Shown here piece by piece: positions 1-49,918 of a stretch of 49,918 bases of DNA. This DNA is from Patescibacteria group bacterium (GTDB taxonomy: Bacteria; Patescibacteriota; WWE3; UBA101185; UBA10185). The stretch lies in NCBI GenBank assembly GCA_032117075.1, contig JAUMAA010000003.1, positions 107,574 through 157,491 of the forward strand, given 5' to 3'. Numbering within the stretch: the stretch's first letter is position 1; each line of letters opens with the position of its first letter. The notes beneath the pieces are model-generated. The model was not told the origin of the DNA. It saw nothing but the letters and a program-made list of their open reading frames with translations, and did not search any database. The position numbers and the translations under genes are program-made.

Positions 1-309
1 AAGTTTTTCTATTACAATCAAATATTTTAAAAAAGATCTTAAACAAACTAAAAAAGATTTCTGGGTTGCAAATTTATAATTTTCATTAAACTTACCCTTA
101 GCTGGTTTTCTATTTAAATAAATTCTATATTTTTTTAAATTATCAGAATTAATATCGCTTAAGGTAACTCGATCTCTTTTTAAAAGCTTAACTAAAAAAT
201 TTCTGAAGTCAGCTAAGTAAAAGTCATACATTTTAATGGTATTGGGAGAAAGGTTTCTATCTATTTCACAATGTTCAAGAAATTTCACAATATAGTTTGT
301 TAAGTCCAT
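1..309 (-). CDS. Xer-family tyrosine recombinase, N-terminal part (runs off the window edge)
   Basis: Not in the ORF track. Hand translation from ATG 309: MDLTNYIVKFLEHCEIDRNLSPNTIKMYDFYLADFRNFL...NLKKYRIYLNR...ATQKSFLVCLRSFLKYL, which matches the XerC/XerD core-binding domain pattern (LSxNTxxxY, LRSFxKYL). An extended -10 (TGcTATTAT) lies 7 nt before the ATG. XerC versus XerD cannot be decided. Confidence 0.88.
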   Translation of the reverse strand, partial: MDLTNYIVKFLEHCEIDRNLSPNTIKMYDFYLADFRNFLVKLLKRDRVTLSDINSDNLKKYRIYLNRKPAKGKFNENYKFATQKSFLVCLRSFLKYLIVIEKL

Positions 310-588
310 ATACATAATAATAGCACCTCATAAAATGACCTGTGAGCGATTATAAATTTAAAGTTGATTAGTTTATCATTTATAAAAAAATTTAATTAAC
401 GAACGAATATGCAAGAAATAATTTTAAAATTTTAAAAACAGTTAAAAAAAGATAAAAGAAGAGAAAAGAACAAAAAATAGAGTAGAAAGGGAAATTAAAA
501 GATAAAAGTAAAAATAAATTCCAGATAAATAAAAATAAATAGAAAAGAGAAAAATAAATAAAAATAAATAAAATTCGAAATATACAAA

Positions 589-616
589 ATGTCGTATAAT
601 GTATGTTTAACGACAT
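589..616. other. Putative dif-like site-specific recombination site
   Basis: ATGTCGTATAA-TGTATG-TTTAACGACAT: 11-6-11 layout with arms inverted at 9/11 positions. The spacer matches E. coli dif TGTATA at 5/6. It lies upstream of the xer gene. Confidence 0.75.
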
Positions 617-900
617 ATAAGGTATAGGAAATAAAAAGAGCCTAAATCTCTTGGAAGAGTGGTGAGGTTAATTCCGCAAAATTCCCTAAGCAAGTTAATT
701 AGCAATTAATAATAAAAAATAAAAACACTAAATTGAAATTAAATCGTATTTAATTCAGATTTAATTCTATTTTTATTCATTTTAATCACTAAATGTGCAG
801 GAAATGTTTTCCACATTCGGTAATTAAAAAAATTATGACAAACCTCCAATTTAAAATTATGACAAATATCCTGGCACTCTTCTCCACTTCATGATAACTT

Positions 901-908
901 CCCTGCCC
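901..908 (-). other. KOPS-like octamer GGGCAGGG oriented toward the dif-like site
   Basis: Plus-strand CCCTGCCC in AT-rich intergenic DNA matches GGGNAGGG on the minus strand. Confidence 0.35.
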
Positions 909-931
909 TTTCTTTGGGTTTTGTAGGTGTT

Positions 932-1717
932 TTAAGGCTTAAATGCAATCAAAACTAATAAAAAGAATGAGCTAATTACTACATATTGAATAATTAATTT
1001 CTTATTTAATGAGTTATCTACATAATTTCTTGCATAACTTACCATCGACATATACACGGAGGTAATGAATGTAGCTCTAAAGAAGGATTCAGCAGAAATA
1101 AAACTAGTAGCTACTGAAGCAATCACAGGAAGATAGACCATTTGAAAAATCAAAAGAATATACTCCCTATTACTTACACTATCCCTTTTTGAGATCAGAT
1201 AAGAATGTAAATATACATAACTGGAGGTGAGTAAATAAATAAAGATAAATAAACTATGGATGTAAAACTTAAAATTAAATTTGTAAATGACTGTAATAAA
1301 AGGTATGGTTAGTACTATGAGTAATATTTGTAACCATACCTGACCGACCCTAAATAGAGGGAGCGAGGTATCCTCTACTTTCTCAGCAATAATTAAATTA
1401 TTAATAAGTAAACTCAAATAAAATAAAGCACCTGAAAAAAACATTAGTAGATATTTGAATAAAAATGAAAGATTTGGAAAAAAAATTAAACCCATGATAG
1501 TTGAAGAAAGTATTACTAATGGAAGAAATGAGATGATTATCAGGTCTCTAAACTTAAATCCAGGATACAAAGCTACCAAGTTTATTATAAAGACAACAAA
1601 AAGTGCTATTCCAAGAAACAAATATTTATCTAATTTTACGAAGTCAAAAAGTAAAATGCCAAATTGATAAAATATAAATGCAAATAAAAATTTAGTTCTT
1701 CTAGAAATACTACTCAT
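932..1717 (-). CDS. Multi-pass membrane protein of unknown function
   Basis: 261-aa ORF with about 8 hydrophobic segments; its start overlaps the ruvC stop. Confidence 0.75.
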   Translation of the reverse strand: MSSISRRTKFLFAFIFYQFGILLFDFVKLDKYLFLGIALFVVFIINLVALYPGFKFRDLIIISFLPLVILSSTIMGLIFFPNLSFLFKYLLMFFSGALFYLSLLINNLIIAEKVEDTSLPLFRVGQVWLQILLIVLTIPFITVIYKFNFKFYIHSLFIFIYLLTSSYVYLHSYLISKRDSVSNREYILLIFQMVYLPVIASVATSFISAESFFRATFITSVYMSMVSYARNYVDNSLNKKLIIQYVVISSFFLLVLIAFKP

Positions 1718-2193
1718 TTTATTAACTCTTTATGTATGTGACATAAAGAAATAGCTACCGCATCACTTGCATCATCAGGTTTAATTATCTTTTCAAGATT
1801 AAAATAGTTTTTTACTGCTTCCTGAACCTCTTTTTTAGTCGACCTACCATAACCTGTTACAACTAGTTTAGCTTGCAAAGCAGTATACTCAAAAATATCT
1901 AGTTTATGTTTTGCAGCTGCCATTAAAAGCACCCCTCTTGCCTGCCCTACTGCAATTGCTGTTTTGATATTGGTATTAAAAAATAACTTCTCAATAACCA
2001 AACACTGAGGATTTGTTTCAGCAATTTTATCGTCTATTAGTTTGTGTAGAATTAAAAGTCTATCTGCAATAGAAAACTCTGGAGATGTTTCAAAGGTGGA
2101 TGCCTCTAGTATAACTGGTTTTTCCCCGTCATTATAATCAAGTAAGCAAAAACCAGTTGTTGCAGTTCCAGGATCAATTCCTAAGATTTTCAT
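1714..2193 (-). CDS. ruvC: Holliday junction resolvase RuvC
   Basis: ILGIDPG, IEKLFF, GQARGV, YTALQAK..VTGYG and DDASDAVAI motifs; next to yebC. Confidence 0.97.
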   Translation of the reverse strand: MKILGIDPGTATTGFCLLDYNDGEKPVILEASTFETSPEFSIADRLLILHKLIDDKIAETNPQCLVIEKLFFNTNIKTAIAVGQARGVLLMAAAKHKLDIFEYTALQAKLVVTGYGRSTKKEVQEAVKNYFNLEKIIKPDDASDAVAISLCHIHKELIK

Positions 2194-2216
2194 ATTTAAA
2201 ATATTAACACGAATAA

Positions 2217-2765
2217 CTACTCTTCCCCACCTTCATCTTCATAATTTGTGTAGAATTCTATTACATCATCGCTTTCATCCAGAAAATTTATTATATTTTC
2301 AACCATTTCTATGTTTCCTGAACTGAGCTTTACTTTAAAAATTGGGTTATTGAGGTCGTTTCCGAAAATGTAGGAAGCTGATCCAACAGTTCCCATTGAA
2401 CCACCATTTTTAGAAAAAATTGTTCTCAACTCAGCTACAGTTCTATTTTTATTATCTGTAACACATTCAATTAAAAATGCCCCTCCATCCGGACCAAATG
2501 CTTCATAATTTACCTCTTCGTAGCTTACACCCTCAAGCTCACCGGTTCCCTTTTTAATTGCTCGTTCGATGTTTTCTTTTGGCATTCTTGCTTCTTTAGC
2601 TTTTTCAATTAATAGTCTCAATTCTGGGTTGGCAACAGGGTCTCCCCCACCCCTTTTCGAGGAAACACTTATTAATTTGGCTAACTTTGTAAAAGACTGG
2701 GATTTTTTAAAATCCAATGCTTCTTTTTTTCTTCTGATATTTTTCCATTTAGAATGACCTGCCAT
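2217..2765 (-). CDS. yebC: YebC/PmpR family protein (short form)
   Basis: [37 protein letters not shown] and DDV..FYTN motifs; 182 aa, lacking the internal domain. Confidence 0.95.
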
Positions 2766-2846
2766 AATGGCAAAAATACCAAATTTTTAGAAAAAAATCT
2801 AGACAAAAGTATTGACTACCTCTAACAATTTGATAAATTTATGTTT

Positions 2847-3587
2847 ATGAGTTTAACTTTAAGTGAACTGCAAAAACTATCCATTAAAGCAGCATTAAAT
2901 AAAAATTGGAACGAAGCCATAGCTTTGAACCTTCAGATCCTTTCACAAGATGAGTCAAATCTTGATGCCAGACTAAGACTTGGGATTTCATACTTACAGC
3001 TTCAGGATTTTAAAAAAGCTAAAAAATACTACTCAGAAGTTTTAGAAATAGATCCAATTAATAAAATTGCTCTCGAAAAAATGAAATTTGTTAAGGAAAA
3101 GAAGATACAAGAATTTGTCGTTCCCAATACCGATAGATTACTTAAAGAACCTGGAAACTCAATTGAACTTACGGTTGAGATACTTACCAAAGGAATTACT
3201 TGCGACAAATTTAAATTTGGAGATAACCTTATTCTCAAAATTAAAGAAAAAACAGTTTCGGTCCATCGAGATGATGAAAAGCAATCTTTAGTTAACTATC
3301 TTTCAGATGCAATTGCTAAAGCTATATTGAAATCTATTTCCAAAAAAGGAGATGTTGATATTAAGTTTATTGGTGGAAAAGATAAAAAAATCAAAATACT
3401 AATTACTTCATCAATCTCAGTTTTCCCTTCCGAGAAACAGGATATTAGACCTTATGTTAAGTCATCAGATGATATGGATGCTCCAGAAATGGGTGAAATT
3501 ATTACAGATACAGATGAAAAAATAAAAGAAACAGAAGAAACAGAAACTCCTGAGGAGGAAGAATCCGGTTCTGAAAAAGAAGAGTAA
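2847..3587 (+). CDS. Tetratricopeptide-repeat protein with acidic C-terminal tail
   Basis: N-terminal TPR-like helices (ARLRLGISY..AKKYYSEVLEIDP) and an E-rich tail. ATG 2847 is preferred to 2841 because it lies 7 nt after TTGACT-16-TAAATT. Confidence 0.8.
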   Translation: MSLTLSELQKLSIKAALNKNWNEAIALNLQILSQDESNLDARLRLGISYLQLQDFKKAKKYYSEVLEIDPINKIALEKMKFVKEKKIQEFVVPNTDRLLKEPGNSIELTVEILTKGITCDKFKFGDNLILKIKEKTVSVHRDDEKQSLVNYLSDAIAKAILKSISKKGDVDIKFIGGKDKKIKILITSSISVFPSEKQDIRPYVKSSDDMDAPEMGEIITDTDEKIKETEETETPEEEESGSEKEE

Positions 3588-3648
3588 AAAACTCCAAAAT
3601 AATTTCTTTTTTCAAATTAAAAAGACATTTTTCAAATTATAAAGCCAA

Positions 3649-4356
3649 CTATAAAAGATCTTCGTCTGAAAAATCTACTCTTTCTGTTTTTTTAGGAGTT
3701 TCAATTTGAATAGTTTCATTTAAAGCTGGTTTATTATCTTTTGTTTCAGTCTTCATTTGAGGAGCTCTTCTTATTTCAATAGGTTTAATTTTCTTAGATG
3801 GCAAGTTCACCCCTGACTGAGTTGCTAATTTATCAATGGCAGCAAAATCGGATCCGTTATCTGTCTCTGGGATAACTACCAACACTTCATCCCCTTGCTT
3901 CAAGTTCCTAAACTCGACAGCAGATTTAGAAAGTTGATATGATTTATTATTTTCTAGTAAAACAAAATACCTACCATCCTTTTTAGATAAGGTTCCCTTT
4001 ACTTTTTTTCGTGGAATCTTATTGAAAATAACATACTTATCTACATTTTCTTCTTGGTATCTCTTTAATTCATCACCTACAATTAATAATGACTTTGCTG
4101 CATAGTTTTTAGGTACCTCATATTTAACACCAGATTGAGTTACAAGGTACTCACCATCAAAAACACCTAACTCACCAGGCATGTCTCTTGAAGGAGAGTA
4201 CTGAGCTCTTTGTGCCTCATTAATGATGTTTTCAACACTGTCTAATCTTTTCCTAGCTACTCTTATATGCTCCAAAATGGTTTCTAGAGTTTTCTTTGGT
4301 AAATTCAAACTCTCTAATTTAATTTGTATATTTTTATCAATTGGTTTATTATTCAT
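3649..4356 (-). CDS. Conserved hypothetical protein
   Basis: 235-aa ORF. The GVFDG..YEVPKNYAAKSLLIVGD segment resembles a CPR-conserved uncharacterised family (recollection, not searched). Confidence 0.7.
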   Translation of the reverse strand: MNNKPIDKNIQIKLESLNLPKKTLETILEHIRVARKRLDSVENIINEAQRAQYSPSRDMPGELGVFDGEYLVTQSGVKYEVPKNYAAKSLLIVGDELKRYQEENVDKYVIFNKIPRKKVKGTLSKKDGRYFVLLENNKSYQLSKSAVEFRNLKQGDEVLVVIPETDNGSDFAAIDKLATQSGVNLPSKKIKPIEIRRAPQMKTETKDNKPALNETIQIETPKKTERVDFSDEDLL

Positions 4357-4368
4357 ACATTAATTATA

Positions 4369-6780
4369 CTATTTTTTCTCTTTCAGGTCATTTAATACTT
4401 TTTTAAAATCAGTAGATATCCACTTCTCCACTCTTGAGTCAACAACAACTCTATCAGATCCGTATGTATTTCTTGAAAATTCTATAATCTTTTCTCTGTT
4501 TCCTGTTTTTTGATACCTTAACCAAGGCTTAATAATTTCAGCAGTAAATGGTTTAGTTGAGGTACCATCTACAATCATTTTAGTAATAATATTAAAATTT
4601 GGTAAATTTTGAATATCAACTTCATCATAATAAGGTGCGAATACTTCTCTCATAACCGAGGCATCCCTTGACCCTAAGGAATAAGTGACTATTGTTCCTA
4701 CATTTCCAATTACAGCAGCCTTCATAGTATCTGATAACTGTTCAATAAATTGATGAGTTAAATACAAACCTAAACCATATTTTCTAGACTCAGAAAGAAT
4801 GGATTGAAATGTATCAGTTGTAAAATTCTGAAACTCGTCAATGTATAGATAGAAAGGAGATCGTTCTTCATTAGGTATATTTGCCCTCTTTAGAACAGTT
4901 GACTGAATTTTGGAAACAATTAATGAACCGAAAAGATTCTTCACATCATCCCCTAACATTCCTTTAGATAAATTGAATAGGAATATTTTTTTAGAACTCA
5001 TAATGTCACTAAAATTTATTGTAGAATTTCTTTGACACAAAATGTTTCTTATTATTTGAATTGTCTCAAAAGGACCTATTTTATTCTGAATTGGAGAGAT
5101 ACTTTCTGTTTTAAGTTTATTGTTTGATTTAAACTCTGCAAATTCTTTATCAAAAAACTTCCTTAAAACTGGGTCTTTTAATTGTGAAACAATAAATTTT
5201 CTATAGTCGTCATCCTCTAAAACTCTCTTTATTCCAAGAACAGTAGTTCCTTCAACTGACATAATAGCTTTCACAGTATTTCTTAAAATATATTCAAGTC
5301 TAGGTCCCCAAGAATCTGCGAAAATAGATTTAAAAGCATTTACAATCTCTGCGGCAGCCCTATCGATTGACTCCCCTTCTTCGAGCTGCATAATATTAAT
5401 TCCAATGGGTCTATCAAAATCAGATGGATCAACTAGCACTACATCTTTAATTCTTTCTTCTGGAATGTAATCTAGAATATCTCTAATTAATTCTCCGTGA
5501 GGGTCAATCACACCGACTCCATTACCTTTTAAAATATCTTGAATTATCATATTTAAAAATAAAGATGATTTTCCTGTTCCGGTTTTTCCAATCATATACA
5601 TGTGCCTTAACCTGTCTGCACCCTCCTTGATTCCAAATTCTATTGATTTATTTCTGTAAGTAGCCTTACCAATATAGATGCAGTTATCTTTAGGTAAATC
5701 ATCAGGGATCTCGTTTTGTCTTATTGGGGCCCAATCAATATTAGGAATATCAACTGATGAACTCGGTAAATGGTAAATAGAGGCCAACTCCTCTGTGTTT
5801 AGAATATAAGTAGAATCAGTGTCCAACCTTCTATTTTGAAAGTCACTTAATAATTTTTTAGAATCTAACTCTTTTACTTCTACAAATGAATTTAAATTTG
5901 TTCTAGAAAACTGACTAAAAGTGGCAATGCAACTTCTATAATTCTGGTCAACATCAATAGGATTATTTGAAAAAGATATTATTCTAATAAAGGAATCAAA
6001 TCCTGACCTTGTTAGTTTATTTTCAATTCCAGAAACTGTAACTTCTTCAGACTGAGAAAGCGCTGAAATAACTTTTGCAGCTTTGGTATCTTTTTCTTGT
6101 ACTGCATTTGGATTTAAAATTCTACTTAAAATAAATCCTAAAATTTTTAATATAAATTTAATGAATCTAAAAAGAATAAATTCCTCTTTTTTATCGGAAA
6201 ATTCCTTTTTCTTTATTTTTGAAATAGCTTCATAACCATCCATTTGCCAGTTATCAGGTCTAGGTTTTGTCAAAATTTGAATTGCCAATCCTTCATCACC
6301 TTTAACTTGTGACAGGGAGGATGTTATTGCAGAAAGAGGATCTACCTCAAAATTTCTAAAAGTTAAAATAGGCAGGTAATCTTTTTTAAGTAAAGATATT
6401 CCGGAACCTTTTACTAATTGGTAGTTTGAAATCTCTTCAGAATAATCTGGAATTCTGGTAATTTGAGCCATTGGGTATTGAGCATAAATTTGAGATTCCA
6501 TATGAGATGCTAAAATCTCTGGACAAACAACAATAAATTTTATCTTTTCGTTTTTAACGAATATTTCAAATGAAAAATGATTAGCCTCGCCGTCTTCTTT
6601 AATTATTCCATGAATAACAGAAAATAATTGTTCAGCAGCAAGTGGGTCTGACTGAATAGAAACCTTATCGGAACCTGCTGAAGGTCTTACAACTTTTACC
6701 TCTAAAACAACTTTATTTCCAATATCATGCACAGTGTTTTTTGGTTTTAAAAATTGATCCAAAATTTTTATTAAATTCAT
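4369..6780 (-). CDS. VirD4/TraG-like (DUF87/HerA-FtsK superfamily) P-loop ATPase
   Basis: Walker A GKTGTGKS, VIDPHGEL, Walker B LYIDEFQNF and SESRKYGL..LTHQ; one hydrophobic segment in the N-terminal half; SD AAGGAG upstream. Confidence 0.88.
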   Translation of the reverse strand: MNLIKILDQFLKPKNTVHDIGNKVVLEVKVVRPSAGSDKVSIQSDPLAAEQLFSVIHGIIKEDGEANHFSFEIFVKNEKIKFIVVCPEILASHMESQIYAQYPMAQITRIPDYSEEISNYQLVKGSGISLLKKDYLPILTFRNFEVDPLSAITSSLSQVKGDEGLAIQILTKPRPDNWQMDGYEAISKIKKKEFSDKKEEFILFRFIKFILKILGFILSRILNPNAVQEKDTKAAKVISALSQSEEVTVSGIENKLTRSGFDSFIRIISFSNNPIDVDQNYRSCIATFSQFSRTNLNSFVEVKELDSKKLLSDFQNRRLDTDSTYILNTEELASIYHLPSSSVDIPNIDWAPIRQNEIPDDLPKDNCIYIGKATYRNKSIEFGIKEGADRLRHMYMIGKTGTGKSSLFLNMIIQDILKGNGVGVIDPHGELIRDILDYIPEERIKDVVLVDPSDFDRPIGINIMQLEEGESIDRAAAEIVNAFKSIFADSWGPRLEYILRNTVKAIMSVEGTTVLGIKRVLEDDDYRKFIVSQLKDPVLRKFFDKEFAEFKSNNKLKTESISPIQNKIGPFETIQIIRNILCQRNSTINFSDIMSSKKIFLFNLSKGMLGDDVKNLFGSLIVSKIQSTVLKRANIPNEERSPFYLYIDEFQNFTTDTFQSILSESRKYGLGLYLTHQFIEQLSDTMKAAVIGNVGTIVTYSLGSRDASVMREVFAPYYDEVDIQNLPNFNIITKMIVDGTSTKPFTAEIIKPWLRYQKTGNREKIIEFSRNTYGSDRVVVDSRVEKWISTDFKKVLNDLKEKK

Positions 6781-6814
6781 ATCTCCTTAATTTTTTACCT
6801 CTCTAATACTATAT

Positions 6815-6851
6815 AAAATAAGCACGGCACCCCAAAATATGAGTGCCGTGC
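6815..6851 (-). terminator. Intrinsic terminator-like hairpin (possible attenuator)
   Basis: Minus strand GCACGGCACUC-loop-GGGUGCCGUGC (one G-U pair) followed by UUAUUUU. Confidence 0.65.
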
Positions 6852-6870
6852 GTGAGAGAGATATGACATT

Positions 6871-6899
6871 ATATTACCTTAAATCCTCTGAAATGTCAA
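6871..6899 (-). promoter_or_regulatory. Sigma70-type promoter for the VirD4-like gene leader
   Basis: TTGACA (6899-6894), 17-nt spacer, TAATAT (6876-6871), inside the 3' end of the upstream gene. Confidence 0.55.
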
Positions 6900-7845
6900 G
6901 TCCAAGCACAACAACTACATCTGATTTGATTAGTTCTGGATAATCTTGAAATTTAGAGGAACCCTCCTCAACTTTTATCATATTTTCAATATTTAAAACT
7001 TTAGATAGGTATGATGCGGTTTTTGAATCTTGTTTATAAAAAATAATAGATTTGGATTCGTTGGTATTCTTGGTTGTTAAATCAATGATTCTTCCACCTG
7101 AATTGGAAACATATCGTGACACCCTTTTTCCTAATCCATTAATTCCAGAAGCATTTACTAAGGATATTGAAAGCTTTTCTTCTGCTATTTCAGAATCTAT
7201 ATAAATTTGCTTTAACTCTTTATCTAGGTCAAAAATAGAAGTAATCTTGGTTACTTTCTTATTTTCAACAGGTATATCTTTCGAGTAGGAGTACATTAAA
7301 AATGTATTTCTTATTCCTAAATTTTTTATATCTAGTAAGTCTCCCAACTCAGTAATTCTGATATTTCCTTCAACTGCTTTTCTATAAAAATCAAAATCAT
7401 TTGACCTAAAAACCATTGAATGATTTATAAGTAAACCATAATTTCTTTCAAAGTTTTTTACCAAATCTTCTTGTTTGAATTCTTTATCTTTAAAAGAAAA
7501 TTTTAAGGAACTTACTTTTTTTTCAAAGTAAAAATTTTCTTGATGAACATCTAACTCGTATGAAAATAATTTTTCATTACTTTTATCAAAAACAATTAAA
7601 GTTACTTCTAGAATATCGTTTAAGCTATTCTTTTTAACAAGTAGTAAATTGTATTTATCTGCATTTTTAAAATCCTTACCTACCCCACTCTTGGCAAGAG
7701 AAAAACTGTATTCTAAAATGTTTGACATGAATATTTGAGAAATAAAAAGTATAAGGACAATTGATAAGGTACTGTAAATTAAAAAAGACTTAATTTTTTT
7801 TACCAATTTTTTGGATTTTGTTTTGTAGGCAGTTCTTCTTCTCAT
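6874..7845 (-). CDS. LytR C-terminal domain-containing membrane protein (LCP-like)
   Basis: Basic N-terminus plus one TM helix; C-terminal ISLVNASGINGLG...DVVVVLGLD is typical of LytR_C. Confidence 0.75.
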   Translation of the reverse strand: MRRRTAYKTKSKKLVKKIKSFLIYSTLSIVLILFISQIFMSNILEYSFSLAKSGVGKDFKNADKYNLLLVKKNSLNDILEVTLIVFDKSNEKLFSYELDVHQENFYFEKKVSSLKFSFKDKEFKQEDLVKNFERNYGLLINHSMVFRSNDFDFYRKAVEGNIRITELGDLLDIKNLGIRNTFLMYSYSKDIPVENKKVTKITSIFDLDKELKQIYIDSEIAEEKLSISLVNASGINGLGKRVSRYVSNSGGRIIDLTTKNTNESKSIIFYKQDSKTASYLSKVLNIENMIKVEEGSSKFQDYPELIKSDVVVVLGLDISEDLR

Positions 7846-7853
7846 ACGAATAA

Positions 7854-8558
7854 TTACATAAATCTTGAAAATTCCTCCGGTGTTTCACACTCAAAAGAAA
7901 AATCTTCTCCATCCATACTATTAAATGTAACCGATTTTGAATGTAACATCAACCTATTTATTCCTATCTTTTCATACATTTCAGAATCTTTATGAGAAGA
8001 ATAGGTATTATCACCTAAAATTGGGAAACCGTAAGCAGCTAAATGCACTCTTATTTGATGAGTTCTTCCAGTTTTTGGGTAACATCTGAGAGATGTAAAG
8101 TTTAAATCACCTTCGGTAACAACTTTCTCCCTTTCAAAAAATGTTTGAGATTCCTTTTCCCCTCTTACTATGGCATATTTAAACCTACTCTTTGGATTTC
8201 TTCCTATGGGAGCATCAATTTCGAATCTCTCCTCCTCTACTTTACCAAGTACCACAGCCAAATACTCTTTCTTGATTTTTCTTTCTTTAAAAAGAGATTG
8301 TAAATAAGTAAAGTAAACCTCATTCTTGGCTACTAAAATAATACCTGAGGTAGCTTTATCAAGTCTATGTACAATTCCATTTCTCTTGTTATATTCACTT
8401 TCAGTGTCGTCATCTGAATCCATTTCTATATTTTCATCAAGATAGTCCTGAAGTGTTGAATCTTTAACCGTCTGAGATCTGTTTACAATCAGACCTGAAG
8501 GCTTATTAAACACTATAAAATTTTCGTTTTCAAAAACCACTTTGATTTGAGATTCCAT
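7854..8558 (-). CDS. RluA/RluD-family pseudouridine synthase (no S4 domain)
   Basis: NKPSGL, IVHRLDKATSG, TGRTHQIRVH, PILGD..Y and LMLH motifs. Confidence 0.95.
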   Translation of the reverse strand: MESQIKVVFENENFIVFNKPSGLIVNRSQTVKDSTLQDYLDENIEMDSDDDTESEYNKRNGIVHRLDKATSGIILVAKNEVYFTYLQSLFKERKIKKEYLAVVLGKVEEERFEIDAPIGRNPKSRFKYAIVRGEKESQTFFEREKVVTEGDLNFTSLRCYPKTGRTHQIRVHLAAYGFPILGDNTYSSHKDSEMYEKIGINRLMLHSKSVTFNSMDGEDFSFECETPEEFSRFM

Positions 8559-8561
8559 AAG

Positions 8562-8918
8562 TTAGAGATTATTTATTATATCAATTAATTCCTGCGGATT
8601 AACAGATGACTTTACAATGTACTTTTGGGCACCAAAAGTCTCAGCAGCATCAAGAACATCATTTCTATCAATAGATGAGAGGACTAAAACCTTCTTTTTA
8701 TTTAAGAAGCCTTTCTTTTTTGAATCCTTTAATATATCAAGACCATCCTTATTAGGAAGCATTATATCAACAATAAGGATATCAAAGTCTCCTTTTTCAA
8801 CTTTCTCCATCCCAGAGTCTCCGTCAAAGGCTACATCAACAATAAAAGAGTTATCTACTAAAATATTTTGATAAAGCTCAGAGATATCTTTGTCGTCCTC
8901 TATTAAAAGTATCTTCAT
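8562..8918 (-). CDS. Single-domain response regulator receiver
   Basis: ILLIEDD, IVDIMLP..DG, VLSS and YIVK; 118 aa with no output domain. Confidence 0.92.
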   Translation of the reverse strand: MKILLIEDDKDISELYQNILVDNSFIVDVAFDGDSGMEKVEKGDFDILIVDIMLPNKDGLDILKDSKKKGFLNKKKVLVLSSIDRNDVLDAAETFGAQKYIVKSSVNPQELIDIINNL

Positions 8919-9283
8919 AAAATATTTAGGTATTTCTTAACTTCAGTAATAAATTGAGCTGGATTCAATTCAGATTTAATAACATAACCATTTGATCCTA
9001 AATCCATTGATTTAGTTATAATGTCGTCATTGTTCAAATTACTAATAATTAAAATAGGGTTTTTAAATTTCTGTCTAATCTCTTCTAACACTCTTAATCC
9101 ATCAACTTGAGGTAGCATGATATCAAGCAACATCAAATCCCAAGATGACTCTTTAGCTAACCTTAGACCACTGACACCATCTGCTGCCTCCATAACATCA
9201 AAACCTTGATCTGTAAGTAAGTCTCTGTATAGTTCCCTTATATCATGTTCGTCCTCTACGATTAAAATTTTGAATTTTTCCAT
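8915..9283 (-). CDS. Single-domain response regulator receiver
   Basis: ILIVEDE, LLDIMLPQVDG, IISN and YVIK; 122 aa with no output domain. Confidence 0.93.
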   Translation of the reverse strand: MEKFKILIVEDEHDIRELYRDLLTDQGFDVMEAADGVSGLRLAKESSWDLMLLDIMLPQVDGLRVLEEIRQKFKNPILIISNLNNDDIITKSMDLGSNGYVIKSELNPAQFITEVKKYLNIL

Positions 9284-9297
9284 ATTATTATTCTAGT

Positions 9298-10032
9298 TTA
9301 AATATATGTTTTAGCAAGATTAAGATTAAACTGGAAATTATAAAATCTAAAAGATTTAATAAAGAAGTAAAAACCTACAAAGAAAAATAAATCTGTAAAA
9401 TCCCCAATCATATAGGTATTTAATAAGTTACTTTCTGAATAAGAGATATCCCCCACTAACCACAGAAGCTGACCGTAAAAAAAGTAATCCAGATCAATTT
9501 CTCTGAAGTTTTGAAAAAAATTTCTATTTATTATATTGATATAAACTAAAATTATTAAAACTAATAGAGATTCGAAGAAGTAATATAAATCAATCAAACT
9601 GTAATCAAAGTAATTCAAAGCAATCACACTAAAAACAAGGATCAATGAATTAAAAGAAACTAAACTTTTAATAATTTCTAGAAAGTTATATTTGAAGTTG
9701 GTTTTAATTAGAAAACACTGCTTTAATAATATCTGAAAAAGAAAAAATAAATCAGACAAATAAAATGAGTCTAAACTTATATCTGAGATAAAAATTAAGT
9801 TCCCTATTAAATACAAGATATAACCTAGTACGAGCAAACCTATATTAGAGAATCTAAACCTCATAGAGTTATTTATAAACAAATTAATCAGCAAAAATAA
9901 GCCAAAAATATTAATAAATATGTAAAAATCTAAGAAAAAAGGGTTAATAACCTTACCTAGGATAAAAATAAGTAACCCGATATAAAAATATAAATCTAAA
10001 TGCACCTTTTTTAAAATCACAATTTTATTCAA
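9298..10032 (-). CDS. Multi-pass membrane protein, possible stand-alone sensor domain
   Basis: About 7-8 TM segments; two internally similar halves (IGNLIF..LSDLFF and VGDISY..FTDLFF). Confidence 0.65.
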   Translation of the reverse strand: MNKIVILKKVHLDLYFYIGLLIFILGKVINPFFLDFYIFINIFGLFLLINLFINNSMRFRFSNIGLLVLGYILYLIGNLIFISDISLDSFYLSDLFFLFQILLKQCFLIKTNFKYNFLEIIKSLVSFNSLILVFSVIALNYFDYSLIDLYYFFESLLVLIILVYINIINRNFFQNFREIDLDYFFYGQLLWLVGDISYSESNLLNTYMIGDFTDLFFFVGFYFFIKSFRFYNFQFNLNLAKTYI

Positions 10033-10367
10033 TTTTTTAATTGGTACGATTTTGCCTGAAATATCAGATATGTCAATAGAGTAAAAAATATAATCATATC
10101 GGGAATATTAGTCTGAAAGACAACAAAATCTAAATAATCATTCACTTTAAAATCATGAACTAAATAACCTAGTATTTGAAATCCAAAGGTTAAAAAAATT
10201 ATTTGTAAGAGAAAGCTCTCAAATTCGCCTCCTTTTGTTTTTAAAAAGGAAAATAAAAGCAAAATGAGAAGTACCAAACCAAATAATGGATTGAACTTCT
10301 CATTATAAATACCTACCGGAATCAATAAATGAATACAATTCAAAAAAAATACGAGACTAACGAACGT
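10029..10367 (-). CDS. Divergent lipoprotein signal peptidase II (LspA)-like protein
   Basis: VNDYLDF..FQTNIPD resembles the LspA V-D-F/Y and N-x-A-D Asp motifs, and the dksA-lspA-rluD synteny fits. The frame is open to 10484; the true start is uncertain (TTG 10343 or ACG 10367). Confidence 0.55.
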   Translation of the reverse strand, partial: TFVSLVFFLNCIHLLIPVGIYNEKFNPLFGLVLLILLLFSFLKTKGGEFESFLLQIIFLTFGFQILGYLVHDFKVNDYLDFVVFQTNIPDMIIFFTLLTYLIFQAKSYQLKN

Positions 10368-11280
10368 TTTCTTCTGCTTCAGGAAATAGCTCGAGTCTAG
10401 CCTTATCAATTGGCTGACCTGTTTTTTGATCATATCCATACTTTCCTTCATCAATTCTTTGAAGAGCTCTATTAATTTTCTCAAGAACTTTAGTTAAAAA
10501 TCTTTTATTAATCTTTCCGTTCTCAATATCCTGATCATCCATAACCTCATCGATGTAATCAGAGTCTCCCATATCTCTAGGCCCATTATTATCAATGTCC
10601 TCAATCTCTTTGATTAACTCTTCCCTTCTAGCAATTAGTTTAGCTTTACTATTTTCTATAAAATCACTTGATAGATGTTTTTCCATATATTTACTCCTTC
10701 TTAAAATTAATAATGCATTCATTGTATTAAGAAGTATGTAAAAAATCAAACTGTTTGTTGAATAAGAATATATTATAGAAATATTTGTAAATAAAAATAC
10801 AAATGCAAAACTCAAAAATCCAGAAATTAAATTCCTCTTAATAGTTAATAAAACTATCAGAACTAAAAACAAATAGATTAAATTTAAATTTGCTAATGGG
10901 TTTTGAAAATCAAAACTATAAAAAAAAGTAAAAATTATAGTTGAAACAGTAAGAGAGTCAAGAATATGGTATACAGAAAATCTAAATCTTTTACTTAAAG
11001 AGTAGGCAATTAGAAAATTAACAATAAGAGCTAAGAAAAAAGCATCAGAAGCTATATTTAAATTTAGGATAATCTCCAAGATAGAAGGGAAATTTTGGTA
11101 GTTAAGGTAAAAGTAATAAGCCTTTTGAACTAAAGCCTGAATTATGATAAATACAAAAAAAGTATCAAAAGCATTCTCTTTTCTCATACCTCGGTAGTGA
11201 AGGTATTTGAAAACAATATATAAAATTGCTAATAATCCAAGTAAGATTTTGTAGTTATTCAGAAAGACTAAGGCAGGCAT
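10357..11280 (-). CDS. Fusion of a degenerate Lgt-like membrane domain and a C-terminal DksA/TraR-family domain
   Basis: aa 1-195 hold about 7 TM segments. aa 199-307 form a coiled coil with DYID, followed by INRALQRIDEGKYG..TGQPIDKARLELFPEA (DksA/TraR signature without Cys). The Lgt assignment is weaker than the DksA one. Confidence 0.75.
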   Translation of the reverse strand: MPALVFLNNYKILLGLLAILYIVFKYLHYRGMRKENAFDTFFVFIIIQALVQKAYYFYLNYQNFPSILEIILNLNIASDAFFLALIVNFLIAYSLSKRFRFSVYHILDSLTVSTIIFTFFYSFDFQNPLANLNLIYLFLVLIVLLTIKRNLISGFLSFAFVFLFTNISIIYSYSTNSLIFYILLNTMNALLILRRSKYMEKHLSSDFIENSKAKLIARREELIKEIEDIDNNGPRDMGDSDYIDEVMDDQDIENGKINKRFLTKVLEKINRALQRIDEGKYGYDQKTGQPIDKARLELFPEAEENVR

Positions 11281-11291
11281 TTTAGATTTTT

Positions 11292-11846
11292 TTAAGCTCT
11301 AGACATATACTCATTGGTTCTTGTATCTATTCTAATCTTATCCCCTATCTTAATAAAAGTGGGTACTTTAACATCAAGACCATTTGTTAATTTAGCATCT
11401 TTAAGAGTATTTGTTACGGTATTTCCTTTAAAACCAGGTTCGGTATACTCTACTTCAAAAACCATCGAAATTGGAACCTCAACAGAAATTGGAGAATCTT
11501 CGAAGTACATCAAAGAATAATTTTCGTTTTCCTTCAAGAAATATTTATTTTCACCAACAATGTCTGGAGAAACTTCAATTTGCTCATAAGTTGAAGGATC
11601 CATAAAAACAAAAAAACTGTCTGAGTATAAATACTGTACATTTTTTCTATATACATCTGCTTCCTTAAAAGAATCAGCGGAGCTATATGATTTTTCTGAA
11701 AGAGATCCATCAAGCAAATTTCTTACTCTTACTCTGATTGTAGCCCCTCCCCTTGCTGTCTTGGAGTGCTCATACTTTTCTACTTTAAATGGAGTATTAC
11801 TGTCCTGAAATACAACTCCTGTTTTTAAATCTGATGCGTATAACAT
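11292..11846 (-). CDS. efp: Elongation factor P
   Basis: DLKTG, QYLY, FMDPSTYEQ, TEPGFKGNT, VPTFIKIGD.I.IDTR..EY.SRA. Confidence 0.96.
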   Translation of the reverse strand: MLYASDLKTGVVFQDSNTPFKVEKYEHSKTARGGATIRVRVRNLLDGSLSEKSYSSADSFKEADVYRKNVQYLYSDSFFVFMDPSTYEQIEVSPDIVGENKYFLKENENYSLMYFEDSPISVEVPISMVFEVEYTEPGFKGNTVTNTLKDAKLTNGLDVKVPTFIKIGDKIRIDTRTNEYMSRA

Positions 11847-11878
11847 AAACTATCTTTCTTCAATTAAAAATTTTTACT

Positions 11879-11964
11879 TGGTACCATGGGAGGGATTTGA
11901 ACCCTCAAGAGATTGCTCTCATTGGTTTTTGAGACCAACGCGTATACCGTTCCGCCACCATGGC
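11879..11964 (-). tRNA. tRNA-Leu(CAA)
   Basis: GCCATGG/CCATGGT acceptor stem, anticodon arm TTGGT-CT-CAA-AA-ACCAA, long variable arm, GGTTCAAATCC, encoded CCA; TGgTATAAT promoter upstream. Confidence 0.96.
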
Positions 11965-11985
11965 ATAGGCACATTATACCAAACA

Positions 11986-13305
11986 TTAAGAAGGGTTTTG
12001 ATGTGTAACTTCGTAAAAACGGGTTCTATCTCCTTTGAATAATAGTTGAATATCCCCTGTTGCCCCCGCTCTATGTTTGGCAATAGAAAGAACATAATCC
12101 TCCCTATTATCTTTTTGAGGACGTGATAAAAACATCACAACATCAGCATCCTGTTCAATAGACCCTGAATCTCTAAGATCGGATAATTGAGGTCTGGAGT
12201 CGTCTCTACTTTCTACCGCTCTTGAGAGCTGTGAAAGGGCTACAACAGGAATCTTCATCTCTCTTGCAAGATTCTTGAGCCCTTGAGATATATCGGACAC
12301 TTGTTGTACCCTACTCTCTGTTACATATGACTTACATAACTGTAAGTAATCAACAATTATTAAATCGATAGGCACTTTCATCATTAGTCTTCTAATTTTT
12401 GTTCTCATTTCTAATACTGAAATTCCCGGAGTATCATCAATGTGAAAACTAATATCTCCTAACTCACCCATTGCCGTTGAATATCTTGCCATTTCATCAT
12501 CATTTAATTGACCGTTTTTAATTTTCCAGTTTTCGATATTAGCCTGAGCTGAAAGCATTCTTTGAACAATTTCTTCATCTCCCATTTCTAATGAAAAGAA
12601 AGCTACACTTTTTTTATGATTAATACATGCAAATTGAGCCATGTTTATTGCTAATGAAGTTTTACCTACCGAAGGTCTGGCTGCTAGAATAATCAAAGCC
12701 TCTCTTTGAAGACCTGACATCATCCTATCAAGCTGTTTCAAGCCAGTTGGCACTCCTCTAAGTCCTCCTGGATTTTTATGAAGATCATCAAGTCTTTCAA
12801 AAGATTTATCAAGTGCATGTGAAAGTGGTTTAAAATCACTCTTTACATTGTCCTTATATATTGAAAACAAATTTTGCTCAGCCTTGTCTATAATCGCACT
12901 AACAGAGTCTTCCTCATAAGCCAGCTCTGTTAATTTAGCTGCTGAGGAAATTAAATTTCTTCTCATTGAAGCTTCTTGTATTAGTCTTGCGTGATTTAAA
13001 GAATTCGCTGAACTTGAAACAAAGTAAACAAGTTCTGTTAGATAAGCTACTCCTCCACTATCTTCTAATTTGCCCTCTTTGTTTAATTCATTCTGAAGAG
13101 TTATTACATCTATCGGTTCTCTTTTCTCGTAAAGATTAACCATTGAATGATAAATATTTTGGTGAGCAGTTTTATAAAAATGTTCTGCTCTTAAGAAATC
13201 GACAATATTTATGATTGCATTTTTATCTAAAAGAATTGAACCTAAAACTGATTTTTCAGCATCTATATCTTGAGGCGGTAACCTAAGATTATTTTTTGAA
13301 CTCAT
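11986..13305 (-). CDS. dnaB: Replicative DNA helicase DnaB
   Basis: PPQDIDAEKSVLG, AARPSVGKT, FSLEM, IIVDYLQL, LSQLSR and DLRDSGSIEQDAD. Confidence 0.98.
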   Translation of the reverse strand: MSSKNNLRLPPQDIDAEKSVLGSILLDKNAIINIVDFLRAEHFYKTAHQNIYHSMVNLYEKREPIDVITLQNELNKEGKLEDSGGVAYLTELVYFVSSSANSLNHARLIQEASMRRNLISSAAKLTELAYEEDSVSAIIDKAEQNLFSIYKDNVKSDFKPLSHALDKSFERLDDLHKNPGGLRGVPTGLKQLDRMMSGLQREALIILAARPSVGKTSLAINMAQFACINHKKSVAFFSLEMGDEEIVQRMLSAQANIENWKIKNGQLNDDEMARYSTAMGELGDISFHIDDTPGISVLEMRTKIRRLMMKVPIDLIIVDYLQLCKSYVTESRVQQVSDISQGLKNLAREMKIPVVALSQLSRAVESRDDSRPQLSDLRDSGSIEQDADVVMFLSRPQKDNREDYVLSIAKHRAGATGDIQLLFKGDRTRFYEVTHQNPS

Positions 13306-13326
13306 ATATTACCCTTTCAGAATTAA

Positions 13327-13971
13327 TTAATGATTTTGATTAAGAATTACTATTCTAGTCTCTTTTTCATCGTTCTCTGGAGCAGTGAGTTTTAATGAAT
13401 CTAATTTTTCAGGTGATGAAACTCCCATTTCATGTAAAAATTTAGACAAATCATCCAATTCTTTTAATAAGGAGTCCTCGGTTCTAAAATGCATAGGAAC
13501 TACGATTGCGGGTTCAAGTGTTGAAATAATCTTGGAAGCTTCAAAAGCATCTATTGTAAACTTTCCCCCAACAGGTATTAATAATATGTCTACCCTACCT
13601 ATTTTTGATATGTATTTTTCTGGTAACTCATGTCCTATGTCTCCAAGGTGTAGGATGCTGATACCATCAACTTCAATTTGAAAAACAATATTCTTTCCTC
13701 TTTCCTTACCCTCTTTGTCATCATGGAAAGTAGAAAAACCGGTAATATAAACATCATCTACTTCGTACTCACCAGGAGTATCAATTAGTTTTTCATGGTT
13801 AACTTGTTTATTAAATGAGTGATCCTCATGATCATGAGAGTTAAGCAAAATTTTAGCTGTTTGCTTTGGCATCTTGAAACCAGTTATATCTGGATTGTAG
13901 GGATCGATTAAAAGAGAGGTTTTCTTTCCTTTGATAAAAAAGCATGATTGTCCAATATATGTCAATTCCAT
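13327..13971 (-). CDS. MBL-fold metallo-hydrolase
   Basis: LLIDPY, SHDHEDH, HLGD, IPVGG.FT and VPMHF. Confidence 0.92.
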   Translation of the reverse strand: MELTYIGQSCFFIKGKKTSLLIDPYNPDITGFKMPKQTAKILLNSHDHEDHSFNKQVNHEKLIDTPGEYEVDDVYITGFSTFHDDKEGKERGKNIVFQIEVDGISILHLGDIGHELPEKYISKIGRVDILLIPVGGKFTIDAFEASKIISTLEPAIVVPMHFRTEDSLLKELDDLSKFLHEMGVSSPEKLDSLKLTAPENDEKETRIVILNQNH

Positions 13972-14027
13972 AAATTTAATAATATCAAAAAGTTTTAAAT
14001 TTAGAATAATTGATTTAAAATTAAATT

Positions 14028-15374
14028 ATGATTTCAACAAATTCCTATAAAGGAACTAAAGACTTCTATCCTGAGGATATGCAAATTCAAAATTACATTT
14101 TCGATGGTTGGAAATTTGTATGTGAAAGCCACGGTTTTCTTGAATACCAAACACCGATAATAGAAAATGCAGAAATTTACCGAGCCAAATCAGGAGAAGA
14201 TGTTGGAAACAAAGAACTGTTTTCTTTCTCAGATTTAGCAGATAGAGACTTGGCTTTAAGACCCGAAATGACACCCTCTGTTACAAGAATGGTAGCTGCC
14301 AAATATAAAGAGATGTCTAAACCAATTAAATTTTTTAGTATTGGGTCTTTTTATAGAAATGAAAAACCTCAAAAAGGAAGAAATAGGGAGTTTTGGCAAT
14401 TAAATGCAGATATTTTTGGGGACGAAAGCATTTACTCAGATGTAGAAATTTTGAATCTTGCATTAAGTATTATGAATCATTTCAAAGCACCAAGGGATTC
14501 TTTTATGATTAATATTAACCATAGAAATCTTATTAATTCTTTTTTAAATTCATTAAGTATTTTAGATTCGGATAAAATTTTGATTATAAGAATTATGGAT
14601 AAATTTGAAAAAATATCTGAATCTAAATTTAAAGAAGAAATCTTAAAAATTACTTCCGAAGAAAATTTCAACCAAATTAGAAAATTCCTAGGTTCTGATT
14701 TTTTAGAGTTAACTACCCTTTTTCCTATATTAAAAACAAATGAAGGGTTTAAAAATATAGAAGATATACTAAAAATATTAAAAAATTTAGGTCAAACTGA
14801 AAATATAAAATTTAAAGCAAACTTAGTCAGAGGTTTTGATTATTATGATGGTTTGGTATTTGAAGTAAATGATCAAAACAAAGATAACCCTAGATCACTC
14901 TTTGGAGGCGGGAGATACAATGGTTTAGCAGATATATTTGGCGGTCATAACTTCCCTGCTATAGGATTTGCACCAGGCAATGAGACTTTTAGAATCTTTT
15001 TAGAAAACTGGAATCTTTTACCAGAAAAAGATAAATTCTCTACCAAGAAAAAGATATTTGTTTTTGCAATTCATAATCATCAAGACGAAACTTCTACCAA
15101 AATTCTTTTAGAGCAATCTTTCATTGTATCCAATGAAATTAGGAATTTAGTGAAAAATGTCTTTGTGGACACATCCTTAACTCCTAAAAGTACTTCTTCA
15201 GGACTGGAGTATGCTTCTAAAAAGTTATTTGACTATACAGTAATCATTGGTGATGACGAAATAAAAAATAAAACAGTTACAATCAAAAAACTCAGTGACG
15301 GAGCTCAGTTTACTCTTTCTCTTCATAATTTAATAGATTATTTACAAAAGAATCATGCCCATGAAAATAGTTAG
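14028..15374 (+). CDS. hisS: Histidine--tRNA ligase
   Basis: KGTKDFYP, LRPEMTP, YRNEKPQKGRNREFWQ, RGFDYY.G.VFE and GGGRY. Confidence 0.98.
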   Translation: MISTNSYKGTKDFYPEDMQIQNYIFDGWKFVCESHGFLEYQTPIIENAEIYRAKSGEDVGNKELFSFSDLADRDLALRPEMTPSVTRMVAAKYKEMSKPIKFFSIGSFYRNEKPQKGRNREFWQLNADIFGDESIYSDVEILNLALSIMNHFKAPRDSFMININHRNLINSFLNSLSILDSDKILIIRIMDKFEKISESKFKEEILKITSEENFNQIRKFLGSDFLELTTLFPILKTNEGFKNIEDILKILKNLGQTENIKFKANLVRGFDYYDGLVFEVNDQNKDNPRSLFGGGRYNGLADIFGGHNFPAIGFAPGNETFRIFLENWNLLPEKDKFSTKKKIFVFAIHNHQDETSTKILLEQSFIVSNEIRNLVKNVFVDTSLTPKSTSSGLEYASKKLFDYTVIIGDDEIKNKTVTIKKLSDGAQFTLSLHNLIDYLQKNHAHENS

Positions 15375-16320
15375 TTATTTTTACTTACTGATTGCTACAA
15401 TTATCTGGTCTTTTGCTACTCCACTAGTTAAATTTGCCTTCAATGATATAGAACCAGTTTTCTTTTTATTTTTTAGATTTGGGATTGTTACACTTATTTG
15501 TTTACCTTTTTTAATACATTATTTAAGGAAAAGAAAATATTCTTTGTATGACTGGTTCAATCTAATTTTATTTTCAATTACTGGTCAAGTTGTATTAATT
15601 ATCTTCTTTATCGGATTAGATCTTACAACAGCTACCGATTCCATAATTATTGGTTTAATTGGACCTCTTGTAACAATTGCAGCTGGTCATTATTTTTATA
15701 GGGATAGGATAAATCTAGTTAAAGAAATTGGTATTTTCTTAGCTTTTATAGGAGCGATTTTAGTTATTGCTGAACCTTTATTTAGTGCAACAAATGGAAC
15801 TGCTAAAAACAGATTTTTAGGAAATCTTTTAATTAGCTCAAATATCATCATAGGTACTTTCTGGATTGTTTACTCAAAATTTCTTTTTGGAACAAACTCT
15901 ATCAAACTAATATCTCTCATGAAAAAAATTGGGATCAAGTTACATAAGAAAAAATACGATGCTACAGAGTTCAATCTCCTCTCATTCTTAGTAACATTTA
16001 TTTTTTTAATTCCTTTTTATTTGTATAATTTTCAAGATTACAATCAAAAAATCTCAAATATCTCAAATTCATCACTTCTTGTTATTTTATATATGGCCAT
16101 ATTTTCATCAATTATTGCCTATATTCTCTTTATTAAAGCCCAGGCCAAATTAGAAGTTTCTGAGGTTTCTATTTTGTCATACTTAGCTCCCCTGTTTTCT
16201 CTCCCAGCTTCATTTTTTATCTTAGGGGAAGTTCCTTCAAATTATGCAATTATAGGACTAATTGTTATTTTTTCAGGGGTAATTGTAACCAAATCAGCTG
16301 ATAAGGTAAATGGTAAATAA
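15355..16320 (+). CDS. DMT/EamA family transporter
   Basis: About 10 TM segments in two EamA-like halves (IW, FRF, YLAP..FILGE). Confidence 0.9.
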   Translation: MPMKIVSYFYLLIATIIWSFATPLVKFAFNDIEPVFFLFFRFGIVTLICLPFLIHYLRKRKYSLYDWFNLILFSITGQVVLIIFFIGLDLTTATDSIIIGLIGPLVTIAAGHYFYRDRINLVKEIGIFLAFIGAILVIAEPLFSATNGTAKNRFLGNLLISSNIIIGTFWIVYSKFLFGTNSIKLISLMKKIGIKLHKKKYDATEFNLLSFLVTFIFLIPFYLYNFQDYNQKISNISNSSLLVILYMAIFSSIIAYILFIKAQAKLEVSEVSILSYLAPLFSLPASFFILGEVPSNYAIIGLIVIFSGVIVTKSADKVNGK

Positions 16321-16361
16321 TTAGTTGAAATCTAAGGTTTTTAGTGCTATCATCACAAAGT

Positions 16362-16658
16362 ATGAAAAAAGGAATTCATCCAAAGTTAAATACTATAACC
16401 GTTAAATGTGCTTGCGGAAACACATTCGAAACTAACTCAATATTAGAGAGATTAGTTACCGATTCATGTTCAAAATGCCACCCTTTTTTCACTGGAAAAG
16501 CTACTTTCGTGGATGCTGAAGGAAGAATTGATAAATTTAACAGAAAAAAGAATCTAGCCTCACAAACTGTTAAAAACAAGAATATTGTTAAAAAAGAAGA
16601 AAATTCTTCGAATTACAAACAATCTTTAAAAGATATTTTCAATCAAACAAATAATTAA
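16362..16658 (+). CDS. rpmE: 50S ribosomal protein L31
   Basis: [21 protein letters not shown] and GRIDKF. ATG 16362 follows TTGAAA-17-TATCAT. Confidence 0.97.
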
Positions 16659-16673
16659 GTAAAATATACCTAT

Positions 16674-17651
16674 ATGGATGAAACTCTTAACATTTTAGAA
16701 CAAGAGGTTCTAAAAATAGACTATAAAATTAATGAAAATAAGGAACTACTTTCTAACCCTGAGTATCAAGATTTTAAATCCGACATCGAAAAGGAGTTAC
16801 AGGATCTAGAATTAAATAAGCAAAATCTTCTTAACTCTATTGAAGAAATTAAAAGCTCAGCAAATAAGACTACAAATGAAGATGGGGTTGATATTAATCC
16901 AAATCTAGCTGTTATGGAAATAAGAGCCGGTACAGGAGGCTCAGAGGCCGCATTATTCGCCTTCGATCTTTATAGAATGTATATGAGATATTGCGAAAAA
17001 AAGAACTATAAAACTACAGATGAATTTCTATCCTCTGATGACTCTGCCGGAGGCATTAAGACGGTGGTTTTTGAAATTAAAGGTAAAGATGTCTATGACT
17101 TGTTTAAGAACGAATCCGGGGTTCATAGGGTTCAAAGAGTACCTAAAACAGAGGTCTCTGGAAGAATCCATACTTCAACTGCCACTATCGCAGTACTTCC
17201 AGAAATTAAAAATATTGAAATAGAAATTCACCCAGATGACCTAATTTGGGAGTTCCATAGATCAGGAGGAAGCGGCGGTCAAAATGTTAATAAGGTATCA
17301 ACTGCAGTTAGGCTTACCCACAAACCAACTGGTCTAGTTGTAGACTGTCAAGAAGAAAGAACCCAAGGAAAAAACAGAGAAAAAGCATTAGGATACCTCA
17401 ATTCGAGGCTTTATAATTTAATGAAAGAGCAGCAGGTAAAAAAATTCACCGATTTAAGAATGAATCAAGTTGGATCTGCTGAAAGATCTGAGAAAATTAG
17501 AACCTACAATTATCCTCAGGATAGAATTACCGATCATAGAATTGGAAAAAACTTTGGAAATATTCAAGGTGTCATGAATGGGGATTTAGATAAAATTCTC
17601 GAAGAAGTCAAAAACATTGATCCAAATCAAGTTACTCAAGATTTAGAGTAA
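16674..17651 (+). CDS. prfA: Peptide chain release factor 1
   Basis: EIRAGTGG.EAALF, HRVQRVPKTE (PxT, RF1-type), GGQNVNK and IRTYNYPQ.R.TDHR. Confidence 0.96.
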   Translation: MDETLNILEQEVLKIDYKINENKELLSNPEYQDFKSDIEKELQDLELNKQNLLNSIEEIKSSANKTTNEDGVDINPNLAVMEIRAGTGGSEAALFAFDLYRMYMRYCEKKNYKTTDEFLSSDDSAGGIKTVVFEIKGKDVYDLFKNESGVHRVQRVPKTEVSGRIHTSTATIAVLPEIKNIEIEIHPDDLIWEFHRSGGSGGQNVNKVSTAVRLTHKPTGLVVDCQEERTQGKNREKALGYLNSRLYNLMKEQQVKKFTDLRMNQVGSAERSEKIRTYNYPQDRITDHRIGKNFGNIQGVMNGDLDKILEEVKNIDPNQVTQDLE

Positions 17652-18729
17652 TACCAATCTTCTTATCTTCTCTAACAATCTCAAATCTTAGCTCTTCCCC
17701 AGGGTTTAAATTATTAAATAGGTTGTATAACTCTTCCTGAGAAACAATCACTTGGTTATTTATGGTTAAAATAATGTCATCTTTTTTAATACCTGCTACT
17801 TGCCCCACCTTTCCATTCTCTACATTCCCAACAATTAAACCAACAGGCCTTCCTTCTCTTCTAAATTTATCTAAATCTGAAAACTCAAAATCAATACCTA
17901 ACTTACTTTTATTGTCTAATTCTTGAGTCTGTACTACAGATAACACAACCCTCTTTAGGGTGTTACCTGCTACTATCCTAATATTACCTCCTGAGTCAGT
18001 AACTGAGGTTATTCCAACTAGGTTTCCCGACTTATCATATACAGGATTACCAAAATCCGAAGATTTTAAATTTGTTAAGTAAATAGATTTATCTTCGCTA
18101 ATTCCTGTAATTTTAAGTGGGTATACAGAAATAATTTCTTCCAATATATCACTGTCTTTGTTTTCTCTTCTAATTGTTTTTAAGTACAAATCGTCACCAA
18201 TTGATAACTCTTTCTCTAAAATTTTTAAAGGTTCTGGTAACTTAGAGTCATCACCTAAAATTAAAAACCAAAGATTAGCATTTAGACCTGTTAACGATCC
18301 CTGCATTGAGGTTACTTGGATGTTACTACCCCCGTGCACAACTACTAACTCGTTACTATTATTGTTTTTAATTACCTCTGATGAAGTCAAAACTGTATTC
18401 TTACCAACAACAATCCCCTGCCCTATGTATCTAATTTCCTTTCTAGGCTGAGATAGGTATATAGAAACTTGATAATCTGATTTGCTTGAGAGTAATTTAT
18501 AATTTATAGAATCTAAATTAGGCTCAATTTTTTCAACAGTAGTAGTTAAAGATTGATTACTGTTATTTACGAACAAGTAATAACCTAAAATAGCAATTGA
18601 TCCAAAAAGAATAAAAAGAACAAAAGTTAAAATTGTTAAAAAATTACTTCCAGATTTCTTTTTATCCGATTCAAATGACAAATCTTCAAGTTGATTTTCT
18701 TGTTCAGGTGACTGGGACATATTGTCCAT
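17632..18729 (-). CDS. HtrA/S1C-like trypsin-fold plus PDZ membrane protein, probably inactive
   Basis: One TM helix; GQGIVV..VLTS, GNPVYD..GNLVGI and a C-terminal PDZ (AGIKKDDIILTIN). Catalytic His and Ser are not seen. Confidence 0.75.
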   Translation of the reverse strand: MDNMSQSPEQENQLEDLSFESDKKKSGSNFLTILTFVLFILFGSIAILGYYLFVNNSNQSLTTTVEKIEPNLDSINYKLLSSKSDYQVSIYLSQPRKEIRYIGQGIVVGKNTVLTSSEVIKNNNSNELVVVHGGSNIQVTSMQGSLTGLNANLWFLILGDDSKLPEPLKILEKELSIGDDLYLKTIRRENKDSDILEEIISVYPLKITGISEDKSIYLTNLKSSDFGNPVYDKSGNLVGITSVTDSGGNIRIVAGNTLKRVVLSVVQTQELDNKSKLGIDFEFSDLDKFRREGRPVGLIVGNVENGKVGQVAGIKKDDIILTINNQVIVSQEELYNLFNNLNPGEELRFEIVREDKKIGITLNLE

Positions 18730-18732
18730 ATT

Positions 18733-19962
18733 TTAAAATCCTTGCTTAGCTAATTCTTTAGCTTTTTCTAACTGTGTATCTATTTGTGAATTTTTAAATT
18801 TCTCATTATCAAATTCAGTTTCAACATCAGGCATAATACCTTTTAGATGTATCCAAGATTTGTCAGGAAGTAACCATTTTTGGACAGTTACATGAAGTGA
18901 TCCACCATCTTTGAAATCGTAAGGCTGTTGAATAGAGCCTTTACCAAATGTTTTTTTACCTACTAACTTAGCTCCTTTGTTTATCTTAAGAGCACCCGCT
19001 AAAATTTCAGATGCAGAGGCACTTCCCTCGTCTATTAGAACAATTACATTGTTTAAATTCTGAAGTTGGCCATTATTTCTCTCCGAGTTAAGTGGAACTT
19101 GTTTTCCATATTTATCTTCAAAATATATAACAGGCATATTTTTAAAGAATTCGCCAGATAAATAAGCTGCGGATGAAAGTAATCCTCCAGGATTACCTCT
19201 TACATCTACAATAACTGAATCCAACTCTGTCATTTTTACAGACATTTCTTTAACAGCTTGGTCCCATTGAGAGTTTGTCTCAGATCCAAATTTAGATACC
19301 CTTAAATAAGCAGTACCATTACCCAAATCTTTCCAGGTTACAGATTTCAAGGTAATCTTGTTTCTTGTGATATCTAGATCAAACAAATCTTTACCCTCTC
19401 TAAAAACTGTTAGTTTAACACTAGTACCGCCTTTACCTCTTATCTTAGAAACAGCCTGTCCTAAAGTCATGTTATAAGTGCTTTCTCCGTTTATTTTAAT
19501 GATCTTATCTCCTGGCAAAATCCCTGCTTCTTTTGCTGGGGAACCGTCTATAGGAGAAATAATCATTAATTGGTTTTCTTTAGAATACCCTAACTCAGCA
19601 CCTATACCCTCATAGATGCCATTTAAAGAACTTTCAAATTGATTATTCTCTACCGGATCAAAATAAGAAGTAAACTGATCGCCAGTTGCAGAAACCATAC
19701 CTTTAATTGCACCGTTTATTAATTTCTTCTGGTCTAAAGGAGTTTCTAGATATTTGTCATTTAAGGTGTCATACACTTCCCAAAATTGTGCAAAATCTAT
19801 ATTTTCATCTGAGGGTCTTTTGTTAACAATCTCTACTTGAGGGGGATTTGATTTTAATTCGTAATCGTAACCCCTTTTACCAAAATAGTGACCTCCAAAG
19901 AATGAGGCTACTGTTAAAGCAATTACGACTAAAGCTAATTCAAATTTTTGTAAGTTTGTCAT
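18733..19962 (-). CDS. ctpA: C-terminal processing peptidase (S41A)
   Basis: GIGAEL PDZ, DVRGNPGG, SASASEI, TFGKGSIQ and GIMPD. Confidence 0.95.
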   Translation of the reverse strand: MTNLQKFELALVVIALTVASFFGGHYFGKRGYDYELKSNPPQVEIVNKRPSDENIDFAQFWEVYDTLNDKYLETPLDQKKLINGAIKGMVSATGDQFTSYFDPVENNQFESSLNGIYEGIGAELGYSKENQLMIISPIDGSPAKEAGILPGDKIIKINGESTYNMTLGQAVSKIRGKGGTSVKLTVFREGKDLFDLDITRNKITLKSVTWKDLGNGTAYLRVSKFGSETNSQWDQAVKEMSVKMTELDSVIVDVRGNPGGLLSSAAYLSGEFFKNMPVIYFEDKYGKQVPLNSERNNGQLQNLNNVIVLIDEGSASASEILAGALKINKGAKLVGKKTFGKGSIQQPYDFKDGGSLHVTVQKWLLPDKSWIHLKGIMPDVETEFDNEKFKNSQIDTQLEKAKELAKQGF

Positions 19963-19964
19963 AT

Positions 19965-20927
19965 CTAAGCAATTAGATTTGAGTAATGTGTTACAACTTC
20001 CTCATCTAACTTGATAATTTTAACACGAACATTTTCATGTTCAATTGATGTAACAATCCCTTCCCAACCAAAGTAAGGGTAATCCAATACAACTACTGGT
20101 AACCCAATTTTAAGGTTAACAAATGAATTTTCATTTTTATAATTTGAATCTAACTCAGAAATGAATAAATTATTACTTCCTTCTCTCACAATCACATATT
20201 TTGATTTAAAGGTTTTTAAAAATTTCCATGTTTTTTCTCTAACCGGAATTCTTCCAAAACCCGAAAGTATTCCGACAAAGAAATTATTCTCTTTGGCTAT
20301 CTTCAGAGTTTCCCTATCACAACTTGAGGTAATAATTCCCTCACAACCTATCTCAATTGCCTTCAGTAGCATTTCTTTTCTTAGAAAGTCACCAGTGTAA
20401 ACAATTTTTCCTAAGCCATTTTTAATATATTTATCCATATATTCTATTTCTATTAATTCTGAAGGATTTGGTAAAACTTCTAAAACACCCTCACATAAAG
20501 AAGTTGAGGTTGCAAAAAACTTCAGTTCAAAACCACTGGTCTTGATTAAAATAGATCTGGAAGGGATTGCATTGCTTACAACTCCGCTTACACCGCTAAT
20601 CAACCAATAATCTTCTGGATCTTTTACAAGAACATTTATTTTTCCTCTATTTTCTAAATACCCATCAAACGGAGCAAATAGATATTTATTATTTCCAAAA
20701 GCTACCAAGTCACCAATTTTATATTGTTTTTGTGTAAATGAATTTTTAGCAATTTTTAAATCGATTGGGATTAGGATTTCTCTAATACTATTTTTTGAAA
20801 AACCAATCTTAGAGTAACTGTTAACTTTTTCGTTTAAATTTAAAAGAATCTTTCCCTTACTTGGAAGAGCTCTCTCAAAGAAAACATCCTCATGGTAAGT
20901 AATATTTTTAAAAACTGGAATAATCAT
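19965..20927 (-). CDS. Hypothetical protein
   Basis: 320-aa ORF coupled to its neighbours; AIEIGCEGII, GFGRIP and a KOW-like C-terminus (PYFGWEGIV). Confidence 0.75.
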   Translation of the reverse strand: MIIPVFKNITYHEDVFFERALPSKGKILLNLNEKVNSYSKIGFSKNSIREILIPIDLKIAKNSFTQKQYKIGDLVAFGNNKYLFAPFDGYLENRGKINVLVKDPEDYWLISGVSGVVSNAIPSRSILIKTSGFELKFFATSTSLCEGVLEVLPNPSELIEIEYMDKYIKNGLGKIVYTGDFLRKEMLLKAIEIGCEGIITSSCDRETLKIAKENNFFVGILSGFGRIPVREKTWKFLKTFKSKYVIVREGSNNLFISELDSNYKNENSFVNLKIGLPVVVLDYPYFGWEGIVTSIEHENVRVKIIKLDEEVVTHYSNLIA

Positions 20928-21879
20928 AAGTTTTTTCTATTGAATTTATTACTTGCCTCAAACTTTCAATTCCTAAATTATCTTTTTTCTGCATTGAACT
21001 TCTTTTATCAATAAATACTCCTCCAAATTCTCTGTCTAAAATTAAATCTCCCTTTCCTATCTCTTTTCCTTTATATCTTAAAACTAGATTTGAATCAATT
21101 TTATACTTGGATTCTACATCTGAATGCAAAAATAAAATTTCTTTTTTCCTTACCTCTACATATTTTGAGTCATTTTTTCTTTCAAGCATAAATTCGGTAT
21201 CTTTTTCAGAAACAAAAAGATAGACAAACTTTTCAAATTTAGGGCTCTTATATCCGATATTAGTTTGAATATTTAAATTTGCAAAATGAGCATATTCAGA
21301 ATTAATATCAAGATAAACTTCATAAAATCCAGAAGCTAAAATCTCGGAAATTAAATTAATTTTATATTCATTAGGAATATCCTTATTCGAAAAATAATCA
21401 CCTCCGATTACTACTTTTCTTTTTTTTGTCGTGAAGATTTTATCAATTGATTTAGAAAAAAATACAACTTCTTCTAAGTCATTATTAAATACTTTCGCTG
21501 GAAAAACTGACCTATTGGCTACAAAATTATCACTCCTAATGCTTAATCCCAAGGAAGCTGAAGAAATATTTTCAGTACTTATTAAAGTTAAGTTGTCAAA
21601 ATAGATATATAAAAAGTCTTTGTCTTTTTGAATTAATTCATTAAGAGAAAAAGAAGGTTTTCCAAATAATGTATATTGATAAAAAGTTGAAGTTATTAAA
21701 AATAAGCAATCAGAGGGCTTAATCTTTATAGATTTTAAAAAAGAAGTTATTAAATACTCCAAATCCTTTTCATTTTGAAAGGTAGGATAAAAAGAAAATC
21801 TAAAATTATTAGCCTTACCTTCTTTGTAGACTAAGATAAAAACACTATTTGAAGTTATAAATACGGACAGAATATACAC
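20908..21879 (-). CDS. Hypothetical protein (possibly degenerate GlmL/MutL-like)
   Basis: 323-aa ORF with a GTG start after TGaTAATAT; C-terminal GGVFIDKR is weakly reminiscent of the GlmL G.IIDAR ending. Confidence 0.65.
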   Translation of the reverse strand: MYILSVFITSNSVFILVYKEGKANNFRFSFYPTFQNEKDLEYLITSFLKSIKIKPSDCLFLITSTFYQYTLFGKPSFSLNELIQKDKDFLYIYFDNLTLISTENISSASLGLSIRSDNFVANRSVFPAKVFNNDLEEVVFFSKSIDKIFTTKKRKVVIGGDYFSNKDIPNEYKINLISEILASGFYEVYLDINSEYAHFANLNIQTNIGYKSPKFEKFVYLFVSEKDTEFMLERKNDSKYVEVRKKEILFLHSDVESKYKIDSNLVLRYKGKEIGKGDLILDREFGGVFIDKRSSMQKKDNLGIESLRQVINSIEKTYDYSSF

Positions 21880-21929
21880 AATTTAATATTATCATTTTAA
21901 TAATTGAATACTATAAATCAATCTCAAAT

Positions 21930-22163
21930 TTATAATTGAGAATGTAGGTCAGTGTAAGGAAGAAGTCCCATGAATCTTGCTTTTTTGATCTCGTTTGCAA
22001 GTAGTCTTTGATTCTTTGAACTTAAACCAGTTTTAGAAGTTGGAAGGATTTTAAATTTATCAGATAAGAATCTTCTTAAAATCAAAACATCTTTATAATT
22101 AGGTTTAACTTTATTTGTTTCAAAAAAGTCTTTTTTATTTGTTGGTTTCTTTTTTAATGTCAT
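21930..22163 (-). CDS. rpsR: 30S ribosomal protein S18 (Cys-free form)
   Basis: NYKDV..LRRFLS..KILP...TG...KNQR.LA.EIKKAR..GLLPY; part of the rpsF-ssb-rpsR operon. Confidence 0.96.
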   Translation of the reverse strand: MTLKKKPTNKKDFFETNKVKPNYKDVLILRRFLSDKFKILPTSKTGLSSKNQRLLANEIKKARFMGLLPYTDLHSQL

Positions 22164-22173
22164 ATTTATTTAT

Positions 22174-22593
22174 TTAGAAAGGTAAATCATCAGTATTGAT
22201 TTCCTCTACTACCTCCATTGTTTGGTCTTCTGTATCTTGTGATTGAGATGAAGCACCATCTTTCTTACTATCTAAAATAATCATATCGTCAATTACAATT
22301 TCTGTTCTTCTATTCTTTTGACCATCTTGTCCATCCCATTCTCTAGTTTGAATTCTACCTTCAACATATACCTTGGTTCCTTTTTTCAGAAGCTGAGCAC
22401 ATAGCTCTCCTAATTTTTGCCAAGCTACTATATTGTGAAAATCAGTTTGTTGCTTGTTCTCACCATCAACTTTCCATTCTCTATTAGTTGCTAATCCAAA
22501 AGTGCAGTATGCAGATCCAGAAGGTGTATATTTTAACTCAGGTGTTCTGGTTAAATTTCCAATTAATTGAACTTTGTTTAAACTTCTAGACAT
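22174..22593 (-). CDS. ssb: Single-stranded DNA-binding protein
   Basis: LNKVQLIGNL, VYVEGRIQTR.W and C-terminal DDLPF. Confidence 0.98.
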   Translation of the reverse strand: MSRSLNKVQLIGNLTRTPELKYTPSGSAYCTFGLATNREWKVDGENKQQTDFHNIVAWQKLGELCAQLLKKGTKVYVEGRIQTREWDGQDGQKNRRTEIVIDDMIILDSKKDGASSQSQDTEDQTMEVVEEINTDDLPF

Positions 22594-22604
22594 AATACCC
22601 TTTC

Positions 22605-22895
22605 TTATTTAGCCTCTACAACATTAACAATATATCTTACCAAACCTTCTATTAAAGAAAGTCTTGTTTGAAAAGGTGCTAATTTTGCTGGAGCAAGTTC
22701 AAAATTAATAACTTCATAGTAACCTTCGGTTTCGTTCTCAATTTTGTAGGCAAATCTTCTTTTACCCCAATTGCTATCAGAGACAACTTTTCCACCGTTC
22801 TTTTCAATAGCTTCTCTAACTAAACCAGAAACTAGTGAGAATCCTTCTTCTCCTAGTGATTTTTTGCTAATTGTCATTATTTCGTAATTTCTCAT
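22605..22895 (-). CDS. rpsF: 30S ribosomal protein S6
   Basis: MRNYE, WGKRRFAYKI and EGYY. Confidence 0.96.
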   Translation of the reverse strand: MRNYEIMTISKKSLGEEGFSLVSGLVREAIEKNGGKVVSDSNWGKRRFAYKIENETEGYYEVINFELAPAKLAPFQTRLSLIEGLVRYIVNVVEAK

Positions 22896-22941
22896 ATAAC
22901 TTCCGCCTATCTTACAATAAAATAATTAATATATCAAGGTT

Positions 22942-24036
22942 TTAAACATTGAATTTGAATTCTACTACATCCCCGTCCTGCATAACATAAGCTTTACCTT
23001 CGTTCCTAAGTAGTCCTAAACTTTTAGCATTTTTATAGCTTCCTGATTTGACTAAGTCCTCGTAGGAAATAACATCTGCAGAAATAAACCCTTTTTCAAA
23101 GTCTGTATGGATTACACCTGCAGCTTCTGGGGCTTTTGCCCCCTTTTTGATTGTCCAAGCCCTGACTTCTTTGGGACCTGCTGTAAAATAGGTTTGAAGA
23201 CCAAGTAAGTCATAACCTTTTCTAATAAGCTTATTTAGTCCTGATTCTTTAATTCCCATCTCACTCATAAATTCCTTAGAGGATTCCTCGTCCAAAAGAA
23301 CTAACTCGCTCTCTAATTTTGCACACAAATAAATATTTCCATCTTCCCTACCTTCATATTCTGAGATTTTAGATTCATCAATATTAAAAACGGAGATTTT
23401 GGGTTTGTAGAAAAGTAAATTAAATCTCTTAGCCATTTCCATCTCTTTATCTGAAATATTACTTTTATCAGTTCCAGCTTCAAGTCTTTTGAGCATTATT
23501 TCTAAAATTCTTAATTCTTCTTCAAGATCTGAGTTATTTCCCTTTTTGAGGTCATTTTTTACCCTTTCTATTCTTTTTTGAACAATTTCTATATCCGCTA
23601 ATGCAAGTTCAATTTCAATCACCTCTCTATCAGTTATAGGCTCTGTACTTCCTTCTCTAACAACATTAGGATCAGTAAAATCTCTTAATACATGGGCTAT
23701 AGCATCAACTTCTCTTATATGAGATAAAAATTTATTTCCAAGTCCTTGTCCTGATGATGCACCTTTAACTAAACCTGCAATATCAACAAATTCTATAATA
23801 GCAGGGACAACTCTTTCTGGAACTTCTCTAGTTGAATTTGGATTAAAGTATTCATCATGAACAACTTTTTTTAATCCTTCAAACCTACTATCAGGAACTT
23901 CTACAATTCCTACGTTAGGTTCGATAGTTGCAAAAGGATAGTTTGCTGCTAAAGCTACTGTTTTTTTTAAAAGTGCATTAAATAAAGTGGATTTTCCAAC
24001 ATTAGGAAAACCAACAATTCCGATTTTGAGTGACAT
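22942..24036 (-). CDS. ychF: Redox-regulated ribosome-binding ATPase YchF
   Basis: GIVGFPNVGKST, ANYPFATIEPN, DIAGLVKGAS.G.GLGNKFL and IHTDFEKGFI. Confidence 0.98.
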   Translation of the reverse strand: MSLKIGIVGFPNVGKSTLFNALLKKTVALAANYPFATIEPNVGIVEVPDSRFEGLKKVVHDEYFNPNSTREVPERVVPAIIEFVDIAGLVKGASSGQGLGNKFLSHIREVDAIAHVLRDFTDPNVVREGSTEPITDREVIEIELALADIEIVQKRIERVKNDLKKGNNSDLEEELRILEIMLKRLEAGTDKSNISDKEMEMAKRFNLLFYKPKISVFNIDESKISEYEGREDGNIYLCAKLESELVLLDEESSKEFMSEMGIKESGLNKLIRKGYDLLGLQTYFTAGPKEVRAWTIKKGAKAPEAAGVIHTDFEKGFISADVISYEDLVKSGSYKNAKSLGLLRNEGKAYVMQDGDVVEFKFNV

Positions 24037-24057
24037 AGTTTTAATATTATATATTTT

Positions 24058-24252
24058 TTATTGAAAATTAGAACAATTAATTAAATGTCCTATAAATAGA
24101 AAATGAGTTGTTAGCTGGAATGATCCGGTCTTTACTTCTCCAGCAATTAAACCTTTGACCACCTCCGAAGTATTAGCCTCAATTGCCTTCTCAATCACTT
24201 CCAAATACAATATTATCAGTGTCCCTTCAGAATACCTCGTCTTCAAAAACAT
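24058..24252 (-). CDS. Possible small ORF or eroded gene remnant
   Basis: 64-aa ORF with GGAG 4 nt upstream; an 18-codon ORF in another frame precedes it; no recognisable motif. Confidence 0.3.
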   Translation of the reverse strand: MFLKTRYSEGTLIILYLEVIEKAIEANTSEVVKGLIAGEVKTGSFQLTTHFLFIGHLINCSNFQ

Positions 24253-24329
24253 AAAACTCCACCGGGAATTGGGCTGTATAGAAACCCGTACATTTTCATA
24301 TACCCTCTGCTGATATGGTAAATAATATA

Positions 24330-27300
24330 CTATGGGTTAGTTCTTTTGTGAAATCTGGATAAAAATAAAACCATTAAAATAATAAAACCAAAAAATAATA
24401 AGAACTGGGGAACATAAATAATTGTAACTCTCTCCTTAGCAGAGCTAATTTCCCAAGTCAAAGCATACCCGTTTGAAGAACCAGCAAAAACACAAGGAGA
24501 AAAATCGCAAAAAGCTACCCACCCTTTTTGATTATCTTGATTTAATGTTAAAAATCTCTGATTCTCGGTGATGTCCTTTTTATCAACAATGTACAACCAA
24601 GGACTAATCCTCGCCCCATCCAACTTAACACTTTTCGTTGAAATTTCTGATTTATCTTTCTCCTTCACTTGACTATTTAAGACTGAATTTCCTTCCAAGT
24701 CTATTTCAGTAATTTGCAAACTATTAACCTTAAATGAGGACCTGCTTCCAACAATAGATGATAAATCAACTCTCAAGTTAAGAGAGCTCTTAGGAAGTAT
24801 CAATACTCTTTCCAAATTCCTACCTGGCTGAAGTTTATCGATAGTTAAACACTCACTCTTACCGCCTGCACAAATCGGCACACCCTTTTCATTAATTAAT
24901 GAATAGTTTAAGACTGCCAAATAACCTGTTTGGTTTTGTTTAAAGTAACCCTCACCTTCAAGTAAATTTAAACAGAGAGATTTATTTGATGAAAAAGAAA
25001 TTTCTGAACTTTCAAATTTTACATATTCACTTTCTCCTTTAACACTTGAGCATAAATTTAAAAAACTTTTGTTGGTTAGATTTATCTCTGTTAAATTAAA
25101 TTTCATTTGCTGATTTTGATCTGATAGTTGTTTTGGTAAATCTTTAAAATCAACTTGACGAATAAAATTATAATTTGTAACAATCAAATTACCAATTTCA
25201 AAACTACCTCCTTCCTTCCTACTCAAATCTGGAAAAAGAAATAAGGTGTAATCATTGCTATTTTTTATTGGATTGAAAGCGAAAGTAAAATTATTATCTT
25301 TATTTAAAAACCCTTCAATTTGACATTTTTTGTTTTCATTATCTTGTAGGCAAAATGTTAGGTAACTATCTTTGGATGAAAATAAGTTAAGTTGGATACT
25401 AACAGGATTACCCTTGGAGAAAATGTTCTTATTTATTTTTGAAAATAGACACAAAGTTGGGTTATTTTCTGAAGCGGATATAACTAAACTGCCGTTGATA
25501 AATTGATAAGAAAAAGAACCTGTAGGATTCTCTTTACAACTATCAAGTTCGATCTTACCCTCGTAAAACTCATTAATTAAATATGTTTTAGAGTTACTCT
25601 CACTATAAAAATTTAAAGTAGATGCTTCACTTACTAAAAAATTCTTTGACTCAAAATTTTTGATATCAAAGTAATTTTTGTCGTCTATATAGACCAGATT
25701 TGTATAATTTGGTAAGGAAAAACTGACGGATTCGCTTGCCAAACCTGTGGCAAGAAGATTTAATGAATTTTTATCAAATGTTACCTGATACAGATTCGTA
25801 GATTCTTTATTCGATGAAATTTCACTTTTTGTTAAAGGAAGAAGTCTGATCTTTTTACCTCCATCTAATAATTGGTACCTATCTTTATTCAAATTTCTTA
25901 AACTAGATAAGAAACTGTATGGATAATTAATTATTTCTTTACTTACACTCGATTCCTTTTGAGGGACCTCTAGGTAATCTCCAATTACCTGATGAACCGG
26001 ATCCTTATACCTTAACCCTTGATAAGAACTAACTGGAGACAAAAATTGATTAAGCCCAGCCATTCCAATTTCAATTTTTGTCTCCAAAACTAAAATCTTA
26101 CCAAAACTTTTTTTAGTACTTATTAGGTTAGTTTTCTCAAGCAAAATTTGAAAGTTATTTGAAAGTTTTAGGTTCTCTTCCAAGGATAAACCAGGAATTA
26201 TTACATTTCTATCTATAATAAAATGTTTGATTTGATACTTATTTATAATACTAGCTAAAAGTTTTTCATCATTACTCTCAACAGCGTAATTAACTTCCCA
26301 ATAGATACTCTCGTTAGTTTTGTTCCATACATCATAAGATCTATAAATGACTGGTTGCTTTAAACCGTACATTACAAATCCAGAACCTCTGTAACCAAAA
26401 TCATAGTAGGTCCAAGCCCAAAACTTGTCTGCAGGAGCTAAAAACACTCTTTCCTCAGTACTTCTGCTATTAAAATATTCAAACAGTCTTGAATATTCAC
26501 CAGGTAAAAAAACTTTGGTATTTGGATTAAGGAGCTTTCCCTCAAAATAAGGGAAAAATCTGTTAACAAAAAGTGTTAGAAATAAAATACAAATTAGGAA
26601 GACTACTCTATCAGAATTTTTATAATTACTTAAAAATGCAGAAACTTTATCTAAGATAAATGATATTCCAACAGAAAATAAAATTGCATATGTGAAGGAA
26701 GCTAAAATAGAAAATTTAGTAAAAGGAAATCTTAATGCTTCCTTAAGTAATGGGATATTATCTCTTAGAAAATTATAAGGTAAAGAAAACGGTTCTCTAC
26801 CCGCTGTTAAAAAGAAAATAGATATGACAAATAAGAAAGAAAAGATACGAAACTTTTTGACAAACACAGAAATTATTAAACCTAAAACTATTAGGAATAC
26901 AAAAATGTAATGAATAGTTACACTAGAATTTAAAGCTAAATGTTTAGCCCAATCATCTAATAGAGGATCAAAAGTTCCGAATCTGTTATTAAAATCTGTT
27001 GAATCAAACCAAAAATTTCGAAGTTCTAAAATATTACCCAAATCACCATATTTTTGATTCAAGAAAAAAGATTCTTCAGAGGAAAGAAGATTAATTGTAG
27101 TCTTGGAAACATTCTCTGCTCCCAAGGCAATAGCATAAATTACAGGACCTAGCCAAAAAAAATTAGCCAAAAAATAGAAAACAAAAATTCTGACTAAATT
27201 AAAAAATCTTTTTTTCTTTTCTGGATATATCAGGACTTCGTATAATAAATAAAAAAAATAATAAATTAGGAAAGCGAAAAAAAGTGTTCCTGTATAGGCT

Positions 27301-27857
27301 TGAGAGGTGCTAACAAAAGTGATGAGTAAAAAAATTAAAACATTTTTCTTAGAATATCCATCTAATAAACTTTTTCCAGACCAAAAAAGCCACGGTAGAA
27401 AGGCAAACTGGGCAATAAAACCGTCAAATGATGTATAAAAAAGCTGTAATGTTGAAAGATTAAATATATAAAACAGAGTTCCTAAAAAAGCTAAGTCCCT
27501 CGAATAATTTCTACCTCTTCCAAAAACACTAACATTTAAGAAAAAGTACATCCCTAGTGCACCAACTAGAAGCATAGCAAAAGTCCATAAGTATCTTAGA
27601 AAACTCTCAGGTAAGAAAAATGAAAAAAGTAACAAAAAAATATTTCTTGATAAATCAGAAGCAAAAGACATAGGACCATGAGTTCCAAGTCCCATATATT
27701 CTTGCCAAACACTTAGTGTTTTTTCGAAGGCTGCAGAAAAATTAAACTCAGGATGCCAACTATCAAAACCCATCAAAGTCGTACCGGGAGTATAGTTTTG
27801 AAATGAGATTATGAAAACTATTAAAGTTAATAAGTAAGGATAAATTTTACTTGGCAT
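24330..27857 (-). CDS. Large membrane protein, GT-C-type glycosyltransferase-like (AftD/YfhO-like)
   Basis: About 12 N-terminal TM segments, LRFPFTKF, a large extracytoplasmic beta-rich region, C-terminal LNQ...GW and NGYALTW plus a final TM helix; coupled to a GT2 gene. Confidence 0.7.
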   Translation of the reverse strand: MPSKIYPYLLTLIVFIISFQNYTPGTTLMGFDSWHPEFNFSAAFEKTLSVWQEYMGLGTHGPMSFASDLSRNIFLLLFSFFLPESFLRYLWTFAMLLVGALGMYFFLNVSVFGRGRNYSRDLAFLGTLFYIFNLSTLQLFYTSFDGFIAQFAFLPWLFWSGKSLLDGYSKKNVLIFLLITFVSTSQAYTGTLFFAFLIYYFFYLLYEVLIYPEKKKRFFNLVRIFVFYFLANFFWLGPVIYAIALGAENVSKTTINLLSSEESFFLNQKYGDLGNILELRNFWFDSTDFNNRFGTFDPLLDDWAKHLALNSSVTIHYIFVFLIVLGLIISVFVKKFRIFSFLFVISIFFLTAGREPFSLPYNFLRDNIPLLKEALRFPFTKFSILASFTYAILFSVGISFILDKVSAFLSNYKNSDRVVFLICILFLTLFVNRFFPYFEGKLLNPNTKVFLPGEYSRLFEYFNSRSTEERVFLAPADKFWAWTYYDFGYRGSGFVMYGLKQPVIYRSYDVWNKTNESIYWEVNYAVESNDEKLLASIINKYQIKHFIIDRNVIIPGLSLEENLKLSNNFQILLEKTNLISTKKSFGKILVLETKIEIGMAGLNQFLSPVSSYQGLRYKDPVHQVIGDYLEVPQKESSVSKEIINYPYSFLSSLRNLNKDRYQLLDGGKKIRLLPLTKSEISSNKESTNLYQVTFDKNSLNLLATGLASESVSFSLPNYTNLVYIDDKNYFDIKNFESKNFLVSEASTLNFYSESNSKTYLINEFYEGKIELDSCKENPTGSFSYQFINGSLVISASENNPTLCLFSKINKNIFSKGNPVSIQLNLFSSKDSYLTFCLQDNENKKCQIEGFLNKDNNFTFAFNPIKNSNDYTLFLFPDLSRKEGGSFEIGNLIVTNYNFIRQVDFKDLPKQLSDQNQQMKFNLTEINLTNKSFLNLCSSVKGESEYVKFESSEISFSSNKSLCLNLLEGEGYFKQNQTGYLAVLNYSLINEKGVPICAGGKSECLTIDKLQPGRNLERVLILPKSSLNLRVDLSSIVGSRSSFKVNSLQITEIDLEGNSVLNSQVKEKDKSEISTKSVKLDGARISPWLYIVDKKDITENQRFLTLNQDNQKGWVAFCDFSPCVFAGSSNGYALTWEISSAKERVTIIYVPQFLLFFGFIILMVLFLSRFHKRTNP

Positions 27858-28779
27858 TAGCCAAATTATATCTTTTTAAAAAGTTTAATAAAACCCTTTT
27901 ATTATCCAAACCTAAAATTTTAGTTACAGATCCAAGACCTCTAATTATTGCAAATACCGGATAAATAAAACTGGTAGGTAAAATACTTACGACAAAATAC
28001 TGAACTAAGTTTAATATCTTAGCTTTGGTAGTTGGCTTGAAACCATAAAACTTCACAGCTAATTCTCTAGTTCTATAGGTATTATAGAAAGTTAATTTTG
28101 GCTGGCTTAATGAAGTTGAAGAACTATATTGCCTATATCTTAATGTAGAAACTTTTAAGTTAGCAAAATTACCATATTTAAATAATCTAAAGAATAAATC
28201 AACTTCCTCAGCTGTAACAGCATTGTCGTTATACCAAACAAATCCATTTGGTAATTTTGATTTATTCACCATCATTGAACCTTGTTGAACTGTCATAAAT
28301 GTAAACAATCCGTCATATATTGCCTTATGTGATAATGGGAAGTTTTTCATTCCTGTTTTAAAACCTTGCTCATTCATAAGCTCTACTTGACCTCCTACGA
28401 CAATAGTATTTTTGTGAGTTAATAAGTAATTAACCTGCTTTTCTATCCTATATGAAGGCATGTAGTCGTCTGAGTCAAATCTAGCAATAAATCTACCTTT
28501 AGCCTTAGATAAAGCAAAGTTAGTTGTCTTACCAACACCTAAGTTTTTCTTATTCTTAAAAACTTTAATATTTTTATGTTTTTTAGCGTAATTTTGTAGT
28601 ATTTCTAATGAATTATCTTTAGATCCGTCGTCTACAGCAATTAATTCCCAATTTTTGTATGTTTGGTCTAGTACAGAATCTATAGCCTCTTCTATAAATT
28701 TAGAAGCATTATAAACAGGCATGATAATAGAAACTAAGGGTTTTCTAGTTAAATTTTTTTGAGCAAGTGTTTTTTTCAT
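27847..28779 (-). CDS. Glycosyltransferase family 2
   Basis: VSIIMPVYN, VDDGSKD and ARFDSDD (DxD). Confidence 0.95.
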   Translation of the reverse strand: MKKTLAQKNLTRKPLVSIIMPVYNASKFIEEAIDSVLDQTYKNWELIAVDDGSKDNSLEILQNYAKKHKNIKVFKNKKNLGVGKTTNFALSKAKGRFIARFDSDDYMPSYRIEKQVNYLLTHKNTIVVGGQVELMNEQGFKTGMKNFPLSHKAIYDGLFTFMTVQQGSMMVNKSKLPNGFVWYNDNAVTAEEVDLFFRLFKYGNFANLKVSTLRYRQYSSSTSLSQPKLTFYNTYRTRELAVKFYGFKPTTKAKILNLVQYFVVSILPTSFIYPVFAIIRGLGSVTKILGLDNKRVLLNFLKRYNLANAK

Positions 28780-28831
28780 ATCTTAATTAATTTTTAAAAT
28801 AAAAGTAAATATAATTTTCAAATTTGGGTAT

Positions 28832-28862
28832 GTGGTCCGCATGCGTAAGCATTGCGGACCAC
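28832..28862. terminator. GC-rich stem-loop 3' of the Thr/Ala-rich gene
   Basis: GTGGTCCGC-ATGC-GTAA-GCAT-T-GCGGACCAC: 13 bp with one bulge; no clear U-tract on either side. Confidence 0.45.
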
Positions 28863-28912
28863 GATATCTCTCCCAGAATGAGTTTAACCCCTCACTCACG
28901 GGGCGGATTAGG

Positions 28913-29650
28913 CTACCAGTTCAGTTTGTATTGGGTGTACAAACCATTTTTCTGGTCTTTCAGAGGGATTGCCCTCTGAATGTCGCAGTCGATGATTCGA
29001 CCCCAAAACTTTTGAACTTGAGTAAGGTCGGTTAAGACCTGTCCTTCGCGAACAGCCCCGTTAAAAATCCCGACCGTCCCTTTCCAAGGACCTGCTATGG
29101 TTACGAAGCTTCGCCCCGTACCAAAGCCAGGAATTTCACTGCCCCATAACAATCCGACCTCACCAGGGGCGATGTCGATTTGATATGCGAGAAATCCTGA
29201 ATTGCCTCGACCCTCGCGGGTTTCGGCAAAATGGATATTCTGGGTACCGCCCTGACAGGGACCTTCGTCCCCGGTTAGAACGGTGGGCATAGGAACCGCA
29301 GTTGCCACCACTGGTTGCTGTATTACTACAACACTCGTTGGCTTAACAACTTTTGCAGCCGTCGCCTTAGTACCGCTACCAGAAGCCTTAGCCTTGGTTG
29401 CGGTCGCGGTCGCTGTGGCCGAAGCCGTTGCGGTCGCTGTGGCCGAAGCCGTTGCGGTCGCTGTGGCCGAAGCCGTAGCCGTCATTGTTGGTGAAGAGGT
29501 AGGGGTAGCCCAAATAGATTGGGCCGTATTGTACCCAATAGTAACAAAGTTTGTTACCACTGAGTATACAAAACCAATCAAAACTAGGACTAGCCCGATA
29601 CCAATAAACCAAATAATAGGCTTTAACACCCAATTCCACAATTTCGTCAT
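28913..29650 (-). CDS. Membrane-anchored surface protein with Thr/Ala-rich stalk
   Basis: N-terminal TM helix, (TATASATA)n linker and a C-terminal globular domain with two Cys; SD GGAGGT; visibly higher GC than its flanks. Confidence 0.85.
   Translation of the reverse strand: MTKLWNWVLKPIIWFIGIGLVLVLIGFVYSVVTNFVTIGYNTAQSIWATPTSSPTMTATASATATATASATATATASATATATATKAKASGSGTKATAAKVVKPTSVVVIQQPVVATAVPMPTVLTGDEGPCQGGTQNIHFAETREGRGNSGFLAYQIDIAPGEVGLLWGSEIPGFGTGRSFVTIAGPWKGTVGIFNGAVREGQVLTDLTQVQKFWGRIIDCDIQRAIPLKDQKNGLYTQYKLNW
29406..29477. repeat. Three tandem 24-bp coding repeats
   Basis: GCGGTCGCTGTGGCCGAAGCCGTT at 29406, 29430 and 29454 (last base differs in the third copy). Confidence 0.95.
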
Positions 29651-29694
29651 TTTATGTACCTCCTAGTACTATATAGACGATTAATCCAACTAAA

Positions 29695-29723
29695 ATTATA
29701 CTATAAGTTATACATTTTTTCAA
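29695..29723 (-). promoter_or_regulatory. Sigma70-type promoter of the stalk-protein gene
   Basis: TTGAAA (29723-29718), 17-nt spacer, TATAAT (29700-29695). Confidence 0.7.
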
Positions 29724-29769
29724 GTTTTTATGACAAATTGTGAAATTTATATAATTGATAAATAAATTG

Positions 29770-29796
29770 AAAAAGCGGCAGGTCAATCCCTGCCGC
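29770..29796 (-). terminator. Intrinsic terminator
   Basis: GCGGCAGG-GAUUGA-CCUGCCGC followed by UUUUU, just after the 104-aa ORF. Confidence 0.8.
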
Positions 29797-29819
29797 AAAT
29801 CTCCCTTCTGAATAACAAA

Positions 29820-30134
29820 TCAGTAATTAAGTTCTATCAGACCATCTTTAGACTTTAATGCCTTCTGAAACAACTCCAAAAGAAGCACTTCCTGAGGTAT
29901 TACCCCTTTCAAGAGCTGCTCGACATGTTTCAAATCATTATGTGTTACTGATTGAGTCGAAAGACACCTCACATTTCTCGAGACAGTATCCACTGAGACT
30001 TGAATCACTTTTGTGTATTTGTGATACACAGTGATCTTAGTTGTACCATCAAAGGAATCATTGTAGAGAAAATAGCTATTATCCCCTTCCCTAATCACCT
30101 TTTCTGGTAATTCGTCCCTAAAATCTGACTTCAT
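29820..30134 (-). CDS. Hypothetical protein (104 aa)
   Basis: SD AAGGAG upstream and its own terminator downstream; no recognisable motif. Confidence 0.7.
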   Translation of the reverse strand: MKSDFRDELPEKVIREGDNSYFLYNDSFDGTTKITVYHKYTKVIQVSVDTVSRNVRCLSTQSVTHNDLKHVEQLLKGVIPQEVLLLELFQKALKSKDGLIELNY

Positions 30135-30230
30135 CTCTCATCTCCTTTATACTAAAAGATTCAGATTTAAATTATATATTCTTTTTTAAAAAAAGTATTT
30201 AATAAAATTTAAATTCAAGATTTTATATAG

Positions 30231-30275
30231 GAAACAAAAAGAAATCGGCTGGCGGGGACGAACCCAAGCCAGCCG
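30231..30275 (-). terminator. Second terminator-like hairpin
   Basis: CGGCUGGC...GCCAGCCG (8 bp) followed by AUUUCUUUUUG. Confidence 0.65.
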
Positions 30276-30278
30276 TAT

Positions 30279-30366
30279 AAAAAACATTGCCCAAAAAGGA
30301 CAATGGTAATCATTGGCCCGTGAGGTCGTGGCAGATACATCTTTGTATGGCCTCTCTCAACGGGAC
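30279..30366 (-). ncRNA. Candidate structured small RNA or attenuator-type leader
   Basis: Directly downstream of a consensus promoter; long irregular hairpin, then CAUUGUCC/GGGCAAUG stem plus U6; I could not assign it to a known family. Confidence 0.5.
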
Positions 30367-30370
30367 TTAA

Positions 30371-30399
30371 ATATTAACATAGATAATTATCTATGTCAA
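30371..30399 (-). promoter_or_regulatory. Sigma70 promoter overlapped by a perfect 20-bp palindrome
   Basis: TTGACA (30399-30394), 17-nt spacer ending TGT, TAATAT (30376-30371); palindrome ACATAGATAATTATCTATGT at 30377-30396. Confidence 0.7.
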
Positions 30400-30415
30400 A
30401 TTAGAGAATTTGAAA

Positions 30416-31783
30416 TTACTTAAAAATCTTTTTTAAAGTATAACTCTCTTTGGTATCAAGAACTTCGTATCCTAATTTCTCAATTTCCCTTCTCAGAAAG
30501 TCAGCTTTATCAAATATTCCCTCTTTTTTATAGGTCCATCTAATTTTAGCTAAATCTTCAACTTCTTTAGGTACCTCAAATCCCACCAAACTCACCAAAT
30601 TTAATCCTAAAACCTCATCCATTTTAAGTAAAGTATTAAGTTTTACCTCTCTATCTATCGAAGAATTAATTAATTCCCACATGATTGCTAAAGCACCAGC
30701 AGTATTGAAATCGTCCCCAAGCTTTTCAGCAAACTTTTCCAAGAAATTCTTATCCATTCCTTTTTGCTCATTAATTGTAATAGAAGAAACAAAATCGTAA
30801 AGTTTGGCTAAGGTATTTTTAGCCGAATCAAGACCTTCATCAGTAAAATTCATTGATCCTCTATAATTAGAGGTTAGAAAGTAGTATCTTACCGCCATTG
30901 GGCTAAATCCATTAGCTAAAATATCTTCTAAAATAATGACATTACCCTTACTCTTACTCATTTTCTCAGAATTAAAATTAAGAAAGGCAGCATGAAGCCA
31001 ATATTTAACAAATTTTTGGTCAGTAACACACTCGCTTTGAGCGATTTCATTTGGGTGATGAGTCATTTTTAAATCTTCCCCACCAATATGAATGTCCAAT
31101 GTATCACCCAACTCCTTCAAAGCCATAGCAGAACACTCTATATGCCAGCCAGGAAAACCAACCCCCCAAGGAGAGTCGTACTCCTGCAGCCTACTTTTAC
31201 CTGTCGAAAATTTCCACAGTGCAAAGTCATGAGGTGAAAGTTTATCTGGGTTATCCCCTATTCTTGACTGCTCATTCTCAGCTTTATTCGCATATTCAAA
31301 GTATTTTGGAAATCTTGAAACATTAAAATAAATACCATCATCTAATTTGTAAGTGTAACCCTTATCTTCTAAAACCTTAATTAAAAAGATTTGTTCAGAT
31401 ATATAATCTGTTGCTTTAGTAAGTTTATACGGTAAATTAATATTCAACAGTTTCAAATCATTTAGAAAATGATCCGTATAAAATTTAGCAACTTCATTTG
31501 CTGTTTTTCCAATCTCTTTAGCAGCAAGCTCAATCTTATCCTCACCTGAATCCCCATCTCCAGCTAAGTGACCGATATCTGTAATATTCATAACATTCAA
31601 AACCCTGTATCCAAAAAATCTGAGAGTTCTAGCAACAATATCTGAAAAAACATAAACCTTCATATTACCGATATGTGCTTTTCTGTATACTGTCGGTCCG
31701 CAAGAGTACATTCTTACCTCATCATTTTTTTGAGGAATAAAATCTTCCAGTTTTTTTGAATATGAATTGTAAACTTTTATCAT
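30416..31783 (-). CDS. cysS: Cysteine--tRNA ligase
   Basis: YSCGPTVY, HIGN, NITD, DFALWK, PGWHIECSAM, HHPNEIAQ and KMSKS. Confidence 0.98.
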   Translation of the reverse strand: MIKVYNSYSKKLEDFIPQKNDEVRMYSCGPTVYRKAHIGNMKVYVFSDIVARTLRFFGYRVLNVMNITDIGHLAGDGDSGEDKIELAAKEIGKTANEVAKFYTDHFLNDLKLLNINLPYKLTKATDYISEQIFLIKVLEDKGYTYKLDDGIYFNVSRFPKYFEYANKAENEQSRIGDNPDKLSPHDFALWKFSTGKSRLQEYDSPWGVGFPGWHIECSAMALKELGDTLDIHIGGEDLKMTHHPNEIAQSECVTDQKFVKYWLHAAFLNFNSEKMSKSKGNVIILEDILANGFSPMAVRYYFLTSNYRGSMNFTDEGLDSAKNTLAKLYDFVSSITINEQKGMDKNFLEKFAEKLGDDFNTAGALAIMWELINSSIDREVKLNTLLKMDEVLGLNLVSLVGFEVPKEVEDLAKIRWTYKKEGIFDKADFLRREIEKLGYEVLDTKESYTLKKIFK

Positions 31784-31811
31784 TGTTTTCTAATTTTAAC
31801 AAATTTAATTT

Positions 31812-32432
31812 CTAAAAATCACTTCTTCCGTCAAGTGCTCTGGATAAAGTTATATCATCCGCATACTCAATATCTCCACCAATTGGAATTCCTCTGGCAA
31901 TCCTGGAAATCTTAATGTTCTCACTATACTCAATACCTTCTTTAACCAATTTGGAAATATACATAGCAGTAGATTCTCCTTCTAGAGAGGTCGAGGTTGA
32001 TAAAATTAATTCAATTTTTTCTGATTCCCCAAGCATAGCTCTTAACCTACCAACTAACTTACCAATAAATAACTCATCAGGCCCAATATTATTTAAAGGA
32101 TCTATATTGCCATGTAAAACATGATACATTCCTTTAAAACCAACCTTTTCGAAAGAAAATACATCCATAGGGCTGGTAATAACCATTAGCTGAGAGTTAT
32201 TTCTGGAGCTATCAGTACAAATAAAACAAGGACTTTCCTCATCTAGATTTCTACAAACCTCGCAATAAGAAATCTTCATTTTCACATCAATTAAATTTTC
32301 AGCAAAAAGCTCTACTTGATTCTGAGGGATTCTTAAAATATAGAAAGCAAGTCTCTGAGCACTTTTTGGACCAATTCCAGGGAGCCTTTCAAATGATTCT
32401 ATTAAACTACTTAATGATTTTGGAAGTTTCAT
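31812..32432 (-). CDS. recR: Recombination mediator RecR
   Basis: LPGIGPKSAQRLA, C4 zinc finger, YHVLHG, EGESTA.Y and GIPIGGDIEYAD. Confidence 0.97.
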   Translation of the reverse strand: MKLPKSLSSLIESFERLPGIGPKSAQRLAFYILRIPQNQVELFAENLIDVKMKISYCEVCRNLDEESPCFICTDSSRNNSQLMVITSPMDVFSFEKVGFKGMYHVLHGNIDPLNNIGPDELFIGKLVGRLRAMLGESEKIELILSTSTSLEGESTAMYISKLVKEGIEYSENIKISRIARGIPIGGDIEYADDITLSRALDGRSDF

Positions 32433-32434
32433 AC

Positions 32435-34051
32435 TTATTTACTTGGAACAGCTCCGTCAAATATTGAAAGTATATCACCTTGTGACATATCAGTTGGTAT
32501 CGATAAATTGTGATCGGTCAAATCATCGGAAATTTTTTCGTCACCATTAAATCCGTTAGTACTTCTTTTGTTCTCTACTACAACCCTGAAAAACAACTTA
32601 TTTTGATATACTGAACAAAGTAAGTTTTCAATATATAATTTGGCTTTATTTGCCTCTAGTCGCTCTAAATGAAACTTAAAATCAACTTCGAATACAAGTA
32701 CATTACCTTCAACTTTAGTAACCCTAACAACTCTAAGTAATGTCTCCACTGGTTTATTTTCCTGCCCAGAAATTTTCACTACCTCATTCCACTTATTTAA
32801 CACATCCTCCAATTCCAAAACAGAGGGATCGAGTTCACCATCAACTTCTTCAGAAACTCCTTCTTCAAAAGTCTCGATTATTTCTGCTTCTGATGCTGTT
32901 TTTGGTTCTTCTTTGGTCTCTTCTACTTTACTAGGAGTGGAATCAATCAGCACTTGTTTAATTATCTGAGTTTTGATAACTCTTTTTTTCTCAGTCTTCT
33001 CGAAAGTAATATTTAGAGAGTTTAAAATTAAAACATCTAAAAGAAGCTCAGGTGAGGATGAATATTTGATTTTAGAATAGATATCAATCATCTGACCAAC
33101 CAAATCAAGTAAATTTCCGACTGGGAACTCGGAGAGGAGATTATTTATTTCTAGTTCAAGGTTTTGATTTACTTTAGAGCTCTCTTCGATTACCCCTATT
33201 CTTAAATGAGTAGCAATCCTTAAAAAACCAATGAAAGAATCGAACCATTTAACGATATCAATTCCCTTGTTTTCAAGGTTTCTATGAAATTTGAGTAAAT
33301 TTTCATAGTCGTTATTGATTAAAAACTGAAGATAAGAGATTTTTGACTGGTATGAATAAAGGTCTTCGAATCTCTGATAGGATTCACCACCCATCATCTG
33401 AGTTAATAAAGTTTCAGCATCTCTAAAACCTCCGTTTGCATAAACAGCAATTCCATGTAATTCTTCATCTGACATATTAATTCCTTCTTTTTCAGAAATT
33501 AGTTTTAATTTTTGAAGTATCTGTTCATTATTTGGCCTTTTAAAATTAAATAATTGGCATCTAGAACGAATTGTTTCAGGTATTTTATCAACCTCAGTAG
33601 TACATAAAATAAAATAAACAAATTCTGGGGGCTCTTCTATTGATTTTAAAAGAGCATTAAATGCTTGAGTAGTCAGCATATGTACTTCATCTATAATGTA
33701 AATTTTGTTCTTGCCTTTTAATGGAGAAAATTTAAGACCCTCCCTCAATTCTCTGGCATCGTCAATTCCCCTATTACTTGCACCATCTATCTCAATTACA
33801 TCAACATAATTTCCACTTTTAATTGAAATACAAGCATCGCAAACATTACAGACATCATTCTCAAAATTTTCGCAATTTAATGCCTTTGCAATTAATCTAG
33901 CAGTAGTAGTCTTCCCAATTCCTCGGGAACCACAAAGAATAGTGGCATGACCAAAAGTTTTATCTCTTAGATGTTTGAGTATGATGTCTATTTCTGGATT
34001 AGGTCTAATAACCTCTGAGAACCTCTCAGGCCTGTATTTTGTGTAAAGCAT
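32435..34051 (-). CDS. dnaX: DNA polymerase III subunit gamma/tau
   Basis: LYTKYRP, GSRGIGKTT, Zn Cys cluster, IIDEVHML, FNALLKSIEEPP and TIRSRC. Confidence 0.97.
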   Translation of the reverse strand: MLYTKYRPERFSEVIRPNPEIDIILKHLRDKTFGHATILCGSRGIGKTTTARLIAKALNCENFENDVCNVCDACISIKSGNYVDVIEIDGASNRGIDDARELREGLKFSPLKGKNKIYIIDEVHMLTTQAFNALLKSIEEPPEFVYFILCTTEVDKIPETIRSRCQLFNFKRPNNEQILQKLKLISEKEGINMSDEELHGIAVYANGGFRDAETLLTQMMGGESYQRFEDLYSYQSKISYLQFLINNDYENLLKFHRNLENKGIDIVKWFDSFIGFLRIATHLRIGVIEESSKVNQNLELEINNLLSEFPVGNLLDLVGQMIDIYSKIKYSSSPELLLDVLILNSLNITFEKTEKKRVIKTQIIKQVLIDSTPSKVEETKEEPKTASEAEIIETFEEGVSEEVDGELDPSVLELEDVLNKWNEVVKISGQENKPVETLLRVVRVTKVEGNVLVFEVDFKFHLERLEANKAKLYIENLLCSVYQNKLFFRVVVENKRSTNGFNGDEKISDDLTDHNLSIPTDMSQGDILSIFDGAVPSK

Positions 34052-34059
34052 ATCATCTA

Positions 34060-34572
34060 TTATAGATGAGAATTTAGATAATGATTCAAGTCAAATTTTT
34101 TAATTTCTTCTAGTTCATGAGGTAAAAAATTTGATAAAACATAGGAATCAACCGCTATATCAGTATTTTCAGGTCTTCCGATACCATACCTTAATCTATA
34201 AAAATCCTTTGTGCCCAGGGCTCTTATTAGATCTTTCACACCATTGTGACCGGCATCAGAACTACCTGTCTGTAACTTTACTTGTGAAAACTCTAAGTCC
34301 AATTCATCATGAATTACTAATATTTCCGAAGGCTCTATTTGATAATAAGAAGCAAGTTTTGATACTTCCCTGCCGCAAGTATTCATAAAAGTCTTAGGTT
34401 TTGCAAAAATAATACCTTCCTTTTTAAAAATGTATGAATTATTTTTGCTGCTATATTCAAATTTATCAGGATAGATATAATTATCTAAAATCAAAAAACC
34501 TAAATTATGCCTATTTAACTGATATTTTTCTCCCGTATTACCAAGACCTACAATTAACTTGAATTTATTCAT
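34060..34572 (-). CDS. pth: Peptidyl-tRNA hydrolase
   Basis: LIVGLGN, RHNLGF, KPKTFMN, IHDELDL, GHNG and RLRYGIGRP; start overlapping the ybeY stop chosen. Confidence 0.96.
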   Translation of the reverse strand: MNKFKLIVGLGNTGEKYQLNRHNLGFLILDNYIYPDKFEYSSKNNSYIFKKEGIIFAKPKTFMNTCGREVSKLASYYQIEPSEILVIHDELDLEFSQVKLQTGSSDAGHNGVKDLIRALGTKDFYRLRYGIGRPENTDIAVDSYVLSNFLPHELEEIKKFDLNHYLNSHL

Positions 34573-34876
34573 CATCATGTTCATGGTGAATTCCTAATAA
34601 ATGTAAAATACCATGTCCAGATAATTCAGAAATTTCTTGTTCAAGATTATTACCATAGTCAGCTGCTTGTCTTTTTGCCTGATCGATATTTACAACTACA
34701 TCTCCAATGTAGTATTTTCCTTCCTCGGTGTGTTCATGGATATCAAAAGACAATACATCGGTTGCATAATCTTTATCTCTATATTTTTTATTTAATTCCT
34801 GGATTTCTTTATCACCTACAAACGAGATATTTACATATCCCTTTTTTAAGTCTTCTTCTTTAATTTGAAATTTCAT
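34565..34876 (-). CDS. ybeY: rRNA maturation RNase YbeY
   Basis: LNKKYR.KD..TDVLSF, IGDVV and HGILHLLGIHH. Confidence 0.95.
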   Translation of the reverse strand: MKFQIKEEDLKKGYVNISFVGDKEIQELNKKYRDKDYATDVLSFDIHEHTEEGKYYIGDVVVNIDQAKRQAADYGNNLEQEISELSGHGILHLLGIHHEHDDE

Positions 34877-35168
34877 TTGGGAAGTATTCCTTCATCAAAA
34901 GTTGTATAAACTCTACTTCTTTTTTTTCTTTTTCAGCTGTATCTGTCCTGCCAGCTTTTTCATACATAGGAATAGTTTCATTTCTATTTTTAATTTGTTT
35001 CTTCAAAATTCTGAGTTCATCTTCAGAAGAAACTTCTTTGCTCTGAGCTTTATACTCAATTTCTTTATTTTTGAGCTCAGAAATCAAAAGTCTAATAGTA
35101 GATACTTCTATCTCTGCTTTAGACTTTTGATATTCTATTAATTTTGATCTTAAAGATTCAAGAATCAT
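34860..35168 (-). CDS. GatB/YqeY domain protein (short)
   Basis: IRLLISELKNKEI, KQIKNR and YEKAGR.D.AEKE; directly downstream of rpsU as usual. Confidence 0.88.
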   Translation of the reverse strand: MILESLRSKLIEYQKSKAEIEVSTIRLLISELKNKEIEYKAQSKEVSSEDELRILKKQIKNRNETIPMYEKAGRTDTAEKEKKEVEFIQLLMKEYFPNEISN

Positions 35169-35170
35169 AT

Positions 35171-35365
35171 TTATTTATTATTCTTTCTTTCGAAAAATAA
35201 TCTTCTTTGCTTAGCCTTACCATTTCTAAACTTAATTGTACTAGGCTTAATAAATTCCATTCTATCTCTAGCTTCTTGAATAGTTCCGTCAGCTAATACA
35301 GCTCTATTAAATCTTCTAAGAGCTTGTTCTAATGATTCTCCGGATCTTATCTTTATTCTGGTCAA
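35171..35365 (-). CDS. rpsU: 30S ribosomal protein S21
   Basis: GESLEQALRRF, E.R.R..F.KPS; TTG start at 35365 with GGAGG upstream. Confidence 0.93.
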   Translation of the reverse strand: MTRIKIRSGESLEQALRRFNRAVLADGTIQEARDRMEFIKPSTIKFRNGKAKQRRLFFERKNNK

Positions 35366-35391
35366 TGTAAAAACACCTCCAAACACATTAA

Positions 35392-35769
35392 TTAAGTACT
35401 TCCTCCCGGTTCTGTGTCACTACCACCAAGAATATGAAAATGTTCATGTTCAAAATGGTTATAACCAGCTCCGTTGTTAACAATCTTATATCCAGATTTG
35501 TCAAGTCCATATTTTACCACTATTTCATTAATAATGGAAAACAATTTTTCAAAATACCCCTCTGATGAGTATTTTCCAGAAATAACATCTCTTTTTTCCC
35601 TATGAAATTTATCTAGGACTAGAAGATGTACTGGGCTTACTGGAAACTTATTTTGGATAACCATAAAGTTCTCATTTTCTAAAACCAAAACTTTAGACTC
35701 CTCGCCAAGTACTATCTTACAAAAAAGACATGAATTGTCATGCTTTCTGTCCAAAGAAATTTCTTCCAT
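35392..35769 (-). CDS. HIT family nucleotide hydrolase
   Basis: CLFCKI, PVSPVHLLV and HEHFHILGG. Confidence 0.92.
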   Translation of the reverse strand: MEEISLDRKHDNSCLFCKIVLGEESKVLVLENENFMVIQNKFPVSPVHLLVLDKFHREKRDVISGKYSSEGYFEKLFSIINEIVVKYGLDKSGYKIVNNGAGYNHFEHEHFHILGGSDTEPGGST

Positions 35770-35810
35770 AGATTAAGTATAATTAAAAAATTTTAAAAAT
35801 CAAATGAAAA

Positions 35811-36929
35811 TTATTTTGAGATTAGTTGTGAAACATCTTTAAGAGTTACTGCTACCAGCATGGCTAATAAAAGGAGCATTCCTACTTTATTTACAGCTAA
35901 TTCATATTTTGGATTTGGTTTTTTTCTTGTAATCATTTCATAAATAACAAAAACCAATCTTCCACCATCAAGTGCAGGTAAAGGTAGAATGTTCATAAAT
36001 GCTAAACTTAGAGAAAGTAATGCTATTAAATTAAGAATTTCAAGTGAAATAATTGAATCTGAATCTCTTGATAAGGTATCAACAACTGTATAAATACCCA
36101 CCGGACCTGATACATTATCAGTCACAATACTTGAATCATTATTTTTAATAGCCATACTGATCATTTGCCCTAGAGCAGAATTAGTAAAACTTAAAACATT
36201 AATTGAATGGGCAAAACCAGCAATAAATCTAAGATTTCCTTCATAAACTAAGTTACCTACCTTACCTAGAGCAACTCCCATAAATTTCTTACCATTCTCC
36301 TCAATCAACTCAACATCAAACTCTTTGATTAAAGATAAATCCCTCAAGTTCTTAAAAACTACAACTGCTTTATTACCATTCGTCTTATTAATCTCGTCTC
36401 TAATCTGAGATTCGGAGCTGACTACAGTACCATTAACACTATATATGTAGTCTCCAGGGGTAAAATCTTTTGAATTTAACTTTGATTTTTCTGAAAAGCC
36501 CCCAATCACACCCTCCTTAACCTCTAAATTTCCAATTACAGGTTTAAAATCCATTATCATAGGGATATACTGAGATTTGTAGTTGGTGTACATCAGCATA
36601 CCTTGATAAATCACAACAGCTAAAATGAAGTTCATCACTACACCAGCTACTATTATAAAGAATCTTTTAGATGTAGATTTAACCGAAAAACTATCTGAAT
36701 CGCTCTCCTCAGCCTCTTCCTCACCCTTTAATCTTACAAAACCACCAAAAGGTAGAAGATTTAAAGAGTAAACTGTGTCCCTAAACTTCTTTCCAATAAC
36801 CTTAGGAGGTAGACCTAAACCAAACTCTAAAACCTTAACTCCAGATTTTTTAGCTGCTAAAAAATGGCCAAGCTCGTGAATTAAAACTAAAAAAGAAAGT
36901 ATTCCAAAAAAAAGCATTAAAGAGGACAT
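35811..36929 (-). CDS. rseP: RseP-like site-2 metalloprotease (M50)
   Basis: HELGH, LPFGGFV, AGVVMN, GPVGI and NILPLPALDGGR. Confidence 0.95.
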   Translation of the reverse strand: MSSLMLFFGILSFLVLIHELGHFLAAKKSGVKVLEFGLGLPPKVIGKKFRDTVYSLNLLPFGGFVRLKGEEEAEESDSDSFSVKSTSKRFFIIVAGVVMNFILAVVIYQGMLMYTNYKSQYIPMIMDFKPVIGNLEVKEGVIGGFSEKSKLNSKDFTPGDYIYSVNGTVVSSESQIRDEINKTNGNKAVVVFKNLRDLSLIKEFDVELIEENGKKFMGVALGKVGNLVYEGNLRFIAGFAHSINVLSFTNSALGQMISMAIKNNDSSIVTDNVSGPVGIYTVVDTLSRDSDSIISLEILNLIALLSLSLAFMNILPLPALDGGRLVFVIYEMITRKKPNPKYELAVNKVGMLLLLAMLVAVTLKDVSQLISK

Positions 36930-37477
36930 TAAATCTCCATAATTGACTTCTTCTTCTCAGAAGCCAACTCCTCTAACTTCTCTGTATATTCTTTAATAAT
37001 CTTGTCAGCCTCGTCCTTTAATGTGAATTTTTCATCTTCACCTATTTTTTTCTCAGTAAAATCTTTATCAATATTTTTATTTATGTCGTTTCTGATATTT
37101 CGGGTGGTTGATTTAGCTGCTTCCAGTTTGGAGGTAACAAGTTTAGTCAATTCTGTTCTTCTCTCCTCACTTAATGGAGGGATTGGGAGTCTAATTTTTT
37201 CATTATCAAAAGATGAATTTAAATTTAACTCAGAAGTATTAATTGCTTTGGAAATAGAAGGAATCTGTGATCTATCCCAAGGAGTAATTATGATGGTTTG
37301 GGGTTCCGGAGTTGTTATAGAACCTAACTCTTTGATTCTCATTTTACTTCCATAAACTTCAACAGTAACATCCTCTATCAATGATCCAGATGCTCTACCT
37401 GTCCTCAGTTTACTTAATTCGGAAGTAAAAAAATCAACAACATCGCTCAACTCTTTTTTGAGTTCAAATTTGTTCAT
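36929..37477 (-). CDS. frr: Ribosome recycling factor
   Basis: LRTGRA, V.VYG, PWD, IPPLSEERR and RNIR; ATG 37477 lies 6 nt after TATAAT. Confidence 0.96.
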   Translation of the reverse strand: MNKFELKKELSDVVDFFTSELSKLRTGRASGSLIEDVTVEVYGSKMRIKELGSITTPEPQTIIITPWDRSQIPSISKAINTSELNLNSSFDNEKIRLPIPPLSEERRTELTKLVTSKLEAAKSTTRNIRNDINKNIDKDFTEKKIGEDEKFTLKDEADKIIKEYTEKLEELASEKKKSIMEI

Positions 37478-37484
37478 AAATTTA

Positions 37485-37937
37485 TTATATAGCAAATCTT
37501 ACAAATTTTTTAAGTTCAACTTTTTCACCTGTTTTAGCAGAAATCTCAGAAATCAAATCAGAAATCTTTTTAGACTCGTCCTTAATAAAAGCAGAATTTA
37601 GTAAATCTTCAATGTTATTAAAATCTTGTGTAGAAACATGCATTGCGATATCTTTGGCATATCTATTAAAGTCATCGGTTTTAGCAACAAAATCTGTTTC
37701 ACAAGTTAACATTACCATCGCACCTAATTTCGATCCGGTGTGGATATATGAGTAAATAATACCTTCGTTAGCCTCTCTATCTGCTCTTTTTTCAGCTCTA
37801 GATAATCCTTTTTGGTACAACTCTTCCTTAGCTTTGGCAACATCTCCGTTAGCATTTGTTAATGCATTTCTTACATCCATAACACCAGCACCTGTTTCAT
37901 CTCTTAATTGTTTAATTACATTGATATCAAGTTCCAT
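37485..37937 (-). CDS. tsf: Elongation factor Ts (short form)
   Basis: LRDETGAGVMD, EGIIYSYIH, CETDFVA and GEKV...KFVRF. Confidence 0.96.
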   Translation of the reverse strand: MELDINVIKQLRDETGAGVMDVRNALTNANGDVAKAKEELYQKGLSRAEKRADREANEGIIYSYIHTGSKLGAMVMLTCETDFVAKTDDFNRYAKDIAMHVSTQDFNNIEDLLNSAFIKDESKKISDLISEISAKTGEKVELKKFVRFAI

Positions 37938-37990
37938 AATTTTCCTTTTTAATTTTAATACAATTACAGTTTAGATTTTAAATTATTTTT

Positions 37991-38803
37991 TTATTTTTTT
38001 GAAGATTTTGATTTAGTTTGTGTCTTAGAATCTTCTGCTTTTTCTTCTTTTTTTGATTCTTTTTTCTCAGCTTCTATCATTTCTTCAGTAGTTCTAATCT
38101 TCTTTGGTCTATCATTGTAAGCTGTTCTACCTGCAATTACTGCTGAAGCTAATGTTGAAATAATAGTATCTATTGATCTTATAGCATCATCATTTCCAGG
38201 AATCAAATAATCAATTCCTTCTGGGTTAGTGTTTGTATCTGCAAGAGCTACAACCTTTAATCCTAAATTTTTTGCTTCTTTCATTGCAGTAGATTCTTTT
38301 TTTGGATCTACTACTACGATAACTTTGGGATTAGTTAATGTCTCAATTCCGGAATAGTAAGTTTCTAATTTAACTATTTCTTTTGAAATTAATGATTTCT
38401 CTTTTTTAGTGAAGGATTCAAACTCACCTGAAGTCATTTTTGATCTTAGGTTGTTCAATTTCTTAATATTTGATCTAATTGTAGTAACATTTGTAAGCAT
38501 TCCACCAATCCATCTATCTGAAACAAAATTTGATTCAGCTCTTCTAGCTTCTAATTTTATGATATCTGAAGCTTGTTTCTTAGTACCTACAAAAATGATT
38601 TGAGAACCATTTGAAGCTTCTTCGTACAAAAATTCGCAAGCTTTTTTCAATGCTTCTTCTGTTTGAGTTAAATCTATAATATGAATTCCTAAATTTTGTG
38701 TGTGAATATATTTTTGCATTTTTGGATTCCACTTATTTGATTGATGACCGTAGTGAACTCCGGCACTAAATAATTCTTTAATTGTAGGAACTTTAACTGA
38801 CAT
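37991..38803 (-). CDS. rpsB: 30S ribosomal protein S2
   Basis: AGVHYGH, WNPKM, FVGTKKQA, RWIGGMLTN, DTNTNP and IPGNDDAIRS. Confidence 0.98.
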   Translation of the reverse strand: MSVKVPTIKELFSAGVHYGHQSNKWNPKMQKYIHTQNLGIHIIDLTQTEEALKKACEFLYEEASNGSQIIFVGTKKQASDIIKLEARRAESNFVSDRWIGGMLTNVTTIRSNIKKLNNLRSKMTSGEFESFTKKEKSLISKEIVKLETYYSGIETLTNPKVIVVVDPKKESTAMKEAKNLGLKVVALADTNTNPEGIDYLIPGNDDAIRSIDTIISTLASAVIAGRTAYNDRPKKIRTTEEMIEAEKKESKKEEKAEDSKTQTKSKSSKK

Positions 38804-38844
38804 AATCAGGAGATTAACATATTAGGACATTGATTTCAATAACT

Positions 38845-40977
38845 TTATTCAATGTCATCCTTACTTTCTTCATTTTTTAAAAGAGGGTTTTTAGATGAAG
38901 TATATTTACAATCAGGATACCTGGAACAGCCAAAAAACTCCCTACCTCTGAATTTCTTAACAATAACTTCTCCTTCCTGACATAAAGGACATTTCATTCC
39001 AATTTTATTTAGGAATTTTTTAATATTTTTACACTTAGGAAAATTTGAACAAGCCAAAAATTTACCAAACCTACCCATTTTAAGAACCATACTTCCTCCA
39101 CATTTATCACATTTCTCATATTCAATAGGATTTCCCTGCTCATCAACTCCTTCACTATCCAGAGGTTTTGCAAATTCACATTCAGGATACCCGCTACAAC
39201 TTAAAAATTTACCGAACTTACCTAGTTTTATCATTAATTTCTTACTACATTTTGGACAACCCTCTTCAGACATTCCTAGGAATGTGAAATCTGCTTTGTG
39301 TAACTCCTGATCTCTCTCTTTCACATTCTTCTCGAATGGTTTGTAAAACTCAGAGATAACTCCAACCCATTTCAACTTACCATCAGCAATATCATCAAAT
39401 TTATCCTCCATCTCAGCAGTGAAATTGTAGTCTACTATTTCAGGAAAGAATTTAACAAGTAAATCTGTGACAACAAATGCCACATCATCAGGTATAAAGT
39501 ACCTACCTTCTTTCTTGACATATCCTCTTTCTTGAATGGTAGAAATGGTAGGAGCATAAGTTGAGGGTCTTCCGATTTGCATCTCTTCTAATGTTTTAAT
39601 CAAAGAAGCATCTGAATATCTAGCTGGTGGCTGGGTGAAATGCTGTTTAGGATTTATTTCAATCAAATCAAGCTTGTCACCTATATTCAATTCAGGCAAT
39701 TCATTTAGCTCATCTTCTTCCTCAACAATATTAATCTTTTTTGTAAGGGCTAACCAACCATCAAAAGTTATTATGGAACCAGTTGATTTAAAAACATAAT
39801 CATTAGAACTACCAATTTTTATTGTTGTTTGTAAAAATTCAACTGGCAACATTTGCGATTCTATTGCCCTTTTAAAAATCAAAGAATAGATTTTAAACTC
39901 ATCTTCAGTTAAGCCTTTTGGTTTAGGGTTTAATGTAGTTGGTCTTATCGCTTCGTGCGCCTCTTGAGCACCCTTAGAAGAAGTTTTATATAAATTTGCT
40001 TCTCCTGGTAAATAGTTTTTACCAATTTCTAATCTAATAAATTCCCTAGCTTCGATTAAAAACTTTTCGCTTAAATTTAGAGAGTCTGTTCTGTGATAGG
40101 TAATATGACCTTTTTCAAATAATTTTTGTGCAATGGACATTGTTCTTTTAGCATTGAATCCATATACATTTGCTGAAGACTGCTGAAGTGTAGAAGTTTT
40201 TAAAGGAGGGTAAGGATTTCTCTTTCTAGAGTTTTTGGAAACATCTAAAACAGAATATTCTTTTGAGTTCTTTAATTCTTCTAAAACTTTTTTAACTTCT
40301 TCCTCATTTTTAATTTCAAGTTTCTTATTTTGATATTCTACTAGCTCAGAATTAAATTCATATTTCTTGGATTTTCCTTTTGAAAATAATGCTGGGATGC
40401 TCCAATACTCATCAGGAACAAAAGCCTGCCTTTCTTTCTCCCTTTCAACAATCAGTCTTACAGCAACACTTTGAACTCTACCCGCTGATAATCCATATCT
40501 GACTTTTTTCCAAAGTAGTGGAGAAAGTTTATATCCTACTAATCTATCTAGTACTCTTCTGGCTTGTTGGGCATCAACTAAATCAAAGTTTAACTCACTA
40601 GGGTGGTTAAAAGATTTCTCTATCTCTTCTTTAGTAATTTCATGAAATACTACTCTCCTAAATTTCTGGTTTTTATTTTTTTTATCTTTTAAAAGTTCAT
40701 ATAAATGCCAAGAAATTGCCTCACCTTCTCTATCAAGATCTGTTGCTAAATAGATCTCATCAATTCCTTTGGCCTCTTTCTTAAGCTCTCTTAGAACTTT
40801 TTGGGCTTTCTCATTTACTTCGTAAGTAACTTCAAAGTTATGAGCAACATCAACACCAAGTTGAGATTTAGGCAAATCTCTTATATGCCCATAAGATGCT
40901 CTTACAACATATTCTTTTCCTAAAAAACCAGCTAATGTTTTTGCTTTTGTTGGAGATTCTACAATTACTAACTTCAT
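38845..40977 (-). CDS. topA: DNA topoisomerase I
   Basis: LVIVESPTKAK, ATDLDREGEAI, SAGRVQS, ITYHRTD, AHEAIRPT, GRPSTY and three C4 zinc ribbons. Confidence 0.98.
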   Translation of the reverse strand: MKLVIVESPTKAKTLAGFLGKEYVVRASYGHIRDLPKSQLGVDVAHNFEVTYEVNEKAQKVLRELKKEAKGIDEIYLATDLDREGEAISWHLYELLKDKKNKNQKFRRVVFHEITKEEIEKSFNHPSELNFDLVDAQQARRVLDRLVGYKLSPLLWKKVRYGLSAGRVQSVAVRLIVEREKERQAFVPDEYWSIPALFSKGKSKKYEFNSELVEYQNKKLEIKNEEEVKKVLEELKNSKEYSVLDVSKNSRKRNPYPPLKTSTLQQSSANVYGFNAKRTMSIAQKLFEKGHITYHRTDSLNLSEKFLIEAREFIRLEIGKNYLPGEANLYKTSSKGAQEAHEAIRPTTLNPKPKGLTEDEFKIYSLIFKRAIESQMLPVEFLQTTIKIGSSNDYVFKSTGSIITFDGWLALTKKINIVEEEDELNELPELNIGDKLDLIEINPKQHFTQPPARYSDASLIKTLEEMQIGRPSTYAPTISTIQERGYVKKEGRYFIPDDVAFVVTDLLVKFFPEIVDYNFTAEMEDKFDDIADGKLKWVGVISEFYKPFEKNVKERDQELHKADFTFLGMSEEGCPKCSKKLMIKLGKFGKFLSCSGYPECEFAKPLDSEGVDEQGNPIEYEKCDKCGGSMVLKMGRFGKFLACSNFPKCKNIKKFLNKIGMKCPLCQEGEVIVKKFRGREFFGCSRYPDCKYTSSKNPLLKNEESKDDIE

Positions 40978-41000
40978 AAAATTTATTATTTAATAATATA

Positions 41001-41546
41001 CTAACTATTTAATAATTCAAAATCAAACAGCGGAATACCTCCTTCATAGATAATTTTATTAGTTCCATAGGAAGAGGGGTCTGTTAATTTTCCAGGAAGA
41101 CAATAAACATCAATTGATTTTTCGAGTGCGATTTCATAAAGAATTTTTAGATTACTTGAAAATTTAGTTGCTTCTAAAATTAAAATCTTAGAAACAAAAC
41201 TTAATATTAATAAATCTTTGGCCAGATAATTAATCCTTTTATCATCAGAATATTCCTCTATCAATAGTTGAGCATCAGTTTCTTTTACTAAATTATGATG
41301 AAAAAAATTTCTGTCTACAATCAAAACTTTACTATAATTTAAATCTTTATATTTATATAAACCAGATCGTAAGTAAAATTCGTAGGTAAAATAAAAAACA
41401 TAGCTATCTTTAAATTTGTAAATTATTTTTTTTGCAATCTCAAGTGTGTAATCTGAGTAGTTCCTTGTAGAAAAAAGTCCTAAATTTTTTTTCTTTCTTA
41501 AAACAGACAAGTTTCCATGTTTTTCATAATTTATCTCATTTAACAT
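41001..41546 (-). CDS. Degenerate DprA/Smf-like protein
   Basis: C-terminal ILEA...ALEK..DVYCLPG......GTNKII.EG matches DprA; canonical position upstream of topA; N-terminal motifs eroded. Confidence 0.7.
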   Translation of the reverse strand: MLNEINYEKHGNLSVLRKKKNLGLFSTRNYSDYTLEIAKKIIYKFKDSYVFYFTYEFYLRSGLYKYKDLNYSKVLIVDRNFFHHNLVKETDAQLLIEEYSDDKRINYLAKDLLILSFVSKILILEATKFSSNLKILYEIALEKSIDVYCLPGKLTDPSSYGTNKIIYEGGIPLFDFELLNS

Positions 41547-41576
41547 AATAGTATTTTAAAGAGTTTTCGAAATTTA

Positions 41577-43484
41577 TTAGTTTTTAGTTTCTATCTTGAA
41601 TGGAGATTTCTTTTTATCTACACTTATCTTTCTGTCAAAATAAAAATCCATAACTTCTCTTGCGAGAGGGGCAGCATCTGTTGAACCACCTCCACCATCT
41701 TCTAAAAATACTGTTACTACAATCTCCCCTGTGTCATAAGGAGCAAAACCACTATACCAAGCATGGGTTTTCATTACTCCTTTTTTTAAAAACTCGGAGG
41801 TTCCTGTCTTACCTGCACTTTCAAAACCCCATCTATTATTAAAATTATGGAAGGGAAAAGCTGTTCCGCTTTTATTTACCTCTTTTAATGAGTTTTTAAC
41901 TATTTCAAAGTTAGACCAGGTCATTAAATCAGAATACAATATTTGATTTTTTCTAATCTTGTCGTCAATCTCAGAAACAATATAAGGTTTAAATGCTTTT
42001 TGATTATTAGCAAAGTAAGACATCAAAACAGAAGCTTGAAGAGGTGTTGATAGCACATCTCCTTGGCCAATTGCTGTAATAAAAGTATCGCCTAAATACC
42101 ACACTTTACCAGTACCATCAGGCATAAAACCTTTTACCTCACCAGGCAAATCAATATCTGTAAGTTTTGAAAAATTAAATTTATTTGCCCAATCATAAAG
42201 TTTTGGTACTCCTAAACCCTTTTTATCCTCAAAACCAGCTGTATAAGTATAAAAATAAGTATCATTTGAAACCTTCATTGCTCTAGTTATATCTACTTCT
42301 CCGTGACCATCCCTCTTCCAGTTATGGTATCTGTAATTTTTAATCTCAATGTAACCTCTATCAAAAATAGAATCTTTTGGATTTGCTATCCCCTCCTCTA
42401 AAATCCCTGCAGCAGTTACTAGTTTAAATACCGATCCTGGCGGGTAAGCACCGCTGACTGCTCTATTAAAAAATGGTTTTCCAGGATTGTTAATTAACTC
42501 CTGATAATCTTCATTTGAAATTCCATCACTAAATTTTTGAATACTATATGAGGGGTAATTAACTAAAGCTAGTATTTCTCCGCTTCTAGGATCTTGGACA
42601 ATTACGGTTCCACCAGTACTATCCTTAGTATTTTGAACTTTATTTTTTAGCTTTTCATATGCAAATTCTTGTAAGTTTGTATCAATTGATAACTTTATAT
42701 TTTTTCCTGAGATTGGGGAAACTCCAGAAAAAGTATCAAGTAGTTCATTTTGTGAATCATATTTTTTCTGTGTAAAACCTTTGGTACCAGATAAAACCTC
42801 ATTGTAATAAAGTTCTACACCGTCCTTACCCTCATATTTATCATCAAAATTTGAGCTTTCGCTAACATAACCTAAGATATGTGACATACTCTCCTCATAT
42901 AAGTAATCTCTTGTTGGAACTACAACCAAATCAATACTTTTTAAAGAGTTTATGTCTGTTAAGAAAGGTGTGATTTGATTCTTGTTTAAATTCTTTTTTA
43001 TTAAAATAATCCTACCTGGAAAGTAACTCTCAGAAATTTTTTTGATATCAATCTCGATACTTTTTGATAAGACCTGCAAATCCTCAATGCATTTATCAAA
43101 ATTATTTGAATTAGCAAATCTTATTAAACATTTATCAACATTTTGATATATAAAAAAATAAGGAACATTTTTGACTAAAAAATTACCGTTTCTATCTAAA
43201 ATCAACCCCCTACTTGGGTATATAACACTTCCTCTGAGATAATTTCTTTCAGATAAATTTTTATATTCACTAAATTTAATAACTTGTAAGTAAAAAATTC
43301 TTAGAAAAATTATTAAAATGAAAAGAAGAAATACTATACTAAATAAATTTACATAACTACTAAATTTACTATCAAAAAGAGCCTCGGAATCTTTTTTTAT
43401 TAAACTATCTATAACTTTGAAATTCCTTTTAACAGATTTTAGAGGTTTATATATTTCAATTTCTAAAAATTTTTGTAAATCCAT
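41577..43484 (-). CDS. mrdA: Penicillin-binding protein 2 (class B)
   Basis: RGLILDRNG, GKDGVE, YPPGSVFK (SxxK), SND and GKTGT. Confidence 0.93.
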   Translation of the reverse strand: MDLQKFLEIEIYKPLKSVKRNFKVIDSLIKKDSEALFDSKFSSYVNLFSIVFLLFILIIFLRIFYLQVIKFSEYKNLSERNYLRGSVIYPSRGLILDRNGNFLVKNVPYFFIYQNVDKCLIRFANSNNFDKCIEDLQVLSKSIEIDIKKISESYFPGRIILIKKNLNKNQITPFLTDINSLKSIDLVVVPTRDYLYEESMSHILGYVSESSNFDDKYEGKDGVELYYNEVLSGTKGFTQKKYDSQNELLDTFSGVSPISGKNIKLSIDTNLQEFAYEKLKNKVQNTKDSTGGTVIVQDPRSGEILALVNYPSYSIQKFSDGISNEDYQELINNPGKPFFNRAVSGAYPPGSVFKLVTAAGILEEGIANPKDSIFDRGYIEIKNYRYHNWKRDGHGEVDITRAMKVSNDTYFYTYTAGFEDKKGLGVPKLYDWANKFNFSKLTDIDLPGEVKGFMPDGTGKVWYLGDTFITAIGQGDVLSTPLQASVLMSYFANNQKAFKPYIVSEIDDKIRKNQILYSDLMTWSNFEIVKNSLKEVNKSGTAFPFHNFNNRWGFESAGKTGTSEFLKKGVMKTHAWYSGFAPYDTGEIVVTVFLEDGGGGSTDAAPLAREVMDFYFDRKISVDKKKSPFKIETKN

Positions 43485-43893
43485 AGTTTCTAAACAAGAA
43501 GAATAAAATTATTACCAAAGATAGAGTTAAATTTAATATAAAACTAGGACTAAACATATCTCCTATGAAAAGAAAATATAAGAAAAAATATGTAAAGAAT
43601 TCTAAAATATTAATAAAATTAATTTTGAATAATTCACTTAGATAACCAAACACATACTCAGATATTAGGACAATTAATGTTAAATAGCCAGGAGTATCAA
43701 ATGTAAAAATCTCAAAGAAAATAAATATAAAAAATAAAAAAAGTTGTTTATTAACTCTCTTTACATTATTTATCATAATATAACATATGAGTAATAAAAT
43801 TACCTTAACTGATGGTTCAAATAAATCAAATAAAAAAAGTTGATTGAACACAAAAAGTAATGAAACTGATGAGATTAAAATATATTTAATCAT
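43456..43893 (-). CDS. Membrane protein, MreD position
   Basis: 145 aa with about 5 TM segments, between mreC and pbp2; assigned by synteny only. Confidence 0.6.
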   Translation of the reverse strand: MIKYILISSVSLLFVFNQLFLFDLFEPSVKVILLLICYIMINNVKRVNKQLFLFFIFIFFEIFTFDTPGYLTLIVLISEYVFGYLSELFKINFINILEFFTYFFLYFLFIGDMFSPSFILNLTLSLVIILFFLFRNYGFTKIFRN

Positions 43894-44662
43894 TTTTTAA
43901 AATTACCACATAATTACTTTTTTCCAGTTCGTATTGCTTTTTTATCAATGCTTTTCTAAATGTTTGGGATGAAACTCCCTCGACCCTATCAACAATGCCT
44001 AGAAATAGATTACTAGGAATTTGGGCATTTGTGCTGGATGTTACAACATAATCCCCTACATTCACTGATTCGGTTGATAATATATTTTCAATATAACTTG
44101 TATTGTAATTATCACTTCTAACTGTAAATATTTGATTTTCGTCACTTTTATTAAGTAGAACAGTATTTAAGGATCTTCCTGATTTATTCCAAAGCTCAAC
44201 CTCAAAATTACTTGAATTTACGGCAACTATCACACCGATATAAAATCTGCCAATCATTACAGGAGATCCGATATTATAATTTTCTTTCTTCTTGATAAAT
44301 AATCTGGAAGTATTTTTATCAACATAAATAATTTCAACTATTTCGTACTTCTTATCCTTAAAGTAACTATCGTTTCCTATTGATAGTTTTAATTTTTCAT
44401 ATTCATTGAGGCTTATTTGAGAGAGTCTTTCAGAAAAATCTTTACTTACTAAGATAAATTCTTTATTTTTTAAATTAAAATTCTCCTCTCTTAACCTAGA
44501 TATATCACCGAATGTATTCATCATCAACGATAGATTAGTAAATAAATTTTTATTAAACTCTATAAATGGAGTTGAATAGCTTATCAATAACCCTCTTATG
44601 CTAATACCAGGGTTTACCGATAATAAGACTATCAATAACAAGGTAAAAATTATTTTCTTCAT
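43886..44662 (-). CDS. mreC: Rod shape-determining protein MreC
   Basis: TM helix plus coiled coil (LREEN..LK), VGD.VVTS, P.NLFLGIV and F; downstream of mreB. Confidence 0.85.
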   Translation of the reverse strand: MKKIIFTLLLIVLLSVNPGISIRGLLISYSTPFIEFNKNLFTNLSLMMNTFGDISRLREENFNLKNKEFILVSKDFSERLSQISLNEYEKLKLSIGNDSYFKDKKYEIVEIIYVDKNTSRLFIKKKENYNIGSPVMIGRFYIGVIVAVNSSNFEVELWNKSGRSLNTVLLNKSDENQIFTVRSDNYNTSYIENILSTESVNVGDYVVTSSTNAQIPSNLFLGIVDRVEGVSSQTFRKALIKKQYELEKSNYVVILKND

Positions 44663-45702
44663 TAGTTTATTTTAAACTTCTCAATAAGATCTCTATTAGA
44701 AATTACTTTTTTTAGACCATCTACCACTACGTTTTCGGGGTTTTTTGGAATATAAAATTTTACATTAAATTCTTTATTAAGTAAAAGCTTTAAAGAATAT
44801 ATTTGAGAGGATCCGCCAATAAGAATAACACCGTTTTCAAATATATCGTTGCTTACATTTTCGGTAAAGGAATTTAAAAATGATTTAAGAGGATTTATTA
44901 AATTCGACTTAATTAAAGGCATAACCATATCCCTAAATTCCGCAATTGAAATTTCAATTTTAAGGGGCAGCCCTGTCCTGATACTCTTTCCAACTACCTC
45001 AAACTTTTCATGATCGTAACTACTGGGGTATAAAACTAAACTAGATTTCTTAAGATTTTCTATGTTTTCATCTGATACTTGAAGTTTTTTATCATCAATC
45101 AATTTTTGATAAATTAAGTTATTAATATCCTGACCACCAAAATCAAGTGTTTTAGAGTCAACCAAATTGTTATTAAAAACTAAGCCAATATCAGTCTTGT
45201 TAAACCCTAAATCAATAATTAGCACTGAGTTTCTAACAGAACCTACTTCACCTAAACCATAAAACGAAACTAAAGGTTTCTTTAAAAAAACCACTTTATT
45301 TACACCTTCTTTTTTCAAAGAATTCTCAAAATTAGATTCCTGGGCTTTTGTAAAATCAGAATTTACTGGTATATATAGGTCTGGCTTAGTTACTAGCTTA
45401 AATGAATTATTTTTAGCGGAAATCTCTTTAATCAAGTCTTTGACATACAATTCGAATACCTGGTTCGAAGTAATTTCTGAATTTTGAACCGGTTTTACAA
45501 CCAAAACACCCGCCGGTACTCGACCGACCATCTCTTTAGATCCGTCCCCAACTGCTAAAACAGTTTTATCCTTCTGAAAGATAGATATCAAAGAGAATTT
45601 ATTATAGAAAAAACCATTTTCAGTTCCTACTGCCCTAGTTTTATAACTTCCGAAATCAACTCCAATATTCAAACTTAACAATTTGCTAAAATCAAAAAAC
45701 AT
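44662..45702 (-). CDS. mreB: Divergent MreB (actin-like)
   Basis: IGVDFGS, AVG...KEMVGRVP, IIDLG, GG.D, GKS..TGLP and DIFENGVILIGGSS; mreBCD-pbp2 operon. Confidence 0.87.
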   Translation of the reverse strand: MFFDFSKLLSLNIGVDFGSYKTRAVGTENGFFYNKFSLISIFQKDKTVLAVGDGSKEMVGRVPAGVLVVKPVQNSEITSNQVFELYVKDLIKEISAKNNSFKLVTKPDLYIPVNSDFTKAQESNFENSLKKEGVNKVVFLKKPLVSFYGLGEVGSVRNSVLIIDLGFNKTDIGLVFNNNLVDSKTLDFGGQDINNLIYQKLIDDKKLQVSDENIENLKKSSLVLYPSSYDHEKFEVVGKSIRTGLPLKIEISIAEFRDMVMPLIKSNLINPLKSFLNSFTENVSNDIFENGVILIGGSSQIYSLKLLLNKEFNVKFYIPKNPENVVVDGLKKVISNRDLIEKFKIN

Positions 45703-45759
45703 CTTGGCAAGATTTTAACATTTGAGCAATAAAATATATCAGTGATAAAATAACTAAAT

Positions 45760-46293
45760 ATGGCAGTTAAAAGAATTATTGAAGCTCCAAATGAAATACT
45801 ATCTACGAAAACCTCAAAAATTAAATATGAGGATGTAGATACTAAAAATATTGTTCAGGATCTTTTAGAGACAACTATTAGCCAAAAAGACCCTGAAGCA
45901 GCAGGTCTCGCCGCTCCACAAATTGGGTATAGTAAAAGGGCTTGTATTGTTAGGGAATTTCAAGAAATTCCTGATTCTGAGAAATATACTATTATTAACC
46001 ATGTCATGATTAATCCTAAGATAATTTCTACATCTAAAGAGATGGATTTGGATTTTGAATCATGCCTGAGTATACCTAATATGTACGGGAAAGTATTAAG
46101 GCATAAAAGTATTAAAGTTGTCTATACTGATGAAAATGGCAAAGAACATAAAATTAGAGCAAAAGATTTTTTTGCAAGAGTAATTCAACATGAAGTGGAT
46201 CATCTAGATGGGATTTTATTTACTGAAAAAATACTAGGAAACTTGATAACTGAGGAAGAATATAATACTTTAATTGAAAACGAAAATGATTAA
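45760..46293 (+). CDS. def: Peptide deformylase
   Basis: GLAAPQIG, ESCLSIP and QHEVDHLDG. Confidence 0.97.
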   Translation: MAVKRIIEAPNEILSTKTSKIKYEDVDTKNIVQDLLETTISQKDPEAAGLAAPQIGYSKRACIVREFQEIPDSEKYTIINHVMINPKIISTSKEMDLDFESCLSIPNMYGKVLRHKSIKVVYTDENGKEHKIRAKDFFARVIQHEVDHLDGILFTEKILGNLITEEEYNTLIENEND

Positions 46294-47218
46294 AATAGCC
46301 CTTTTTACTACCTCCTCAAGAACTGTTGAGACAGCCAAATTATTAAATAAGAAGTTTAAATTAGATTTAATTATTACTAAAACAGACAAAATAATTGGAA
46401 AAAATAAGTCCCCAGAACCTAATAATGTAAAAAAGTTTGCTCTTGAAAATAAAATTGATTTTATTGAAATTGATAAATTTGATCTAGCAAAAAAAGAAGA
46501 AGTTTATTTAAAAATGGTTGAAAAAGACATAGATTTAGGAATTAGTTTTGATTTCGGGTTTATCATACCAGAAAAGTTGTTCAATCTTCCAAAGTATAAG
46601 TTTATTAACATACATTTTTCACTATTGCCAAAACACAGAGGTGCCTCAGCTGTTCAATTCGCTATCCTAGCGGATGAGAAAGAATATGGGATCACTTACC
46701 ATTTTGTAAGTGCCAAATTAGACTGTGGGGACATTTTGTACCAGACAACCTATCTTTTAAACGAGAATTTTACTGCGGGAGAAGCTTATCAATTTCTTTT
46801 TAACAAGACTTCCTTGGAAATTGAGGGGGTTATCAATTCTTACCTAAGCAATAAACTTATACCCCAAATTCAAAATGAGGACTACTCTTCTATTACTTAT
46901 TCTAAGTTCAATCCAAAACATACTTTTATTTTTAAAGAGGATGCATACTCAGATCTATCTGAAAGTGAAAGAACTATTTTTAGAAAAATCAAAGCTTACC
47001 ATCCGTGGCCTATACTTTTCTCTGAAATAAAAAATCTATTAAAACTTAGTCAATTTAAAGAATATAAACTTAAAGATAAGGTGGATGAAAACCTAGTTGT
47101 GAAAATATTTAATGCAGAATTCTCTGAAAATCAATTGAAGTTAACCAATATCACCCCAACAGGTAAAAAAAATCTCAATATAAATGAATTTATAAATGGT
47201 TATTTAGTAAAAAGGTAA
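46286..47218 (+). CDS. fmt: Methionyl-tRNA formyltransferase
   Basis: INIHFSLLPKHRGA, LDCGDI and AYHPWP; follows def. Confidence 0.93.
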   Translation: MIKIALFTTSSRTVETAKLLNKKFKLDLIITKTDKIIGKNKSPEPNNVKKFALENKIDFIEIDKFDLAKKEEVYLKMVEKDIDLGISFDFGFIIPEKLFNLPKYKFINIHFSLLPKHRGASAVQFAILADEKEYGITYHFVSAKLDCGDILYQTTYLLNENFTAGEAYQFLFNKTSLEIEGVINSYLSNKLIPQIQNEDYSSITYSKFNPKHTFIFKEDAYSDLSESERTIFRKIKAYHPWPILFSEIKNLLKLSQFKEYKLKDKVDENLVVKIFNAEFSENQLKLTNITPTGKKNLNINEFINGYLVKR

Positions 47219-47229
47219 AATTAAAAAAA

Positions 47230-47463
47230 TTAAGCTAATTTGAAATTTGGATTTACTTTAACTTTGGAATCTTTTTTAAATCTCTTTAAACAAGAAGCAC
47301 ATAATTTTACAGAAACAACGGTACCTTCTATTTCAAATCTTCTTGATCTTAGATTTGGAAGTTGTCTTCTAATACTTCTTCCTGAAACTCTATTACCAAT
47401 TAATCTTTGTACTTTGTTTCCTTTTTTATAACTTTTAGCGCAAATTTCGCATATCATTGACAT
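47230..47463 (-). CDS. rpmB: 50S ribosomal protein L28
   Basis: CEICAK, GN.VS, RRQLPNL and CASCLK. Confidence 0.92.
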   Translation of the reverse strand: MSMICEICAKSYKKGNKVQRLIGNRVSGRSIRRQLPNLRSRRFEIEGTVVSVKLCASCLKRFKKDSKVKVNPNFKLA

Positions 47464-47534
47464 GACGGTATTAAAACATTTTTCTATGTATTTTTCAAGT
47501 ATATTTGGTAAAATAAATTTTAGTTTAAATTTAG

Positions 47535-47610
47535 GCCTGGATAGCTCAATCGGTAGAGCAGCGGTTTTGTAAACCGCAGGTTAGGAGTTCGATTCTCCTT
47601 CCAGGCTCCA
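47535..47610 (+). tRNA. tRNA-Thr(TGT)
   Basis: GCCTGGA/TCCAGGC stem, GCGGT-TT-TGT-AA-ACCGC, GTTCGA, CCA end; 76 nt. Confidence 0.97.
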
Positions 47611-47621
47611 TTAAACACAGT

Positions 47622-47707
47622 GCCAAGATACCGAAGCGGCCAAACGGAACTGACTGTAAATCAGTTGGCGCAAGCCTTCGCAGGTTCGAATCCTGCTCTT
47701 GGCACCA
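47622..47707 (+). tRNA. tRNA-Tyr(GTA)
   Basis: GCCAAGA/TCTTGGC stem, ACTGA-CT-GTA-AA-TCAGT, long variable arm, CCA end. Confidence 0.97.
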
Positions 47708-47727
47708 ATTAAAACGACCTAACTTTC

Positions 47728-47803
47728 GCTCACATAGCTCAGTTGGTAGAGCATTTCCATGGTAAGGAAAAGGTCGGCGGTTCAATTCCGCCTGTGAGCT
47801 CCA
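47728..47803 (+). tRNA. tRNA-Thr(GGT)
   Basis: GCTCACA/TGTGAGC stem, TTTCC-AT-GGT-AA-GGAAA, CCA end; 76 nt. Confidence 0.96.
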
Positions 47804-47865
47804 TTTAAAATCCCAAAACTTGATTAATTATTGACTAAACTATTAAAATTTATTAATATACACAC

Positions 47866-48039
47866 ATGGCTAAAAAGACAAATAGATTATTAATCGGATT
47901 TCAATGTAACGACTGCGGAAGCTCAAATTACGTTTTATCAAAGAACAAAATAAACACTACAGAAAAACTTACTTTAAATAAGTTATGTAGAAACTGCGGA
48001 AAAGTTACTTTACATAAAGAAAAACAAAAATTAAAGTAA
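47866..48039 (+). CDS. rpmG: 50S ribosomal protein L33
   Basis: Not in the ORF track (57 aa): MAKKTNRLLIGFQCNDCGSSNYVLSKNKINTTEKLTLNKLCRNCGKVTLHKEKQKLK; TTGACT-17-TAATAT promoter upstream. Confidence 0.95.
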   Translation: MAKKTNRLLIGFQCNDCGSSNYVLSKNKINTTEKLTLNKLCRNCGKVTLHKEKQKLK

Positions 48040-48051
48040 TTTTAAACCACT

Positions 48052-48125
48052 AGGCCTATGGTGAAGTGGCATCACATCGGTCTCCAAAACCGTTGTCCCG
48101 GGTTCGATTCCTGGTGGGCCTGCCA
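48052..48125 (+). tRNA. tRNA-Trp(CCA)
   Basis: AGGCCTA/TGGGCCT stem, CGGT-CT-CCA-AA-ACCG, GGTTCGATTCC, CCA end. Confidence 0.96.
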
Positions 48126-48158
48126 TTAAATTTTCACTTTATTTGATATAATCTTTTT

Positions 48159-49918
48159 ATGATTTTCTCAGATAAAATAAAACAAACATTAATCAAAACT
48201 GCTGAAAATCATTTCCAAATAAACATAACCAACCCGAACCTAGATCTCTATAAAGGAGAAAAATTTGGTCATTACTCTACCTCTATATCATACGAAATCG
48301 CTAAAAAAGTTGGGAAAAAACCATCGGATGTAGCTGCAATCTTAATTGATGAGATAGATTCAAATAGTGAGATAGGGATATTTTTTTCAAGAATCGAAAA
48401 CATTAATGGATTTATAAATTTTTATCTAAGGGATGAATTTCTCTTTAATCTTATTAAAGAACAAGTAGAAAAAGAAAGTTTCGGTAAGGGTAACTTACTT
48501 CTTAATAAGAAAGTACTTGTCGAATATACCGATCCTAATCCCTTTAAACTATTTCATATAGGACACTTCATGACAAATGCTTTGGGAGAATCAATTTTTA
48601 GATTGATTGGAAATCAAGGTGCAACGGCAGTAAATGTTTGTTATCAAGGAGATGTAGGTATCCATATTGCCAAAACTATCTACGGACTTCTCTACTTCAT
48701 TGCAGAAAAAAACTATTCATTGGAAGACTTTTTAAATTTTAATACTGCCATAACTATTGAAGAATTAGGAAAAGCCTATGTATACGGTTCAAAAAAATAT
48801 GAGGAAGAAAATGAAAAAATCAAGATTCAAGATTTGAATAGTTTAATTTTTACAATCTCACAAGAAATACCTGAAAAAGAAGGTGTTCAGGTAGTTAATC
48901 AATACAGGAAATCAAAACATTTTGAATATGAAGATATTAAGAAAATATACTTTAAAGGAAGAAAGGATTCTTTAATTTATTTTGAGGAAATATATCAAAA
49001 ATTAGGTACAAAATTTCAAGATTACTTCTTCGAGTCTATTACAGGTGAGATAGGAACTAAAGTAGTAAAAGAATCACCGCTATTTATTGAATCAGAGGGT
49101 GCCGTAATCTGGGATGGAAAAGAATTTGGGCATAATGTACAGGTACTTATCAACAGTTATGGTATCCCAACTTACGGAGGGAAAGAAATTGGATTAAATC
49201 TTCAAAAAAAGAACAAATACTCTCCTGACCTATCAATAGTATGTACTGCAAAGGAACAAGAATTTTATTTTAAAGATTTAATCGAAATTTTCAAACAATT
49301 AGGATTTTCGCAGGAAACTATCCACCTTGCACACGGAGAATTAAGATTAAAATCTGGAAAAATGTCATCAAGAACTGGGGAAGTCGTTACCCTAGAAGGT
49401 ATAGTTAGCGAAATTAAAGAACATATAGTTGTTAACTTCTCTAGCAAGAAGAATCAAAACTTTCTAGAAAGTATCGCTGAAAAAATTGCAATATCTTCTC
49501 TTAAATACCTAATTTTAAAGAACTCAATCGGAAGTAATATTATCTACGACCCTGAAAAAATTACAGACCTAAACGGCAATACAGGGTCCTATCTTCAGTA
49601 TACCTATGCAAGATGTCAGAGTCTGCTAAAAAAGGGCGGCATATTTAATTTAAAGACCAATTATTCTATTACTGAGGTAGAGAGAGACATGTTTGTAAAC
49701 TTTTTTATGTTTCCTGAGATTACCAAAAAAGCAGCAATTGAATACTCCCCTTCTACTTTAGCAACTTACCTCTTTGAAACGGCAAAAAAATTTAATCAGT
49801 ACTACAACGAAAATAAAATTCTTGAAGAAGATACGGAAGTAAAAGATTTAAGGCTATTTATCTGCCTAATCAACTCATATATCTTAAAGATGGGTATAGA
49901 TTTATTAGGGATGGAGCC
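48159..49918 (+). CDS. argS: Arginine--tRNA ligase (3' end truncated by the window)
   Basis: Not in the ORF track: MIFSDKIK..., FGHYST, GFINF, VEYTDPNPFKLFHIGH, GDVG, KMSSRTG and GNTGSYLQYTYAR. Confidence 0.97.
   Translation, partial: MIFSDKIKQTLIKTAENHFQINITNPNLDLYKGEKFGHYSTSISYEIAKKVGKKPSDVAAILIDEIDSNSEIGIFFSRIENINGFINFYLRDEFLFNLIKEQVEKESFGKGNLLLNKKVLVEYTDPNPFKLFHIGHFMTNALGESIFRLIGNQGATAVNVCYQGDVGIHIAKTIYGLLYFIAEKNYSLEDFLNFNTAITIEELGKAYVYGSKKYEEENEKIKIQDLNSLIFTISQEIPEKEGVQVVNQYRKSKHFEYEDIKKIYFKGRKDSLIYFEEIYQKLGTKFQDYFFESITGEIGTKVVKESPLFIESEGAVIWDGKEFGHNVQVLINSYGIPTYGGKEIGLNLQKKNKYSPDLSIVCTAKEQEFYFKDLIEIFKQLGFSQETIHLAHGELRLKSGKMSSRTGEVVTLEGIVSEIKEHIVVNFSSKKNQNFLESIAEKIAISSLKYLILKNSIGSNIIYDPEKITDLNGNTGSYLQYTYARCQSLLKKGGIFNLKTNYSITEVERDMFVNFFMFPEITKKAAIEYSPSTLATYLFETAKKFNQYYNENKILEEDTEVKDLRLFICLINSYILKMGIDLLGME

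Follow-up and report, generated by a model that had tools for sequence, protein, structure and literature searches.

A candidate dif-type site linked to a Xer recombinase gene in a WWE3-like CPR bacterium

The stretch of DNA analysed here (49,918 nucleotides, hereafter the window) begins inside xer-1, a gene for a tyrosine recombinase. The first 105 codons occupy positions 1..315 on the minus strand, and the whole gene, at G000:C3:106938-107888 of the organism's own assembly (G000), encodes 316 amino acids. Upstream of it come an A/G-rich spacer (316..588), a 28-bp dif-like core site (589..616, plus strand) and a non-coding stretch (617..931) that extends to the 3' end of the next gene, is unconserved and received no RNA-family, promoter or terminator call. 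This next gene (932..1717, minus strand) is a 261-aa ORF that matched 0 Pfam families and reads, by eye, as a multi-pass membrane protein. Behind it lie ruvC, encoding the Holliday-junction resolvase (1714..2193, minus strand; Pfam RuvC, 128 bits), and yebC (2217-2765; TACO1/YebC domains), which make up a recombination-related gene row terminating at the site and xer-1. Homologs of the membrane-like ORF were found in 67 of the 80 site loci of 8 kb and in 21 of the 30 small loci, and RuvC homologs in 53 of the former set; the 261-aa ORF marks a conserved intergenic slot that contains the site. The spacer between xer-1 and the site is unconserved in sequence, and its length in relatives ranges from 159 to 1308 bp, with a single case of 3.9 kb (G035). 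Weak conservation could be seen directly to the left of the site (A at -9 and -7, GGG at -27 to -25), as judged from the per-column information of 81 unique contexts.

Xer-1 belongs to the XerC/XerD/XerA type of tyrosine recombinases and carries the Pfam Phage_integrase domain (140 bits) together with a SAM-like N-domain. Its NCBIfam scores fell below the cut-offs for both XerC (239 bits, cut-off 335) and XerD (231 bits, cut-off 330), while the XerA model gave 210.6 bits, just under the curated cut-off of 220. On the XerS model it obtained 132 bits against a cut-off of 267, placing it outside that family. The protein aligns over its full length with the XerD structure 1a0p (E 1.5e-39), with the six catalytic residues in place (R, K, HxxR, H, Y), and it also matches structures 4a8e and 5hxy and, weakly, the XerH structure 5jjv (E 1.2e-15).

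Read directly from the sequence, the site is ATGTCGTATAA-TGTATG-TTTAACGACAT, that is, a left arm, a centre and a right arm in an 11-6-11 layout. This is exactly the 28-mer that the first-pass annotation had described, including the 9 of 11 positions at which the left arm equals the reverse complement of the right one. The two arms have the same outer 7 bp (ACGTCGT / ACGACGT), and the mismatch is confined to the inner 4 bp (ATAA vs TAAA). A distance of about 280 bp to a diverging Xer-type gene had been estimated; the measured value is 274 bp to the xer-1 start codon, with transcription directed away from the site. The 28-mer was also found to be unique: allowing up to 3 mismatches it matches the window once, and allowing up to 6 substitutions it matches the entire 693-kb assembly once. 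By itself, the 11-6-11 palindrome geometry is not above chance: 29 stretches with this layout and at least 9 of 11 complementary positions occur in the window, compared to 19.6 +/- 3.8 in 20 shuffles. The significance of the site therefore comes from its conservation, single copy, linkage and polarity, the palindrome contributing none. Readings of the site as an RNA gene or as a promoter or terminator were discarded. An Rfam search of window positions 1-3000 with E up to 1 gave 0 matches and ARAGORN called no tRNA nearby, a scan of positions 300-950 placed no promoter or terminator call over 589-616, and a minus-strand T-run following the hairpin, considered as a terminator, is not kept in relatives.

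The resemblance to the lox site of phage P1 (record AF234172) was borne out as well. Window positions 586-619 agree with lox at 23 of 34 bases, including an uninterrupted 14-base match at 592-605, which covers the inner arm and the centre, and only 1 of 99,770 window positions on both strands reaches 23 identities, while 14 reach 20. Both sites have inverted arms around an asymmetric centre, yet P1 lox consists of 13-bp repeats in a 34-bp site, whereas the conserved block here stops at 28 bp. The suggestion that Xer-1 might be a Cre-like recombinase did not hold, given that the protein is of standard length and XerC/D/A-like, and that no Cre chain appears among its 15 PDB matches with E up to 0.001. 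The loxP likeness is real, yet judging from the sequences there is no sign of Cre kinship.

We then turn to the conservation of the site upstream of orthologous xer genes, a check that had been proposed. Among 30 related loci retrieved by Xer-1 homology (56-67% Xer-1 identity outside the own genome), 28 carry a version of the site with 0-7 mismatches upstream of the Xer-1 ortholog, in one common relative orientation and at 231-1308 bp from the gene. The flanks are unconserved and conservation ends sharply at the edges of the site, whose lineage consensus is ACGTCGTATAA-TGTATG-TTTAACGACGT. Variants in relatives retain the 11-6-11 layout, with a centre conserved as strongly as the arms. The inner-arm asymmetry is kept within the family, and G029 and G040 have arms that mirror each other exactly over all 11 bp. 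The reverse search gave a concordant picture: 71 of 80 loci retrieved by DNA pattern hold an Xer-1 homolog, invariably in the same relative orientation, and in 69 of them the site lies 159-1246 bp upstream of xer-1. The proposed tie between a dif-like site and the adjacent Xer gene in a CPR lineage thus stands, the site-bearing relatives being mostly candidate division WWE3 / Patescibacteria group. Exactly one site at up to 3 mismatches was present in 21 of 41 related genomes and two in 0 of 41, the reversed control giving 0 matches; in the other 20 the site is more diverged, or none was found at that threshold.

Related sites extend to other classes of the phylum, where 8 of 25 non-WWE3 xer-1 loci bear one, and in another class the same G-to-T change has occurred in both arms (ACGTCT...AGACGT; L227, L228). 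The 17 phylum-level xer-1 loci without a related site showed no convincing upstream palindrome (four weak matches, no common motif). A genome-wide view was obtained from the 8,368 imperfect palindromes of G000. Just 8 of them are conserved in G017 as well as in G041: by eye, seven resemble pieces of tRNA or rRNA, and the eighth is the 28-bp site. A version of this comparison based on shared 12-mers returned 481 matches swamped by AT-rich chance, and was not used.

The genome encodes FtsK (G000:C1:53509-55782) with FtsK_alpha, FtsK_SpoIIIE and FtsK_gamma domains (the last PF09397, 82 bits). In two one-contig relatives, G017 and G041, the G-rich polar words GGGNAGGG and GTAGGGGA swap strand at the site. 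In G017 (897 kb), GTAGGGGA lies on the plus strand in 15 of 16 cases between 26 and 192 kb and on the minus strand in 23 of 24 cases between 195 and 821 kb; the coordinates of the site and of dnaA in this genome are 192.8 and 819 kb, respectively. The cumulative maximum of GGGNAGGG, a motif given in a review (PMC5357621), falls at 192,551 in G017 (site at 192,799) and at 452,158 in G041 (site at 456,301). Within 150 kb, occurrences pointing toward versus away from the site number 37:8 in G017 and 39:7 in G041, and in the flanks examined they number 9:0 in the own contig, 7:0 in G015 and 5:0 in G023. In the zones between the site and the GC-skew peak, TAGGGGA likewise points toward rather than away from the site, in ratios of 26:7 and 15:3; it ranked third of 14,526 heptamers and was the sole G-rich word among the 15 listed. 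Control arrangements of the same letters, when pooled, also lean toward the site in 58-80% of cases, so part of the polarity is a general trait of G-rich words. The genomes compared are also related and syntenic, hence not independent of one another. Among such letter arrangements, 5 of 42 in G017 and 3 of 42 in G041 switch within 5 kb of the site. AT skew was considered as the cause of the switch and rejected: in G017 it turns steadily negative between about 180 and 360 kb, with no clean peak at the site.

Placement at the cumulative GC-skew switch, which the first-pass annotation had expected, was found in the own contig, where the maximum spans 106-108 kb and the site is at position 108,162. 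It was not found in G017, whose maximum is separated from the site by 158 kb (17.6% of the genome), nor in G041, where ~130-150 kb lie between the two and the site borders a low-skew plateau. In G015 the site is 14 kb from the maximum, and in G023 it lies at the plateau edge. In the two one-contig genomes the separation from the skew peak thus amounts to 15-18% of the genome and that from dnaA to ~90-110 degrees, and the replication-linked skew component shows a step, not a sign change, at the site. The distance between site and dnaA is 226-333 kb in six assemblies; in the four longest contigs (G017, G041, G042, and G043) this interval takes up no more than 22-30% of the contig. Kono et al. 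2011 (PMC3025954) count dif and the skew shift point as agreeing up to a threshold of 5% of the genome.

From these data we propose, with a probability of about 85%, that the 28-mer is a dif-type chromosome dimer-resolution site of a WWE3-like CPR bacterium. The KOPS-like polarity converges on the site and favours this dif reading, and the predicted FtsK gamma-domain gene favours it too. Under the dif reading, this would be the one chromosomal locus where dimers, and perhaps catenanes too, are resolved by a Xer tyrosine recombinase when the cell divides. Xer-1, encoded 274 bp off, would bind both 11-bp arms through their common outer half; two occupied sites would synapse into a tetramer, and strands would be exchanged across the 6-bp asymmetric centre TGTATG. 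FtsK (alpha, motor, and gamma) would be steered by GGGNAGGG and (G)TAGGGGA, pointing at the site from either side, and probably also triggers recombination there. We infer that recombination occurs at the site, that it is the work of Xer-1 alone, without Xer-2 (see below), and that FtsK reads the G-rich words. This would be the first defined dif, with candidate FtsK-guiding words, for a CPR/Patescibacteria lineage, and the site could serve as a landmark to check and orient assemblies of these uncultured genomes.

Chance alone could, in principle, produce both the palindrome and the loxP likeness, given that 9/11 palindromes of this layout are common in AT-rich DNA and that several window positions come within a few identities of the observed lox match. 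It is refuted by a near-identical 28-mer that persists across genera in which Xer-1 itself is only 56-67% identical and the flanks are unconserved, in one copy per genome and with fixed orientation relative to xer-1, and we give it practically no credence. A more serious objection is that the site is no resolution site at all, and serves as an operator or regulatory element (e.g. for Xer-1 autoregulation) or as the target of an inversion or of element integration. Its location in the conserved intergenic slot of a syntenic ruvC - membrane gene - xer-1 row, the TATAAT hexamer within the 28 bp, and the two one-contig relatives in which it lies off the GC-skew switch would all fit such a role. 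However, an operator would not be expected to vary in its distance to xer-1 between 159 bp and 3.9 kb, as this site does; the centre, which would be the loop of a hairpin, equals the arms in conservation, which is unlike a hairpin; and neither a promoter- or terminator-like call nor an Rfam match was obtained at the site. Moreover, the convergence of G-rich words across hundreds of kilobases is not attributable to a local regulator, and the absence of a second copy in all 41 genomes argues against inversion or flanked insertions. We hence consider a regulatory or other target role improbable, and retain the dif reading.

How many recombinases act on the site is a separate question. The first-pass annotation had proposed a one-protein Xer/dif pair, to be judged by the number of xer homologs, and this count went against it: a second Xer-like gene, encoding Xer-2 (G000:C2:4904-5767, 288 aa), has the same two-domain build as Xer-1, is single-copy and is conserved in 36 of 41 relatives at 43-55% identity, so a single recombinase is not established by gene count. 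The best NCBIfam models for Xer-2 are XerD, XerA and XerC, with XerC (135 bits) and XerD (145 bits) below their equivalog cut-offs. An alternative is that the same dif function is carried out by an XerC/XerD-like pair, in which Xer-1 and Xer-2 would each occupy one arm, discriminated by the inner-arm ATAA vs TAAA. The conservation of Xer-2, its Xer domain pair and its best models agree with such a pair, and so does the family-wide conservation of the inner-arm asymmetry. Xer-2 also accompanies this type of site across the phylum, being present in the genomes of 8 of 8 non-WWE3 loci with a related site vs 2 of 17 loci without; this co-occurrence may stem from shared ancestry, and a two-protein system fits it too. 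In addition, no other conserved palindromic target for Xer-2 emerged near the Xer-2 loci or in the genome-wide palindrome comparison of G000 with G017 and G041. A search for 16-mers common to 12 Xer-2 loci yielded two tRNA-Met genes and coding sequence only, and was discarded as a source of an Xer-2 site.

Several features weigh on the other side. In classical dif sites the outer halves of the arms differ, conferring XerC vs XerD specificity, a rule that fits E. coli dif; here the outer 7 bp are the same in both arms. G029 and G040 retain Xer-2 despite perfectly symmetric 11-bp arms, and linkage to the site is seen for xer-1 only. Xer-1 and Xer-2 are 28% identical over 214 residues, so a common outer-arm specificity is not expected of them. 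G002 and G009 have the site and no Xer-2 was found in them, which is weak evidence given that these genomes are 92-94% complete. We regard the two-protein arrangement as possible, though rather unlikely. The symmetric outer arms and the Xer-1 linkage favour a putative single recombinase, and we lean slightly toward Xer-1 occupying both arms without Xer-2. A recombinase gene linked to its own dif is described as a possible hallmark of single-recombinase systems in PMC5357621.

The presence of a conserved Xer-2 nonetheless raises the question whether one protein or two act on a site whose outer arms are symmetric. The identical outer 7 bp, the perfect arms of G029 and G040, and the paired G-to-T change in L227 and L228 speak for one protein on both arms. 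Three genomes that carry Xer-2 and no Xer-1 match contain no ACGTCG-N16-CGACGT at up to 1 mismatch, which points the same way. If Xer-1 does act alone, the 28-bp site and the 316-aa enzyme would form a compact recombinase/target pair and a potential tool.

Systems of this kind are known already, and this one is not yet described for CPR/Patescibacteria; a text search of the literature for dif or Xer with CPR, Patescibacteria or Saccharibacteria found no CPR dif paper in the portions of text covered. Compared to the XerC/XerD-dif of E. coli and Vibrio, with its KOPS-guided FtsK, the present system shares the 28-bp 11-6-11 site, two Xer paralogs, and GGGNAGGG polarity, and its centre is one base off the TGTATA of E. 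coli dif. It differs in that the arms share their outer half and diverge in the inner half, the reverse of the classical case. Other differences are the linkage of the site to a single xer gene, the scores of both proteins under the XerC and XerD cut-offs and, in G017 and G041, the distance between site and skew peak. The XerS/difSL system of streptococci and lactococci, as described in PMC5357621, is similar in that gene and site form one module, with imperfect inverted arms, and XerS is FtsK-dependent. According to the same source, XerS is a 356-aa protein and the 31-bp difSL has an 11-bp centre, in contrast to the 316 aa of Xer-1, the 28-bp site with a 6-bp centre and the presence of a second Xer-like gene. 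XerH/difH of Helicobacter and Campylobacter is, in the same review, a single-recombinase, FtsK-dependent system with a site near the gene and arms of unequal strength, XerH having 354-362 aa and 26% identity to XerCD. Here too the site adjoins the recombinase gene, although Xer-1 is far closer to XerD than to XerH in its structure matches (E 1.5e-39 vs 1.2e-15 for 5jjv), is not ~355 aa long, and has a site of unrelated sequence.

The archaeal XerA/dif system offers further parallels: 28 bp in an 11-6-11 layout and, in some species, a xerA/dif module (PMC5357621), as well as the near-threshold score of Xer-1 on the XerA model (211 bits, cut-off 220) and its matches to 4a8e and 5hxy. XerA, however, works without FtsK, whereas we are dealing with a bacterium that has a full FtsK with gamma domain and KOPS-type G-rich octamers. 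A further parallel is that archaeal dif is located 122-144 degrees from oriC, not 180, with short polar words skewed toward it, again according to PMC5357621. The XerL/dif of Legionellales, to which we liken our system by description, is a lineage-specific single-recombinase system that was overlooked because it is unlike XerCD-dif; it was found through a dif-mimicking mobile element and genetically tested (PMC9765430), and no dif mimic was seen here.

A dif far from the skew-defined terminus in an FtsK-bearing bacterium would be a testable oddity. Tentatively, and with some doubt as to the combination, one may read the data jointly as a WWE3-class dif, marked by KOPS-like convergence, that is uncoupled from the sign change of the skew and on which Xer-1 works alone. 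The dif would then sit ~90-110 degrees from dnaA and 130-160 kb off the skew peak, at the edge of the low-skew zone, and the guiding words inside this zone would point at it, opposing the local base skew. Xer-1 and the site would constitute a new self-contained recombinase/target pair, and Xer-2 would do another job.

The 28-bp site, ATGTCGTATAA-TGTATG-TTTAACGACAT, lies at window positions 589-616, and the 11-6-11 layout claimed for it by the first-pass annotation is present as written: its arms pair as inverted repeats at 9 of the 11 positions, with the outer seven bases identical and the inner four unlike (ATAA vs TAAA on the opposite strand). By itself this geometry is not unusual; the window holds 29 stretches of 11-6-11 form in which 9 or more of the 11 positions match, vs 19.6 ± 3.8 in shuffles. 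The site stands 274 bp before the start codon of xer-1 (some 280 bp had been claimed), a minus-strand gene at C3:106938-107888 that encodes a 316-aa Xer-type recombinase and whose 5' part is the ORF at window 1-315; the window itself spans C3:107574-157491. Uniqueness also held, both in the window (one copy at ≤3 mismatches) and in the whole assembly (693 kb in 20 contigs; a single match at ≤6 substitutions).

Of 41 related genomes, own included, 40 have an Xer-1 ortholog (47-67% identity), and the motif does recur upstream of these genes. We fetched 30 xer-1 loci (Xer-1 identity 56-67%, own genome apart): 28 carried a copy of the site with 0-7 mismatches, 231-1308 bp upstream, without exception in one orientation with respect to xer-1, and within flanks that are unrelated among the loci. 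As for the two misses, one contig (L025) reaches just 249 bp upstream, and in L027 (genome G035) the site lies 3.9 kb upstream. The consensus among relatives is ACGTCGTATAA-TGTATG-TTTAACGACGT, in which the right arm is almost invariant and the left arm more variable; two genomes (G029 and G040) have perfect 11-bp inverted-repeat arms flanking an asymmetric centre of 6 bp. When whole genomes were searched with the pattern, 21 of the 41 had exactly one match (≤3 mismatches) and no genome had two; the reversed control pattern gave none in the same search. The own genome contains 8,368 imperfect palindromes, of which eight are kept in both one-contig relatives, G017 and G041: seven resemble, by eye, tRNA or rRNA pieces, and the eighth is the site.

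A degenerate-core scan of a species-level genome collection extended this to at least 80 loci, mostly labelled 'candidate division WWE3', 'Patescibacteria group' or 'Saccharibacteria', with a few other labels. Among the matches listed, 71 of 80 loci have an Xer-1 homolog, in one relative orientation throughout, and the site is 159-1246 bp upstream of it in 69 of these listed 80. Two matches (L112 and L169) lack the left arm and are chance matches; the remaining listed loci are truncated at the end of the locus or of the contig. Just beyond the site, conservation is weak and limited to the xer side (window ~560-588; 81 related contexts), with A at -9 (83%), A at -7 (88%) and GGG at -27 to -25 (46-63%), which could represent an accessory element or the last guiding word by the site.

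Xer-1 bears the Pfam Phage_integrase domain and a SAM-like N-domain. It aligns over its full length to E. coli XerD (1a0p; E 1.5e-39), and this alignment shows it to retain every catalytic residue (Arg, Lys, His-x-x-Arg, His and Tyr). Its NCBIfam scores are all below the curated cut-offs (XerC 239 bits against 335, XerD 231 against 330, XerA 211 against 220). An FtsK with alpha, motor and gamma domains (gamma 82 bits) is encoded at C1:53509-55782. By analogy, the site and xer-1 would work like a recombinase-linked dif module, as do XerS/difSL, XerH/difH and some XerA/dif, from which they differ by a standard-length XerC/D/A-like enzyme, a 28-bp site and a 6-bp centre. The FtsK gamma domain and G-rich polar words are shared with classical XerCD, and an off-antipode dif position with archaeal XerA (PMC5357621). 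Our text search of the literature found no CPR dif; among Xer-related recombinases, Smyshlyaev et al. mention a subgroup, 'Cand', from candidate phyla, for which passages of that paper describe no site (PMC8138268).

Counting xer homologs does not bear out the single recombinase initially proposed: the genome also encodes Xer-2, an Xer-like tyrosine recombinase of 288 aa (C2:4904-5767, outside the window). Xer-2 shares 28% identity with Xer-1 across 214 residues, carries both of its domain types, and scores best with the NCBIfam models XerD, XerA and XerC (145, 140 and 135 bits). Of 41 relatives, 36 have an ortholog (43-55% identity); none was found in the other five, G002, G009, G020, G037 and G038 (75-94% complete). 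Xer-2 adjoins a tRNA gene in all 12 loci examined (L213-L224; in the own locus, a pair of tRNA-Met genes), and these 12 loci have no shared palindrome near it. In a phylum sample of 81 genomes, Xer-1 orthologs occur in 77 and Xer-2 orthologs in 21.

The two proteins could share the site, and their distribution across the phylum fits such a two-protein system: a related site (xxGTCG-N5-N6-N5-CGACxx) lies 219-732 bp upstream in 8 of 25 xer-1 loci of other classes, and Xer-2 is found in the genomes of 8/8 of these loci vs 2/17 of those without such a site. Shared ancestry may account for this co-occurrence, and several features of the site speak against a division of labour. The outer arm halves are identical, the arms are perfectly symmetric in G029 and G040, and in two loci (L227 and L228) one outer base has changed alike in both arms (ACGTCT...AGACGT). 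Only xer-1 is linked to the site, and linkage between recombinase gene and site has been put forward as a possible hallmark of single-recombinase systems (PMC5357621). Moreover, three genomes of family f29 that encode Xer-2 (G061, G087 and G110; 98-99% complete) have no Xer-1 match at E ≤1e-30 and lack ACGTCG-N16-CGACGT; their dimer-resolution system, if any, would be a different one. From these sequence patterns we favour Xer-1 acting on both arms, with a probability of roughly 0.55, over the Xer-1/Xer-2 pair, which we consider rather unlikely. The one-protein module of the first-pass annotation is favoured by the xer-1 linkage and the identical outer arms and weakened by the second Xer gene.

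The proposed placement of the site at the GC-skew switch is true of the own contig, where the site, at 108,162, adjoins the cumulative GC-skew peak (106-108 kb) and mean skew passes from +0.135 in the 10 kb to the site's left to -0.134 in the 10 kb to its right. It fails in G017 and G041, given the threshold of 5% of the genome used by Kono et al. 2011 for agreement between dif and skew shift point (PMC3025954). G017 (one contig, 897,158 bp) has the site at 192.8 kb, dnaA at 819 kb, and a skew plateau at ~240-420 kb with its maximum at 351 kb. In G041 (878,109 bp; L108, titled complete genome; sampled at 91% in 40 pieces of 20 kb), with dnaA at 682 kb, the site (456.3 kb) lies where a low-skew plateau (~240-460 kb) gives way to a strongly negative arm (461-640 kb), and the cumulative peak is at ~307-327 kb. 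The plateau starts 14 kb after the site in G015 (site 683.9 kb, dnaA 455 kb), and the site is at the plateau edge in G023 (site 690.4 kb, dnaA 55 kb).

GC skew tracks gene orientation, and we therefore averaged the skews of plus- and minus-strand genes (long ORFs, uncurated) to separate both effects. The replication-linked component in G017 is ~+0.06 up to 200 kb, ~+0.02 at 200-350 kb and below zero thereafter; that of G041 stays positive to 263 kb and is ~-0.015 at 263-483 kb and ~-0.058 from there on. In both genomes the site is a step in this component, and the sign change falls close to the origin's antipode. Six assemblies (G017, G041, G042, G043, G015 and G044) place the site 226-333 kb from dnaA, which amounts to 22-30% of the contig in the four largest contigs (G017, G041, G042 and G043), taking those of G017, G042 and G043 as closing into a circle. 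A low-skew zone of 150-190 kb (~193-350 kb in G017, ~263-456 kb in G041) separates the site from the antipode of the origin; in this zone the replication-linked component is about a third of its arm value and genes lie in mixed orientation. One edge of the zone coincides with the site in both one-contig genomes.

In an unbiased scan of all G017 octamers, GTAGGGGA (40 copies) ranked third by strand asymmetry. Its strand switch brackets the site, since 15/16 copies are on the plus strand at 26-192 kb and 23/24 on the minus strand at 195-821 kb; the second breakpoint is at dnaA, and the word's 5'-to-3' direction leads to the site from either side. At 195-309 kb, 13/13 copies aim at the site, and here GC skew and gene orientation favour the strand opposite to GTAGGGGA. 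The cumulative maximum of GGGNAGGG, the word (KOPS) that guides FtsK to dif in E. coli and Vibrio (PMC5357621), is at 192,551 in G017 and 452,158 in G041, at distances from the site of 0.25 kb and 4.1 kb; for RTAGGGGA in G041 the peak is at 456,160. Toward:away counts of GGGNAGGG were 9:0 on the own contig (pooled controls 80% toward), 37:8 and 39:7 within 150 kb in G017 and G041 (69% in each), 7:0 and 5:0 in the flank covered in G015 and in G023 (77% and 73%), and 14:5 and 28:7 in the site-to-skew-peak zones of G017 and G041 (58% and 65%), in relatives that share synteny and are not independent. The controls, 41 other arrangements of its letters, also lean toward the site (58-80%), which weakens the specificity of GGGNAGGG: 5/42 arrangements in G017 and 3/42 in G041 switch ≤5 kb from the site, and about a dozen per genome within some 15 kb. 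Breakpoints of all frequent heptamers are mildly enriched at the site (158 vs 112 and 109 vs 96 expected). TAGGGGA, with 26:7 and 15:3 in the two zones, ranks 3 of 14,526 heptamers and is the sole G-rich word among the 15 listed; CTCAAAA and CAAAACA, C-/A-rich words of the same zones, follow ordinary lagging-strand bias. We read these data as selection for convergence of G-rich guiding words toward the site, in the manner of KOPS at dif, the candidate motifs being GTAGGGGA, GGGNAGGG and TAGGGGA.

The centre of E. coli dif is TGTATA, one base away from the TGTATG of this site. The resemblance to the P1 lox site was confirmed, with 23/34 identities at window 586-619 and a 14-base run at 592-605, a score reached at no other of 99,770 window positions; the match spans inner arm and centre, in register with the symmetry centre. 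The suggested kinship with Cre was not: no Cre chain appears among the 15 PDB matches of Xer-1, and conservation of the site ends at 28 bp. Its loxP likeness would be a lead for cross-reaction rather than evidence of kinship.

The genes near the site are all transcribed from the minus strand; the row runs yebC, ruvC, 261-aa ORF, site, xer. The 261-aa ORF (932-1717), membrane-like by eye, has no Pfam family match; ruvC and yebC (1714-2765) come directly upstream in this gene row, whose last members are the site and xer-1. Among the matches listed, the membrane-like ORF has a homolog in 67/80 site loci and RuvC in 53/80, so the site occupies a conserved intergenic slot, and the RuvC count indicates that genes for Holliday-junction and dimer resolution travel together here. 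Most relatives keep the 261-aa ORF in synteny with the site. Further along the minus strand, a 235-aa ORF (3649-4356) has no Pfam family match, and an 803-aa protein (4369-6780) has TrwB/VirD4-type coupling-protein and HerA-like ATPase domains, which suggests a DNA-transfer ATPase of type IV secretion or conjugation-like systems.

Follow-up and report, generated by a model that had tools for sequence, protein, structure and literature searches.

A predicted small RNA gene, confined to one genus-level lineage, between cysS and a 104-aa open reading frame in a bacterium with a 693-kb genome

The stretch of DNA analysed here (49,918 nucleotides, hereafter the window) carries, directly after the cysS gene and on the same strand, a promoter-like sequence followed by three hairpins, and it has to be asked whether these hairpins form a riboswitch for the next gene, simply terminate cysS transcription, or constitute an RNA gene of their own. 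The genome, that of a freshwater bacterium (693 kb in 20 contigs, 94.5% complete, 30.5% G+C), has the minus-strand gene order dnaX (34051-32435), recR (32432-31812) and cysS (31783-30416). The TTGACA hexamer of the promoter begins 16 bases past the cysS stop codon and the three hairpins, designated H1, H2 and H3, come next, the local G+C content of the element being about 44–45% vs 30.5% genome-wide. On the 3' side of the H3 tail, an A+T-rich spacer of about 60 nt leads to a AATATATAAT box, a ribosome-binding site and an open reading frame (ORF) of 104 aa. The features of the locus are as follows.

30416-31783, minus strand: cysS, the last gene of dnaX-recR-cysS, without a terminator of its own ahead of the element.
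30371-30399, minus strand: sigma-70-type promoter TTGACA-17-TAATAT with a TG-extended -10 box, matching the consensus at 10 of 12 positions.
30377-30396, both strands: palindrome ACATAGA-N6-TCTATGT in the promoter spacer, detected as a self-match on the opposite strand.
30317-30364, minus strand: paired region of H1, the irregular 5' hairpin and conserved core, defined by the minimum free energy (MFE) fold and by conservation.
30311-30319, minus strand: GGGCCAAUG, a near copy of the H2 3' arm and candidate antiterminator strand, in this strain only.
30279-30305, minus strand: H2, an 8-bp hairpin with U6, defined by the terminator scan and the fold.
30232-30275, minus strand: H3 (30246-30275) with its U-rich tail (30232-30245), defined by fold energy and the conserved tail.
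30171-30180, minus strand: AATATATAAT promoter box of the downstream gene, outside the RNA and marking its 3' boundary.
29820-30134, minus strand: the 104-aa ORF downstream of the element, listed for context only.

The original prediction had described four RNA features behind a promoter, and all of them were recovered in place on the minus strand, so that the observation itself is confirmed. The long irregular stem with the pairings CCCG/CGGG, UGAG/CUCA, GGC/GCC and AUACA/UGUAU and an AAGA loop is present at 30364-30317 and was reproduced by the MFE fold. The second hairpin, CAUUGUCC/GGGCAAUG, occupies 30305-30285 with U6 at 30284-30279, and was listed by a terminator scan that returned two terminator-like sites in 1.1 kb vs 0.4 expected from shuffles. 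GGGCCAAUG occupies 30319-30311 and is able to form a duplex of -7.0 kcal/mol with the 5' arm of this hairpin, and the last hairpin, at 30275-30246, has an 8-bp G+C-rich stem and a distal 3-bp stem, after which AUUUCUUUUUGUUU follows. The promoter was likewise found just 5' of the hairpins, its TTGACA-17-TAATAT at 30399-30371 scoring 10/12, and transcription is predicted to start near 30366-30367.

The claim that the RNA belongs to no known family was upheld by cmscan, since no Rfam family reached its gathering threshold at the element in the window or in either of the two homologous elements described below (L033 and L034). With Rfam 15 and gathering thresholds, the whole window gave five tRNAs and nothing at the element; when matches with E up to 10 were admitted at the locus, only purD, SCARNA7 and ceN61 appeared, all sub-threshold and taken as chance. 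The purD RNA motif (RF01069) has two hairpins in a similar order and aligned over its full length with 19.6 bits, but this is far below its gathering score of 41 (E = 0.24, with 401 nt searched), the alignment skips the conserved interior of H1, and there is no purD gene nearby. ARAGORN reported no tRNA or tmRNA at the element.

A metagenome scan with CysS as the query identified eight loci, five of them close (82–87% aa identity). The element was found directly after cysS in three lineages, namely the window, L033/L037 (identical to each other over the region compared) and L034, whose cysS genes share 85–87% aa identity. L035 and L036, with 82–83% aa identity in cysS, are without promoter, H1, H2 and H3 altogether, a unit of about 215 nt, and there the cysS stop codon runs straight into the AATATATAAT box and a homologue of the 104-aa ORF. 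Comparison of these two loci with the three carriers indicates that the unit of promoter, H1, H2, H3 and tail is present or absent as a whole. As the ORF and its AATATATAAT box, the latter invariant in 5/5 lineages including L035 and L036, exist without the element, it is a separate module and not the leader of the ORF.

Searches further afield gave no homologue. The element was detected by blastn in none of 60 relatives, and a comparison of gene neighbourhoods showed it in none of 30 genomes of the family, where cysS (about 50% aa identity) is mostly followed by a convergent gene. Two models, R1 and R2, were built from the three element sequences; R1 found no convincing homologue in 85 family genomes and R2 none in 133 other genomes of the class, while pattern scans of genome-contig and viral-contig collections produced no match. 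Three weak R1 matches (E 0.01–0.06) were rejected because they align to the terminator part only. As far as these data reach, the RNA is thus confined to a genus-level lineage. Near-identical copies are present on contigs of other public runs, of which X2 and X20 hold the whole element and X3 only its 5' part. Their variants comprise an A-to-C change in the H1 internal loop, as in L033 and L034, a change at one base of the -10 box, an H2 loop shorter by one U and an H2 tail longer by one U; apart from the -10 box base, the strain changes are confined to loops and tails.

The 137-nt RNA of the window folds at -50.0 kcal/mol (z = -4.58), with none of 200 shuffles as good, and the same three hairpins are formed by all three sequences, with z-scores of -4.58, -2.76 and -3.43. 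It had also been proposed that G-U pairs fit the minus strand. This holds only in part: the sense strand folds at -53.1 and the antisense strand at -43.0 kcal/mol in L033, but the two are nearly equal in the window (-50.0 vs -49.6) and L034 (-47.3 vs -46.6); the strand is assigned mainly by the promoter and the U-tails.

Conservation within the element was judged against the third codon positions of cysS, which are 52–58% identical between lineages. H1 has outer stems (CCCG/CGGG and GAG/CUC) and an inner stem, with MGA / ANGAC as its 3x5 internal loop and ACAAAGNN as its apical loop. It is 80–82% identical among the three lineages, mainly in sequence, with the conserved nucleotides in the stems and in the GA-containing 3x5 internal loop. 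Conserved pairing, which had been named as a check on the RNA, was borne out in part: standard pairs are kept in 93.8% of the H1 pair cells of the three sequences vs 24–46% with the partners slid, but covariation is not significant, as there are only three distinct sequences with a single double change and the score was reached by 341 of 500 shuffles.

On this pattern, H1 is taken to be the functional domain of the putative RNA. A protein is tentatively favoured as its partner, with low confidence, over seed pairing with mRNAs: it is the stems and the internal loop that hold the conserved nucleotides, not the linkers, and a scan of 889 translation-initiation regions gave no target that beats shuffled queries. 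Internal loops with tandem G-A pairs are k-turn-like protein-binding platforms, with a canonical bulge of 3 nt. The H1 internal loop resembles them in having GA on both strands (5'-MGA-3' / 5'-ANGAC-3'), so that tandem sheared G-A pairs are possible, and in adjoining a G-C stem; the bulge would be 2 nt instead of 3, and the likeness was judged by eye.

H3 is the only terminator after cysS. Its energies are -21.3 kcal/mol in the window, -21.3 in L033 and -23.5 in L034, with z between -4.6 and -6.5 (window -4.7, L034 -6.5), and a G+C-rich hairpin with a U-rich tail, as expected of an intrinsic (Rho-independent) terminator, is found in 3/3 lineages. The hairpin is 100% identical between the window and L033 and 67% identical to L034, where the stem is kept via two G-C to A-U double changes; the tail is 47–54% identical. 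H3 is best read as the predicted terminator of the RNA, common to the transcripts that read through from cysS. The GGGUUCGUCCC sequence of the H3 loop was considered as a T-arm and rejected, the loop being of 5 nt and becoming UUUAU in L034. In the X2 strain, 5 nt stand in place of 45 nt (window 30193-30237) that take in most of the U-rich H3 tail, and with the tail so shortened the terminating hairpin may differ between strains.

Coding potential was also considered. No ORF on either strand of the element keeps its start, frame or length across the three lineages. A 41-aa ORF (30340-30215) was rejected because its ATG is lost in both homologues, as was a 16-aa ORF with two Cys codons, a conceivable leader peptide, in which a 1-nt indel shifts the frame and the length changes. 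On the other strand, the ORFs begin at different places and vary in length between lineages, and a type I toxin-antitoxin system was discarded in the lack of a conserved ORF on either strand. As for transcripts, the sole contig from a run recorded as RNA (X19) covers only cysS 30534-30684, and the X20 contig spans 30201-30458, that is the element, the promoter and the end of cysS, its RNA nature being a guess; the public-run material (X2, X3, X19 and X20) consists of contigs only, in which no separate transcript is evident.

In its sequence, the locus shows what is looked for in a small RNA gene, namely a promoter and a terminator of its own, no ORF shared between lineages, and more conservation than expected at the neutral level. 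It is probably a stand-alone gene, inserted between cysS and the 104-aa ORF, whose product is a lineage-specific non-coding RNA of about 130 nt. Of the two options offered by the original prediction, the second one, a small RNA in forms of about 88 and 130 nt, fits the data best, and the best reading overall is a new, narrow small-RNA family, restricted to a genus, and not a demonstrated riboswitch.

On this reading, transcription would start at about 30366 from the near-consensus promoter, the palindrome in the spacer possibly acting as operator for a dimeric repressor. The RNA would open directly with H1, whose GA-containing 3x5 internal loop and ACAAAG apical loop would belong to the functional domain, and H2 would be a structural hairpin with a sequence free to drift, although the U6 behind it in the window may cause part of the transcripts to end at about 88 nt. 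H3 and its U-rich tail would provide the real terminator, which would also end the cysS read-through transcripts, and the RNA released would presumably act in trans.

Enterobacterial small RNAs of the DapZ/MicL type, which come from 3'-UTRs, have their own promoter and a terminator common to the upstream mRNA, and work with Hfq and a single-stranded seed. The predicted RNA is similar in having a promoter located where the upstream gene ends or beyond that point and a terminator common with the upstream mRNA, and in being short, non-coding and lineage-restricted; it differs in that those RNAs use Hfq and a seed, whereas here conservation centres on a folded hairpin at the 5' end. To our knowledge, almost no small RNAs have been described in this reduced-genome lineage, a search of the Patescibacteria literature having returned unrelated work only, and very few regulatory RNAs have been described for ultra-small, host-dependent bacteria with genomes below 1 Mb. 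A conserved, promoter-driven small RNA that sister lineages have gained or lost would offer a way into the regulation of organisms that cannot yet be grown alone, though its value is modest, the family being narrow and the gene predicted from sequence.

Among the other explanations, the one that survives best, while still unlikely, is that the locus holds merely tandem terminators of cysS and a fortuitous promoter-like match, with no RNA gene. H2 and H3 do have ordinary terminator shapes, cysS has no other terminator, and promoter-like matches are common in A+T-rich DNA (5 found vs 4.0 expected from shuffles). This explanation, however, leaves H1 without a role, as termination does not need it and it is nevertheless conserved as given above, and the same applies to the promoter, which is 83–90% identical among the three element-bearing lineages vs 52–58% at cysS third codon positions. 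L035 and L036, in addition, have no terminator after cysS. The promoter is also less commonplace than its looser pattern suggests: TTGACA-N16-18-TAnnnT occurs at 35 sites in the 693-kb genome, 17 of them outside long ORFs, in DNA that makes up about 11% of the genome, so that such sites are enriched there, but the exact TTGACA with a TG-extended -10 box is found at just 6 sites genome-wide. The only other intergenic site of this kind, at G000:C1:14510-14538 (minus strand), drives not an RNA gene but a small ORF (about 68 aa), which has a terminator and a strong ribosome-binding site.

The palindrome in the promoter spacer is equally unexpected of a fortuitous match, its arms being invariant in the three-lineage alignment and only its central 6 nt variable. 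It is a candidate operator-like site, to which a protein may bind. No other site in the genome matches it with fewer than two mismatches overall; when one mismatch per arm was allowed, two other sites emerged, each with two mismatches, and a regulon controlled via the palindrome was rejected for want of a close second site.

Somewhat less probable is a cis-acting element of the cysS 3'-UTR, such as a stabiliser or a protein-binding site, that is never a free RNA. The element is always located at this site, and its position immediately behind the cysS stop codon means that it must be part of cysS transcripts. Such a role would leave the conserved promoter of the element unexplained, and the sister lineages L035 and L036, with a similar cysS (82–83% aa identity), do without the element.

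The first option of the original prediction was a riboswitch or attenuator in which H1 is the aptamer and its P1 stem competes with an antiterminator (GGGCCAAUG with CAUUGUCC) that opposes the terminator H2, so as to control either the 104-aa ORF or the ratio of the 88-nt and 130-nt forms; in the light of the comparison it was not supported and is given only a slight chance. The three-way pairing does exist in the window, where the -7.0 kcal/mol duplex was matched by 1.8% of 500 shuffled upstream segments, H2 is followed by U6, and H1 is conserved in sequence with internal loops that may be likened to those of ligand pockets. As in a transcriptional OFF riboswitch platform, the 3' flank of P1 in the window overlaps the strand that pairs with the 5' arm of a U-tailed hairpin; here, by contrast, pairing and U-tail are unconserved, a second strong terminator is present, the downstream gene has its own promoter, and no Rfam aptamer was matched.

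The antiterminator duplex of L033 has an energy of -6.5 kcal/mol, with 31% of shuffles as good, and that of L034 -3.9 (55%), both no better than chance. Even in the window, the fold of the truncated RNA contains 5 bp of the supposed antiterminator beside an intact H1, with which they coexist and do not compete. The terminator fares no better. H2 forms 8–9 bp in each of the three lineages, at -10.9, -11.4 and -7.6 kcal/mol in the window, L033 and L034 (1, 6 and 19 of 200 shuffles as good), but the region of linker and H2 is only 41–53% identical, the hairpin of L033 and L034 standing in the same place with unrelated arm sequences. The U-run after it is U6 in the window, U7 in the X2 strain, U4 in L033 and absent in L034, so that H2 qualifies as an intrinsic terminator in the window and weakly or not at all in the homologues, and every H2 is followed by the strong terminator H3. 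The 104-aa ORF, for its part, keeps its invariant AATATATAAT box where the element is missing (L035/L036). The switch architecture belongs to a single strain and lacks conservation; riboswitch-like alternative pairings in a single sequence can be strain-specific accidents. For the small RNA favoured here, H2 could be a leaky terminator in the window strain, giving rise to the shorter form of about 88 nt.

The two ideas might be combined, with H1 as a new sensor of a metabolite or protein that sets, in the window strain, how often transcription stops at H2, hence a riboswitch-controlled small RNA of 88 or 130 nt, but the prospect of this is slimmer still. If true, a sensor-controlled RNA would sit in a reduced-genome bacterium with otherwise very few known regulators, and a protein acting at the promoter palindrome would provide a second level of control.

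A divergent housekeeping RNA (SRP 4.5S or 6S RNA) is highly improbable: such RNAs are unaccounted for in this genome, where RF00169 and RF01854 (SRP) and RF00013 (6S) found no match, and the locus is linked to dnaX, which the SRP RNA gene adjoins in many bacteria, but the element is missing at the L035/L036 site and in all other genera searched, its roughly 130 nt in three separate hairpins bear no resemblance to 6S RNA, H1 has no GNAR tetraloop when compared by eye with the helix-8 motifs of SRP RNA, and the genome encodes no Ffh or FtsY partner. The SRP reading is in this way effectively refuted.

For the protein side, the genome was found to contain no Ffh M domain, no SRP54-type GTPase above the cut-off and no ftsY or ffh, and the DT[AS]GR motif, used for the Ffh/FtsY check, is in no ORF of at least 80 aa; that SecY was found at 325 bits indicates that the protein search is valid on this genome. 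RF00169 was matched in 0/41 family genomes. The Ffh M domain was detected in 0/41 genomes of the family and 0/81 of a phylum sample, FtsY above the cut-off in 0/51 phylum genomes, and the SRP54-type GTPase domain PF00448 gave only P-loop-level pieces in 61 class genomes. A statement in PMC8080830 has two SRP subunits missing from many CPR bacteria; going by that statement, the absence of SRP was already known.

The 104-aa ORF downstream had no Pfam family match and no usable Atlas match. Its structure was predicted with confidence (pLDDT 84.7), and the model found no Foldseek match at E <= 0.001 and a best VIA Z of 5.9, inside the noise range stated for the tool, hence no clear structural relative. 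The ORF evolves fast, with 61–65% identity among RNA-bearing lineages and 26–35% to the RNA-less ones, across lineages in which CysS stays 82–87% identical. A functional tie between this ORF and the RNA is possible. Further along the minus strand (window 28913-29650), a 245-aa ORF has a hydrophobic segment at its N terminus, followed by a long tract of Thr-Ala repeats; this region is 50–67% G+C in a 30.5% G+C genome, and its sole Pfam match is weak and of low complexity.

Other parts of the genome gave minor observations. The tmRNA is located at C16:6094-6477. Three G+C-rich islands lie outside long ORFs, at G000:C4:51784-52060, C19:12504-12725 and C3:4106-4272; neither tRNAs nor Rfam matches (E up to 0.01) were found in them. 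Last, in another genus of the family, just downstream of the cysS of that genome (L011; G064:C3, about 600-1490, minus strand), a promoter of the TTGACA-N17-TAATAT type is followed by about 800 nt of G+C-rich sequence without a long ORF, for which Rfam gave no match either at gathering thresholds or with E up to 0.1, a region that could be a large unclassified non-coding RNA.
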